A DNA stretch of 64,000 nucleotides, taken from the NCBI RefSeq assembly GCF_054482525.1, contig NZ_CM137006.1; one strand, written 5' to 3'. Of the stretch, positions 1 to 64,000 are shown piece after piece. A model generated the notes under the pieces. The model was given only the letters and a program-made list of their open reading frames with translations. It did not search any database and was not told the DNA's origin. The translations under genes and the position numbers were made by a program. Each line of letters starts with the position of its first letter. Within the stretch, counting starts at the first letter, position 1.

Positions 1-327
<327 letters not shown>

Positions 328-332
328 CCCTG

Positions 333-363
333 ACGGCCTCTGCGGAGGCCGTCACTCTTTATT
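333..363. terminator. stem-loop (acggcctc/gaggccgt) plus T-rich tail between convergent pntB and tqsA
   Basis: 8-bp perfect inverted repeat 333-340/345-352 followed by cactctttatt; seen directly. Confidence 0.5.
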
Positions 364-1386
364 GAGATCGCTTAACAGAACGGCGATGATTTGACCTCCC
401 GCTGTTTGTTCAAGCGCAATTTTGACAATAATTGTCAACGGCACGGAAAGCAGCATACCCACCGGTCCTAACAACCATCCCCAAAAAATCAACGACAAAA
501 ATACCACCAATGTGGAAAGCCCCAGCCCACGCCCCATGATGCGTGGCTCCAGAATATTGCCGAAGACCAGATTAATCAGCAGATATCCCGCCAGCACCAG
601 CAACGCTTCGTAGAAGCCATTAAACACCAGTACCTGAGCGATAGGGGGGATTGCCGCGAGAACTGAACCAATATTAGGGATGTAATTAAGCGCAAAGGCC
701 AGCAATCCCCAGACAAAAGCGAAGCGAACATCGAGTGCGGCGAGCATCGCCCAGGCGACCAGGCCGGTGATGATGCTGATGGCTGTTTTCAGCACCAGAT
801 AATGAGACACACTGTCAATCGCACGCTGAATCGCCGCCATCCCTTCAACCGGACGCGCCATCATTTGCTGAAATTTTCCGGGCAATTGTGGCACTTCGAG
901 CAGCATAAACAGCACCGTCAGCAGCAATAAAAAGATTGATGACATGGCATTAGATAACTGCGTCAATAAGTTGGTGAGCAACGTCATCGCCGCGTTCGGA
1001 TCAATGTAATGCGCCAGTTGGTCAACTGAGACGTCAATCCCTACGCGTTGCAACAACGGTTCAAGAGCTTGCAGCGGCGTCATAATAGAGTTGCGATATT
1101 GCGGTAACGTCCGCGTCAATTCGTTGAGCGCGGAACCCAGATAAGCTAACAGCAACACCATCGCCATCACGATGATGGTCATCAAAATCGACACCGCCAG
1201 TACACGCGGCACTCGCCAGCGGACCATGTGTTGCACCAGCGGGTTAAGAATAACAGCAATAAATAATGCGAGAATAAACGGCACGATGATCTCGGCGGCA
1301 AAACGGATACCGCAGAGAATAATGACCAGCATTCCCAACATAATGACGATTTTTAGGCCATTGAGCGTGATGATCGGCTTTGCCAT
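352..1386 (-). CDS. tqsA: AI-2 exporter TqsA (YdgG), AI-2E family membrane protein
   Basis: 344-aa hydrophobic ORF; sequence and position next to pntB match K-12 TqsA as recalled. Confidence 0.88.
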
Positions 1387-1797
1387 GCTTGTCCCCGTTT
1401 TTTCTTCCTTTGCTAATAATAATGTCTTTTTCGCTCCGTCATCATAACGAAAATCAAACCGCTCAGGTAAAGAAGTGAAAATATTTTGAGTTAATTCTTA
1501 AGCTATGATACAAATCAGGCGTGTTCAACTACCGAGGACAATTATCATCCGCGATGACGAGAAGCAACACTGCGGATAATTGTAATATTATGGACAATTT
1601 GTTCAGGACGTTATTTTCTACATTTACCCATCTTCGTACCTCATCCACTATCTTGCTCGTAGGTGAGCAGCACTGGCGCAACGCGCTTTAGTCCTTTCTT
1701 CTGCCAAAGCTTGCGCCATGCGCGGGGCTTGACCACTTTACTTTGGTTTCGCTGAATTAAGCGAAAATTAAAATAATTCTCTTGCAGGAGAAGGACA

Positions 1798-2163
1798 ATG
1801 TATATTTATTGGATTTTATTAGGTCTGGCTATTGCTACAGAAATTACCGGTACGCTGTCTATGAAATGGGCGAGCGTCAGTGAGGGAAATGGCGGCTTTA
1901 TTTTAATGCTGGTGATGATTTCTCTGTCGTATATATTTCTCTCTTTCGCCGTTAAAAAGATCGCCTTAGGCGTGGCTTATGCGCTGTGGGAAGGTATCGG
2001 TATTTTATTTATTACCTTGTTTAGCGTTTTGTTATTCGACGAAAGTTTATCGCTGATGAAAATTGCCGGGTTAACCACCCTGGTCGCCGGGATTGTATTG
2101 ATCAAATCAGGTACTCGTAAAGCGCGTAAACCTGAACTGGAGGTGAACCATGGCGCAGTTTGA
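1798..2163 (+). CDS. mdtJ: spermidine export protein MdtJ (SMR family)
   Basis: 121-aa four-helix small membrane protein; RBS caggagaaggac upstream of ATG; overlaps mdtI start by 14 nt. Confidence 0.9.
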
Positions 2164-2479
2164 ATGGGTTCACGCCGCCTGGCTGGCATTGGCAATCGTG
2201 CTGGAAATCGTTGCTAACGTCTTTTTGAAATTTTCTGACGGCTTTCGTCGCAAAATATTTGGCTTGCTCTCTCTGGCGGCGGTGCTGGCTGCCTTTAGTG
2301 CGCTTTCTCAGGCCGTTAAAGGGATCGACTTGTCTGTCGCTTATGCATTGTGGGGCGGATTTGGTATTGCCGCCACGTTAGCCGCAGGTTGGATCTTGTT
2401 TGGTCAACGGTTAAATCGTAAAGGCTGGATTGGCCTGGTCTTGCTGTTGGCTGGAATGATCATGGTGAAACTTGCCTGA
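2150..2479 (+). CDS. mdtI: spermidine export protein MdtI (SMR family)
   Basis: 109-aa SMR-like membrane ORF translationally coupled to mdtJ. Confidence 0.9.
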
Positions 2480-2517
2480 TGAACACGCTGTCCGCGCTGT
2501 CGGGCAGCGTTTGAACA

Positions 2518-3339
2518 TTATTTTTGCGACAGTTGATCCAGCCTGTCGCGAAAACCGGTAACAGAAATGGCCCGGTTATCGGCGCGCCAGCGATCTTTCG
2601 CGGCAGGAGCCGAACTTTGCACCCCAATTAATTGCCAGCCGTCATCGGTATGCAACATCAGAGGCGAACCGCTGTCACCCGGCAAGGTATCGCACTGATG
2701 TGACATCACCGACGTTTGCGCCCAGCCAGTCACTTCACAGTTTTGATGACTGTACAACGTATCGAGATGATCTTCAGGGTATCCCGCCTGAGTCACTTTA
2801 CGACCTGCCTCTTTTAATGCGGCGGTAAGCGCGGCTTTATCTCCCTCAAATAACGGCAACGGTGTAATGCCAGAAGGGGGATTACGTAGCACAATCAAAC
2901 CGAAGTCCCAGGGCGCAGCTGCGGGAGGTACAATCCAGCCATCCCCATCTGCTTTTAACCGCTTTCCCAGTGTCGGATCAACGCGGCCTTCTATGTCGTG
3001 GATCTCATAGCGCCAAAGACCTTTATTTGACACGAAACGCAGCGCTACCGCTTTATCGGCTTTACCCTTTGGCGGCGTCAATAAACAGTGTCCTGCCGTT
3101 AATGCCAGATTGGGTGCAATCAGCGTCGCCGTACATAAATTGCCGCTGGCCGTTTCCAGTTGGCCAACCGCATCCCACGGTGATTGGGTCGTGTCATTCA
3201 CTGGCACACGATCATCATGACCAAAAAACAGGGTGCTGACCTCATCGTTTGCCGATTTGGCAACGTCTGGTTTATCTGCAAACACAAAAGCAGACGTCAA
3301 ACTAATTGCACCCAACACTACAGCAATGGTTGTACGCAT
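2518..3339 (-). CDS. ydgD: secreted trypsin-like serine protease YdgD
   Basis: 273 aa with N-terminal signal peptide; catalytic motifs LTAGHC and GDSGSP visible in translation. Confidence 0.85.
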
Positions 3340-3438
3340 ATCACACTCTGGTGGGTAATTATGATTATTAAAAGCAAACCCTCATAAATACTATAGACGG
3401 GACGGGATGAAAGTGGGAGTAAAATCAGATAACTACGA

Positions 3439-3522
3439 TCAGGAAAGATAAAAACGGGCGGCAATCAGTGCGCATAAAATAAGGATGATAAGAATGAACT
3501 CAAAGCGATAACGGCCCACCAT
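3439..3522 (-). CDS. ydgU: 27-aa small hydrophobic protein (YdgU-like), MVGRYRFEFILIILILCALIAARFYLS
   Basis: ATG preceded by GGAGGG Shine-Dalgarno at correct spacing, TGA stop; single TM-like segment; below ORF-track size cutoff; name recalled from K-12 small-protein set, not verified. Confidence 0.55.
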   Translation of the reverse strand: MVGRYRFEFILIILILCALIAARFYLS

Positions 3523-3540
3523 ACTACCCTCCGCTAAAGG

Positions 3541-3596
3541 CGGTGCTAAACGTTACCTGCTTAGCACCGTAATTTTCAGGCGCGAGGGGGCGCGCC
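3541..3596 (-). terminator. two GC-rich stem-loops immediately downstream of asr
   Basis: inverted repeats ggcgcg/cgcgcc (3579-3596) and cggtgctaa/ttagcaccg (3541-3569); no clean U-tract. Confidence 0.35.
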
Positions 3597-3614
3597 AGCG
3601 TTACTGTTGAAAAC

Positions 3615-3923
3615 TTACGCTGCGGGTTGTGCAGCAGGTTTTGCCGGTTGCTGATGGCTGTGTTTCTTGGCGTGTTTCTTCGCTGCCTGCGCTTTTTGTT
3701 CAGGAGCTTTCTGTTCAGCTTTCGCATTTTTATGATGCTTTTTAGCCGCCTGCGCTTTCTGGGCAGGTGCTGCTTTATGCTGTTTTTTATGATGTGTGGT
3801 TTTCGCAGGCGCTGCTTTGGTGGTCGTCGCAGTCGGAGCAGGTGTGGTCACAGTCTCTGCAGCAAAGGCAGCAGAAGACAGACCCATAGCAGCGGCAACA
3901 ACCAGAGCTAATACTTTTTTCAT
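3615..3923 (-). CDS. asr: acid shock protein Asr (102 aa; Ala/Lys/Gln-rich periplasmic protein)
   Basis: low-complexity [13 protein letters not shown] repeats and signal peptide; start placed at MKKVLALVV (an in-frame ATG 27 nt upstream also exists). Confidence 0.88.
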
Positions 3924-4307
3924 TGTCATACCCTCAATTTGTTTTTTCATTTAACCCCACTGCGGGGCCGTTGAAATAACTATATCCCTGGGAATGGCAG
4001 ACTTCCGTGAGTGGTTGGTTTCAGCGTGTAACGATATGTACAAACGCTGAATAAATTACAGCATTGATAATAACGTATTGTGACTTAAGGAAAATTTAGC
4101 TACCAATAATAGTAGTCTTGATCGGGTTAACTATTTTACTACTTACAAAGCGGTAGAATAACTGCGCATCAGTAATAAATGACACACAGCAAAATGAATC
4201 CGTTTATTTGGGTACTTATAATCCTGATGACGCTAGATGCGCTGCGGGAATTGGCTGGCGCTTCGTCTATTTTAGGATGGCTATTAACGTTGGTTTGAGC
4301 AGGCAAT

Positions 4308-4347
4308 AAGTCCGGATGGGTATTTACCGCAGTCCGGACTTATTTTT
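4308..4347 (+). terminator. plus-strand-oriented intrinsic terminator-like hairpin (aagtccgga/tccggactt) followed by ATTTTTA
   Basis: perfect stem 4305-4316/4333-4344 then T-run; overlaps ynfM stop; see finding on candidate leaderless ORF. Confidence 0.4.
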
Positions 4348-5599
4348 AGGCGTGCAGACGACGATGCAAACGCGTCCCGACCAGCAGAGCAATGACCAGC
4401 ATCAGAGCAATAAATGCGCCGACGCCGTTCCAGCCATAGTTATGCCAGAAAACACCACCCAGCGTCCCGGCAATACTCGACCCCAGATAGTAACTGAACA
4501 GATACAGCGAAGAGGCCTGGCCTTTAGCGCGTTTTGCGCGGGGGCCGATCCAGCTGCTGGCTACTGAGTGGGCTGCGAAGAATCCGGCTGAGAAGAGTAA
4601 CATTCCGGCAAAGATCAGCCACAGCGAGCTGAATAAGGTCATCAATAAACCAAACAGCATAACCCCCGTCGAAAACAACATCACCGGACCGCGCCCATAG
4701 CGGGTGGTCATGGTTCCGGCTTTTGGTGAGCTCCATGTACCGGTCAAATAAGCCAGCGATAATAAGCCAACCACGGCCTGGCTGACATGCCAGGGGGAGA
4801 GCATCAACCGATAGCCGATGTAATTAAACAGCGTGACGAACGACCCCATCAGCAAAAAGCCTTCTGCGAACAATAACGGTAATCCCCGGTCACGCCAGTG
4901 CAGACGAAAGTTGATAAACAACGTCTTAGGTCGCAGCGAAGTCGGACGAAAATGGCGTGATTCCGGGAGGATTTTCCAGAACATTAACGCCGAGGCCAGC
5001 GCGAAACAACCGATTGCCGCCAGCGCAATTCGCCAGTTGAAAAAGTCCGTGAAGACACCGCTAATTAAGCGTCCGCTCATGCCGCCAATTGAGTTGCCGC
5101 TGATATACAACCCCATCGAAAAGGCCACGAAACTGGGGTGGATTTCCTCGCTAAGATAAGTCATGCCGACAGCTGCTACGCCACTTAACGAAAGCCCAAT
5201 CAAGGCGCGCATAATCAAAATGCCGTGCCAGCTGGTCATCATTGTCGAAAGTAACGTACAAATGGAGGCCAACAGTAGCGCCGTTACCATCACTGGTTTG
5301 CGACCAATGGCATCAGATAACGGGCCAGTAAACAGCAAACCGATAGCCAACATCGCCGTAGAAATGGACAGTGAAATACTACTGTTCGCGGGCGTTAAGC
5401 CAAACTCCTGCGAAAGCACCGGAAGGATAGGTTGCACACAATAGAGAAGTGCGAAGGTTGCCAGTCCGGCAGAGAACAGCGCCAGGGTGACGCGCATAAA
5501 TTGCGGCGTACCGCGTTTAATAAATTGATTTGGCTGAGAAATGCTTTGCTTGTCAGTGTCGCTTGCCGGAGCGCCATCAACAGTTGTAGTACGGCTCAC
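4346..5599 (-). CDS. ynfM: MFS transporter YnfM
   Basis: 417-aa 12-TM-type ORF recognised as YnfM. Confidence 0.88.
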   Translation of the reverse strand: MSRTTTVDGAPASDTDKQSISQPNQFIKRGTPQFMRVTLALFSAGLATFALLYCVQPILPVLSQEFGLTPANSSISLSISTAMLAIGLLFTGPLSDAIGRKPVMVTALLLASICTLLSTMMTSWHGILIMRALIGLSLSGVAAVGMTYLSEEIHPSFVAFSMGLYISGNSIGGMSGRLISGVFTDFFNWRIALAAIGCFALASALMFWKILPESRHFRPTSLRPKTLFINFRLHWRDRGLPLLFAEGFLLMGSFVTLFNYIGYRLMLSPWHVSQAVVGLLSLAYLTGTWSSPKAGTMTTRYGRGPVMLFSTGVMLFGLLMTLFSSLWLIFAGMLLFSAGFFAAHSVASSWIGPRAKRAKGQASSLYLFSYYLGSSIAGTLGGVFWHNYGWNGVGAFIALMLVIALLVGTRLHRRLHA

Positions 5600-5705
5600 T
5601 TGAAATCCTTGCTAAATATGCCTGTGGATCAGGCTTATACATAGGGTAGGAAAATCGAATTGTTCTGTCTAATATATTAATAATCTCAAATAAGATGTTT
5701 TAAAT

Positions 5706-6599
5706 ATGAATATTGAACTTCGTCATCTGCGTTACTTTGTTGCTGTTGCTGAAGAGCTGCATTTCGGGCGCGCCGCTGCCCGCCTGAATATTTCGCAACC
5801 GCCGCTAAGTCAGCAGATTCAGGCGCTGGAGCAACAAATCGGTGCCCGACTGCTGGCACGAACTAATCGCAGTGTATTGCTGACGGCAGCAGGAAAACAG
5901 TTTCTTGCAGATAGTCGGCAAATCCTGTCTATGGTGGATGACGCTGCCGCTCGAGCTGAAAGACTGCATCAGGGTGAAGCGGGGGAGTTGCGCATTGGTT
6001 TTACTTCGTCCGCTCCTTTTATTCGGGCGGTGTCCGATACGTTATCGCTGTTTCGCCGTGATTATCCCGATGTCCATTTACAAACCCGCGAAATGAACAC
6101 TCGCGAGCAAATCGCCCCGCTCATTGAAGGAACGCTGGATATGGGATTGCTGCGTAACACAGCGTTACCGGAGACGCTTGAACACGCAGTCATCGTCCAT
6201 GAACCGCTTATGGCGATGATCCCGCACGATCATCCCCTGGCAAATAACCCGAATGTAACGCTGGCTGACCTGGCGAAAGAACCCTTTGTCTTTTTTGATC
6301 CGCACGTCGGGACAGGGCTGTATGACGATATTCTCGGACTGATGCGACGTTACCATTTGACGCCCGTCATCACTCAGGAGGTGGGCGAGGCAATGACCAT
6401 CATCGGTCTGGTTTCCGCCGGTCTGGGTGTTTCAATTTTGCCTGCGTCATTTAAACGTGTTCAGCTCAACGAAATGCGCTGGGTGCCGATTGCTGAAGAG
6501 GATGCGGTTTCTGAAATGTGGTTGGTCTGGCCGAAACATCATGAACAAAGTCCAGCTGCGCGTAACTTTCGTATTCATCTGCTGAATGCTCTCAGGTGA
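5706..6599 (+). CDS. ynfL: LysR-family transcriptional regulator YnfL
   Basis: 297 aa; N-terminal LysR HTH (LRHLRYFVAVAEELHFGRAA); divergent from ynfM. Confidence 0.88.
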   Translation: MNIELRHLRYFVAVAEELHFGRAAARLNISQPPLSQQIQALEQQIGARLLARTNRSVLLTAAGKQFLADSRQILSMVDDAAARAERLHQGEAGELRIGFTSSAPFIRAVSDTLSLFRRDYPDVHLQTREMNTREQIAPLIEGTLDMGLLRNTALPETLEHAVIVHEPLMAMIPHDHPLANNPNVTLADLAKEPFVFFDPHVGTGLYDDILGLMRRYHLTPVITQEVGEAMTIIGLVSAGLGVSILPASFKRVQLNEMRWVPIAEEDAVSEMWLVWPKHHEQSPAARNFRIHLLNALR

Positions 6600-6733
6600 G
6601 GGAAATTTCAGCGAAAAAGCCCGAAAAATGTGCTGTTAATCACATGCCTAAGTAAAAATTTGACGACACGTATTGAAGTGCTTCACCATAGCCTACAGAT
6701 TATTTCGGAGCGCGAAAATATAGGGAGTATGCG

Positions 6734-7954
6734 GTGGTTGCTGAAAACCAGCCTGGGCACATTGATCAAATAAAGCAGACCAACGCGGGCGCGGTTTATC
6801 GCCTGATTGATCAGCTTGGTCCAGTCTCGCGTATCGATCTTTCCCGTCTGGCGCAACTGGCTCCTGCCAGTATCACTAAAATTGTCCGTGAGATGCTCGA
6901 AGCACACCTGGTACAAGAGCTGGAAATCAAAGAAGCGGGGAACCGTGGCCGTCCGGCAGTGGGGCTAGTGGTTGAAACTGAAGCCTGGCACTATCTTTCT
7001 CTGCGCATTAGTCGCGGGGAGATTTTCCTTGCTTTGCGCGATCTGAGCAGCAAACTGGTAGTGGAGGAGTCGCAGGAACTGGCGTTAAAAGATGACTCGC
7101 CATTGCTGGATCGTATCATTTCCCATATCGATCAGTTTTTTATCCGCCACCAGAAAAAACTTGAGCGTCTGACTTCGATTGCCATAACCTTGCCGGGAAT
7201 TATTGATACGGAAAATGGTATTGTACATCGCATGCCGTTCTACGAGGATGTAAAAGAGATGCCGCTCGGCGAGGCGCTGGAGCAGCATACCGGCGTACCG
7301 GTTTATATTCAGCATGATATCAGCGCATGGACGATGGCTGAGGCCTTGTTTGGTGCCTCACGCGGGGCGCGCGATGTGATTCAGGTGGTTATTGATCACA
7401 ACGTGGGGGCGGGCGTCATTACCGATGGTCATCTGCTACACGCAGGCAGCAGTAGCCTCGTGGAAATAGGTCACACGCAGGTCGACCCGTATGGGAAACG
7501 CTGTTATTGCGGGAATCACGGTTGCCTCGAAACCATCGCCAGTGTGGACAGTATTCTTGAGCTGGCACAGCTGCGTCTCAATCAATCCATGAGCTCGATG
7601 TTACATGGACAACCGTTAACCGTGGACTCATTGTGTCAGGCGGCATTGCGCGGCGATCTACTGGCAAAAGACATCATTACCGGGGTAGGCGCGCATGTCG
7701 GTCGCATTCTTGCCATCATGGTGAATTTATTTAACCCGCAAAAAATACTGATTGGCTCACCGTTAAGTAAAGCGGCAGATATCCTCTTCCCGGTCATCTC
7801 GGACAGCATCCGTCAGCAGGCCCTTCCTGCGTATAGTCAGCACATTAGCGTTGAGAGTACTCAGTTTTCTAACCAGGGTACGATGGCAGGGGCTGCGCTG
7901 GTAAAAGACGCGATGTATAACGGTTCTTTGTTGATTCGTCTGTTGCAGGGTTAA
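6734..7954 (+). CDS. mlc: ROK-family global repressor Mlc (DgsA)
   Basis: 406 aa from GTG start; ROK motifs and C-terminal CxCGxxGC zinc motif (CYCGNHGC) visible. Confidence 0.92.
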   Translation: MVAENQPGHIDQIKQTNAGAVYRLIDQLGPVSRIDLSRLAQLAPASITKIVREMLEAHLVQELEIKEAGNRGRPAVGLVVETEAWHYLSLRISRGEIFLALRDLSSKLVVEESQELALKDDSPLLDRIISHIDQFFIRHQKKLERLTSIAITLPGIIDTENGIVHRMPFYEDVKEMPLGEALEQHTGVPVYIQHDISAWTMAEALFGASRGARDVIQVVIDHNVGAGVITDGHLLHAGSSSLVEIGHTQVDPYGKRCYCGNHGCLETIASVDSILELAQLRLNQSMSSMLHGQPLTVDSLCQAALRGDLLAKDIITGVGAHVGRILAIMVNLFNPQKILIGSPLSKAADILFPVISDSIRQQALPAYSQHISVESTQFSNQGTMAGAALVKDAMYNGSLLIRLLQG

Positions 7955-8078
7955 CATTTTTTAACTGTTCTACCAAAATTTGCGCTATCTCAATTTGGGC
8001 CAGGAAAGCATAACTTAGACTTTCAAGGTTAATTATTTTCCTGGTTTATATTTGTGAAGCATAACGGTGGAGTTAGTG

Positions 8079-8774
8079 ATGCTGAAGCGTTTCTTTATTA
8101 CCGGTACAGACACTTCTGTAGGGAAAACGGTGGTTTCCCGCGCATTGCTACAAGCGTTAGCCTCCCAGGGAAAAACGGTTGCGGGATATAAACCCGTAGC
8201 GAAGGGGAGCAAAGAGACACCCGAAGGGCTGCGTAATAAAGATGCCCTGGTGTTGCAGAGTGTTTCAACCATCGAACTGCCTTATGAAGCAGTTAATCCT
8301 ATCGCGTTAAGCGAAGAAGAAAGTAGCGTGGCGCACAGTTGCCCAATCAATTACACCCTCATTTCAAACGGCCTGGCAAACCTGACCGATAAAGTCGATC
8401 ATGTCGTGGTAGAAGGGACTGGCGGCTGGCGCAGTCTGATGAATGATTTGCGTCCGCTCTCTGAATGGGTGGTGCAGGAACAACTGCCGGTATTGATGGT
8501 TGTCGGTATTCAGGAAGGTTGCATTAACCATGCACTACTAACAGCTCAGGCGATCGCCAACGACGGGCTACCGCTCATTGGCTGGGTGGCTAACCGAATC
8601 AATCCAGGACTTGCGCATTATGCGGAAATCATTGATGTGCTCGGTAAAAAACTTCCGGCACCGCTCATTGGTGAACTGCCTTATCTGCCGCGCGCCGAAC
8701 AGCGTGAACTGGGGCAATACATCCGCTTAGCTATGCTTCGCAGTGTGCTGGCGGTAGATAGAGTCACGGTGTAA
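8079..8774 (+). CDS. ynfK: dethiobiotin synthetase paralogue YnfK (BioD2)
   Basis: 231 aa from [17 protein letters not shown] (P-loop); ORF-track start is 12 nt upstream; 3' end overlaps convergent clcB. Confidence 0.88.
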
Positions 8775-9983
8775 CGTCCGCGAAATTACCGACGCAATTA
8801 CGCAGGCAATCAATAAACCGGGGAGTAGCTGATACTCCCCGGTCATTTCACATATCATCAACGTCGACATAATCGGCGCGTGCGTGGTTGCCGCCAACAG
8901 TGTCGCCATCCCGGTCAATCCGAGTAAAAGCGTAATTTCTTCGCCATCAGGGAACCATAATCCCAGGCTACGACCATACAACATGCCAATGGCAAGACCG
9001 ATAAATAGCGTCGGTGTAAAGACACCACCGGGCGCGCCAGAACCACTACTCGCCAGCACGGCAAACAGTTTACAGAGGAAGATCCCGGCAATGATCATTA
9101 ACAGTGGCGGGGCGGTTAAAAAGGATTGTACGGTGCTATAGCCGTTGCCCCACACTGCAGGTGTGAACAGGGAAAGCAGACCCACGATCAACCCGCCCAG
9201 TGCCAGTTGCCAGGGCGGCGCAAGTTTGTGACTTACAAATCCACGATGACAGGCGTTCATTAACGTTAACAACAGTGGTCCGCACAGACCTGCCAGCACA
9301 CCTGTACTGATAATCAGCGCATAGTCACGAGCCTGAACCGTCACTGAGAGTTGTACGCTGTAGAGTAACGCGTCGCTATGATTAATCAGATTGCTAACCA
9401 GCAACGCCACGACGGCGGAAATAATCACCGGGCCGAGAGAGGCCAACATCATAGTGCCAAACAGCACTTCGGCTATAAATAAACTGCCAGCAAGCGGGGC
9501 GCGATAGGCCGCAGCCATTCCCGCCGCAGCTCCACAGGCGATCCATAATTTCCACTCCTGGCGTGGCGTAAAACGTTGGGCAAAACAGGAGGCGGCAAGG
9601 GCAGCTAAAAGAATCATCGCACCTTCGCGACCAATTGCACTGCCGCTGGTTACTACCAGCAGAGAGGCAAGCGATTTAACCAGGCTTGCTGCGTAATCGA
9701 ACTGACCATCGGTTTGCAACGCTTCCATGTAATCGGTCGGCGCATGAGGGCGTTGCTGGGTAAATTTCTGCCAGCCCATCAACAACAAACCCGCCGCCAG
9801 TCCGCCGAGCGCCGGAGTTAGCAGCCGTCGCCACGGGGAAAGATTTGTCGCTGCATTGACCAGACTGCCGGAGTCATTATTGAGGAACAACCACTCCAGT
9901 AGCAGCATTGCATGACGAAACCCGGCAACGGCAAAGGCCGCAAGAATACCGACGACTGTTGCGATAAGCAGACGGCGGAACAT
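8727..9983 (-). CDS. clcB: voltage-gated ClC-type chloride channel ClcB
   Basis: 418-aa start at [11 protein letters not shown] inside a longer track ORF; multi-TM ClC-like sequence. Confidence 0.88.
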
Positions 9984-10177
9984 AGTGCGCAGATCCGGAT
10001 AGATGTGTAGATGATGCATGAGCAGAAATGGGCAATGAAACACGGGCGACTATTTTGCGGCAAAAGAGGCCAGCCGCAAAAGCAGTGCGTGCTTTAAGAG
10101 ATAAAAAAACGTGACACTGTAACCTATTATTGCCGAATTGCGCGTAATCGTCACCATCCGGCAATAATAAGGTGATC

Positions 10178-10792
10178 CTATCGAAAGAGTGGTTTAACCG
10201 CGACAGGAATTAACAGTTGTGATTGCCATTGCGCCAGCGTTAAGCGAGCCAGTTCACCCAGTGCACGGTAGAAAGGGTGTTCTGCTTTTTCGATAAAAAC
10301 GTCAAGAAAACGTGTTGACCACGGAAAAAGGTGCCATGCCAGCAATTCTTCGCATTCTGTCTGGCGACCATTCTCCGCCAACCACGCAGCCATCAAGAGC
10401 AGTGAACCAAAATGATCTTCCGGTTCGTTTTGCTTCATTTCAAACTGAATGCCTTTCTCGCGCATCCACTGACGAAGTGCCAATGTTGAATCGCCAAACA
10501 GCACAGATTCGCGATCCAGCCAGACCGACCCCCACGGCGGTGATGGCAGAGCCCACGGACCGACAAACAAACGCTGCCAGGCCTGGGCGCGAGTCTCTTC
10601 ACTCTGTGCCTGAAAAGCCGTCACCAGCGGCGCTAATGACGCTTCTGGTAGAGGCCACTGAGTTTCCCAGCCGTCACGGGTGAGTACCGCAACCAGAGGT
10701 GCGGCTTCCGCACTCTCTGGAGCGTAATAAAACAGCGCGCCCAACACGCGCGCCGCGACAGAAAAATTATCTTGCTGTGAAAAATGGGTCAT
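10178..10792 (-). CDS. dmsD: Tat proofreading chaperone DmsD (twin-arginine leader-binding protein)
   Basis: 204 aa from MTHFSQQDNFSVAARVLGALFYY; sits directly downstream of ynfH. Confidence 0.9.
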   Translation of the reverse strand: MTHFSQQDNFSVAARVLGALFYYAPESAEAAPLVAVLTRDGWETQWPLPEASLAPLVTAFQAQSEETRAQAWQRLFVGPWALPSPPWGSVWLDRESVLFGDSTLALRQWMREKGIQFEMKQNEPEDHFGSLLLMAAWLAENGRQTECEELLAWHLFPWSTRFLDVFIEKAEHPFYRALGELARLTLAQWQSQLLIPVAVKPLFR

Positions 10793-10834
10793 TCCTAACA
10801 TCCTGAAATGTGCGGGTTGCCCCGCACCAATTTG

Positions 10835-11689
10835 TTAACCTGCAATAGCCATTCCTACCGTCATGTGCAGGCCATAAAAGAGCACACGCCCGATCATCTC
10901 ACCGCCAAGTATGAGGATTAGCCCCAGAATAAGTCCGGCAACGTGAGGTTCACGGCGACGAATGAGCGGACAAAGCCAGCATCCTAGACCTGTGCATAAC
11001 AATACCACACGCCAGACCTGTAAGGAGGCGTAATCTGGTACCAGTGCGCTGGCTTGTTGTACGGATGAGTGAATAGACGCCAGAGACAAACCTTGCAGCA
11101 CAATCACCCCGGCACAAGCGATCAGCGCCAGAACGCTAATGATGGCAAATGGTGTGGTATTAAATGTAACGCGGGCTGCCCGCAGAATTGTGGCAGCAAG
11201 TATTGGACCGCTCAACAATACTGTCAGGAAGAAAGCCAGCGTAGTGTAACCGTTATACCAGGTTGGCACTGTGTCGATTTGATACACGCAGGTCATCATC
11301 CAGACGAAAATGACGCCGAGCGCCATGCTGACAAGTAACCAGAGTTTCCCCAACGCTTGCGGCATTTTACCGATGACCGCCACCAGCCACCATAATCCGC
11401 CAACGGCAAAAAATATGGAACCGGCAGCAATCTCGTTACTCAGACCAGAAGCTCCGATTCGATTCAGCGAGTTAAACGCCCGCAGTGGGGATCCCAGGTG
11501 CATGACAGAGGCAATAAACCCGATGCCCATCAACAGCCAGAGGAAAAACATGCCACGGACAATACGCTGACGGTCTGCGTCATTATTGGCGGCGAACCAG
11601 CCAATTCCGCTAACAATCAGCGCGCCTACTACGCATTGACCCAATACGGTAAAGATAACCAGTGGCCATTCATGCCATCCATTTCCCAT
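10835..11689 (-). CDS. ynfH: DMSO-reductase-type membrane anchor subunit YnfH (DmsC paralogue)
   Basis: 284 aa from MGNGWHEWPL; start lies 1 nt after ynfG stop; the longer 364-aa track ORF would overlap ynfG. Confidence 0.88.
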   Translation of the reverse strand: MGNGWHEWPLVIFTVLGQCVVGALIVSGIGWFAANNDADRQRIVRGMFFLWLLMGIGFIASVMHLGSPLRAFNSLNRIGASGLSNEIAAGSIFFAVGGLWWLVAVIGKMPQALGKLWLLVSMALGVIFVWMMTCVYQIDTVPTWYNGYTTLAFFLTVLLSGPILAATILRAARVTFNTTPFAIISVLALIACAGVIVLQGLSLASIHSSVQQASALVPDYASLQVWRVVLLCTGLGCWLCPLIRRREPHVAGLILGLILILGGEMIGRVLFYGLHMTVGMAIAG

Positions 11690-11690
11690 T

Positions 11691-12308
11691 TTACACTTCC
11701 TCCGGATTAGCCAGATAACCAGTGGTATCGCCGGTCGGGCGGCTGTTGGCGTTAGGTTTGATAACGATATTGGGTTTTGTGAAATGCGCGCGCGGTAGTG
11801 GCGCGACGGCAGCCAGAGTGCCGTGCTTCTGGCGCAGCTCTTCAATTGGACCGAACTCAAGTGCACGCAGCGGGCAGGATTCGACACATATGGGTTGTTT
11901 CCCCTCGGCGACGCGCGAATAACAACCATCGCACTTCGTCATGTGTCCTTTTTCAGCATTGTACTGTGGCGCGCCGTACGGACAAGCCATGTGGCAGTAG
12001 CGGCAGCCGATACAAACATCTTCATCAACCACCACAAAGCCATCTTCACGCTTATGCATTGCGCCGCTGGGGCAGACTTTTGTACATGCGGGGTCATCGC
12101 AATGGTTACAGGAGATGGAGAGATAATAAGCGAACACGTTCTGGTGCCAGACGCCATTATCTTCCTGCCAGTCGCCGCCAGCATATTCATAAATACGGCG
12201 GAAACTGACTTCCGGGCCAAGATCTTTAAAATCTTTGCACGCCAGTTCGCAGGTTTTACAGCCAGTACAGCGGCTGGAATCGATAAAAAATCCATATTGT
12301 GTGGTCAT
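11691..12308 (-). CDS. ynfG: DMSO-reductase-type 4x[4Fe-4S] ferredoxin subunit YnfG (DmsB paralogue)
   Basis: 205 aa with four CxxCxxCxxxCP clusters visible in translation. Confidence 0.92.
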   Translation of the reverse strand: MTTQYGFFIDSSRCTGCKTCELACKDFKDLGPEVSFRRIYEYAGGDWQEDNGVWHQNVFAYYLSISCNHCDDPACTKVCPSGAMHKREDGFVVVDEDVCIGCRYCHMACPYGAPQYNAEKGHMTKCDGCYSRVAEGKQPICVESCPLRALEFGPIEELRQKHGTLAAVAPLPRAHFTKPNIVIKPNANSRPTGDTTGYLANPEEV

Positions 12309-12318
12309 GGGCTACTCC

Positions 12319-14745
12319 TTAAACCTTTTCGATCTGGACAAGATTGCTGTGCGACGGGTTTCCCTTTGCCAGCGGTGAAGGGCGGTGAGAGGTCAGAATA
12401 TTGATACTGCCGCCGTGATCGACCCGGTCACTAAACATATCCGCTTTAAGCCACGCACCTTGCCCGATGGCGGTAACGCCAGGCAGAATACGCGGAGTCA
12501 CTTTTGCGGCAATCAGCATTTCTCCATTATTGTTAAATACCCGCACGGTATCGCCATGACGGATACCGCGTGCCTGAGCATCAATAGGGTTGATCCACAC
12601 CTCTTGTGGGCAGGCCTGCTGTAACACATCAATATTGCCGTAGCTGGAGTGGGTACGCGCTTTGTAGTGGAAGCCCGTTAGCTGCAGTGGATAGGTTTTC
12701 CGCAGGGGATCGTCCCAGCCATCAAAACCTGGGGTATACGCAGGAAGGGGATGAATAATTTCATCTTTTTTCAATTCCCAGGTATCTGCAATCTTCGCCA
12801 GTCGTTCAGAATAAATTTCGATTTTCCCCGAAGGTGTTTTCAACGGGTTTGCCTGTGGATCTTCACGGAATGCGCGGAAAGCGACGTAGTGTTCTTCCGG
12901 GCATTTTTTCTTAAAGATCCCGGTCGTTTTCATCTCCTCGTAGTCGGGCATCTCAGGGTTACGTTCCTTCGTTTTCGCATGGAGATATTTGATCCATTCG
13001 TGCTGACTGCGGCCTTCAGTAAAGGTTTGATAAACGTCTGGTCCTAAGCGTTTGGCGACTTCACTCAGAATCCAGTAGATGGGTTTGCGTTCAAATTTTG
13101 CTGAGGTTGCGGGTTGGGCGAGGATCACATAGCCCATATTCCCGGCAGATTCGTGAGAGATAAGGTCTTCTTGCTCTGTTGGCATCAGGTCGGGCAACAG
13201 GATATCGCAATACTTAGCCGAGGCAGTCATGAAGTGGTCAATGCCAACAATCATCTCGCACTTGCTGTCATCCTGAAGCACCTCATGGGTGTGATTGATG
13301 TCGCCATGTTGATTGATCAATGTGTTACTGGCGTAGCACCATAAAAACTTGATGGGGACATCCAGTTTTTCTTTTCCACGAACACCATCACGGGTCGCGG
13401 TCATTTCCGTACCATGGTCGATGGCATCTGTCCATGTAAAGACGGAAATCTGCGTTTTAACAGGATTCTCGAGCATCGGGAACCATTCTACCCCCAGATC
13501 CCAGCTACCTTCGCGTACACCTGAGTTGCCGCCGTTTATGCCGACGTTACCTGTGAGAACGGAAAGCATGGCAATAGCGCGGGACGTTTGTTCGCCGTTG
13601 GAGTGTCGTTGTGGCCCCCAACCCTGACAAATATAAGCAGGTTTTGCTGAACCGATCTCTCGTGCCAAATGGATAATTTTTTCTGCCGGGATGCTGGTGA
13701 TTTTTGCTGCCCATTCCGGCGTTTTAGCTATGCCGTCAGGCCCTTCGCCCAGAATATAGGCTTTATAATGCGCGTTACGTGGTGCGTTGGCGGGCAGCGT
13801 TTTTTCATCATAACCAACACAATATTTGTCGAGAAATGGCTGATCGACCATGTTTTCAGTAATCAGTACCCAGGCAATCGCACAGGCCAGTGCTCCATCG
13901 GTGCCAGGGCGAATGGGCAGCCATTCATCTTCACGTCCGGCAGCTGTGTCGTTATAACGTGGATCGATGACGATCATGCGTGCATTTGAACGTTCGCGGG
14001 CTTGCTCGACGTAGTAAGTGACACCACCGCCGCTCATCCGCGTTTCTGCCGGGTTATTTCCGAACATAACGACCAGTTTCGTATTGGCGATATCATCCGG
14101 GCTGTTGCCATCATTGGCACCGAACATATAACTCATTGCGGCACTGATTTGAGCGGTACTGTAGCTGCCATAGCGACTGAGAAAACCACCGCAAGAGTTC
14201 ATCAGACGGTACGGGACGTTCGAGTTGGTGATGTTTCCGCCATCTACGCCTGTTCCGTACAGGACATGTACAGCCTCATTGCCGTAATCTTTTAGGATCC
14301 GCCGAAGATTATCACTGATGGTATCCAGGGCTTCGTCCCAACTTATCCGTTCAAATTTACCTTCACCGCGCTTGCCGACGCGCTTCATGGGATATTTCAG
14401 CCGATCAGGATGATTCATCCGTCGGCGGATAGAGCGCCCGCGTAAACACGCCCGAACCTGATGATTACCGTAAACGTCGTCACCTGTCGTATCAGACTCC
14501 ACCCAGTACACAGTGTCATCTTTCACATGCAAACGTAACAGACAGCGGCTCCCGCAGTTAACGGTGCAGGAACTCCAGACCGCTTTCTCTTCTACCGGTG
14601 CCTCTGCCGCTCGGACCATTTGGGAAAATGGCAGAGTGAAAGCACTGCTTGCCAGCGCGAGACTGCCAAGTGCGGAGGTTTTCATCAGACTTCTACGGCT
14701 GATTTCAGCCTTCATGAGCGCCTCTGTGGTATGGATTTTCATCAT
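12319..14745 (-). CDS. ynfF: Tat-exported molybdopterin oxidoreductase catalytic subunit YnfF (DmsA paralogue)
   Basis: 808 aa; twin-arginine signal SRRSLMKTSALGSLALA; N-terminal Cys cluster CTVNCGSRC. Confidence 0.92.
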   Translation of the reverse strand: MMKIHTTEALMKAEISRRSLMKTSALGSLALASSAFTLPFSQMVRAAEAPVEEKAVWSSCTVNCGSRCLLRLHVKDDTVYWVESDTTGDDVYGNHQVRACLRGRSIRRRMNHPDRLKYPMKRVGKRGEGKFERISWDEALDTISDNLRRILKDYGNEAVHVLYGTGVDGGNITNSNVPYRLMNSCGGFLSRYGSYSTAQISAAMSYMFGANDGNSPDDIANTKLVVMFGNNPAETRMSGGGVTYYVEQARERSNARMIVIDPRYNDTAAGREDEWLPIRPGTDGALACAIAWVLITENMVDQPFLDKYCVGYDEKTLPANAPRNAHYKAYILGEGPDGIAKTPEWAAKITSIPAEKIIHLAREIGSAKPAYICQGWGPQRHSNGEQTSRAIAMLSVLTGNVGINGGNSGVREGSWDLGVEWFPMLENPVKTQISVFTWTDAIDHGTEMTATRDGVRGKEKLDVPIKFLWCYASNTLINQHGDINHTHEVLQDDSKCEMIVGIDHFMTASAKYCDILLPDLMPTEQEDLISHESAGNMGYVILAQPATSAKFERKPIYWILSEVAKRLGPDVYQTFTEGRSQHEWIKYLHAKTKERNPEMPDYEEMKTTGIFKKKCPEEHYVAFRAFREDPQANPLKTPSGKIEIYSERLAKIADTWELKKDEIIHPLPAYTPGFDGWDDPLRKTYPLQLTGFHYKARTHSSYGNIDVLQQACPQEVWINPIDAQARGIRHGDTVRVFNNNGEMLIAAKVTPRILPGVTAIGQGAWLKADMFSDRVDHGGSINILTSHRPSPLAKGNPSHSNLVQIEKV

Positions 14746-14802
14746 TACTCACTTATTGCTTTTCAAACAAAATGTCATGCCAGAATTTATGGTTGTAGTG
14801 GG

Positions 14803-17229
14803 TTATATTTTTTCGATCTCGACCAGATTAGTGTGCTGCGGGTTTCCCTTCGCCAGTGGTGAAGGGCGCAGAGTGGTTAGCGTATTCACACAGCCGCCAT
14901 GGTCGATTTTATCGCCAGACATATTGGCCTCGTGCCAGGCTCCCTGACCCATAGCGCTAACCCCAGGGAGAATGCGTGGTGTCACTTTGGCTGTTAGCCG
15001 AACTTCGCCACGATGGTTATACACCCGCACCATATCGCCGTTGGCAATCCCACGTTTCTGTGCATCTATAGGGTTGATCCACACTTCCTGACGGCAGGCT
15101 GCCTTCAGGACATCAATATTGCCGTAGGTCGAGTGAGTACGGGATTTGTAATGGAAACCAAACAGTTGCAGTGGAAAGGTACTACGTTCAGGGGAGTCCC
15201 AGCCTTCAAAGGTTGAGGCATAAACCGGCAGTGGGCTTATCACTTCATCTTTTTCCAGTTCCCAGGTACGGGCAATTTCCGCCAGCTTGCTGGAATAAAT
15301 TTCAATCTTACCGGAAGGCGTTTTAAGTGGATTTGCCTCGGGGTCGTCACGAAATGCTTTGTAGGCGACAAAATGACCATTAGGATCTTTACGCTTATAG
15401 ATACCCATTTTTTTCAGTTCGTCGTAAGACGGTAACGCCGGATCTTTGGCAAGCATTTTGGCGTACAGATGTTGTAACCATTGTTCCTGCGTGCGACCTT
15501 CTGTGAACTTTTGATAGACGTCAGGTCCAAGACGTTTCGCGACCTCACTCAGGATCCAGTAAATCGGTTTGCGTTCGAATTTTTCGCTGGTGACTGGCTG
15601 AAGGAAAATGAGATATCCCATGTTACCGGCGTAGTCGTTAGGAATAATATCTTCCTGCTCAACGGTCATCAGGTCTGGCAGCAGAATGTCGGCATATTTT
15701 GCCGATGAGGTCATAAAGTTTTCGATGACCACAATCATTTCGCATTTCGATTCGTCCTGCAGAATTTCATGCGTTTTGTTGATGTCAGAATGCTGATTAA
15801 CCAGGGTATTTCCCGCGTAGTTCCAGATGAACTTAATGGGCACATCCAGTTTATCTTTGCCGCGGACACCGTCGCGGATTGCCGTCATTTGCGGGCCATG
15901 ATCGATAGCATCCGTCCAGCTGAAGCAGGAGATTGACGTTTTGACCGGATTATCCAGCACCGGCAGGCGTTCTATGGTAATGGTATAGGTCGATTCACGC
16001 GCGCCACTATTCCCGCCGCTGATGCCGACATTGCCCGTCAGAATAGGCAACATCGCAATAGCGCGTGCAGTCAGCTCGCCGTTTGCCTGGCGTTGCGGCC
16101 CCCAGCCCTGGCAGATATAAGCGGGTTTTGCTGTGCCAATTTCACGAGCCAGCTTGATGATACGGTCCACCGGGATACCGGTAATTTGCGAAGCCCACTG
16201 CGGCGTTTTCGCTGTTTTATCATCACCTTCACCAAGAATATAGGCTTTATAGTGACCATTTTTTGGTGCATCTGCGGGTAAGGTTTTTTCGTCATAGTCG
16301 ACGCAGTATTTATCGAGAAAAGGTTGATCAACGAGATTTTCGTTAATCAATACCCAGGCAATACCCGCAACCAGCGCGGCATCGGTGCCCGGGCGAATAG
16401 GAAGCCATTCATCTTCACGACCAGCAGCTGTATCGGTATATCGCGGATCGATAACAATCATTTTTGCGTTCGATTTCTCGCGCGCTTTTTCAAGAAGATA
16501 AGTGATGCCACCGCCGCTCATGCGGGTTTCTGCCGGGTTGTTACCAAACATCACGACCAGCTTGCTGTTTTCAATATCCGTGGTGCTGTTGCCATCATTA
16601 CTGCCGTAGGTGTAGGGCATGGCACAGGAAATTTGCGCGGTGCTGTAGGAGCCATACTGGTTGAGTGAACCGCCGTAGCAGTTCATCAGGCGTTTGACCG
16701 CCGAGGCGGATGGCGAAGAGCGGGTCATATTGCCGCCAACGATCCCTGAAGAGTACTGAATATATACAGCCTCATTGCCATATTGTTCGACGGTTTTTTT
16801 CAGGCTACTGGCGATAGTATCCAGGGCTTCATCCCAGCTAATCCGTTCGAATTTGCCTTCGCCGCGTTTGCCCACGCGTTTCATTGGGTAATTCAAGCGA
16901 TCGGGATGATTAATACGTCGACGGATGGACCGACCGCGCAAACAGGCGCGTACTTGATGATTGCCATACTCGTCGCTGCCGGTGTTGTCAGTTTCCACCC
17001 AGGTGACTTCATTATCTTTAACATGTAGACGAAGTGCACAGCGGCTACCACAGTTGACGGAACAGGCACCCCAGACCACTTTTTCGCTGGCCTGTTGTAC
17101 CGCTGCCGCTGCACTGCGCAGGGTGAACGGTAAAGAAAAACCGCCTGCAGCCAGCGCCAGAGAACCTATCGCGGTAGATTTAACGAGTGTTCTGCGGCTG
17201 ATGCCCACCATTTGTTCATTTTTGGACAT
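14803..17229 (-). CDS. ynfE: Tat-exported molybdopterin oxidoreductase catalytic subunit YnfE (DmsA paralogue; selenate reductase component)
   Basis: 808 aa; twin-arginine signal SRRTLVKSTAIGSLALA; closely related to adjacent ynfF (tandem paralogues). Confidence 0.92.
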   Translation of the reverse strand: MSKNEQMVGISRRTLVKSTAIGSLALAAGGFSLPFTLRSAAAAVQQASEKVVWGACSVNCGSRCALRLHVKDNEVTWVETDNTGSDEYGNHQVRACLRGRSIRRRINHPDRLNYPMKRVGKRGEGKFERISWDEALDTIASSLKKTVEQYGNEAVYIQYSSGIVGGNMTRSSPSASAVKRLMNCYGGSLNQYGSYSTAQISCAMPYTYGSNDGNSTTDIENSKLVVMFGNNPAETRMSGGGITYLLEKAREKSNAKMIVIDPRYTDTAAGREDEWLPIRPGTDAALVAGIAWVLINENLVDQPFLDKYCVDYDEKTLPADAPKNGHYKAYILGEGDDKTAKTPQWASQITGIPVDRIIKLAREIGTAKPAYICQGWGPQRQANGELTARAIAMLPILTGNVGISGGNSGARESTYTITIERLPVLDNPVKTSISCFSWTDAIDHGPQMTAIRDGVRGKDKLDVPIKFIWNYAGNTLVNQHSDINKTHEILQDESKCEMIVVIENFMTSSAKYADILLPDLMTVEQEDIIPNDYAGNMGYLIFLQPVTSEKFERKPIYWILSEVAKRLGPDVYQKFTEGRTQEQWLQHLYAKMLAKDPALPSYDELKKMGIYKRKDPNGHFVAYKAFRDDPEANPLKTPSGKIEIYSSKLAEIARTWELEKDEVISPLPVYASTFEGWDSPERSTFPLQLFGFHYKSRTHSTYGNIDVLKAACRQEVWINPIDAQKRGIANGDMVRVYNHRGEVRLTAKVTPRILPGVSAMGQGAWHEANMSGDKIDHGGCVNTLTTLRPSPLAKGNPQHTNLVEIEKI

Positions 17230-17388
17230 AACTCACTCCCTGTTCTTTATCGTTATATAAAAGTTTATATATTGAATATTTAGCGCGCTAACAATAGAGG
17301 GAGTCTACCCATTTTGGGTTAAGAATTATTAATCCATATCAATAGAAGGGTATGAGTAATAAGGTGGGATTATGTTGTATGTTCAAAT

Positions 17389-17411
17389 CGCCGGATGTGT
17401 CGTATCCGGCG
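17389..17411 (-). terminator. REP-like palindrome gccggatg...tatccggc downstream of ynfD
   Basis: inverted repeat seen directly; resembles enterobacterial REP/terminator hairpins. Confidence 0.4.
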
Positions 17412-17427
17412 TTCAGTCGATAATGTG

Positions 17428-17733
17428 TTACTGCGGTTCGGCAGGCGCGCCATCCTGGGTAGACTGCGCGGGAGCAGAGACGTTACCGCTGGTGGTGCGG
17501 GTGTAGAGAATTTTATGCGTATCATTAGCGCAATGCCCGACGACCTGGGAATCAGGCTGATCAACCTGGTCATTGGGTACAATACTTAACGTGAAGCTGC
17601 TTTCGGGTACGCCATTATTGATAATGCGCTGTGATATATCGCTCTGTATGCGCTCACAGGATCCCGGCGCGGCGAGTACCGCGGGTGAGGCGAAGGCGAG
17701 CAGAAGCGCGGCACAGCAGGTTGAGAGTTTCAT
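17428..17733 (-). CDS. ynfD: secreted DUF1161-family protein YnfD
   Basis: 101 aa from MKLSTCCAALLLAFASPAVLA (signal peptide); track ORF is 14 codons longer. Confidence 0.85.
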   Translation of the reverse strand: MKLSTCCAALLLAFASPAVLAAPGSCERIQSDISQRIINNGVPESSFTLSIVPNDQVDQPDSQVVGHCANDTHKILYTRTTSGNVSAPAQSTQDGAPAEPQ

Positions 17734-17840
17734 CATAAGCTCCTTACGCGAAGATAACTTCTTTAAGCATAGCATTTAACGTGTAAAGTACTGTATTTGC
17801 TACTATGATTGAGAATCATCTCTACTCTCTGGTGACTGTT

Positions 17841-18551
17841 GTGAAATACAAATTACTGCCATGCTTACTCGCGATATTCCTCACAGGATGTGACCGCACA
17901 GAGGTAACACTTTCATTTACCCCTGAGATGGCCAGTTTCTCTAATGAATTCGATTTTGATCCGCTGCGTGGTCCGGTAAAAGATTTCACTCAGACATTAA
18001 TGGATGAGCAAGGTGAAGTGACGAAACGTGTTTCGGGGACTTTGTCGGAAGAAGGCTGTTTTGATTCACTCGAATTACTGGATCTGGAAAATAATACCGT
18101 GGTCGCTCTGGTACTGGACGCCAATTATTACCGTGATGCCCAGACACTGGAGAAAAGAGTTCGTTTGCAGGGAAAATGCCAGCTTGCAGAATTACCTTCT
18201 GCCGGGGTGAGCTGGGAAACCGATGATAATGGCTTTGTGATTAAAGCCAGCAGCAAACAGATGCAGATGGAATATCGCTATGATGATCAGGGGTATCCGC
18301 TGGGTAAAACCACGAAAAGTAACGACAAAACATTATCTGTCAGCGCTACGCCATCAACGGATCCGATCAAAAAGTTAGATTACACAGCGGTTACTTTACT
18401 GAATAATCAAAGGGTTGGAAATGTAAAACAGAGCTGTGAATATGACAGTCACGCCAATCCGGTGGACTGTCAGCTAATCATTGTTGATGAAGGAGTAAAA
18501 CCCGCCGTCGAACGGGTTTACACCATCAAAAATACTATCGATTATTATTAA
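17841..18551 (+). CDS. ynfC: lipoprotein YnfC (UPF0257 family)
   Basis: GTG start giving MKYKLLPCLLAIFLTGC (lipobox LTGC) with GGTGA upstream; in-frame ATG at 17805 is the alternative start. Confidence 0.8.
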   Translation: MKYKLLPCLLAIFLTGCDRTEVTLSFTPEMASFSNEFDFDPLRGPVKDFTQTLMDEQGEVTKRVSGTLSEEGCFDSLELLDLENNTVVALVLDANYYRDAQTLEKRVRLQGKCQLAELPSAGVSWETDDNGFVIKASSKQMQMEYRYDDQGYPLGKTTKSNDKTLSVSATPSTDPIKKLDYTAVTLLNNQRVGNVKQSCEYDSHANPVDCQLIIVDEGVKPAVERVYTIKNTIDYY

Positions 18552-18553
18552 TG

Positions 18554-19114
18554 CTATTGTGCGGTCGGCTTCAGGAGAGTCTGACCCGGTGTTTTGTGCT
18601 CTGCCAGATACTGATGCTGGAATATGCACATGCGAATGGCATTCCGATATTGACCATTAATAAAGAACTCATGCATCAATTCACCTTCAACCGTAAAGCC
18701 AAGCTTGCGGTAAATGTGAATCGCTTTTTCATTCTCTTTATCGACGATCAGATACAGCTTATAGAGATTGAGAACGGTGAAGCCATAGTCCATTGCTAAT
18801 TTTGCGGCACGCGTTGCCAGACCTTTCCCCTGATATTCCGGGGAGATAATTATCTGAAATTCTGCGCGGCGATGAACATGGTTAATTTCCACCAGCTCCA
18901 CCAGACCGGCTTTTTCGCCGTCACATTCCACCACAAAGCGCCGTTCGCTCTGATCGTGAATATGCTTATCGTACAGATCAGAGAGTTCAACAAAGGCTTC
19001 GTAGGGTTCCTCAAACCAGTAACGCATCACACTGGCGTTATTGTCGAGTTGATGTACATAGCGTAAATCTTCACGCTCCAGCGGGCGTAGCTTAACACTG
19101 TGGGCGCTTGGCAT
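18554..19114 (-). CDS. speG: spermidine N1-acetyltransferase SpeG (GNAT family)
   Basis: 186-aa translation recognised as SpeG. Confidence 0.93.
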
Positions 19115-19148
19115 AACGTGTCCTTACATTCCTTAAATCAATAACAGG

Positions 19149-19490
19149 TTAGGGGGTAATAACGCGGCCAGTTCGACGGTCCAGGCAGCGCAAAGTATTT
19201 GGCTCCCAGTAGGCATTGATGTTGGCGCTTTGCTCACATTTATCGCGGTTATCAAAAGCGGCGTCGGCTTTATCCCACTCTTTTTCAGTGCGTTTATTCA
19301 CTTTCTGACGCAGATTGCGCGTGTCATTCCATTGCTCTTTTTCCATAGCGGCGTGCTGGCGGCTTTGTGCACTGTCGCCAGACTCAATCACCAGTTTGTT
19401 AGTTTCGGCATGAACAGTTGTGCTCAATGCCATTGCGCAAGGCAGCAGAAAAGCGAGCAGGCCAATTCGTTTGCTGAGAGTAATTTTCAT
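19149..19490 (-). CDS. ynfB: secreted UPF0482 protein YnfB
   Basis: 113 aa with signal peptide; matches YnfB as recalled. Confidence 0.85.
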
Positions 19491-19624
19491 AATTCATTCC
19501 CTGTATGAATGATTAAAGGTGATTCTACACCATCCACTGCGAACGCAAAACGTACCAGGAGGATGTTTATATTGATGATATTATGTCGTCCTATAACTAT
19601 ACATGATGTCAATAAGTGACAAAG

Positions 19625-19951
19625 ATGATTAAAACAACGTTACTATTTTTTGCTACTGCGCTGTGTGAAATTATTGGATGCTTTCTGCCCTGGTTGTGGT
19701 TAAAACGAAACGCCAGTATCTGGCTGTTGCTTCCGGCGGGGATTTCTCTGGCACTGTTTGTCTGGTTGTTAACGTTGCATCCTGCGGCGAGTGGGCGTGT
19801 TTACGCGGCTTATGGTGGCGTTTATGTCTGCACGGCGTTGATTTGGCTGCGTGTTGTGGATGGCGTGAAACTGAGTCTTTATGACTGGACGGGGGCGTTG
19901 ATTGCGCTTTGCGGCATGTTGATCATTGTTGCGGGCTGGGGGCGCGCGTAA
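19625..19951 (+). CDS. ynfA: UPF0060 small membrane protein YnfA
   Basis: 108 aa from [26 protein letters not shown]; four-TM-like. Confidence 0.85.
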
Positions 19952-20156
19952 GGACATAAATCCATTTTATCAATAAGATACAAGGAAGTGTCAGCTGACA
20001 AAAGATATTCTATTTCATCTTTTGTCAACCATTCACGGCGCAAATATACGCCTTTTTTTGTGATCACTCCGGCTTTTTTTGATCTTTATACTTGTATGGT
20101 AGTAGCTCAGTTGCGTAGATTTCATGCATCACGACAAGCGATGCAAGGAATCGAAC

Positions 20157-21371
20157 ATGAAGATCGTAAAGGCTGAAGTTTTTGTTACCTGTCCGGGGCG
20201 TAATTTCGTCACATTAAAAATCACCACTGAGGACGGTATTACGGGCCTTGGGGATGCCACCCTCAATGGACGTGAGCTTTCCGTGGCCTCTTATTTGCAG
20301 GATCACCTTTGTCCGCAGCTTATTGGTCGCGATGCGCACCGTATCGAAGATATCTGGCAGTTTTTCTATAAAGGTGCTTACTGGCGTCGCGGTCCGGTTA
20401 CGATGTCGGCCATTTCAGCGGTTGATATGGCGCTGTGGGATATTAAAGCCAAAGCTGCCAACATGCCGCTTTACCAGTTACTCGGCGGCGCGTCTCGTGA
20501 AGGGGTGATGGTTTATTGCCATACCACCGGTCACAGTATTGATGAAGCTCTGGATGATTATGCCCGTCATCAGGAGCTGGGATTCAAAGCCATCCGCGTG
20601 CAGTGCGGAATCCCTGGTATGAAAACCACCTACGGCATGTCGAAAGGTAAAGGTCTGGCTTATGAACCCGCAACCAAAGGACAGTGGCCGGAAGAGCAGC
20701 TGTGGTCGACGGAGAAATACCTCGATTTCATGCCGAAATTGTTTGACGCGGTACGTAACAAGTTTGGTTTTAATGAACATTTGCTGCATGACATGCACCA
20801 TCGCTTAACGCCTATTGAAGCGGCGCGCTTTGGTAAAAGCATTGAAGATTATCGCATGTTCTGGATGGAAGACCCGACGCCTGCGGAAAACCAGGAATGC
20901 TTCCGTCTCATTCGCCAACATACCGTCACACCCATCGCGGTGGGTGAAGTCTTCAACAGCATCTGGGACTGCAAGCAACTGATTGAAGAGCAACTTATCG
21001 ATTATATCCGCACTACGCTGACCCACGCGGGTGGCATTACCGGTATGCGCCGGATTGCCGATTTTGCTTCGCTGTATCAGGTACGTACTGGCTCACACGG
21101 TCCTTCCGATTTGTCACCAGTCTGCATGGCTGCGGCGCTGCACTTTGATCTGTGGGTCCCCAATTTCGGTGTCCAGGAATACATGGGTTATTCCGAACAA
21201 ATGCTCGAAGTCTTCCCGCACAACTGGACTTTCGATAACGGCTATATGCATCCGGGAGACAAACCGGGTCTTGGCATCGAATTCGATGAAAAGCTGGCGG
21301 CGAAATATCCCTATGAACCTGCTTATCTGCCAGTCGCACGTCTGGAAGATGGCACGCTGTGGAACTGGTAA
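20157..21371 (+). CDS. rspA: starvation-sensing protein RspA (enolase-superfamily mannonate dehydratase family)
   Basis: 404 aa from [17 protein letters not shown] with AAGGAA RBS; track ORF starts 11 codons upstream. Confidence 0.92.
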
Positions 21372-21382
21372 GGAGTAAGATA

Positions 21383-22402
21383 ATGAAAAGCATTTTAATT
21401 GAAAAACCGAATCAACTGGCAATTATCGAACGTGAAATACCCACCCCGTCAGCGGGTGAAGTACGAGTAAAAGTGAAACTTGCCGGAATTTGTGGTTCAG
21501 ATAGCCATATTTACCGTGGGCATAATCCTTTTGCGAAATATCCGCGCGTCATTGGTCATGAATTCTTTGGCGTCATTGATGCAGTGGGTGAAGGCGTGGA
21601 AAGCGCCAGAGTCGGTGAACGCGTTGCTGTCGATCCGGTGGTCAGCTGTGGGCATTGCTATCCGTGCTCTATAGGTAAGCCGAACGTTTGTACGACACTG
21701 GCTGTATTAGGTGTGCATGCTGACGGTGGTTTCAGTGAATATGCCGTGGCTCCGGCAAAAAATGCGTGGAAAATTCCTGAAGCAGTGGCCGATCAATATG
21801 CGGTGATGATCGAACCTTTTACCATTGCGGCGAACGTAACCGGTCATGGTCAACCGACTGAAAATGATACCGTTCTGGTTTACGGTGCCGGTCCAATCGG
21901 TCTGACGATCGTTCAGGTATTAAAAGGCGTCTATAACGTTAAAAATGTGATTGTTGCCGATCGCATTGATGAACGACTGGAAAAAGCGAAAGAGAGCGGG
22001 GCTGACTGGGCGATTAATAACAGCCAGACACCGCTTGGCGAGATTTTCGCTGAAAAAGGCATCAAGCCGACATTAATTATCGATGCGGCTTGTCATCCTT
22101 CAATCCTGAAAGAAGCCGTAACGCTGGCTTCTCCAGCGGCACGTATTGTATTGATGGGGTTCTCCAGTGAACCGTCTGAAGTGATTCAGCAAGGAATTAC
22201 CGGAAAAGAACTCTCTATTTTCTCTTCACGCTTAAATGCAAATAAATTCCCGGTCGTTATCGACTGGTTAAGTAAAGGGTTAATTAAACCAGAAAAACTA
22301 ATTACCCATACGTTTGATTTCCAGCATGTTGCTGATGCCATTAGTTTATTTGAACAGGATCAAAAGCATTGCTGCAAAGTCTTACTCACTTTTTCTGAAT
22401 AA
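21383..22402 (+). CDS. rspB: starvation-sensing protein RspB (Zn-dependent alcohol dehydrogenase family)
   Basis: 339 aa from MKSILIEKPNQ with AAGGAG RBS right after rspA stop; GHEFFG and GxGxxG motifs. Confidence 0.92.
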   Translation: MKSILIEKPNQLAIIEREIPTPSAGEVRVKVKLAGICGSDSHIYRGHNPFAKYPRVIGHEFFGVIDAVGEGVESARVGERVAVDPVVSCGHCYPCSIGKPNVCTTLAVLGVHADGGFSEYAVAPAKNAWKIPEAVADQYAVMIEPFTIAANVTGHGQPTENDTVLVYGAGPIGLTIVQVLKGVYNVKNVIVADRIDERLEKAKESGADWAINNSQTPLGEIFAEKGIKPTLIIDAACHPSILKEAVTLASPAARIVLMGFSSEPSEVIQQGITGKELSIFSSRLNANKFPVVIDWLSKGLIKPEKLITHTFDFQHVADAISLFEQDQKHCCKVLLTFSE

Positions 22403-22459
22403 TACCAATAACGGCGAGTAAGTAGTACGCATCTTACCTCTTTTTTAGAGATAACCATT

Positions 22460-23827
22460 ATGACAATAGAAAAACACGAAAGAAGCACTAAGGATTTGGT
22501 GAAAGCAGCAGTATCGGGATGGCTGGGCACTGCGCTTGAATTTATGGATTTCCAGTTATATTCGCTCGGCGCAGCGTTAGTGTTTCATGAAATATTTTTT
22601 CCTGAATCATCAACGGCAATGGCGTTAATTCTGGCAATGGGAACCTACGGTGCAGGTTATGTGGCGCGTATTGTCGGAGCATTTATTTTCGGCAAAATGG
22701 GCGACAGAATCGGGCGTAAAAAAGTGCTCTTTATTACCATCACTATGATGGGGATCTGTACCACCTTAATTGGTGTGCTGCCGACCTATGCACAAATTGG
22801 TGTGTTTGCGCCAATTTTGCTGGTGACGCTGCGTATTATTCAGGGATTGGGTGCAGGTGCGGAAATTTCTGGTGCCGGTACGATGCTGGCGGAATATGCG
22901 CCAAAAGGTAAGCGCGGAATTATCTCCTCATTTGTGGCTATGGGAACTAACTGCGGAACCTTGAGCGCAACGGCAATCTGGGCCTTTATGTTCTTCATTC
23001 TCAGTAAAGAGGAACTGCTGGCGTGGGGATGGCGTATACCGTTCCTGGCGAGCGTTGTCGTGATGGTCTTTGCTATCTGGTTGCGTATGAATCTGAAAGA
23101 AAGCCCGGTCTTTGAGAAGGTTAACGACAGCAACCAACCGACAGCAAAATCTGCACCTGCTGGTAGCATGTTCCAGAGCAAATCCTTCTGGCTGGCAACA
23201 GGGCTGCGTTTTGGTCAGGCTGGTAACTCCGGTTTAATTCAGACTTTCCTCGCAGGCTATTTAGTGCAGACGTTATTGTTTAACAAAGCAATTCCAACAG
23301 ATGCATTGATGATCAGTTCGATTCTCGGCTTTATGACCATTCCGTTCCTTGGTTGGTTATCCGATAAAATAGGTCGCCGGATCCCGTATATTATTATGAA
23401 TACCTCTGCGATTGTGCTGGCGTGGCCAATGCTTTCTATCATCGTAGATAAAAGCTATGCCCCGAGCACCATTATGGTTGCACTGATTGTGATTCATAAC
23501 TGTGCGGTGCTGGGATTATTTGCTCTGGAAAACATTACCATGGCAGAAATGTTCGGCTGTAAAAACCGCTTTACCCGGATGGCCATTTCTAAAGAAATTG
23601 GTGGTCTTATCGCTTCCGGTTTTGGTCCTATCCTGGCGGGTATTTTCTGCACCATGACGGAATCCTGGTATCCGATCGCCATTATGATCATGGCATATTC
23701 AGTGATTGGTTTAATCTCTGCGCTGAAAATGCCAGAAGTGAAAGACCGTGATTTAAGTGCACTGGAAGATGCCGCGGAAGATCAACCGCGTGTTGTAACA
23801 GCTGCGCAACCTTCAAGAAGTCTGTAA
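22460..23827 (+). CDS. ydfJ: MFS-type transporter YdfJ, full-length 455 aa
   Basis: uninterrupted ORF 58 bp downstream of rspB; from memory this gene is split by Qin prophage in K-12 MG1655. Confidence 0.85.
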   Translation: MTIEKHERSTKDLVKAAVSGWLGTALEFMDFQLYSLGAALVFHEIFFPESSTAMALILAMGTYGAGYVARIVGAFIFGKMGDRIGRKKVLFITITMMGICTTLIGVLPTYAQIGVFAPILLVTLRIIQGLGAGAEISGAGTMLAEYAPKGKRGIISSFVAMGTNCGTLSATAIWAFMFFILSKEELLAWGWRIPFLASVVVMVFAIWLRMNLKESPVFEKVNDSNQPTAKSAPAGSMFQSKSFWLATGLRFGQAGNSGLIQTFLAGYLVQTLLFNKAIPTDALMISSILGFMTIPFLGWLSDKIGRRIPYIIMNTSAIVLAWPMLSIIVDKSYAPSTIMVALIVIHNCAVLGLFALENITMAEMFGCKNRFTRMAISKEIGGLIASGFGPILAGIFCTMTESWYPIAIMIMAYSVIGLISALKMPEVKDRDLSALEDAAEDQPRVVTAAQPSRSL

Positions 23828-23916
23828 ATCCTCCATCCCTTCTCTTACCGGAGAGGGGATTTTTTATTCATATAACAAAACATGCAGCTTGCCATATTTA
23901 TATTTAAGGAATTGTT

Positions 23917-25377
23917 ATGGGAAATAATTTGTTATCAGCAAAAGCGACGCTCCCTGTTTATGATCGTAATAACCTGGCCCCAAGAATTGTTCATTTAGGC
24001 TTTGGTGCATTTCACCGTGCGCATCAGGGCGTGTATGCCGATATTCTTGCTACGGAACATTTCAGTGACTGGGGATATTATGAGGTCAATTTAATCGGCG
24101 GCGAACAGCAAATTGCCGATTTACAACAGCAAGATAATCTTTATACCGTTGCGGAAATGTCGGCCGATGCGTGGACGGCTCGCGTCGTTGGCGTCGTTAA
24201 AAAAGCCTTGCACATACAAATAGATGGCTTAGAAACCGTGCTGGCTGCGATGTGTGAACCGCAAATCGCGATTGTCTCTCTGACAATCACCGAAAAAGGG
24301 TATTTCCACTCTCCGGCGACCGGACAGTTAATGCTCGATCACCCGATGGTCGTTGCCGACGTACAAAATCCCCACCAGCCGAAAACTGCAACAGGGGTGA
24401 TTGTCGAGGCGCTGGCTCGCCGTAAAGCGGCAGGTCTTCCCGCATTTACCGTCATGTCATGTGACAACATGCCAGAAAACGGTCATGTTATGCGTGACGT
24501 TGTCACTTCCTACGCGCAAGCTGTTGATGTAAAACTGGCACAATGGATCGAAGAAAACGTGACTTTCCCATCAACAATGGTGGACCGTATTGTGCCCGCA
24601 GTGACGCAGGATACGCTGGCGAAAATCGAACAACTTACCGGTGTGCGCGATCCTGCGGGCGTTGCCTGTGAACCTTTCCGCCAGTGGGTAATAGAAGATA
24701 ACTTTGTTGCCGGACGTCCGGAATGGGAAAAAGCGGGAGCCGAACTGGTTAGTGATGTGCTGCCTTATGAAGAGATGAAGTTGCGCATGCTCAACGGCAG
24801 TCATTCATTCCTGGCGTATCTGGGGTATCTTGCCGGATATCAGCACATTAATGACTGCATGGAAGATGAACATTATCGTCATGCAGCGTATGCCTTGATG
24901 TTGCAGGAACAAGCGCCGACGTTGAAAGTGCAGGGCGTTGATTTGCAAGATTACGCTAACCGATTAATTGAACGCTATAGCAACCCGGCGCTACGTCATC
25001 GAACCTGGCAGATTGCGATGGATGGCAGCCAGAAATTGCCACAGCGGATGTTGGATTCTGTTCGCTGGCATCTGGCGCATGACAGCAAGTTCGATCTGCT
25101 GGCGCTGGGCGTCGCAGGTTGGATGCGTTATGTCGGTGGTGTTGATGAACAGGGAAATCCGATAGAAATCAGTGACCCACTGTTACCTGTTATTCAGAAG
25201 GCTGTACAAAGTAGTGCCGAAGGGAAAGCGCGCGTCCAGTCATTGCTGGCGATTAAGGCGATCTTTGGTGATGATTTGCCAGACAATAGCTTGTTTACTG
25301 CAAAAGTGACGGAAGCGTACTTGTCTTTATTAGCGCATGGTGCGAAAGCGACCGTGGCGAAATATTCCGTGAAGTAA
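23917..25377 (+). CDS. ydfI: mannitol-dehydrogenase-family oxidoreductase YdfI
   Basis: 486 aa; N-terminal Rossmann-like [12 protein letters not shown]; matches YdfI as recalled. Confidence 0.88.
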
Positions 25378-25384
25378 AAAAAGC

Positions 25385-25405
25385 AATGCCGCCATCGGCG
25401 GCATT
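25385..25405 (-). terminator. hairpin aatgccgcc/ggcggcatt with flanking A/T runs between convergent ydfI and ydfZ
   Basis: 9-bp perfect stem; on minus strand followed by GCTTTTTTTA (ydfZ terminator); A-tract on plus side suggests bidirectional use. Confidence 0.6.
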
Positions 25406-25412
25406 CACACGC

Positions 25413-25616
25413 TTAGTTCATGCCGAGACGAATCAGGTCCAGAGGTGCCAGTTTCTCTTCACAACCTTCAACAACTACGGTTTTTCCGCGGCGGATTTGC
25501 TCAGCGGTCAGACCTTCAGTATCAATCGACAGGATCTTGCCAGTGTGACCGGTGCCGCTAACCATAACACGGCTGCCAGTGGTGATTGCGTTACGGTTAC
25601 GATCGTAGGTCGTCAT
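25413..25616 (-). CDS. ydfZ: small protein YdfZ (67 aa; putative selenium-binding)
   Basis: 67-aa ORF matches YdfZ as recalled. Confidence 0.85.
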
Positions 25617-25792
25617 AGGTGTTTTCTCCTTTCTGATTTACAGTCGAAGCCCACGTAACGGGCGCACTATAAATACTCCTGTCGAGTGAAATATTTTTTG
25701 TTTTTGATCAAGCTCACATCTTTTTTGATGCATGCATGAGCCATAAGGCGGGGGGAAAGACTCTCACCCCGGATGGGATGAGAGGAAATGAA

Positions 25793-26479
25793 TTACTCTT
25801 CGCTAAACCAGTCGCTGTTTTCCTGACGGATCTGGCGCACGGATTCGCTGATTTCCTGCAAATGTTGCGTCATTGCACGTTCTACCGCATCGCCATCACG
25901 TTTTTGCAGGGCAGAGAAAATCTCAAGATGCTGGCGTAACAGCATTTCTGGTGGAGAAACGTGGTCGAAACTCATATAGCGCACGCGATCAACGGTCGCT
26001 TTCAGGTTCTCAATGGTATCCCACGCCAGTTGACAGTCGGCAATCTGGGTCAGGAGTTGATGGAAGTTGTCATCAAGTTCAAAAAAATCATCCAGTTGCT
26101 TGCGCTCAATGGCAATGCGTTGCTGGTGAAGATTTTGTTCCAGTTGGTAGCACTGGCTTTCGGTAATCATGCTCGCCGCCCGACGCGCCACCGCGCACTC
26201 AATGGCCTGACGGATAAAACTGCCGTTGCGCACCTGGGCCATGGAAATTTTGTTGACGTAGCTGCCACGCTGCGGACGAATTTGAATCAGGCCGTTTTCC
26301 GCCAGTTTAATAAAGGCTTCACGAACCGGCTGGCGTGACACATTGAAACGAACAGAAACTTCTTTTTCCGACAACGGTGTGCCTGGTGCAATCAGGCAAT
26401 GGACAATGTCGCGACGAAGAATACGATAAATCTGCTGATTGACAGGCTGTGTGGGATTAAGTTGCGTTTCGACGGTCAT
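25793..26479 (-). CDS. ydfH: GntR/FadR-family transcriptional regulator YdfH
   Basis: 228 aa with N-terminal GntR-type HTH. Confidence 0.88.
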
Positions 26480-26567
26480 TCGTTCTTGCTTGTGAGTGAG
26501 TTAACTGCATGAGTCTACCACTTTTTTGTGACAAGCAATAACCCGGCAGTTACGCCGGGTATAAAAA

Positions 26568-27314
26568 TTACTGACGGTGGACATTCAGTCCGGCATAGCT
26601 TTGGGTAACCGGCATCATTTCCAGGGTATTGATATTGACGTGAGCAGGCAGCGTTGACACCCACCAGACGGCTTCGCTGACATCTTCTGGCGTCAATGCA
26701 ACGGTATTTTGATAGGTTTTTTCCGCTTTACCGTCATCGCCTTTAAAGCGGACATTGGAAAACTCGGTGCCACCCACCAGACCCGGCTCGATGTCGGTGA
26801 CGCGCACCGCCGTACCATGCAGGTCCGTACGCAGATTCAGGCTAAACTGACGAACAAACGCTTTCGTCGCACCGTAAACGTTACCACCGGCATACGGCCA
26901 GCTACCAGCCGTTGAGCCAATGTTAATAATATGACCATGATTACGTTCAACCATACCCGGTAAGACGGCGCGCGTCATATATACCAGGCCTTTGTTGTTG
27001 GTATCAATCATCGTTTCCCAGTCTTCAACGCTGGCTTTATGCGCAGGCTCCATGCCCAACGCCAGACCGGCATTATTTACCAGGATATCAATATTGCACC
27101 ACTCGGCAGGAAGCGATGCCAGCATCTCTTCAATAGCGGCGCGGTTGCGAACGTCCAGTTGGGCGATATACAGATTATCTCCCAGTTCGTCTTTTAACTC
27201 CTGCAACCGCTCCTGGCGACGGCCAGTGGCGATAACTTTATGCCCTTGTTGAATAAAACGACGAGTAATGCATTCACCAAAACCTGCCGTTGCTCCAGTT
27301 ACTAAAACGATCAT
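26568..27314 (-). CDS. ydfG: NADP-dependent 3-hydroxy acid dehydrogenase YdfG (SDR family)
   Basis: 248 aa from MIVLVTGATAGFGE (TGxxxGxG) with catalytic YGATK motif. Confidence 0.92.
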   Translation of the reverse strand: MIVLVTGATAGFGECITRRFIQQGHKVIATGRRQERLQELKDELGDNLYIAQLDVRNRAAIEEMLASLPAEWCNIDILVNNAGLALGMEPAHKASVEDWETMIDTNNKGLVYMTRAVLPGMVERNHGHIINIGSTAGSWPYAGGNVYGATKAFVRQFSLNLRTDLHGTAVRVTDIEPGLVGGTEFSNVRFKGDDGKAEKTYQNTVALTPEDVSEAVWWVSTLPAHVNINTLEMMPVTQSYAGLNVHRQ

Positions 27315-27450
27315 CTCACTGTTCCTCAACGCTTTTGTGTGTCAATAACATAGCACGTGATGCTTAAGAGCGGGTAATACTGGTTTGCAAGATTGCACTC
27401 CGTTATCAGTAAGCCTACGCTATGGAACACCTCGCGTTCAGGAGAAGAAA

Positions 27451-29496
27451 ATGACAACAATGAATCCTTTCCTTGTGCAAAGCACACTGCCGTATCTGGC
27501 TCCCCATTTTGATCAAATTTCCAATCATCACTATCGCCCGGCATTCGATGAGGGAATGCTGCAAAAGCGGGCAGAAATTACTGCCATCGCGCTTAACCCG
27601 CAAACGCCTGATTTCAACAATACTATTCTGGCACTGGAACAAAGCGGAGAATTACTTACCCGCGTTACCAGCGTCTTTTTTGCGATGACTGCGGCGCATA
27701 CCAATGATGAATTACAGCGTCTTGATGAACAGTTTTCCGCTGAACTGGCGGAACTGGCTAATGATATCTATCTGAACGGTGAATTATTCGCGCGGGTAGA
27801 TGCTGTCTGGCAGCGCCGAGAATCCCTGGGGCTTGATAGTGAATCCATCCGCCTGGTGGAGGTGATTCATCAACGTTTTGTCCTTGCCGGAGCCAAACTT
27901 GCGCAAGCTGATAAAGCAAAATTAAAAGTACTGAATACAGAAGCTGCGACCCTGACCAGCCAGTTTAACCAGCGGTTACTGGCAGCAAATAAATCCGGCG
28001 GTCTGGTTGTGAACGATATCGCGCAGCTGGCAGGAATAAGTGAGCAAGAGATTGCGCTGGCGGCAGAGGCGGCTCGCGAGAAAGGTCTGGATAACAAATG
28101 GCTGATTCCGCTGCTGAATACCACCCAACAACCGGCGCTTGCCGAAATGTGCGATCGCGCGACGCGTGAAAAACTGTTTATTGCGGGCTGGACGCGAGCG
28201 GAAAAAAATGATGCCAATGATACCCGCGCTATCATTCAACGTCTGGTGGAGATCCGTGCACAACAGGCAACATTACTTGGTTTTCCTCATTATGCCGCAT
28301 GGAAAATCGCCGATCAGATGGCAAAAACACCTGAAGCAGCACTCAACTTTATGCGGGAAATTGTTCCAGCGGCGCGTCAACGTGCGAGCGATGAATTAGC
28401 CTCCATACAGGCGGTTATTGATAAGCAGCAGGGCGGGTTTAGCGCGCAGCCGTGGGACTGGGCATTTTATGCCGAGCAGGTAAGACGTGAGAAATTCGAT
28501 CTCGATGAATCGCAGCTCAAGCCATATTTTGAATTAAACACGGTGTTGAATGAAGGTGTATTCTGGACCGCGAATCAGCTCTTCGGTATTAAGTTTGTCG
28601 AACGTTTTGATATTCCTGTCTACCATCCTGACGTTCGTGTGTGGGAAATTTTTGATCATAATGGCGTGGGGCTGGCGTTATTTTACGGTGATTTCTTCGC
28701 CCGTGATTCAAAAAGCGGCGGTGCATGGATGGGCAATTTTGTTGAGCAATCAACGCTTAATGAAACGCACCCGGTAATTTATAACGTCTGCAATTATCAG
28801 CAACCCGCCGCTGGGGAGCCTGCGTTGTTACTCTGGGATGATGTCATAACCTTATTCCATGAATTTGGTCATACGCTGCACGGCCTTTTTGCCCGCCAGC
28901 GTTATGCCACGCTTTCCGGCACCAACACGCCGCGTGATTTTGTCGAATTTCCGTCGCAAATCAACGAACACTGGGCAACGCATCCGCAGGTATTCGCTCG
29001 CTACGCCCGGCATTATCAGAGCGGGGCAGCAATGCCTGAAGAGCTGCAACAGAAAATGCGTAATGCCAGCCTGTTCAACAAAGGGTATGAGATGAGCGAA
29101 CTGCTTAGCGCCGCACTTCTCGATATGCGCTGGCATTGCCTGGAAGAAAACGAAGCAATGCAGGATGTCAATGATTTCGAATTGCGGGCGCTGGTGGCAG
29201 AAAATATGGATCTTCCCGCTATACCGCCACGCTATCGCAGCAGTTATTTCGCCCATATTTTTGGTGGCGGATATGCCGCAGGTTATTACGCTTATCTGTG
29301 GACGCAAATGTTGGCCGATGATGGTTACCAGTGGTTTGTTGAGCAGGGCGGATTAACGCGTGAAAATGGGCTGCGTTTTCGCGAGGCGATCCTTTCCAGA
29401 GGTAACAGCGAGGATCTGGAACGCCTGTATCGACAATGGCGCGGTAAGGCACCTCAGATTATGCCGATGCTGCAACATCGTGGCTTGAACGTATAA
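27451..29496 (+). CDS. dcp: dipeptidyl carboxypeptidase II Dcp (M3 zinc metallopeptidase)
   Basis: 681 aa from MTTMNPFLVQ with GGAGAAG RBS; HEFGH zinc-binding motif present; track ORF begins 22 codons upstream. Confidence 0.92.
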   Translation: MTTMNPFLVQSTLPYLAPHFDQISNHHYRPAFDEGMLQKRAEITAIALNPQTPDFNNTILALEQSGELLTRVTSVFFAMTAAHTNDELQRLDEQFSAELAELANDIYLNGELFARVDAVWQRRESLGLDSESIRLVEVIHQRFVLAGAKLAQADKAKLKVLNTEAATLTSQFNQRLLAANKSGGLVVNDIAQLAGISEQEIALAAEAAREKGLDNKWLIPLLNTTQQPALAEMCDRATREKLFIAGWTRAEKNDANDTRAIIQRLVEIRAQQATLLGFPHYAAWKIADQMAKTPEAALNFMREIVPAARQRASDELASIQAVIDKQQGGFSAQPWDWAFYAEQVRREKFDLDESQLKPYFELNTVLNEGVFWTANQLFGIKFVERFDIPVYHPDVRVWEIFDHNGVGLALFYGDFFARDSKSGGAWMGNFVEQSTLNETHPVIYNVCNYQQPAAGEPALLLWDDVITLFHEFGHTLHGLFARQRYATLSGTNTPRDFVEFPSQINEHWATHPQVFARYARHYQSGAAMPEELQQKMRNASLFNKGYEMSELLSAALLDMRWHCLEENEAMQDVNDFELRALVAENMDLPAIPPRYRSSYFAHIFGGGYAAGYYAYLWTQMLADDGYQWFVEQGGLTRENGLRFREAILSRGNSEDLERLYRQWRGKAPQIMPMLQHRGLNV

Positions 29497-29507
29497 ACAC
29501 CACCAAT

Positions 29508-29537
29508 GGCTGGCCTGGAGAAATCGCCAGGCCAGCC
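29508..29537. repeat. 11-bp perfect inverted repeat (ggctggcctgg / ccaggccagcc) between dcp stop and ydeJ remnant
   Basis: seen directly; no U-tract on either side, so terminator or REP-like element. Confidence 0.5.
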
Positions 29538-29540
29538 TGG

Positions 29541-29700
29541 TTAGAGTAGTAATTGCAGCAGCTGGGCGAGGGCAAACCTCACCGCTAATGCGAATGCCGT
29601 TTCGCAGTCGCCAGCAAAATTACTTTTTTTGTATACCCTTCCGTTATAATAATTTTCAAATTTATAAATCTGATTGTTCTGAAATATGTTTAAGACTCTT
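29541..29700 (-). pseudogene. ydeJ: 3'-terminal remnant of CinA/PncC-family gene ydeJ (about 50 codons; start and most of gene absent)
   Basis: minus-frame translation ...NGRVYKKSNFAGDCETAFALAVRFALAQLLQLLL* resembles CinA C-terminal domain end (compare PncC ...FSGDRDAVRRQATAYALQTLWQQFL); no ORF >=60 aa in the 364-bp dcp-ydeI gap where K-12 has a ~520-bp gene. Confidence 0.4.
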
Positions 29701-29860
29701 TAATCTTCTTCTTACTTTAGTGAGTAAAACTCTCTGAATATTTGACAGCTAGTTGCCTGATTTTAAATGCCTTATAACAATTGGCAGTATTCTTATTTGT
29801 CAATTATAAAAATAGCAACCAGACTTAATAAGTCAAACCAAACGCAATTAAGGAGTCAGT

Positions 29861-30253
29861 ATGAAATTTCAGGCCATTGTATTAGCAAGTTTTCTTGTCA
29901 TGCCTTATGCGTTGGCAGATGACCAGGGCGGATTAAAACAGGATGCAGCGCCACCGCCGCCTCATGCAATAGAAGATGGCTATCGCGGAACCGATGATGC
30001 AAAAAAAATGACCGTTGATTTCGCAAAAAAAATGCACGATGGCGCTTCGGTTTCACTACGCGGTAATTTGATTTCTCACAAAGGAGAGGACCGTTACGTT
30101 TTTCGCGATAAGAGCGGTGAAATTAATGTCGTTATTCCTGCGGCCGTCTTTGATGGACGAGAAGTTCAGCCGGACCAGATGATCAACATTAGCGGCAGTC
30201 TGGATAAGAAAAGCGCGCCGGCCGTCGTTCGGGTCACTCATTTGCAGAAATAA
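29861..30253 (+). CDS. ydeI: periplasmic BOF/YgiW-family stress protein YdeI
   Basis: 130 aa with signal peptide; AAGGAG RBS; matches YdeI as recalled. Confidence 0.88.
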
Positions 30254-30507
30254 AAATAAATTAGCCTGATGGCCTGAACTACTGGGCCATTAGGGTATTG
30301 GGTTATGCTATTTGTCATCCTTTTATTTACGATAATGCAGAGGTAATTTACAGAATTAAACACTTTTTTATCTGCTGATTTTGTTTCAAATCACAATGTT
30401 ATCTCAGAGATGACTCATAACTTAGGATTTCTATGAAAATATTGACGTAATTTTGCTTTTCTCTCGTTAGAATAGCGCGCACAAGGAACTGTGAAAAAGG
30501 AGTGGCA

Positions 30508-31398
30508 ATGATCAAGAAGACAACGGAAATTGATGCCATCTTGTTAAATCTCAATAAGGCTATCGATGCCCACTACCAGTGGCTGGTAAGTATGTTTCAC
30601 AGCGTAGTCGCGAGAGATGCCAGTAAGCCAGAAATAACGGATAACCATTCTTATGGACTGTGCCAGTTTGGTCGGTGGCTTGATCATCTGGGGCCACTCG
30701 ATAACGATGAATTACCTTACGTTCGGCTAATGGATTCTGCCCATCAACATATGCATAACTGTGGTCGGGAATTAATGCTGGCTATTGTTGAAAATCACTG
30801 GCAGGACGCGCATTTCGGCGCCTTTCAGGAAGGGTTGCTTTCTTTTACTGCGGCATTAACCGATTACAAAATTTATTTGCTGACGATCCGTAGCAATATG
30901 GATGTTTTGACGGGATTGCCGGGTCGTCGGGTTCTTGATGAATCCTTTGATCATCAGTTACGCAACGCTGAGCCTCTGAATCTTTATTTAATGTTGTTGG
31001 ATATTGACCGATTTAAATTGGTTAATGATACCTACGGGCATTTAATCGGCGATGTAGTATTACGCACCCTGGCAACTTACTTAGCCAGTTGGACGCGTGA
31101 TTACGAAACGGTTTATCGCTACGGGGGCGAAGAATTTATCATTATTGTCAAAGCGGCTAATGATGAAGAAGCATGTCGTGCAGGTGTCAGAATTTGCCAG
31201 TTAGTCGATAACCATGCCATCACACATTCTGAAGGGCATATCAACATTACCGTGACAGCAGGTGTCAGTCGCGCATTTCCTGAAGAGCCTCTGGATGTGG
31301 TCATTGGAAGAGCGGACCGGGCAATGTATGAGGGTAAGCAAACCGGAAGAAATCGCTGTATGTTTATTGACGAACAAAACGTGATTAACCGAGTTTAA
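30508..31398 (+). CDS. dgcZ: zinc-regulated diguanylate cyclase DgcZ (YdeH)
   Basis: 296 aa from MIKKTT; N-terminal chemoreceptor zinc-binding-type domain and C-terminal GGDEF domain with RYGGEEF. Confidence 0.92.
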   Translation: MIKKTTEIDAILLNLNKAIDAHYQWLVSMFHSVVARDASKPEITDNHSYGLCQFGRWLDHLGPLDNDELPYVRLMDSAHQHMHNCGRELMLAIVENHWQDAHFGAFQEGLLSFTAALTDYKIYLLTIRSNMDVLTGLPGRRVLDESFDHQLRNAEPLNLYLMLLDIDRFKLVNDTYGHLIGDVVLRTLATYLASWTRDYETVYRYGGEEFIIIVKAANDEEACRAGVRICQLVDNHAITHSEGHINITVTAGVSRAFPEEPLDVVIGRADRAMYEGKQTGRNRCMFIDEQNVINRV

Positions 31399-31449
31399 GC
31401 TCCGTTTAACATTCATTGAGAAAACTGATGCTACTGTGTCAACGATCCG

Positions 31450-31541
31450 TTATCAGTGCAGGAAAATGCCTGTTAGCGTAAAAGCAAAACACAAATCTAT
31501 CCATGCAAGCATTCACCGCCGGTTTACTGGCGGTTTTTTTT
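31450..31541 (+). ncRNA. mgrR: candidate small RNA MgrR (PhoP-regulated), 3' end defined by hairpin ccgcc/ggcgg plus T8
   Basis: intrinsic terminator 31516-31541 in the dgcZ-mgtS gap where MgrR maps in K-12; 5' end not determined; could instead be the dgcZ terminator. Confidence 0.35.
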
Positions 31542-31616
31542 CGCCGTCATAAAAATCAGGCCCCTTGTACAAAGTTGTAACAAGGGGCCGGTTAGGTGAG
31601 GGATTATCTCCGTTCA

Positions 31617-31712
31617 TTAGTCATCCCATTTGTGGCTGAAATACGCGGCCAGAAAACCAGAAAATAAAATTATTCCCAGTACGGCCATAAAAATATTCAT
31701 ATTACCCAGCAT
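31617..31712 (-). CDS. mgtS: 31-aa small membrane protein MgtS (YneM), MLGNMNIFMAVLGIILFSGFLAAYFSHKWDD
   Basis: ATG with GGAGG Shine-Dalgarno; TAA stop followed by hairpin 31561-31589; below ORF-track cutoff. Confidence 0.8.
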   Translation of the reverse strand: MLGNMNIFMAVLGIILFSGFLAAYFSHKWDD

Positions 31713-31838
31713 TATTTGCCTCCGTTTATGGTGTGGTGTGTTTCCTCGCTTACCTTAATTTTCATCTCAATGAGAAAGATATTAGCAGAGGTAACCTAAA
31801 CGAAGGCTGAATTAAATTTTTATTGTGTTCGACTTAAA

Positions 31839-33026
31839 TCAACAAAGCGCGGGCTGCCCCCACGGTCTTGCACGAATTCCTTTTAACATCAGCACCCACG
31901 CAGCAATGATCACCAACGCTAAGATGATAAACAGCGAGAAAGGTGGCAGACTGGTAAGCACTATGCCACTCACTAATGGGTTAATCGCCGCACCAAGCCA
32001 GCCTAAAGACTGAGCGGAAAAATAGCTGGCTTTCATTCCTGGCGGCGCAATATGGTCAATCAACATATACTCGCCCGGCGCATAAATGATTTCACCGACA
32101 GTAAATACCGCAGCTGACATACCCCACAATAGCAGGCTGTTGCCGGAAAAAATAAAACCGACCAGCCCAATGACGAAACAGAGGGTGCCTGCTGTCATCA
32201 GCGCGCGGATGTTAGCCGGGTTAAGTCGGCGGCCCACGGAATATTGCAACGTAACTACCATGGCAGCATTAACCGGAAGAACAACCGCAACCACCTTTTC
32301 GGCAAAATCACCATCAGCAATCACCATCACATATTGTGAAATGCACGAGGCAAATGCGCCGCTAACAAAGGAAGCCAGAAAACCAGAGCAGGTAAACCAC
32401 AACAGTGCTTTATCTTGTAATAAAACTTTCGGCGACCAGGCACTGCCTGTTTCCGTGGCGATGATTTTCTCGCTGCGCTTTACCCAAATTTGAATGAAAA
32501 GCATGGGAAACGCGGAACAGATAGCTGCCAGCCAAAAGGGCAGATTGATGCTCTGCATCACCAACAGCGTGCCGAGCGGCGGACCGATGGTCCAGCCAAT
32601 GTTGAGCATGGTGTAGTTGATTGAGAAGATTTTCGTTTTGCTGGTGGAGGAAAGATTGTCGGCAAACCAGGCTTTCAACACGGTAGCAAAAACGGAATAG
32701 GCGCAGTTAATAAGGGCAAAAAAGAGCACCACCAGCGTCACGTTATTCACTAAAGGAATGGCAATAAAACCGCTGGCGAAGGCGGTAATTGCCAGTAACA
32801 TATAGCGTTTCTTGTCGAACTTATCCGCCAGGATACCAAAACCGAGGCTAAAAACGACGCCAATAGTGAGCGCAATTGTCATCGCATAACCGATTAGATC
32901 GACACTCAGGTTGTACTGGCGACTCAAGTAAATGGTCATAAACGGCAGCGTAGCGCCGCGTCCGATGGTTAATAACAACGACGAGGCAAGAAGGGCGCTG
33001 GTAGAGCGTCGTAGGGATAAGTTCAT
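31839..33026 (-). CDS. ydeE: MFS transporter YdeE (dipeptide/drug efflux)
   Basis: 395-aa MFS-type ORF matches YdeE. Confidence 0.88.
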   Translation of the reverse strand: MNLSLRRSTSALLASSLLLTIGRGATLPFMTIYLSRQYNLSVDLIGYAMTIALTIGVVFSLGFGILADKFDKKRYMLLAITAFASGFIAIPLVNNVTLVVLFFALINCAYSVFATVLKAWFADNLSSTSKTKIFSINYTMLNIGWTIGPPLGTLLVMQSINLPFWLAAICSAFPMLFIQIWVKRSEKIIATETGSAWSPKVLLQDKALLWFTCSGFLASFVSGAFASCISQYVMVIADGDFAEKVVAVVLPVNAAMVVTLQYSVGRRLNPANIRALMTAGTLCFVIGLVGFIFSGNSLLLWGMSAAVFTVGEIIYAPGEYMLIDHIAPPGMKASYFSAQSLGWLGAAINPLVSGIVLTSLPPFSLFIILALVIIAAWVLMLKGIRARPWGQPALC

Positions 33027-33220
33027 TTGTCTGTCCGGCAGTGCGTTTCGTTATGTTTTGTTTTAGAGATGTAAAGAAATAGCATGGCAAAAATCCGAAG
33101 TATAGCGACTTATTTGCGCATTAATGCCGTCGTAATCGCCGACTAACTAATCAACTGTTAAAGAAAAGTAAATTCAGCTAAGTTGATTGCTTACAAAAGA
33201 TGAAATTCAGAGGCGGTAGA

Positions 33221-34120
33221 ATGTCGCGAAAAGATGGGGTGTTGGCGCTACTGGTAGTGGTCGTATGGGGGCTAAATTTTGTGGTCATCAAAGTGGGGCT
33301 TCATAACATGCCACCGCTGATGTTGGCCGGTTTGCGCTTTATGCTGGTTGCTTTTCCGGCTATCTTTTTTGTCGCACGACCGAAAGTACCACTGAATTTG
33401 CTGCTGGGGTATGGATTAACCATCAGTTTTGCGCAGTTTGCTTTTCTTTTTTGTGCCATTAACTTCGGTATGCCTGCTGGACTGGCTTCGCTGGTGTTAC
33501 AGGCACAGGCGTTTTTTACTATCGTGCTTGGCGCGTTTACTTTCGGTGAGCGACTGCATGGCAAACAATTGGCGGGGATCGCCTTAGCGATTTTTGGCGT
33601 ACTTGTGTTAATCGAAGATAGTCTGAACGGTCAGCATGTGGCGATGCTCGGCTTTATGTTGACCCTGGCGGCAGCATTTAGTTGGGCGTGTGGCAACATC
33701 TTCAATAAAAAGATCATGTCGCACTCAACGCGTCCGGCGGTGATGTCGCTGGTAATCTGGAGCGCTTTAATCCCAATCATTCCCTTCTTTGTTGCCTCGC
33801 TGATTCTCGATGGTTCCGCAACCATGATTCACAGTCTGGTTACTATCGATATGACCACCATCTTGTCTCTGATGTATCTGGCGTTTGTGGCGACAATTGT
33901 TGGTTATGGGATCTGGGGGACGTTACTGGGACGCTATGAAACCTGGCGGGTTGCACCGTTATCGTTACTGGTGCCCGTAGTAGGACTGGCAAGTGCGGCA
34001 CTATTGTTGGATGAACGCTTAACGGGTCTACAATTTTTCGGTGCGGTGCTCATTATGACCGGGCTGTATATCAATGTATTTGGCTTGCGGTGGCGTAAAG
34101 CAGTAAAAGTGGGAAGTTAA
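33221..34120 (+). CDS. eamA: cysteine/O-acetylserine exporter EamA (YdeD), DMT superfamily
   Basis: 299 aa from MSRKDGVLALLVVVVWG; track ORF starts 7 codons upstream. Confidence 0.9.
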   Translation: MSRKDGVLALLVVVVWGLNFVVIKVGLHNMPPLMLAGLRFMLVAFPAIFFVARPKVPLNLLLGYGLTISFAQFAFLFCAINFGMPAGLASLVLQAQAFFTIVLGAFTFGERLHGKQLAGIALAIFGVLVLIEDSLNGQHVAMLGFMLTLAAAFSWACGNIFNKKIMSHSTRPAVMSLVIWSALIPIIPFFVASLILDGSATMIHSLVTIDMTTILSLMYLAFVATIVGYGIWGTLLGRYETWRVAPLSLLVPVVGLASAALLLDERLTGLQFFGAVLIMTGLYINVFGLRWRKAVKVGS

Positions 34121-34150
34121 TAAGCCCCGAGATGTCGGGGCCAGAACAAA

Positions 34151-34369
34151 CTACATAGCGTGTTGATTATAATAGGGCACGCCGAGCGCATCCGACTTAT
34201 CACTGCCAGTACCCATGTGATTTAAATCAAACGGTGGTTGTTCCTGCGATGGGGGAACAACCACGACATTGGCACAGGAAGTAACAACCTGCTGCGTGGT
34301 TTGTTCCGCAATGCCCTGCGTGGAAAAGAGAATAAACGCAGCTGCTATTGCGGATAAAAGTGGTTTCAT
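34151..34369 (-). CDS. marB: multiple antibiotic resistance protein MarB (periplasmic)
   Basis: 72 aa with signal peptide, directly downstream of marA. Confidence 0.88.
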   Translation of the reverse strand: MKPLLSAIAAAFILFSTQGIAEQTTQQVVTSCANVVVVPPSQEQPPFDLNHMGTGSDKSDALGVPYYNQHAM

Positions 34370-34400
34370 GATTGCCTCAGTGACGTTGTCACGTTATCAA

Positions 34401-34790
34401 CTAGCTGTTGTAATGATTTAATGGATGTAAAAAGCGCGATTCGCCCTGCATATTGGTCATCCGGTATTTATGCGGCGGAACATCAAAGTAATTTTTGAAG
34501 GTTCGGGTCAGAGTTTGTTGCGACTCGAAGCCATATCGTTCTGCCAGATAGAGTATTGGCTCGTTACTTTCCTTCAGCTTTTGCGCGATTTCCGTCATCT
34601 TACGGCTGCGGATGTATTGGCCTAATGAATGACCGGTTTCTTTTTTAAACATCCGTTGCAGGTGCCATTTGGAGTAACCCGAACGCTCTGACACTTTCTC
34701 CAGTGACAGTGGCGATTCCAGGTTGTCCTCGATCCAGTCCAAAATGCTATGAATGGTAATAGCGTCAGTATTGCGTCTGGACATCGTCAT
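34401..34790 (-). CDS. marA: AraC/XylS-family transcriptional activator MarA
   Basis: 129-aa ORF ([50 protein letters not shown]...) recognised as MarA. Confidence 0.93.
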
Positions 34791-34804
34791 ACCTCTTTTT
34801 TTGT

Positions 34805-35239
34805 TTACGGCAGGACTTTCTTAAGCAAATGCTCAAGTGTTGCCACTTCGTCCGCCGTCAGGTTTTTTGTTAATTCTTGATGCAGGTCCTGGCCAACTAA
34901 TTGATGGCATTGTTCACATATTGCCGCGCCGCTGGTGGTAAGTTTTACCAGTACGCCGCGCTTGTCATTCGGGTTCGGCAACCTTTCCACCCAGCCTTTA
35001 CAGACCAGGCGATCCAGCATACGGGTCAGCGCTCCCAGGTCGACCGACAACACTTTTTTCAGTTCAACCGGAGTAATACACGCCGCGCAGCGGATAGAGC
35101 AGAGCACCTTAAACTGTGCCGCGGTAATATCCAGCGGAGACAGATACTCGTTAAGCAGGCGATCTTTCTTCTGATTAACCATATGGATTAAGCGACCCAA
35201 TGGAATAATTTCATTGAACAGATCGCTGGTACTTTTCAC
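34805..35239 (-). CDS. marR: MarR repressor (144 aa, GTG start) carrying G103S and Y137H relative to K-12
   Basis: translation recognised; codon 103 is AGC (plus 34931-34933) and codon 137 is CAT (plus 34829-34831). Confidence 0.93.
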
Positions 35240-35244
35240 ATTAG

Positions 35245-35338
35245 TTGCCCTGGCAAGTAATTAGTTGCAGGGGATAATATTGCCCAGGCAAGTATAAGTC
35301 AAATGAATGAATTGACCGATGCCACGTTTTGCTAAATC
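35245..35338 (-). promoter_or_regulatory. marO: marO: marRAB promoter with two MarR palindromes (35245-35256, 35280-35291), -10 TATTAT (35274-35279), -35 TTGACT (35297-35302) and marbox (35319-35338)
   Basis: TTGCCnGGGCAA palindromes, hexamers with 17-bp spacer and marbox GATTTAGCAAAACGTGGCAT read on minus strand; matches known marO layout. Confidence 0.85.
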
Positions 35339-35450
35339 GGTTCAAGTTTTGGTCAGTGCGATGCAAGGTTAGCTAAAGAGTGACACTTTATCGTTGTTTA
35401 CCCCTTATACTTTTCGCTGATAACCCAGATACACAGGATAACAACCACCA

Positions 35451-36116
35451 ATGTTAGATTTATTTAAAGCAATTGGCTTGGGGTTGGTGGTGTTACTACC
35501 GTTAGCTAACCCATTAACAACTGTCGCGTTATTTCTTGGCCTGGCAGGCAACATGAACAGTGCCGAACGTAATCGTCAGTCGTTGATGGCCTCGGTGTAC
35601 GTCTTTGCCATCATGATGGTGGCGTATTACGCCGGGCAACTGGTGATGGATACATTTGGCATTTCGATTCCCGGTCTGCGAATTGCAGGCGGCTTAATCG
35701 TCGCGTTTATCGGTTTTCGGATGCTCTTTCCGCAACAGAAAGCAATTGATTCACCGGAAGCGAAAAGCAAGTCGGAAGAGCTGGAAGATGAACCCAGTGC
35801 CAATATTGCCTTTGTACCACTGGCAATGCCAAGTACCGCCGGTCCGGGAACCATTGCAATGATTATTAGCTCGGCGTCCACAGTGCGTCAGAGTTCAACC
35901 TTCGCTGATTGGGTGCTGATGGTTGCGCCGCCGCTGATCTTTTTCCTGGTGGCGGTTATTTTGTGGGGAAGCCTACGCAGCTCTGGCGCAATTATGCGGC
36001 TGGTGGGCAAGGGAGGCATTGAAGCGATCTCCCGCCTGATGGGATTCCTGCTGGTATGTATGGGTGTGCAGTTTATTATTAACGGCATTCTGGAAATCAT
36101 TAAAACGTACCATTAA
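35451..36116 (+). CDS. marC: MarC-family inner-membrane protein
   Basis: 221-aa membrane ORF divergent from marRAB. Confidence 0.9.
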
Positions 36117-36117
36117 A

Positions 36118-36137
36118 AAAGGCCCGAATGGGCCTTT
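36118..36137. terminator. bidirectional hairpin aaaggccc/gggccttt between convergent marC and ydeA
   Basis: 8-bp perfect stem flanked by A-run and T-run. Confidence 0.6.
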
Positions 36138-36140
36138 CAA

Positions 36141-37331
36141 CTATTGCGTCTGTTCTTCGAGTGTCACTGGCCAGCGGCGAAAAATGATGATTGACCATAT
36201 TAACGCGGCAAAAGCAGGCACCGCGCCCACATAACCAATCATCGACATTGACCAGTGCAGACTGACCTGATTACCTACCAACGCGCCAGCGCCGATTCCA
36301 ATATTAAATATCCCCGAGAATAGCGCCATCGCGACGTCGGTGGCATCTGGTGCCAGCGCCAGCACTTTAACCTGCATACCAAGCCCGATGATCATCATCG
36401 CGATCCCCCAGAAAATACTTAGCACCCCGAGGTGTATTTCACTGTTCGCCGCAGGTAGCAGCAGTGCGAGGCACACCAGCAACAACGCAATCGCCGTACT
36501 CACCAACGCAGACGCATACTGATTACCCAGTTTCCCGAAAATCACGCTGCCAATAATGCCCGCACCACCGAGTAATAACAGTAATGCCGTGGCAAAGTTG
36601 GCGCTGAATCCCGCAATGTTTTGCACAAAAGGCTCGATATAGCTGTATGCCGTGTAATGGGCGGTGACAACCACCACAGTTAACAAATAAATGCTCATTA
36701 ATGCCGGGCGGCGGAACAATAGCGGGAGGCTTTTCAATGAACCGGAATGCTCACTGGGCAGCAAGGGAAGTAACTTAATCAGGCACAAAAGGGTAATAAA
36801 CGCCCCGATACCAATCGCGAAGAAGGTCATTCGCCAGCCAAAATACTGCCCCACAATGCGCCCGAGAGGTAAACCTAATACCATTGCCAGTGCTGTACCG
36901 GTGGCAATTAAACTCAACGCCTGCGCTCGCTTCCCGGCCGGAGCCATACGGATCGCCAGAGACGCCGTAATCGACCAGAAAATCGCATGTGCAAAAGCCA
37001 CACCAATGCGACTGATCACCAGAACGGTAAAACTCCACGATAAAAACGACAGTACGTGGCTGGCAATAAACACCACAAACAGGCAGATCAGTAATTTGCG
37101 TCGTTCAACCTGGCTGGTCATTAACATAAAAGGCAATGACATTAGCGCCACAACCCATGCATAAATCGTCAACATGATGCCGACCTGAGCGGTTTGCATG
37201 TGAAAACTTTGCGCAATGTCAGAGAGCAGGCCAACAGGGACAAATTCGGTGGTGTTGAAGATGAAGGCGGCGACTGCCAGCGTAACGACCCGTAGCCACG
37301 CCACTTTGCGGGAAACAGTGTTTGTTGTCAT
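36141..37331 (-). CDS. ydeA: MFS sugar efflux transporter YdeA (SotB)
   Basis: 396-aa MFS ORF matches YdeA. Confidence 0.88.
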
Positions 37332-37480
37332 AACAGATTATCGGGTGAGTTGCGAAAAAGTGATGAAATGATCTTAAAACGGTTAATGATGTGAATACAA
37401 TGCATTTGTGATCTGGATCGCGTTTTCCGTTTCTCTGACGCTGATTCTGTTCCGCGTCAGAGAGTCGGTAACATCACGGT

Positions 37481-38596
37481 TTAATGACGTTCAGGGAGGT
37501 CTGGCGTTTTGGAGGTTGCGGGTATAGGTGGTCTGACAGGGGAGCGAGGCCTGTTTTTCACCAGGTCTTCGTGAGTAACTTTTGGCGGTGTTTCATTTTT
37601 TACAAACAGTTTGAGGGTCCTGCGCGCCATATGTTTGATAATTTTATCATCACTTAATGATGCTGGCATCAACACGTCATTCAAATCACTTTCATTGGGA
37701 TTCATAAATTGGTGATAGTGCAATAACATATTGGCGAAAAATAAAAACAAGTCCTGAAAATGAGGGGGTTCTTGTTCTGCTAAAAGGGATAAAAAGCAGA
37801 TACAGACTTCGGGTAGTACATGTTTGTTAGAACCTAATGAATCCATCAGACTTTGCAATAAATCCTCTTTTAATTCGCTGTCCTTTATGTCAAGAATGGC
37901 GGTGATCAAGTTAGGCTCTTTATTGACGAACCATCTGTGAACTTCAGAGTTATTCCATAATCGGGGGAGTATGACAAAATTACCGCGAGAGATAAAATTC
38001 AGGACAAGCAAATCAAACTGGCGTAAGTAATCTGCAGCGGTATGGTGATCTGGAAGCAGGGGTTCAATATGTGGTGTATGCGCTCTTTTGATGGGAACGC
38101 CAGGGTTGATCATTGGAAATTGTTCAATAAAGTCATTCAGAAACAGGAAGAGCACACGCTCCACGCCGGTCTGAAATACGCGCCCCATAGTGACAGGCTT
38201 TGGGTTGGGAGCGCAAAAAATATTAATTTCCCCATCATGGCGGAAATTATCTAAATAAATAGGGCTTAAATTTATTACTACCTGAAATTCAATATTTTCT
38301 TTGTGTCTTCCATTCCTGGCAGGATAAGTGAGTTTAAATTGAACTTTTTCATTGTATAGCGTGTCGTTACCCCGGAAAGAGGTTCTCTGAATATATGATA
38401 AGTTATCAAGGTTATTAAATATCTTTTTTGTGGCTGAGCTGATGTTTAAAGACGTACGCCACTCTTCATCACATATTATGGTACTGAGTGCATCAATAAA
38501 ATCCTTTAAAACTTCTTTTACCTGAGGTGCAATATTACGTACGGGAAAATCTTCAGGAAGAGATATGTAATTGCTGATGCTTACTGGCGTAACCAT
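37481..38596 (-). CDS. yneK: uncharacterized protein YneK
   Basis: 371-aa ORF matches YneK as recalled; no recognisable motifs. Confidence 0.8.
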   Translation of the reverse strand: MVTPVSISNYISLPEDFPVRNIAPQVKEVLKDFIDALSTIICDEEWRTSLNISSATKKIFNNLDNLSYIQRTSFRGNDTLYNEKVQFKLTYPARNGRHKENIEFQVVINLSPIYLDNFRHDGEINIFCAPNPKPVTMGRVFQTGVERVLFLFLNDFIEQFPMINPGVPIKRAHTPHIEPLLPDHHTAADYLRQFDLLVLNFISRGNFVILPRLWNNSEVHRWFVNKEPNLITAILDIKDSELKEDLLQSLMDSLGSNKHVLPEVCICFLSLLAEQEPPHFQDLFLFFANMLLHYHQFMNPNESDLNDVLMPASLSDDKIIKHMARRTLKLFVKNETPPKVTHEDLVKNRPRSPVRPPIPATSKTPDLPERH

Positions 38597-38679
38597 ATTT
38601 GCCCCATATAGTCATAAGTCATCGGAACATCACTATATAGAGCATATTAGCCGCAAGAACTATCAAAAATAGCTCATTG

Positions 38680-39555
38680 CTAACTCTGTTTTGCCGAGTC
38701 AGACACATCCAGTAGTTGAATAAATGCCTCAAGCGGACGCGTTTTTGCACCGCGACGCCAGACCAGCCATGTTGTTAACCAACGCCATTGCTCAGCTAAC
38801 GGCCAAGCCTCAACCTGGTGATGCCCCGGCATACTTTCCAGCATAGAGCGTGGAATAAGCGCAATGCCAGCTCCTGCGACCACACAGGCCAACATTCCGT
38901 GATAAGACTCCATCTCATGGATAGTTCCCGGAGCGGCACCGTCAGTATGAAACCAGCTCTCGAAGTGGCGACGATACGAACAATTGGCGCGGAAGGCATA
39001 AATGTTACTGCCATTAACCTGACTGGCACGGGTTACTGGCGCATGTCCTTGTGGCGTGACAATCATCAACTCCTCGCGGTACACCGGTATCCCGTCAATG
39101 GCAGTATGGTTAATGGGCCCATCAATAAACGCCGCATTCAGTTTTCCCTCCAGCACCCCTTCCAGCATAGTGCCGGAAGGGCCGGTGGAAAGTGAAAACT
39201 GAATTTTGGGATAACGACGGTTGAATTCCGCCAGCGTGGCCGGAATGCGAACTGCTGCGGTGCTTTCCAGCGAACCAAGAGAAAATAAACCTTGCGGCTC
39301 ATTGCCAGCGACAACGCTCCGCGCTTCATCCACTAACGCGAGAATTTGTTGGCTATAGCGTAAAAAGTTATGCCCGGCAGGAGAGAGACGTAAACGCTGA
39401 TTCTCGCGAATAAACAGATCAACCCCCAGTTCTGTTTCCAGCTGGCGTAGACGGGTAGTGAGATTCGACGGCACGCGATGCACTTTTGCTGCAGCCTGGG
39501 TTATGCTGCCAGCTTCGGCAACCGCGTTGAACATCTCCAGTTGGGTCAGATCCAT
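38680..39555 (-). CDS. yneJ: LysR-family transcriptional regulator YneJ
   Basis: 291 aa with LysR HTH; divergent from sad. Confidence 0.85.
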
Positions 39556-39655
39556 AATATTCTCGATTCATGAATAAGTGGCTTAATATTATTCATTTTA
39601 AAGCAAGAGTAAATCTGCGTATCTTTTTACCATAACCCATAAAGGAGATACCCCG

Positions 39656-41044
39656 ATGACCATTACTTCGGCAACCCATGCAATTTCGATAAATCCTGCC
39701 ACCGGTGAACAACTTTCTGTGCTGCCGTGGGCTGGCGCTGACGATATCGAAAACGCACTACAGCTGGCGGCAGCTGGCTTTCGCGACTGGCGTGAGACAA
39801 ATATAGATTATCGTGCCGAAAAACTGCGTGATATCGGTAAGGCTCTGCGTGTCCGTAGCGAAGAAATGGCGCAAATGATCACCCGTGAAATGGGCAAACC
39901 AATCAACCAAGCGCGCGCTGAAGTGGCGAAATCGGCGAATTTGTGTGACTGGTATGCAGAACATGGTCCGGCAATGCTGAAGGCGGAACCTACGCTGGTG
40001 GAAAATCAGCAGGCAGTTATTGAGTATCGCCCGTTGGGGACAATTCTGGCGATTATGCCGTGGAATTTTCCGTTATGGCAGGTGATGCGTGGTGCGGTTC
40101 CCATCATTCTTGCAGGTAACGGCTACTTACTTAAACATGCGCCGAATGTGATGGGCTGTGCACAGCTCATTGCCCAGGTGTTTAAAGATGCGGGTATCCC
40201 ACAAGGCGTATATGGCTGGCTGAATGCCGACAACGACGGCGTCAGTCAGATGATTAAAGACTCGCGCATTGCTGCTGTCACGGTGACCGGAAGTGTTCGT
40301 GCGGGAGCGGCTATTGGCGCACAGGCTGGAGCGGCACTGAAAAAATGCGTACTGGAACTGGGCGGTTCGGATCCATTTATTGTGCTTAACGATGCCGATC
40401 TGGAACTGGCGGTTAAAGCGGCGGTAGCCGGACGTTATCAGAATACCGGACAGGTTTGTGCAGCTGCAAAACGCTTTATTATCGAAGAGGGAATTGCTTC
40501 GGCATTTACCGAACGTTTTGTGGCAGCTGCGGCAGCCTTGAAAATGGGCGATCCCCGTGACGAAGAGAACACTCTCGGACCAATGGCTCGTTTTGATTTA
40601 CGTGATGAGCTGCATCATCAGGTGGAGAAAACCCTGGCGCAGGGTGCGCGTTTGTTACTGGGCGGGGAAAAGATGGCTGGGGCAGGTAACTACTATCCGC
40701 CAACGGTTCTGGCGAATGTTACCCCAGAAATGACCGCGTTTCGGGAAGAAATGTTTGGCCCCGTTGCGGCAATCACCATTGCGAAAGATGCAGAACATGC
40801 GCTGGAACTGGCTAATGATAGTGAGTTCGGCCTTTCAGCGACCATTTTCACCACCGACGAAACACAGGCCAGACAGATGGCGGTACGTCTGGAATGCGGT
40901 GGGGTGTTTATCAATGGTTATTGTGCCAGCGACGCGCGAGTCGCCTTTGGTGGCGTGAAGAAGAGTGGCTTTGGTCGTGAGCTTTCCCATTTCGGCTTAC
41001 ACGAATTCTGTAATATCCAGACGGTGTGGAAAGACCGGATCTGA
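39656..41044 (+). CDS. sad: NAD+-dependent succinate-semialdehyde dehydrogenase Sad (YneI)
   Basis: 462-aa aldehyde dehydrogenase; catalytic Cys in GQVCAAAKR and Glu in LELGG. Confidence 0.92.
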
Positions 41045-41107
41045 CGCTACATATTCAGCTCTGATATACTCGCAGGTCTTTTCAGACCTGCGGTCCAGGA
41101 GTAGAAA

Positions 41108-42034
41108 GTGGCAGTCGCCATGGATAATGCAATTTTAGAAAACATCTTGCGGCAAGTGCGGCCGCTCATTGGTCAGGGTAAAGTCGCGGATTATATTCCG
41201 GCGCTGGCTACGGTAGACGGTTCCCGGCTGGGCATTGCTATCTGTACAGTTGACGGACAGCTTTTTCAGGCCGGAGATGCACAAGAACGTTTTTCCATTC
41301 AGTCTATTTCCAAAGTGCTGAGTCTCGTTGTCGCCATGCGTCATTACTCCGAAGAGGAAATCTGGCAACGCGTCGGCAAAGATCCGTCTGGATCACCGTT
41401 CAATTCTTTAGTGCAACTGGAAATGGAGCAGGGTATTCCGCGTAATCCGTTTATTAATGCCGGTGCGCTGGTGGTCTGCGATATGTTGCAAGGGCGATTA
41501 AGCGCTCCTCGGCAACGTATGCTGGAAGTCGTGCGCGGCTTAAGCGGTGTGTCTGATATTTCATACGATACGATGGTAGCGCGTTCCGAATTTGAACATT
41601 CCGCGCGAAATGCGGCTATCGCCTGGCTGATGAAGTCGTTTGGCAATTTCCATCATGATGTGACAACCGTTCTGCAAAACTACTTTCATTACTGCGCTCT
41701 GAAAATGAGCTGTGTAGAGCTGGCCCGGACGTTTGTCTTTCTGGCTAATCAGGGGAAAGCTATTCATATTGATGAACCTGTGGTGACGCCAATGCAGGCG
41801 CGGCAAATTAATGCGCTGATGGCGACCAGTGGTATGTACCAGAACGCGGGGGAGTTTGCCTGGCGGGTGGGACTACCAGCGAAATCTGGCGTTGGTGGCG
41901 GTATTGTGGCGATTGTTCCGCATGAAATGGCCATCGCAGTCTGGAGTCCGGAACTGGATGATGCAGGTAACTCGCTCGCGGGTATCGCCGTCCTTGAACA
42001 ATTGACGAAACAGTTAGGGCGTTCGGTTTATTAA
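41108..42034 (+). CDS. glsB: glutaminase 2 GlsB (YneH)
   Basis: 308-aa serine-dependent glutaminase sequence. Confidence 0.92.
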
Positions 42035-42393
42035 TGCAGTCTCTCGATCCACTCTTCGCGCGTTTATCCCGTTCAAAATTTCGCTCTCGCTTTCGTTTGG
42101 GTGTGAAAGAGCGTCAGTATTGTCTGGAGAAAGGCGCGCCAGTCATCGAACAACATGCGGCGGATTTTGTCGCTAAACGTCTTGCTCCGGCATTACCGGC
42201 TAACGACGGTAAGCAAACCCCCATGCGCGGGCATCCGGTGTTTATCGCTCAGCACGCCACTGCAACCTGTTGTCGCGGTTGTCTGGCTAAGTGGCATAAC
42301 ATTCCGCAGGGTGTTTCGTTAAGCGAGCAACAACAACGTTATATCGTGGCGGTAATCTATCACTGGTTGGTTATACAGATGAATCAGCCATGA
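42034..42393 (+). CDS. yneG: DUF4186-family protein YneG
   Basis: 119-aa ORF overlapping glsB stop. Confidence 0.82.
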   Translation: MQSLDPLFARLSRSKFRSRFRLGVKERQYCLEKGAPVIEQHAADFVAKRLAPALPANDGKQTPMRGHPVFIAQHATATCCRGCLAKWHNIPQGVSLSEQQQRYIVAVIYHWLVIQMNQP

Positions 42394-42531
42394 TAATTGC
42401 GGAAAACGATAAAATAGCATTCCCAGGATATCTTTATTTGCCGCCGCTGTCAGCGAACATGCTATCCTTTATGAGAATTTACTTATTACGTTGAGATAAT
42501 TGCTATCCGCAATTGTATGGACAGATAATTA

Positions 42532-43950
42532 ATGCATGTACAGCCCATTTCAACTTTCCGTTTGTTCCAGGAAGGTCATCTGCTACGTAATAGCATCGCT
42601 ATTTTTGCGCTAACCACGCTGTTCTATTTTATTGGTGCAGAGTTACGGCTGGTTCACGAACTTTCTCTTTTCTGGCCGCTGAATGGCGTAATGGCGGGGG
42701 TGTTTGCCCGCTATGTCTGGCTTAATCGACTGCATTACTATGCGATCAGTTATGTGGCAATGCTGGTTTATGATGCCATAACCACCGAATGGGGGCTGGT
42801 TTCACTGGCTATCAATTTCTCCAATATGATGTTTATTGTTACCGTCGCCTTACTGGTCGCGCGGGATAAGCGTCTGGGGAAAAATAAGTACGAGCCAGTA
42901 AGTGCCTTACGGCTATTTAATTACTGTCTGATTGCCGCATTATTATGCGCTATTGTCGGGGCGATTGGTTCGGTCAGTATTGATAGTCTGGATTTCTGGC
43001 CTTTGCTTGCCGACTGGTTCAGTGAGCAATTCTCAACGGGCGTGTTGATCGTGCCTTGTATGCTGACGTTGGCAATTCCTGGAGTGCTGCCGCGCTTTAA
43101 AGCAGAACAGATGATGCCCGCTATCGCGCTTATTGTGTCGGTTATTGCCTCGGTAGTCATTGGCGGAGCGGGGAGTCTGGCGTTCCCGCTGCCTGCATTA
43201 ATCTGGTGTGCAGTGCGCTATACGCCGCAGGTAACATGTCTGTTGACCTTTGTCACCGGTGCGGTTGAAATCGTACTGGTGGCAAATTCGGTGATTGATA
43301 TCTCGGTCGGTTCGCCGTTCTCCATTCCGCAAATGTTCTCCGCACGTCTCGGTATTGCCACGATGGCGATATGCCCAATTATGGTTTCTTTTAGCGTGGC
43401 AGCGATCAATTCGCTAATGAAGCAAGTTGCGCTGCGAGCCGACTTTGATTTTCTGACTCAGGTTTACTCACGGTCCGGTCTTTATGAGGCGCTGAAAAGT
43501 CCATCGCTGAAACAGACACAACATCTGACTGTCATGCTGCTTGATATCGACTATTTCAAAAGCATTAACGATAACTATGGACATGAATGTGGCGATAAAG
43601 TGTTAAGCGTGTTTGCCCAGCATATTCAGAAGATTGTCGGTGATAAGGGGCTGGTGGCGCGAATGGGCGGCGAAGAATTTGCTGTTGCAGTGCCATCGGT
43701 GAATCCTGTCGATGGTCTGCTAATGGCGGAAAAAATCCGTAAAGGCGTTGAACTGCAACCGTTCACCTGGCAACAAAAAACGCTTTATCTCACGGTAAGT
43801 ATTGGCGTCGGTAGTGGTTGCGCATCGTACCGAACGCTGACCGATGACTTTAATAAATTGATGGTCGAAGCCGATACATGTCTGTATCGCTCGAAGAAAG
43901 ATGGGCGCAACCGTACCAGCACTATGCGTTACGGTGAGGAAGTTGTCTGA
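42532..43950 (+). CDS. dgcF: membrane-anchored diguanylate cyclase DgcF (YneF)
   Basis: 472 aa: multi-TM N-terminal domain plus GGDEF domain (RMGGEEF). Confidence 0.88.
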   Translation: MHVQPISTFRLFQEGHLLRNSIAIFALTTLFYFIGAELRLVHELSLFWPLNGVMAGVFARYVWLNRLHYYAISYVAMLVYDAITTEWGLVSLAINFSNMMFIVTVALLVARDKRLGKNKYEPVSALRLFNYCLIAALLCAIVGAIGSVSIDSLDFWPLLADWFSEQFSTGVLIVPCMLTLAIPGVLPRFKAEQMMPAIALIVSVIASVVIGGAGSLAFPLPALIWCAVRYTPQVTCLLTFVTGAVEIVLVANSVIDISVGSPFSIPQMFSARLGIATMAICPIMVSFSVAAINSLMKQVALRADFDFLTQVYSRSGLYEALKSPSLKQTQHLTVMLLDIDYFKSINDNYGHECGDKVLSVFAQHIQKIVGDKGLVARMGGEEFAVAVPSVNPVDGLLMAEKIRKGVELQPFTWQQKTLYLTVSIGVGSGCASYRTLTDDFNKLMVEADTCLYRSKKDGRNRTSTMRYGEEVV

Positions 43951-44177
43951 CATCTTTATTCATTCACAGCGATTTTAACGGAATGTGTTCTACCACTTTA
44001 TTGAGCGAATAAAAGGCGTAGTTCCTCGATTAAACCATGATCCGCGCCACACTTTTCTCATAAAACTGCTCATTAATCATCAGGAGTTGATCAAAACAGG
44101 GGTTCGGCGTATTAAAGTTTGCTAACCTGTCGTACCAATTCAAACAGGTTGTATGACTAATCAGAAGGGAACCCATT

Positions 44178-45629
44178 GTGAAAACACTAAATCGTCGCGA
44201 TTTTCCCGGTGCACAGTATCCAGAACGTATCATTCAGTTTGGTGAAGGTAACTTCCTGCGCGCCTTTGTTGACTGGCAAATCGATCTCCTGAATGAGCAC
44301 ACCGATCTGAATTCTGGCGTGGTCGTTGTTCGTCCGATTGAAACTTCATTCCCACCGTCACTGAGCACACAGGATGGTCTGTACACCACCATTATCCGTG
44401 GCCTGAATGAGAAGGGTGAAGCGGTCAGCGATGCGCGTCTGATTCGCTCGGTTAATCGTGAAATCAGCGTCTACAGTGAATACGATGAATTCCTGAAACT
44501 GGCGCACAATCCGGAAATGCGCTTTGTTTTCTCTAACACCACCGAAGCGGGTATCAGCTACCATGCGGGCGATAAATTCGATGACGCGCCGGCGGTAAGT
44601 TATCCGGCAAAACTGACCCGTCTGCTGTTCGAACGTTTTAGCCATTTCAACGGTGCGCTGGATAAAGGTTGGATCATCATCCCGTGTGAGTTGATCGACT
44701 ACAATGGCGACGCGTTGCGTGAACTGGTTCTGCGCTATGCGCAAGAGTGGGCACTGCCAGAAGCATTTATTCAATGGCTGGATCAGGCTAACAGCTTCTG
44801 TTCTACGCTGGTGGACCGTATCGTTACCGGTTATCCGCGCGATGAAGTGGCTAAACTGGAAGAAGAACTGGGTTATCACGATGGTTTCCTCGACACCGCT
44901 GAACACTTTTACCTGTTTGTGATTCAGGGGCCGAAATCCTTAGCGACTGAGCTGCGCCTGGACAAATATCCGCTCAACGTGCTGATTGTTGACGATATTA
45001 AACCGTATAAAGAACGCAAAGTGGCAATACTCAACGGTGCGCACACCGCGCTGGTGCCGGTAGCGTTCCAGGCAGGGCTGGATACCGTAGGTGAAGCGAT
45101 GAACGATGCTGAAATTTGCGCATTCGTTGAAAAAGCCATCTACGAAGAAATTATTCCGGTACTGGATTTGCCACGCGATGAGCTGGAGTCTTTCGCCAGT
45201 GCAGTCACCGGACGTTTCCGTAACCCGTACATCAAGCATCAGCTGCTGTCTATCGCGCTCAACGGTATGACCAAGTTCCGCACACGCATCCTGCCGCAGC
45301 TGCTGGCAGGGCAGAAGGCAAACGGCACACTTCCGGCGCGCCTTACTTTCGCATTAGCGGCATTGATTGCGTTTTATCGCGGTAAGCGTAACGGAGAAAC
45401 ATATCCGGTACAGGACGATGCCCACTGGCTGGAACGTTATCAGCAACTCTGGAGCCAGCATCGTGACCGTGTTATCGGCACCCAGGAGTTGGTAGCGATT
45501 GTGTTGGCAGAAAAAGACCACTGGGAGCAGGACCTGACGCAAGTGCCTGGTCTGGTCGAGCAGGTTGCTAAGGACCTGGATGCGATTCTCGAAAAAGGAA
45601 TGCGCGAAGCTGTACGTCCGTTGTGCTAA
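44178..45629 (+). CDS. uxaB: altronate (tagaturonate) oxidoreductase UxaB
   Basis: 483-aa translation recognised as UxaB. Confidence 0.92.
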
Positions 45630-45636
45630 TACTCTG

Positions 45637-45668
45637 AACCCGGTTTCGACCGGGTTTCTTATTTTACT
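45637..45668 (+). terminator. intrinsic terminator aacccggt-ttcg-accgggtt + TCTTATTTT after uxaB
   Basis: perfect 8-bp stem, 4-nt loop, T-run. Confidence 0.75.
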
Positions 45669-45825
45669 ATATTAGTTACAACATCCTATGTGCCTTTATC
45701 ATTAACGGGTGCCATATGCCACACCTGTAAATGTTGTAAGCTTGTAGGTAATTTGTAAGTAGTGTCTTGAGAATGTGATCGTAATCACGTTTAATAGGAC
45801 GACTTTTCCACGCCTGAAGATAACC

Positions 45826-46740
45826 ATGATTGTTCGTCCACAACAACACTGGCTGCGCCGTATTTTTGTCTGGTACGGTTCAGTATTATCCAAGATATCC
45901 TCGCGCTTACTACTCAATTTTCTCTTTTCTATCGCTGTTATTTTCATGCTGCCCTGGTACACGCATTTGGGCATTAAATTCACCCTCGCACCGTTCAGCA
46001 TTCTCGGTGTCGCCATCGCCATTTTTCTTGGTTTTCGTAATAATGCCGGGTACGCCCGTTACGTTGAAGCGCGAAAACTTTGGGGGCAGTTGATGATTGC
46101 CTCACGGTCGTTACTGCGCGAGGTAAAAACGACATTGCCAGATTCGGCAAGTGTAAGGGAGTTTGCCCGGCTGCAAATCGCCTTCGCCCACTGTTTACGC
46201 ATGACATTACGCAAACAACCACAGGCGGAAGTGCTGGCACATTATCTCAAGACTGAAGATCTTCAGCGAGTACTGGCTTCAAACACTCCAGCTAACCGTA
46301 TCTTGTTAATAATGGGGGAATGGTTGGCGGTTCAGCGCCGCAATGGGCAGCTTTCAGATATCCTGTTTATTAGCCTCAACGATCGGCTTAACGATATTTC
46401 AGCGGTTCTGGCAGGCTGCGAGCGCATTGCCTACACGCCAATTCCCTTTGCCTACACCCTGATTTTGCATCGTACCGTTTATCTGTTTTGTATCATGCTG
46501 CCGTTCGCGCTGGTCGTGGACCTGCATTACATGACGCCTTTTATCTCTGTGCTGATTTCCTACACTTTTATTTCGCTGGATTGTCTGGCGGAAGAACTGG
46601 AAGATCCCTTCGGTACTGAAAACAATGATTTACCGCTGGATGCCATCTGCAACGCTATTGAAATTGACCTGTTACAGATGAACGATGAAGCAGAAATTCC
46701 GGCAAAAATTCTTTCCGATCGTCATTACCAGCTGACGTAA
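45826..46740 (+). CDS. yneE: bestrophin-family membrane protein YneE
   Basis: 304 aa from MIVRPQQHWLRRIF; track ORF begins 17 codons upstream. Confidence 0.85.
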   Translation: MIVRPQQHWLRRIFVWYGSVLSKISSRLLLNFLFSIAVIFMLPWYTHLGIKFTLAPFSILGVAIAIFLGFRNNAGYARYVEARKLWGQLMIASRSLLREVKTTLPDSASVREFARLQIAFAHCLRMTLRKQPQAEVLAHYLKTEDLQRVLASNTPANRILLIMGEWLAVQRRNGQLSDILFISLNDRLNDISAVLAGCERIAYTPIPFAYTLILHRTVYLFCIMLPFALVVDLHYMTPFISVLISYTFISLDCLAEELEDPFGTENNDLPLDAICNAIEIDLLQMNDEAEIPAKILSDRHYQLT

Positions 46741-46743
46741 TAT

Positions 46744-47502
46744 TTACTCCGTACGCCGGGCAACAATAAACAGACGCGGAAATGCCAGCAGTATCTGTCC
46801 GTTCTCTTGCAGTGGATACTGCTCTTCCAGCATCTGATGGTAGCGCGTAAGAAAATGCTGCTGTTCGCTCTCGGTCAGATCCTGTAACCACGGACGTAAT
46901 CCAGTGGCGGTCACCCAATCGATAATCGCCTGGTGCGACGGCATCTGGTGATAGTAGGTGGTTCGCCAGATATCGACCTCACATCCGGCTTCGCTCAAAA
47001 TATCGTAGTAAGCATGAACGCCAGCCAGCGGCTCACGCCCGCGATCCGGATAATTTTGTTCCCAGGCGACTTCGCGCATGAGCACATGGGTTGGCTCTAG
47101 CCAGTTATCTGGCATCTGTACTGCCAACACACCATGCGAATTAAGTAAAGAAACCAGATGAGGGAACAATTCGTAGTGGTCGGGCAGCCATTGCAGTGAG
47201 GCATTAGCAAAAATCAGATCGAGTGTCTGTTCCGGTTGCCAATTGCGGATATCTGCTTCCACAAACTGGCAGTCCGGCAAAGCACTGCGCGCTTCGGCAA
47301 CCATCGCCGGAGACGAGTCGATGCCCGTTATCCTGGCCGCAGGCCAACGTTGATGCAGCAGGGCGGTGCTGTTACCTGGGCCACAGCCAAGATCGGCAAC
47401 GTATTTGATATTCTCCAGCGGCACTCTGGCAAGCAGCTCCACCGCCGGACGCGATCGTTCAGCGGCAAAGTGCAGATATAAAGAGGGGTTCCAGTCAGAC
47501 AT
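46744..47502 (-). CDS. tam: trans-aconitate 2-methyltransferase Tam
   Basis: 252 aa with SAM-binding motif DLGCGPGN. Confidence 0.9.
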
Positions 47503-47557
47503 TTTTTACTCCCGTCAGCGCGTTACCCCAATTGTAGATAAAATTGATAAATTCGCC

Positions 47558-47848
47558 TCACGGCATCAACCCATTGAACAGACGTTTTTTACGCGGCCCG
47601 GTCATTAAAGATTCCAGTTTCGCGACACAGGTTTTGTAGTGGGGCGTGGTTTTATGGAACGCCACTGCGTCTTCATCTTTATAGGCTTCGTAGATAAAAA
47701 AGCGCGAATTCACTTCCGGGTCCTGTAAGACATCGAAGCGCAAATTGCCTTCTTCCTGTACCGAGCCCAGGTGGTTCTGGCGAAAAACTTCGATAAACTC
47801 GTCAACCTTGTCTTCATGAACGTTAATTTCAACCAGTGTGACGTGCAT
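47558..47848 (-). CDS. lsrG: phospho-AI-2 isomerase LsrG
   Basis: 96-aa ORF at 3' end of lsr operon. Confidence 0.9.
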
Positions 47849-47871
47849 AATTCTTCTCCTTAAATCCGCAG

Positions 47872-48747
47872 TTACTGTTTTTCACTCAGATAGAGTTCAT
47901 ATGCCCGATCAGCCGTTTCGTTATGGTGTACCACCGCCTGTACGGCTTTCATCATCGCCACCGGATGGTCAGACTGGAAAATATTACGCCCCATATCCAC
48001 ACCAGAAGCGCCCTGATCGATAGCCTGCCAGCACATTTCAAGCGCTTCGCGCTCCGGTAACTTTTTACCGCCAGCAATAACAATGGGTACCGGACATCCG
48101 GCAACAATCCGTTCAAAACCTTTATCGACATAATAAGTTTTGATAATCTGCGCCCCCATTTCAGCGGCGATTCGGGTAGCCAGCGAGAAATAACGCTGAT
48201 CGCGCACCATATCTTTGCCCACGCCTGTCACGGCCATGGTGGGCATTCCCGCTTTCATTCCGGCATCGACCAGTTGAATAATATTTTTGATCGACTGGTG
48301 TTCATATTCGCTACCGATATAAACCTGCGCCGCCACCGCGCAACTGTTCAGGCGCACGGCGTCATCCATCGATAACGCCACGGCTTCATTACTTAATTCC
48401 GCCAGAATAGAGTTTGCACCTGACGCCCGCAGTACCACCGGCTTATTGGTCGCCGGGGGGACTACGCTGCGCAAAATGCCGCGCGTACACATTAATACAT
48501 CGGCATGTTCAAACAGCGGGGCGATATTTATATCAATGCGTTCAAGTCCGGTAGTCGGCCCCTGAAAATAACCATGGTCAAAGGCCAGCATCACGGTTTT
48601 ACCCGTTTTCGGATTAAATATCCGCGATAAGCGTGACTGCATTCCCCAATCCAGTGCACCGCAACCTTTCAGGGTAAAAGGGATATTTTGTTGCGGTTGA
48701 TCGGTACGAAAATCTTTACCATCTTTAATATCGTCTAAATCTGCCAT
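47872..48747 (-). CDS. lsrF: 3-hydroxy-5-phosphonooxypentane-2,4-dione thiolase LsrF (aldolase family)
   Basis: 291-aa translation recognised. Confidence 0.9.
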
Positions 48748-48773
48748 AACGTACTCCGGTTAAGTAATGCACA

Positions 48774-49796
48774 TCAGAAATCGTATTTGCCGATATTCTC
48801 TTTGTTGAATATCACGCGCTCCGGTAACAGTACGATGCCATTACCATCCGCTTCGTAGTCATAGCCCTGAACGCTGTTTGGCGAGACTTCCACCTGACCT
48901 ACGCCCTGAATATCCAGCTTGTCGCCCGTTTTCATTGATCCTTTTTTCAATAATTCATCCGCGACATAAACTGAAATTTTGCCTTGCTGAACCACATCCC
49001 ACAGGCCAAATTCTTTCACCGTGCCGCGTTCCACATACGGACGCATCACGTTTGGCGTACTGAATCCGACAATCGCAACTTTGTCATTTTTCAGGTTTTC
49101 TGCGGCTTGTGCGGCAGCGGGCAGGGCGTTGGCGTCGGGGGCGATAATGGCGTCGAGATCGCTATACGCTTTTAATATTCCTTCTGCGGTTTGTAACGAT
49201 TTAGTGGCATCGTTATAGCCAAACTGCGTAGTGACAATTTCCCAGCCTGGATGCTCTTTGGCGATTTTCGCTTTCGCTTCTTTCACCCACTGGTTTTGGT
49301 CCGTAACGGTGGGGCTTGAGTAGAAAAACGCGACTTTGGCTTTGTCTTTATTCACCTGACGCGCCGCCATATCCACCAACATACCTCCCAACTGGGCGGG
49401 CGTTCCCTGATTAATGTAGTAAGAGCGGCACTCCGGTTTAGTATCAGAGTCCCAGGTCAGCACTCTCACACCACGTTGCATGGCGCGTTTCAGTGCCGGA
49501 CACAAGCCATCAGGCGAAACCGCAGAAACGATAATGGCGTTATAACCCTGATTGACGAAGTTATTAATCAACTGTACCTGACCAGAAACACTGGGTTCTG
49601 TCGGCCCGTCGTAGGTCACATCAACGCCCAGCTCTTTACCCGCTTGTTGTGCGCCGTTGCCACCGCTGGTAAAAAATCCCACGCCAACCAGTTTGGGAAT
49701 AAATGCAATACGCTCTGCGGCCTGCACATTCATAGAGATTGCGGCAATGCCAAGCGCGCTAAGTAAGGCGATTTTCTTAAAGCGATGAAGTGTCAT
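48774..49796 (-). CDS. lsrB: periplasmic AI-2-binding protein LsrB
   Basis: 340 aa with signal peptide. Confidence 0.9.
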
Positions 49797-49807
49797 GAAG
49801 ATATCCT

Positions 49808-50800
49808 TTATGGCAATGGGTTATTGGCCCGACGCGCCAGCCACTCTTTAATTTGCTGGCGATGCAGGCTAACGGAACGACCTACGACAACGACGATAAG
49901 TAGCGCACCGGAAAGGGCGCTGGACACCTGATTTGGCACTCCTGCCATTTGCAAACCTTGTTGCAAATATCCCACTAATAAAACCGCAATGGCGGTGCCG
50001 ATAATGGAACCGGAACCACCATAAATATTGGCACCGCCAAGCACCACGGCGGTGATGGCGGGCATCAGAAACGACGCACCGAGATCGGAACGTGCTGATC
50101 CAAAATACGATACCAGCAGCACAGCGGCGACTGCAGACGCCAGCCCCGTCATGGCATAGAGCGCACATAAGGTGCGGTTAACTGGAATCGCGCTATAAAG
50201 CGCCACGCGCGGGCTTTGCCCAATCAAAAACACGTTACGTCCGGCATGGGTTTTATGCAGCCAGAGCCAGAAAACGAGGAGACATATCAGAAAGATAATC
50301 AGCGGAACGGGGAGTCCCAGCACATCCAGGTTAGCGAAATCTGTAAACGCCATCGGGAATCCACCAATACCTTCGTACCCCGTCGCTCCGGCCATCCCGG
50401 AAAGCAGCAGAGCGCTTCCGGCAAACAGATACAGCGTGCCAAGCGTAATCACCAGCGGGTTAACTTTGGTATAGATAATTAATCCGGCGTTGATCAGCCC
50501 GCACAATGCGCCGAGCAGTAAGGTCAGGAGAATCGCCAGCGGCATCGGCACACCACTTTGAAACAATACGCCCAATGCAATGGCGCAGAGGCCGATGGTC
50601 GAACCAAACGAAATATCGATCCCACCACTGACAATCACCATCGTCAGCGGTAGGGCGACAATGCCAATGCAGATAAAGTCACTGGTGCTGAACAGCAACA
50701 TATTGAGATCTAACATCCGCGGGTTAATTGCACCAAATGCAACAATCTCAATAACGAGCAGTGCGGCAAGAGCCAGTTCCCAACCGTAGCGAATACGCAT
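49808..50800 (-). CDS. lsrD: AI-2 ABC transporter permease LsrD
   Basis: 330-aa permease. Confidence 0.9.
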
Positions 50801-51828
50801 TACGCGGCCTCCCGTTTTTTACCTGACGAAGCGGGTTTAACGGATGGCGGTAGCATCATAAAGCGGGCATATTTTTGCCGCCGCAGATTACGTTCCAGCG
50901 CACAACGCAGGCGTCCATCAAACACCAGCACCGCCAGCAGAACCAGGCCCGCGATAAAATCATTCCACCATGCCGGAATGCGCAACAGCACCAGTACACT
51001 ATCGATCTGCGTCAGGAACCATGCGCCGAGTACCGCACCGATGATCGCGCCGGAACCGCCGAGCAAACTAATGCCGCCCAGCACGCAGGCTGCAATTGCT
51101 TTCATCTCCAGCCCGGTACCGGTCTGGTTGGGGATAAAACCAATCTGCGAAGCAAACACAATCCCCGCCAGTGCCGCCATGCAGCCGTTCAACGAAAATG
51201 CCACAATGCGAATGGCTTCCGTACGAACGCCCAGTTGACGAGCGCCCTGTAAATTATCGCCCGTGGCATAAAAACTGCGTCCAAACGCCGTCTTTGCCAG
51301 CAGCCAGGCCATAAATGCCACCAGAATTATCGTCAACCAACCAATCGCGGAAACGCCAAACAGCAGCGGGGCGGAGAGCTGTTTCAGTTCGGCGGGTAAC
51401 CCTTCAATCCATTTGCCGCCAGTCCACAGCAACATGATGCCTCTGTACAACCCTAACGTGCCAAGGGTGGCGACAATGGCAGGGATCTTTAGCCACGCGA
51501 CCAGGACACCGTTGAAAAATCCCGCGAGCAAACCAAGCAGTAAAGTCGCGACACAAGCAACAGGTAGTGAATACCCCGCGTTCAGTAACATCCCCAACAG
51601 CACCGCGCACATTCCGGTAATCGAACCCACTGAAACATCAATATTGCGCGTAAGCATTACCAGCGTCGCGCCCATTGCCAGCAGGATCAGGATTTGCGCG
51701 CTGCTATAAACCATGGTCAGCGTTTGCACACTTAAATACTGACGGTCGAGAAAACCGGGTAATAGAAACAGCAGCACCACCGCCAGCAGTGCCGTGATTT
51801 CACGGTTGTTCTGAATAAATTTCAGCAT
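50800..51828 (-). CDS. lsrC: AI-2 ABC transporter permease LsrC
   Basis: 342-aa permease; overlaps lsrA and lsrD ends. Confidence 0.9.
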
Positions 51829-53357
51829 GACGCCTCCTGACGCTGACTATCGCCGAAGGCAACGCGCATAATAGTCTCGACATTAATATCGCGCCCGGTC
51901 AGTGCAGAGTGGGCAATTTCGCCCTGATGCATCACATACACACGATCTGCCATCAGTTCGATCTCTTCGAGATCAGAGGAGATAAGCAGCACAGCCACAT
52001 TCTGTGCGGCGATGCTGCGCAACAGTTGGTAGATATCATTACGCGCCGAGACATCCACGCCGCGCGTCGGCTCATCGACAATCAATACTTGCGGCGAGGC
52101 TTCCAGGCATTTGGCAATCAGGATTTTTTGCTGGTTGCCACCGGATAATGTCCGTGCAGCTTGTTCCGGTTGGTTAAATTTAATATTCAGCGCCCGACGA
52201 TATCGTTCCAGGGTGGCATTATCTTTCGCGGTTTTCGCCCAGAATCCACGAAGGTTATGAGTAAGGGCGCAGACGTTCCAGGCCAGCGAAGCATCGAGAT
52301 TCAGTCCGGATGACTGGCGATCTTCCGGCAGATAAACCAGACCGCGCAGTAAACGTTCTCCAGTGGATAATTTATTGATCTCTTTACCATTCAGCATAAT
52401 GCGTCCGCCACGCAAAGTACGCAGACCATAGAGCGTCTCGGCCAGTTCTGTGCGTCCGGCACCCACCAGCCCAGCCAGACCCAGAATTTCTCCGGCATTG
52501 AGCGTCAGGCTGACATTCCTGAAACCTTCGCCGGTCAGATTTTCTAGTGTCAGCATCGACGTTCCCGCGGCATGTTGTGGGCGGTTGCCAGGTAATTCCA
52601 GCCATAATTTTTGGCTGGCAGAGAGCGATTTTTCCCGTAGCGCTGGCGTAATGGCCTGAATAATGTCGTCGGTAGACAGTTCGCTGGTTTTGCCGCTTAA
52701 GGCGATGGTTCCGTCGCGCATCACGCTAATTCGATCAGCAATCTGGCGAATTTCCGGCAGCTTATGCGAGATAAAAACAATACCCACGCCAGTAGCAAGC
52801 AGCTCTTGCAAGCGACGAAACAAGCGTTCGGTTTCCGCAGGGGTAAGCGAGGCGGTAGGTTCATCGAGGATCAGAATCCGCGAGTCGCGCATCAGCCCGC
52901 GGAGGATTTCCACCATTTGGCGATCGGCGACATCCAGCGATCCTGCCAGACTATGCAGATCAAACTGGCAGCCCAGCGCCGCCAGCAAGTTCTTCATTTT
53001 CTGCATGGAGAGCTGTTTTTTTGCCAGCCCAAACAGGATGTTTTCTTTTATCGACAGGCTTGGGAAAAGCAGCGGTTCCTGGGGAACGAGATAAATACCC
53101 AACTGATGAGCATGAACTGGCGTTAATCTGGTGTAGTTGTTGCCCCCAATCTCCAGCGTACCGCTATCAGCAGGGGTAATACCGGCAATAATCTTCATTA
53201 ACGTCGATTTACCGGCACCATTGCCGCCGAGCAGGGCGTGGACCTCCCCCTGATGCAACGTAAAATCGATGCCTTTCAGGACATTAACCCCTGAATACTG
53301 TTTATAAACCGAGCGGGCGCAAAGTAGCGGTAACGCGCGGGTATCACTCGTTTGCAT
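51822..53357 (-). CDS. lsrA: AI-2 ABC transporter ATPase LsrA (tandem ABC domains)
   Basis: 511 aa with two Walker A motifs ([18 protein letters not shown]). Confidence 0.92.
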
Positions 53358-53521
53358 ATTTCCCCCGTTCAGTTTTGCAGGTGAGTTTTGAACAAATGTA
53401 TTTCTGCTTTTAATTTGTTCATAACCTTAGGTGGACATTGCACATATTTCCGACGAATAGATCACAATTTATGCTATTTTGATTTTCACGGTTGCGTTTG
53501 TTCATGCTCGTAGAGTCAAAC

Positions 53522-53537
53522 TGTGGTTGCCATCACA
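53522..53537. promoter_or_regulatory. candidate cAMP-CRP site TGTGG-N6-TCACA in the divergent lsrA/lsrR control region
   Basis: one mismatch to TGTGA-N6-TCACA, read directly; lsr expression is known to need CRP; site not otherwise verified. Confidence 0.45.
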
Positions 53538-53605
53538 GATATAAATGCGCAATAACTGAACAATTGCATTAAAGATTTAAGTATGTTCAAAGTGAAGAAT
53601 GAATT

Positions 53606-54559
53606 ATGACAATCAACGATTCGGTAATTTCAGAACAGGGAATGTGTGAAGAAGAACAGGTCGCGCGGATTGCGTGGTTTTACTACCACGACGGGCTGAC
53701 CCAGAGTGAGATCAGCGATCGTCTCGGCCTGACCCGTTTGAAAGTGTCGCGATTACTGGAGAAAGGGCATCAATCCGGCATTATTCGCGTACAGATTAAT
53801 TCTCGCTTTGAAGGCTGTCTGGAATATGAAACACAATTACGTCGTCAGTTTTCGCTGCAACATGTCCGGGTGATCCCAGGGCTTGCGGATGCTGATGTCG
53901 GCGGGCGACTAGGGATAGGCGCGGCGCATATGTTGATGAGTTTACTTCAACCACAACAGATGCTGGCGATTGGTTTTGGCGAGGCAACCATGAATACGCT
54001 GCAACGCTTAAGTGGTTTTATTTCGTCACAGCAAATTCGCCTGGTCACGCTCTCCGGTGGAGTCGGTTCTTATATGACGGGTATCGGGCAGCTTAACGCG
54101 GCGTGCAGTGTGAATATTATTCCGGCTCCGTTGCGGGCATCCTCCGCTGACATTGCCCGTACGCTAAAAAATGAAAATTGCGTCAAAGATGTTCTGCTAG
54201 CCGCGCAAGCAGCGGATGTGGCGATTGTCGGCATTGGGGCTGTGAGTCAACAAGACGACGCAACAATCATTCGCTCCGGCTATATCAGCCAGGGCGAACA
54301 GTTAATGATTGGTCGAAAAGGGGCTGTTGGCGACATTTTAGGCTACTTTTTTGATGCAAAAGGTGACGTTGTCACGGATATCAAAATACATAACGAACTG
54401 ATTGGCTTACCTTTAAGCGCGCTGAAGACTATTCCCGTCCGGGTTGGCGTGGCAGGGGGAGAAAATAAAGCCGAAGCAATTGCCGCTGCAATGAAAGGCG
54501 GTTATATCAACGCACTGGTTACCGATCAGGATACTGCAGCGGCGATTTTACGTAGTTAA
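53606..54559 (+). CDS. lsrR: lsr operon repressor LsrR (SorC family)
   Basis: 317-aa translation recognised. Confidence 0.92.
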
Positions 54560-54636
54560 ATTTGCATGACCTATTACCGGGAATGATGGAGAACGTACAG
54601 AGGAACAGACAGAACGCATAAGCCGAGGATAATCTA

Positions 54637-56229
54637 ATGGCTCGACTCTTTACCCCTTCAGAATCAAAGTACTACCTGATGGCGCTGGATGCAGGCACCG
54701 GAAGTATTCGGGCTGTGATATTCGACCTGGAAGGCAATCAAATAGCAGTGGGACAGGCGGAGTGGCGGCATCTGGCAGTACCGGACGTTCCTGGTTCTAT
54801 GGAATTTGATCTCAACAAAAACTGGCAACTGGCGTGTGAGTGTATGCGCCAGGCGCTGCACAACGCCGGCATAGCCCCGGAGTATATCGCTGCCGTTTCG
54901 GCATGTTCGATGCGCGAAGGCATTGTTTTATATAACAATGAAGGAACACCGATCTGGGCCTGCGCCAATGTGGATGCCAGAGCGGCGCGCGAAGTTAGCG
55001 AACTTAAAGAACTGCACAGCAATACCTTTGAAAACGAAGTTTATCGCGCCACCGGACAAACGCTGGCTTTAAGCGCTATTCCCAGATTACTTTGGCTGGC
55101 GCACCATCGTTCTGATATCTACCGACAGGCGTCGACCATCACCATGATCAGCGACTGGCTGGCCTATATGCTCAGCGGCGAACTGGCGGTGGATCCCTCT
55201 AACGCTGGCACCACGGGACTTCTTGATCTAACCACCCGTGACTGGAAACCTGCATTGCTGGATATGGCCGGACTGCGGGCCGATATTCTTTCTCCTGTCA
55301 AAGAAACCGGCACATTGCTGGGCGTGGTAAGTTCACAAGCGGCGGAACTCTGCGGTCTGAAGGCGGGCACTCCGGTGGTCGTTGGAGGAGGCGACGTGCA
55401 ACTTGGTTGCCTGGGGTTAGGCGTTGTGCGTCCGGCACAAACCGCTGTTCTTGGCGGCACATTCTGGCAGCAAGTTGTAAACTTAGCCGCGCCGGTGACA
55501 GACCCAGAAATGAACGTGCGCGTTAATCCTCATGTTATTCCTGGCATGGTACAAGCTGAATCTATAAGCTTTTTTACCGGACTCACCATGCGCTGGTTCC
55601 GCGATGCTTTCTGTGCCGAAGAAAAACTGATTGCCGAACGTTTAGGCATCGACACCTATACGCTGCTGGAAGAGATGGCAAGTCGGGTGCCGCCTGGGTC
55701 GTGGGGCGTAATGCCGATATTCTCCGACAGAATGCGCTTTAAAACCTGGTATCACGCTGCGCCTTCCTTTATTAATTTGTCTATTGATCCGGATAAATGT
55801 AACAAAGCGACGTTGTTCCGTGCGCTGGAAGAAAATGCGGCGATTGTATCAGCGTGTAACTTGCAGCAAATCGCTGATTTCTCGAATATTCATCCTTCAT
55901 CGTTAGTCTTTGCAGGCGGAGGTTCAAAAGGGAAATTATGGAGTCAAATTCTCGCTGATGTCTCGGGATTACCCGTCAATATTCCGGTGGTCAAAGAAGC
56001 CACCGCATTAGGATGTGCCATTGCAGCTGGCGTCGGTGCCGGAATTTTTTCATCAATGGCAGAAACCGGAGAACGCCTGGTTCGCTGGGAACGGACGCAC
56101 ACACCAGACCCAGAAAAGCATGAACTTTATCAGGATTCACGCGATAAGTGGCAGGCAGTTTATCAGGATCAGCTGGGGCTGGTTGATCACGGGCTGACGA
56201 CGTCGTTATGGAAAGCGCCTGGGTTATAG
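54637..56229 (+). CDS. lsrK: autoinducer-2 kinase LsrK (FGGY carbohydrate kinase family)
   Basis: 530-aa translation recognised. Confidence 0.92.
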
Positions 56230-56237
56230 TTTCATTG

Positions 56238-56274
56238 ACAGCCACATCATGATGACCGTGGCTGTTAGTTTTTG
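56238..56274 (+). terminator. intrinsic terminator acagccac/gtggctgt + TAGTTTTT after lsrK
   Basis: 8-bp stem, 12-nt loop, T-run. Confidence 0.65.
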
Positions 56275-56752
56275 AGTATTCTTATTTCCCTTCTTTTAGA
56301 GCTGGTTTGTTAAATGCCAGCTTGCAGATTCATCGTTCCATCGCCAGTAATATATTCAAGGGGAAATTGCTATTTTTCTTAAAATATTAAGCATAACCCT
56401 TATTTTATAGCGAATATTCCTAAAGGCATAAATGAATGAAAAAGAGTTTTAATAGAGTTCTTTTTTAGCAATTAATGCTATTCTTTGTTAAATATGATGA
56501 TGGTAATTTTCTTATTAAAAGAAACATTTTTCTTATTAAGCAACAATAACTCATGGTTCATTTTTAAATAAAATAAGAACTATGCAATTTTTAATCTATC
56601 AATTCGAAAGTATTAGCAAATTAGCCAAATTGACACCTTCCCACCTCCAACCAACACTCAATACAGACCTCTGACAATTTAATAAGTTTCATTTTTAATG
56701 TCTGACGACTCATCTCTTTCGTGGCTGTATTGTTTGTATATGGAGCGTTTAT

Positions 56753-64000: not shown

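Follow-up and report, generated by a model that had tools for sequence, protein, structure and literature searches.

Where the lsr locus has decayed in natural E. coli, the usual routes are frameshift, premature stop and truncation (PMC3595036). The copy in the window, that is, in the whole 64-kb stretch of DNA analyzed here, raises the question of whether a complete system for the uptake and processing of AI-2 has been kept, and whether it is controlled as it is in K-12. We tested the genes against each of these routes of decay, compared them and their control region with K-12 MG1655, and aligned the control region across genera. The locus is very probably a complete Lsr system of the canonical E. 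coli kind and, as far as its sequence indicates, apparently functional. It is an already known and ordinary locus, almost identical in sequence to that of K-12.

Gene content and integrity

The open-reading-frame calls gave eight lsr genes at 47558-56229, of which lsrACDBFG run along the minus strand and lsrRK along the plus strand (Table 1), in the canonical order of the two divergent units of MG1655 (b1511-b1518). In the profile search each protein matched its own NCBIfam equivalog from end to end, with a score well above the curated cut-off. The gene-by-gene comparison with K-12 MG1655 returned equal lengths, start codons and stop codons for all eight genes, and the alignment contained no frameshift or internal stop in any of them. 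The claim of eight full-length genes made by the first-pass annotation is therefore borne out, and the frameshifts that it had named as grounds for refutation are absent from the alignment with K-12. Its description of the junctions as overlapping or coupled holds for two of the six, namely lsrA/lsrC (7 nt) and lsrC/lsrD (1 nt, the lsrC stop lying on the lsrD start in TAATG). The other four have gaps, of 11 nt (lsrD/lsrB), 26 nt (lsrB/lsrF), 23 nt (lsrF/lsrG) and 77 nt (lsrR/lsrK).

Table 1. Positions of the genes and control elements discussed in the text.
Feature	Position	Strand	Evidence
tqsA, AI-2E family transporter, 344 aa	352-1386	-	NF008930, 670 bits (cut-off 318), residues 1-344
tam, trans-aconitate methyltransferase	46744-47502	-	position and length as K-12 tam
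lsrG, phospho-AI-2 (P-DPD) isomerase, 96 aa	47558-47848	-	NF007791, 190 bits (cut-off 135)
lsrF, 3-hydroxy-5-phosphonooxypentane-2,4-dione thiolase, 291 aa	47872-48747	-	NF006081, 560 bits (cut-off 297)
lsrB, periplasmic AI-2 binding protein, 340 aa	48774-49796	-	NF011937, 701 bits (cut-off 384)
lsrD, ABC permease, 330 aa	49808-50800	-	NF011612, 597 bits (cut-off 500)
lsrC, ABC permease, 342 aa	50800-51828	-	NF011961, 663 bits (cut-off 388)
lsrA, ABC ATPase, 511 aa	51822-53357	-	NF011967, 954 bits (cut-off 586)
Divergent lsrA/lsrR control region, 248 bp	53358-53605	.	gapless alignment with K-12
lsrA-proximal LsrR operator (p-lsrA box), TGAACA-N21-TGTTCA	53389-53421	.	12/12 half-site bases; named in PMC5137460 Fig. 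2
TGTGCAAT motif, putative CytR half-site beside CRPI	53437-53444	-	wild-type K-12 allele
CRPI, lsrA-proximal CRP box, TGTGATCTATTCGTCG	53451-53466	-	6/10, left half alone perfect; identical in K-12
Lone TGAACA half-site midway between operators	53499-53504	-	identity 0.95 across 10 lineages
CRPII, lsrR-proximal CRP box, TGTGGTTGCCATCACA	53522-53537	.	9/10 consensus half-site bases; identical in K-12
lsrR-proximal LsrR operator (p-lsrR box), TGAACA-N21-TGTTCA	53557-53589	.	12/12 half-site bases
lsrR, SorC/DeoR-type repressor, 317 aa	53606-54559	+	NF011947, 620 bits (cut-off 486)
lsrK, AI-2 kinase (FGGY family), 530 aa	54637-56229	+	NF008187, 1001 bits (cut-off 528)

The genes are 97.2-99.0% identical to those of K-12 MG1655 at the nucleotide level, with 0-8 amino-acid changes per protein and 24 in total over the eight. 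LsrA differs at eight residues and carries the Walker A motif and the LSGG signature; LsrC differs at four, LsrK at three, and LsrD at none. In LsrF (97.15% nucleotide identity, four residue changes) the catalytic lysine K203 is retained, the site being taken from PMC2728841. LsrB differs at 2 of its 340 residues, and all six AI-2 binding residues (K35, D116, D166, Q167, P220 and A222) are conserved. These six are the criterion for a true AI-2 receptor according to Pereira et al. 2009, as that work is quoted in PMC3386761. The lsrG gene has its K-12 length, three nucleotide differences and one substitution, Y51F, and its product matches PDB 3QMQ at 2e-62. Both solved LsrG structures have a tyrosine at this position; the change, which we also considered as possibly disabling, is conservative. 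LsrR carries A7V and N258D. We considered each as a disabling change and rejected both: position 7 is variable, and D258 is the state in most other genera.

The divergent control region

Between lsrA and lsrR the window differs from K-12 by three SNPs (53548, 53553 and 53581), all of which fall outside the CRP boxes and the operator half-sites; the sequences of CRPI and CRPII, of TGTGCAAT and of each of the four LsrR half-sites are those of MG1655. The CRP and LsrR boxes were located from what Hauk et al. 2016 give in their text and in a figure legend, combined with sequence scanning, and CRPI was placed by the statement in that text that it lies very near TGTGCAAT (PMC5137460). The K-12 order, as given in the legend of Fig. 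2, is p-lsrR-box, CRPII, CRPI, p-lsrA-box, the two CRP boxes standing between the LsrR boxes (PMC5137460). A full-text literature search for the CRP box sequences produced no match. Expression of lsr requires CRP, sites for which occur widely among the lsr promoters of Enterobacteriaceae (bioRxiv 10.64898/2026.06.09.730415). From the geometry we guess at a division of labor, with CRPII acting mainly at the lsrR promoter and CRPI mainly at that of lsrA. A sigma-70 consensus scan of the control region found no promoter-like hexamer pair, which fits a weak, activator-dependent promoter. Candidate -10 elements picked by eye (AACAAT for lsrR and TACATT for lsrA) were dropped as unsupported without transcription start-site data.

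We aligned 19 control regions from about eight genera, comprising seven named genera outside Buttiauxella and one unclassified Enterobacteriaceae genome. Invariant runs of at least 4 nt occurred nowhere but in the half-sites of the two operators (all four), in a single half of CRPII and in the better-matching half of CRPI. Both half-sites of the p-lsrA box are invariant, all 12 bases being kept in the window as in each of the 19 orthologous regions, and the spacing from operator to operator is 166-168 bp across genera. Citrobacter, Kluyvera, Superficieibacter, Serratia, Mangrovibacter, Edwardsiella and Izhakiella resemble the window in that lsrR and lsrA diverge from a spacer of about 248-251 bp; they share the two TGAACA-N21-TGTTCA operators, a CRPII-type palindrome and the GTGATC half of CRPI, and their LsrR proteins are 77-85% identical. 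Buttiauxella departs from this arrangement, with an LsrR only 64% identical, an intergenic region that is shorter, by estimate about 195 bp, in six of its seven loci (the gene starts being approximate), and a single operator that reaches 11/12. Within CRPI, all 10 lineages share the GATCAC found at 53460-53465. The motif TGTGCAAT, proposed as a CytR half-site, in which a G>A change strengthens the promoter (Hauk et al. 2016, PMC5137460), is weakly conserved across genera (identity 0.65) and is not conserved outside Escherichia.

CRPII has one mismatch to TGTGA-N6-TCACA, and such a site could in principle be a chance match with no part in lsr control, which would leave CRPI as the sole real activator site. 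At this stringency the pattern is not very rare: the 64-kb window holds five sites with at most one mismatch against 1.9 expected from shuffles. The abstract of Wang and colleagues from 2005 also reportedly speaks of 'a' CRP binding site, in the singular. The counts nevertheless give a CRP-like match in a given 248-bp stretch a chance of only about 0.01-0.02. The conservation of CRPII is moreover that of its half-sites (identity 1.00 and 0.94) and not of its 6-nt spacer, which drifts (0.35) across about eight genera, and the distance from the box to the midpoint of the lsrR-proximal operator is exactly 43.5 bp in 18 of the 19 regions, these being all the regions with a detected CRP-like match. 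As read from the alignment, this pairing of conserved half-sites with a fixed offset is the signature of a protein-binding site. The first-pass annotation had reported the same site, and in K-12 it occupies the orthologous position with identical sequence and is boxed as CRPII (PMC5137460); both LsrR operators and CRPI had escaped that annotation. A chance match is accordingly very improbable. It is also unlikely, if somewhat less so, that the locus is intact but regulated unlike that of K-12 through its alleles at 53581, 53548 and 53553, for example by looser LsrR repression. The SNP at 53581 lies in the spacer of the p-lsrR box, whose elements are AACAAT (53559-53564), TGCATTA (53565-53571) and AAGATTTAA (53572-53580) in the nomenclature of PMC5137460; it directly adjoins AAGATTTAA, and the K-12 base is common to all 18 other aligned sequences. 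In 12 of 14 up-mutants the gain in promoter strength came from changes in the p-lsrR box (restored over -237 to -197), the up-mutations were concentrated at -214 to -208, in the interval between AACAAT and AAGATTTAA, and Hauk et al. 2016 hold that bases near the defined elements matter too (PMC5137460). Yet the half-sites and the three named elements are unaltered in the window, and 620 of 4163 E. coli genomes, about 15% of those that have the locus, carry the 53581 allele. Because of this frequency we regard it as a standing polymorphism, a common natural variant.

One further element emerged midway between the operators. The TGAACA at 53499-53504 lies about 84 bp from each outer operator and between the two CRP boxes; the outer operators are here 168 bp apart, equal to 16 helical turns. 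Serratia sp. H1w and Edwardsiella hoshinae have a full third box (11/12) at exactly 83 bp from each outer box, and E. coli keeps only the TGAACA half of the third operator seen in these two. We tentatively suggest, as one possibility and not the favored one, that the lsr control region has three phased LsrR contact points, through which a tetrameric LsrR could loop or wrap the region and exclude CRP. In the literature consulted, two boxes alone are described.

Proposed working of the system

The steps of the mechanism are taken from the K-12 and Salmonella literature; the window itself shows which genes are present, in what order and at what lengths, as well as the key residues, the operators and CRP boxes, and how far these are conserved between genera. 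By analogy, extracellular AI-2 would be bound in the periplasm by LsrB, imported via the LsrACD ABC transporter and phosphorylated by LsrK. Phospho-AI-2 would then release the repressor LsrR from the two TGAACA-N21-TGTTCA operators, and because these flank the divergent control region, both lsrACDBFG(-tam) and lsrRK would be derepressed. The signal would end with isomerization of phospho-AI-2 by LsrG and cleavage by LsrF. Throughout, cAMP-CRP would be the needed activator, through CRPI near lsrA and CRPII near lsrR, between the operators. The signal synthase gene, luxS, is absent from the window. An intact sequence is no proof of function, and we infer that this strain probably takes up and degrades AI-2.

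A different reading concerns what such a system is for. It holds that Lsr serves carbon-regulated scavenging and catabolism of AI-2 rather than perception of a quorum signal, and that 'intact quorum sensing' would be the wrong label. The control region with its two conserved CRP boxes accords with this, as does the loss of the locus from many natural E. coli (PMC3595036; 23% of the complete genomes here). According to the argument of a 2026 preprint, cAMP-CRP gates lsr expression with PTS and non-PTS sugars alike, import of AI-2 alters cAMP as a non-PTS carbon source does, and AI-2 was perhaps originally a nutrient (bioRxiv 10.64898/2026.06.09.730415). On the other side, AI-2 as sole carbon source is reported to support the growth of neither S. 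Typhimurium nor S. meliloti (PMC3386761), and the label bears on biological role and not on encoded content, the molecular mechanism being the same either way. We find this reading doubtful, though it deserves more credence than the two alternatives for the control region, and we retain the description of a complete, canonical Lsr system.

Genomic setting and significance

Compared with K-12 MG1655 (lsrK-lsrR and lsrACDBFG-tam, b1511-b1519), the window agrees in gene set, gene order and orientation, in the length of each gene, in start and stop codons and in the geometry of the junctions, at 2-3% nucleotide divergence, 24 amino-acid substitutions and three control-region SNPs. The flanks are also the same, with tam, yneE and uxaB on one side and yneO and hipB on the other. 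The autotransporter gene yneO is intact in the window and a pseudogene in K-12. In the lineage of the window hipA is truncated. The tam gene follows lsrG in the same orientation after 55 nt, and no terminator-like site was found between the two; lsrACDBFG-tam is presumably co-transcribed, as EcoCyc reportedly lists it. An Rfam scan placed no RNA family in or adjoining the lsr locus.

The first-pass annotation had also associated the locus with the exporter gene tqsA. Its position at 352-1386 was confirmed, and the association was not: tqsA stands outside the lsr regulon and locus, at a distance of 46 kb here and of 67 kb in K-12, the value being smaller here because the Qin prophage is absent. 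It is a separate gene, unlinked to lsr, and its place in the window is incidental. The protein differs from that of K-12 by one substitution (S333I), matches PDB 7NB6 ('AI-2 transport protein TqsA') at 8e-208, and is annotated in MG1655, as TqsA (YdgG), 'autoinducer 2 exporter'. Subfamily and structure match predict the same role here; that role, from the 2006 work of Herzberg and colleagues, reportedly rests mainly on mutant phenotypes.

The lsr region is 100% identical to the annotated lsr loci of three other E. coli genomes. Collinearity of the whole window with 19KM1776 and SCU-102, both 100% identical over lsr, was rejected, as both carry a lambdoid prophage at ydfJ; in 19KM1776 an autotransporter is deleted besides. 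The window thus belongs to a different strain. At least 80% of the lsr region was found in 4174 of 5426 complete genomes, and about one quarter of complete E. coli genomes are without the full locus (see also PMC3595036). An intact copy predicts that the strain can remove AI-2 from its surroundings, and has little import beyond the description of the strain. From an otherwise known locus, the conserved central half-site is one small lead. Only one by-product, the footprint across genera, is of wider use; it shows at base resolution what has been constrained in this control region: the four LsrR half-sites, both CRP boxes and a fixed 166-168-bp phasing.

Gene content and integrity of the lsr locus

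The eight lsr reading frames of the first-pass annotation are exactly those in the ORF list for 46.5-57.5 kb. We compared them one by one with the K-12 reference (MG1655 1,596,000-1,610,000). Every gene has the MG1655 length, ATG start and stop codon, and no internal stop was found in any of the eight, in keeping with the claim that all are full length. Nucleotide identity is 97.15-98.97% and the junction geometry is that of K-12. The description of the junctions as overlapping or coupled applies to lsrA/lsrC (7 nt) and lsrC/lsrD (1 nt, TAATG), but not to the others, which lie 11-77 nt apart: within lsrACDBFG the three remaining spacers measure 11, 26 and 23 nt and all contain a Shine-Dalgarno-like sequence; the lsrR-lsrK gap is 77 nt.

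All nine proteins searched against NCBIfam (the eight Lsr proteins and TqsA) matched their own model best, at full length and with scores well in excess of the curated cut-off. The TqsA model is a subfamily model, the other eight being equivalogs. LsrB has all of K35, D116, D166, Q167, P220 and A222, the six residues by which genuine AI-2 receptors are told apart from rhamnose-type paralogues (PMC3386761), and LsrF retains the catalytic K203 (PMC2728841). The Y51F change of LsrG from K-12 is conservative; both solved LsrG structures have Tyr at this position. The N258D change of LsrR restores the residue of most other genera, and LsrR position 7 is variable.

A megablast search of 5,426 complete E. 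coli genomes identified the window as E. coli chromosome. The 8.67-kb lsr locus is ~100% identical in SCU-102, 19KM1776 and PCN033, where it is annotated as lsrK, lsrR and lsrACDBFG, and at least 80% of it is present in 4,174 genomes (77%).

Features of the window: lsr genes from the ORF list for 46.5-57.5 kb, with amino-acid changes relative to MG1655, and further genes and sites
Feature	Coordinates	Strand	Remark
tqsA	352-1386	-	344-aa ORF
ydfJ	22460-23827		uninterrupted 455-aa ORF
STnc560	31410-31623	+	Hfq-binding sRNA, 279 bits
lsrG	47558-47848	-	1 change
lsrF	47872-48747	-	4 changes
lsrB	48774-49796	-	2 changes
lsrD	49808-50800	-	0 changes
lsrC	50800-51828	-	4 changes
lsrA	51822-53357	-	8 changes
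lsrA-lsrR spacer	53358-53605		248 bp
TGAACA-N21-TGTTCA operators	53389-53421, 53557-53589		all four half-sites invariant
TGTGCAAT motif	53437-53444		proposed CytR site, mapped from PMC5137460
CRPI, TGTGATCTATTCGTCG	53451-53466		perfect left half only; mapped from PMC5137460
GATCAC of CRPI	53460-53465		invariant
Central TGAACA	53499-53504		lone half-site
CRPII, TGTGGTTGCCATCACA	53522-53537		9/10 match to TGTGA-N6-TCACA
One CRPII half	53533-53538		invariant
p-lsrR elements	53559-53580		mapped from PMC5137460
lsrR	53606-54559	+	2 changes
lsrK	54637-56229	+	3 changes
Autotransporter gene	56753-62173	+	intact, 1,806 aa
hipB, hipA fragment, ISNCY remnant	62384-64000		N-terminal part of hipA only

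The divergent lsrA-lsrR control region

The spacer has a gap-free alignment with its K-12 counterpart; the three differences are at 53548, 53553 and 53581. In K-12, its boxes run in the order p-lsrR-boxes, CRPII, CRPI, p-lsrA-boxes (Hauk et al. 2016, PMC5137460); the authors describe CRPI as 'very close' to the motif TGTGCAAT. AACAAT, TAATGCA and AAGATTTAA all fall within their p-lsrR box, which spans -237 to -197 relative to the lsrA ATG. Mapping of these boxes and motifs onto the window identified the CRP-like site proposed earlier as CRPII, the recognised lsrR-proximal box, and its K-12 sequence is identical. The start codons of lsrR and lsrA lie 76.5 bp and 172.5 bp, respectively, from the centre of CRPII. 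The earlier account of the region was thus right on CRPII, but had overlooked CRPI and both LsrR operators. A sigma-70 scan of the spacer gave no match, consistent with an lsr promoter that is, according to PMC5137460, very weak and dependent on an activator.

The window contains five matches to TGTGA-N6-TCACA of the CRPII kind, where 1.9 would be expected. Conservation served as an independent test. LsrR, used as query against a species-representative genome collection, found close relatives (63-97% identity) at 25 loci in other Escherichia, Citrobacter, Kluyvera, Superficieibacter, Serratia, Mangrovibacter, Izhakiella, Edwardsiella and Buttiauxella; one distant match (30%) was left out. lsrA is divergent from lsrR in all 25, and the spacer is ~248-251 bp in every genus but Buttiauxella. 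Nineteen spacers were aligned with MAFFT, and counts were made on this set collapsed to 10 lineages. Just six stretches of at least 4 nt are invariant: the four operator half-sites, GATCAC of CRPI and one CRPII half. The CRPII half-sites have identities of 1.00 and 0.94, compared with 0.35 for the 6-nt spacer between them and 0.53 for the remaining control region, and a CRPII-type match occurs in 18 of the 19 regions, its centre at an unvarying 43.5 bp from the operator on the lsrR side. This cross-genus conservation and fixed offset rule out a chance match and support CRPII as a probable functional site. The putative CytR motif is not conserved (identity 0.65).

The operators are 166-168 bp apart, centre to centre, in every non-Buttiauxella genome. 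The lone TGAACA midway between them is also conserved (identity 0.95). Two genomes, those of Serratia sp. H1w and Edwardsiella hoshinae, have a complete third box (11/12) there, with this TGAACA as its left half and each outer operator exactly 83 bp away. We speculate that this half-site and the 168-bp (16-turn) phasing may reflect a higher-order LsrR-DNA complex. Position 53581, within the spacer of the lsrR-proximal operator and directly adjoining AAGATTTAA, is G in the window and A in K-12; the K-12 base is common to all 18 other aligned sequences. The window's allele (exact 56-mer) occurs in 620 of the 4,163 E. coli genomes having that part of the locus, and is thus a common one. Buttiauxella spp. 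(seven loci) have an LsrR only 64% identical and a spacer of an estimated ~195 bp in six loci and 317 bp in the seventh, the gene starts being approximate. One perfect TGAACA-N21-TGTTCA operator was detected there and no second, which indicates a control architecture unlike that of the other genera.

tqsA and other neighbours

The tqsA assignment was borne out by an ORF with a full-length TqsA-model match; the protein differs from that of K-12 by one residue (S333I) and matches the solved structure 7NB6. tqsA is a mere chromosomal neighbour of lsr, and the two form no 'system' in any genomic sense. They are 46 kb apart in the window and 66.6 kb apart in MG1655. The 20.4-kb difference matches the Qin prophage, which splits ydfJ in K-12. 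No Qin-type prophage is present at 20124-25377 (rspAB, ydfJ, ydfI). In SCU-102 and 19KM1776, with lsr loci identical to that of the window, ydfJ is the site of a lambdoid prophage, which assigns the window to another strain of their lineage.

Directly downstream of lsrK is the autotransporter gene, annotated in SCU-102 as 'ECSE_1600 family autotransporter'. Its K-12 counterpart, yneO, is a pseudogene (97.0% nucleotide identity, 1 nt longer overall) with frame-1 stops from codon 1326 on, and in 19KM1776 the gene is largely deleted. At the hip position, where SCU-102 has identical sequence, its annotation gives hipB, then only the N-terminal hipA fragment and after it an ISNCY transposase remnant; K-12 has an intact hipBA pair. 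STnc560, the sole Rfam match at the gathering threshold in the whole window, corresponds to MgrR. In related genomes, the small genes mgtS and mgtT are annotated on the strand opposite to it, in overlap with it.

The Lsr system of the strain

In the K-12 and Salmonella literature (PMC5137460, PMC3182856, PMC3595036 and a 2026 preprint), read together with the MG1655 product names, AI-2 is taken up by LsrB and LsrACD and phosphorylated by LsrK; phospho-AI-2 releases LsrR from its operators and is broken down by LsrG and LsrF, and cAMP-CRP is required as activator. All the findings fit this established model, and from its near-identity to K-12 the strain would be expected to follow it. The locus is in its textbook, typical state. 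The Lsr receptor and processing arm is evolutionarily labile (PMC3595036), and the sole informative aspect is that this strain is among the approximately three-quarters of E. coli that keep it complete.
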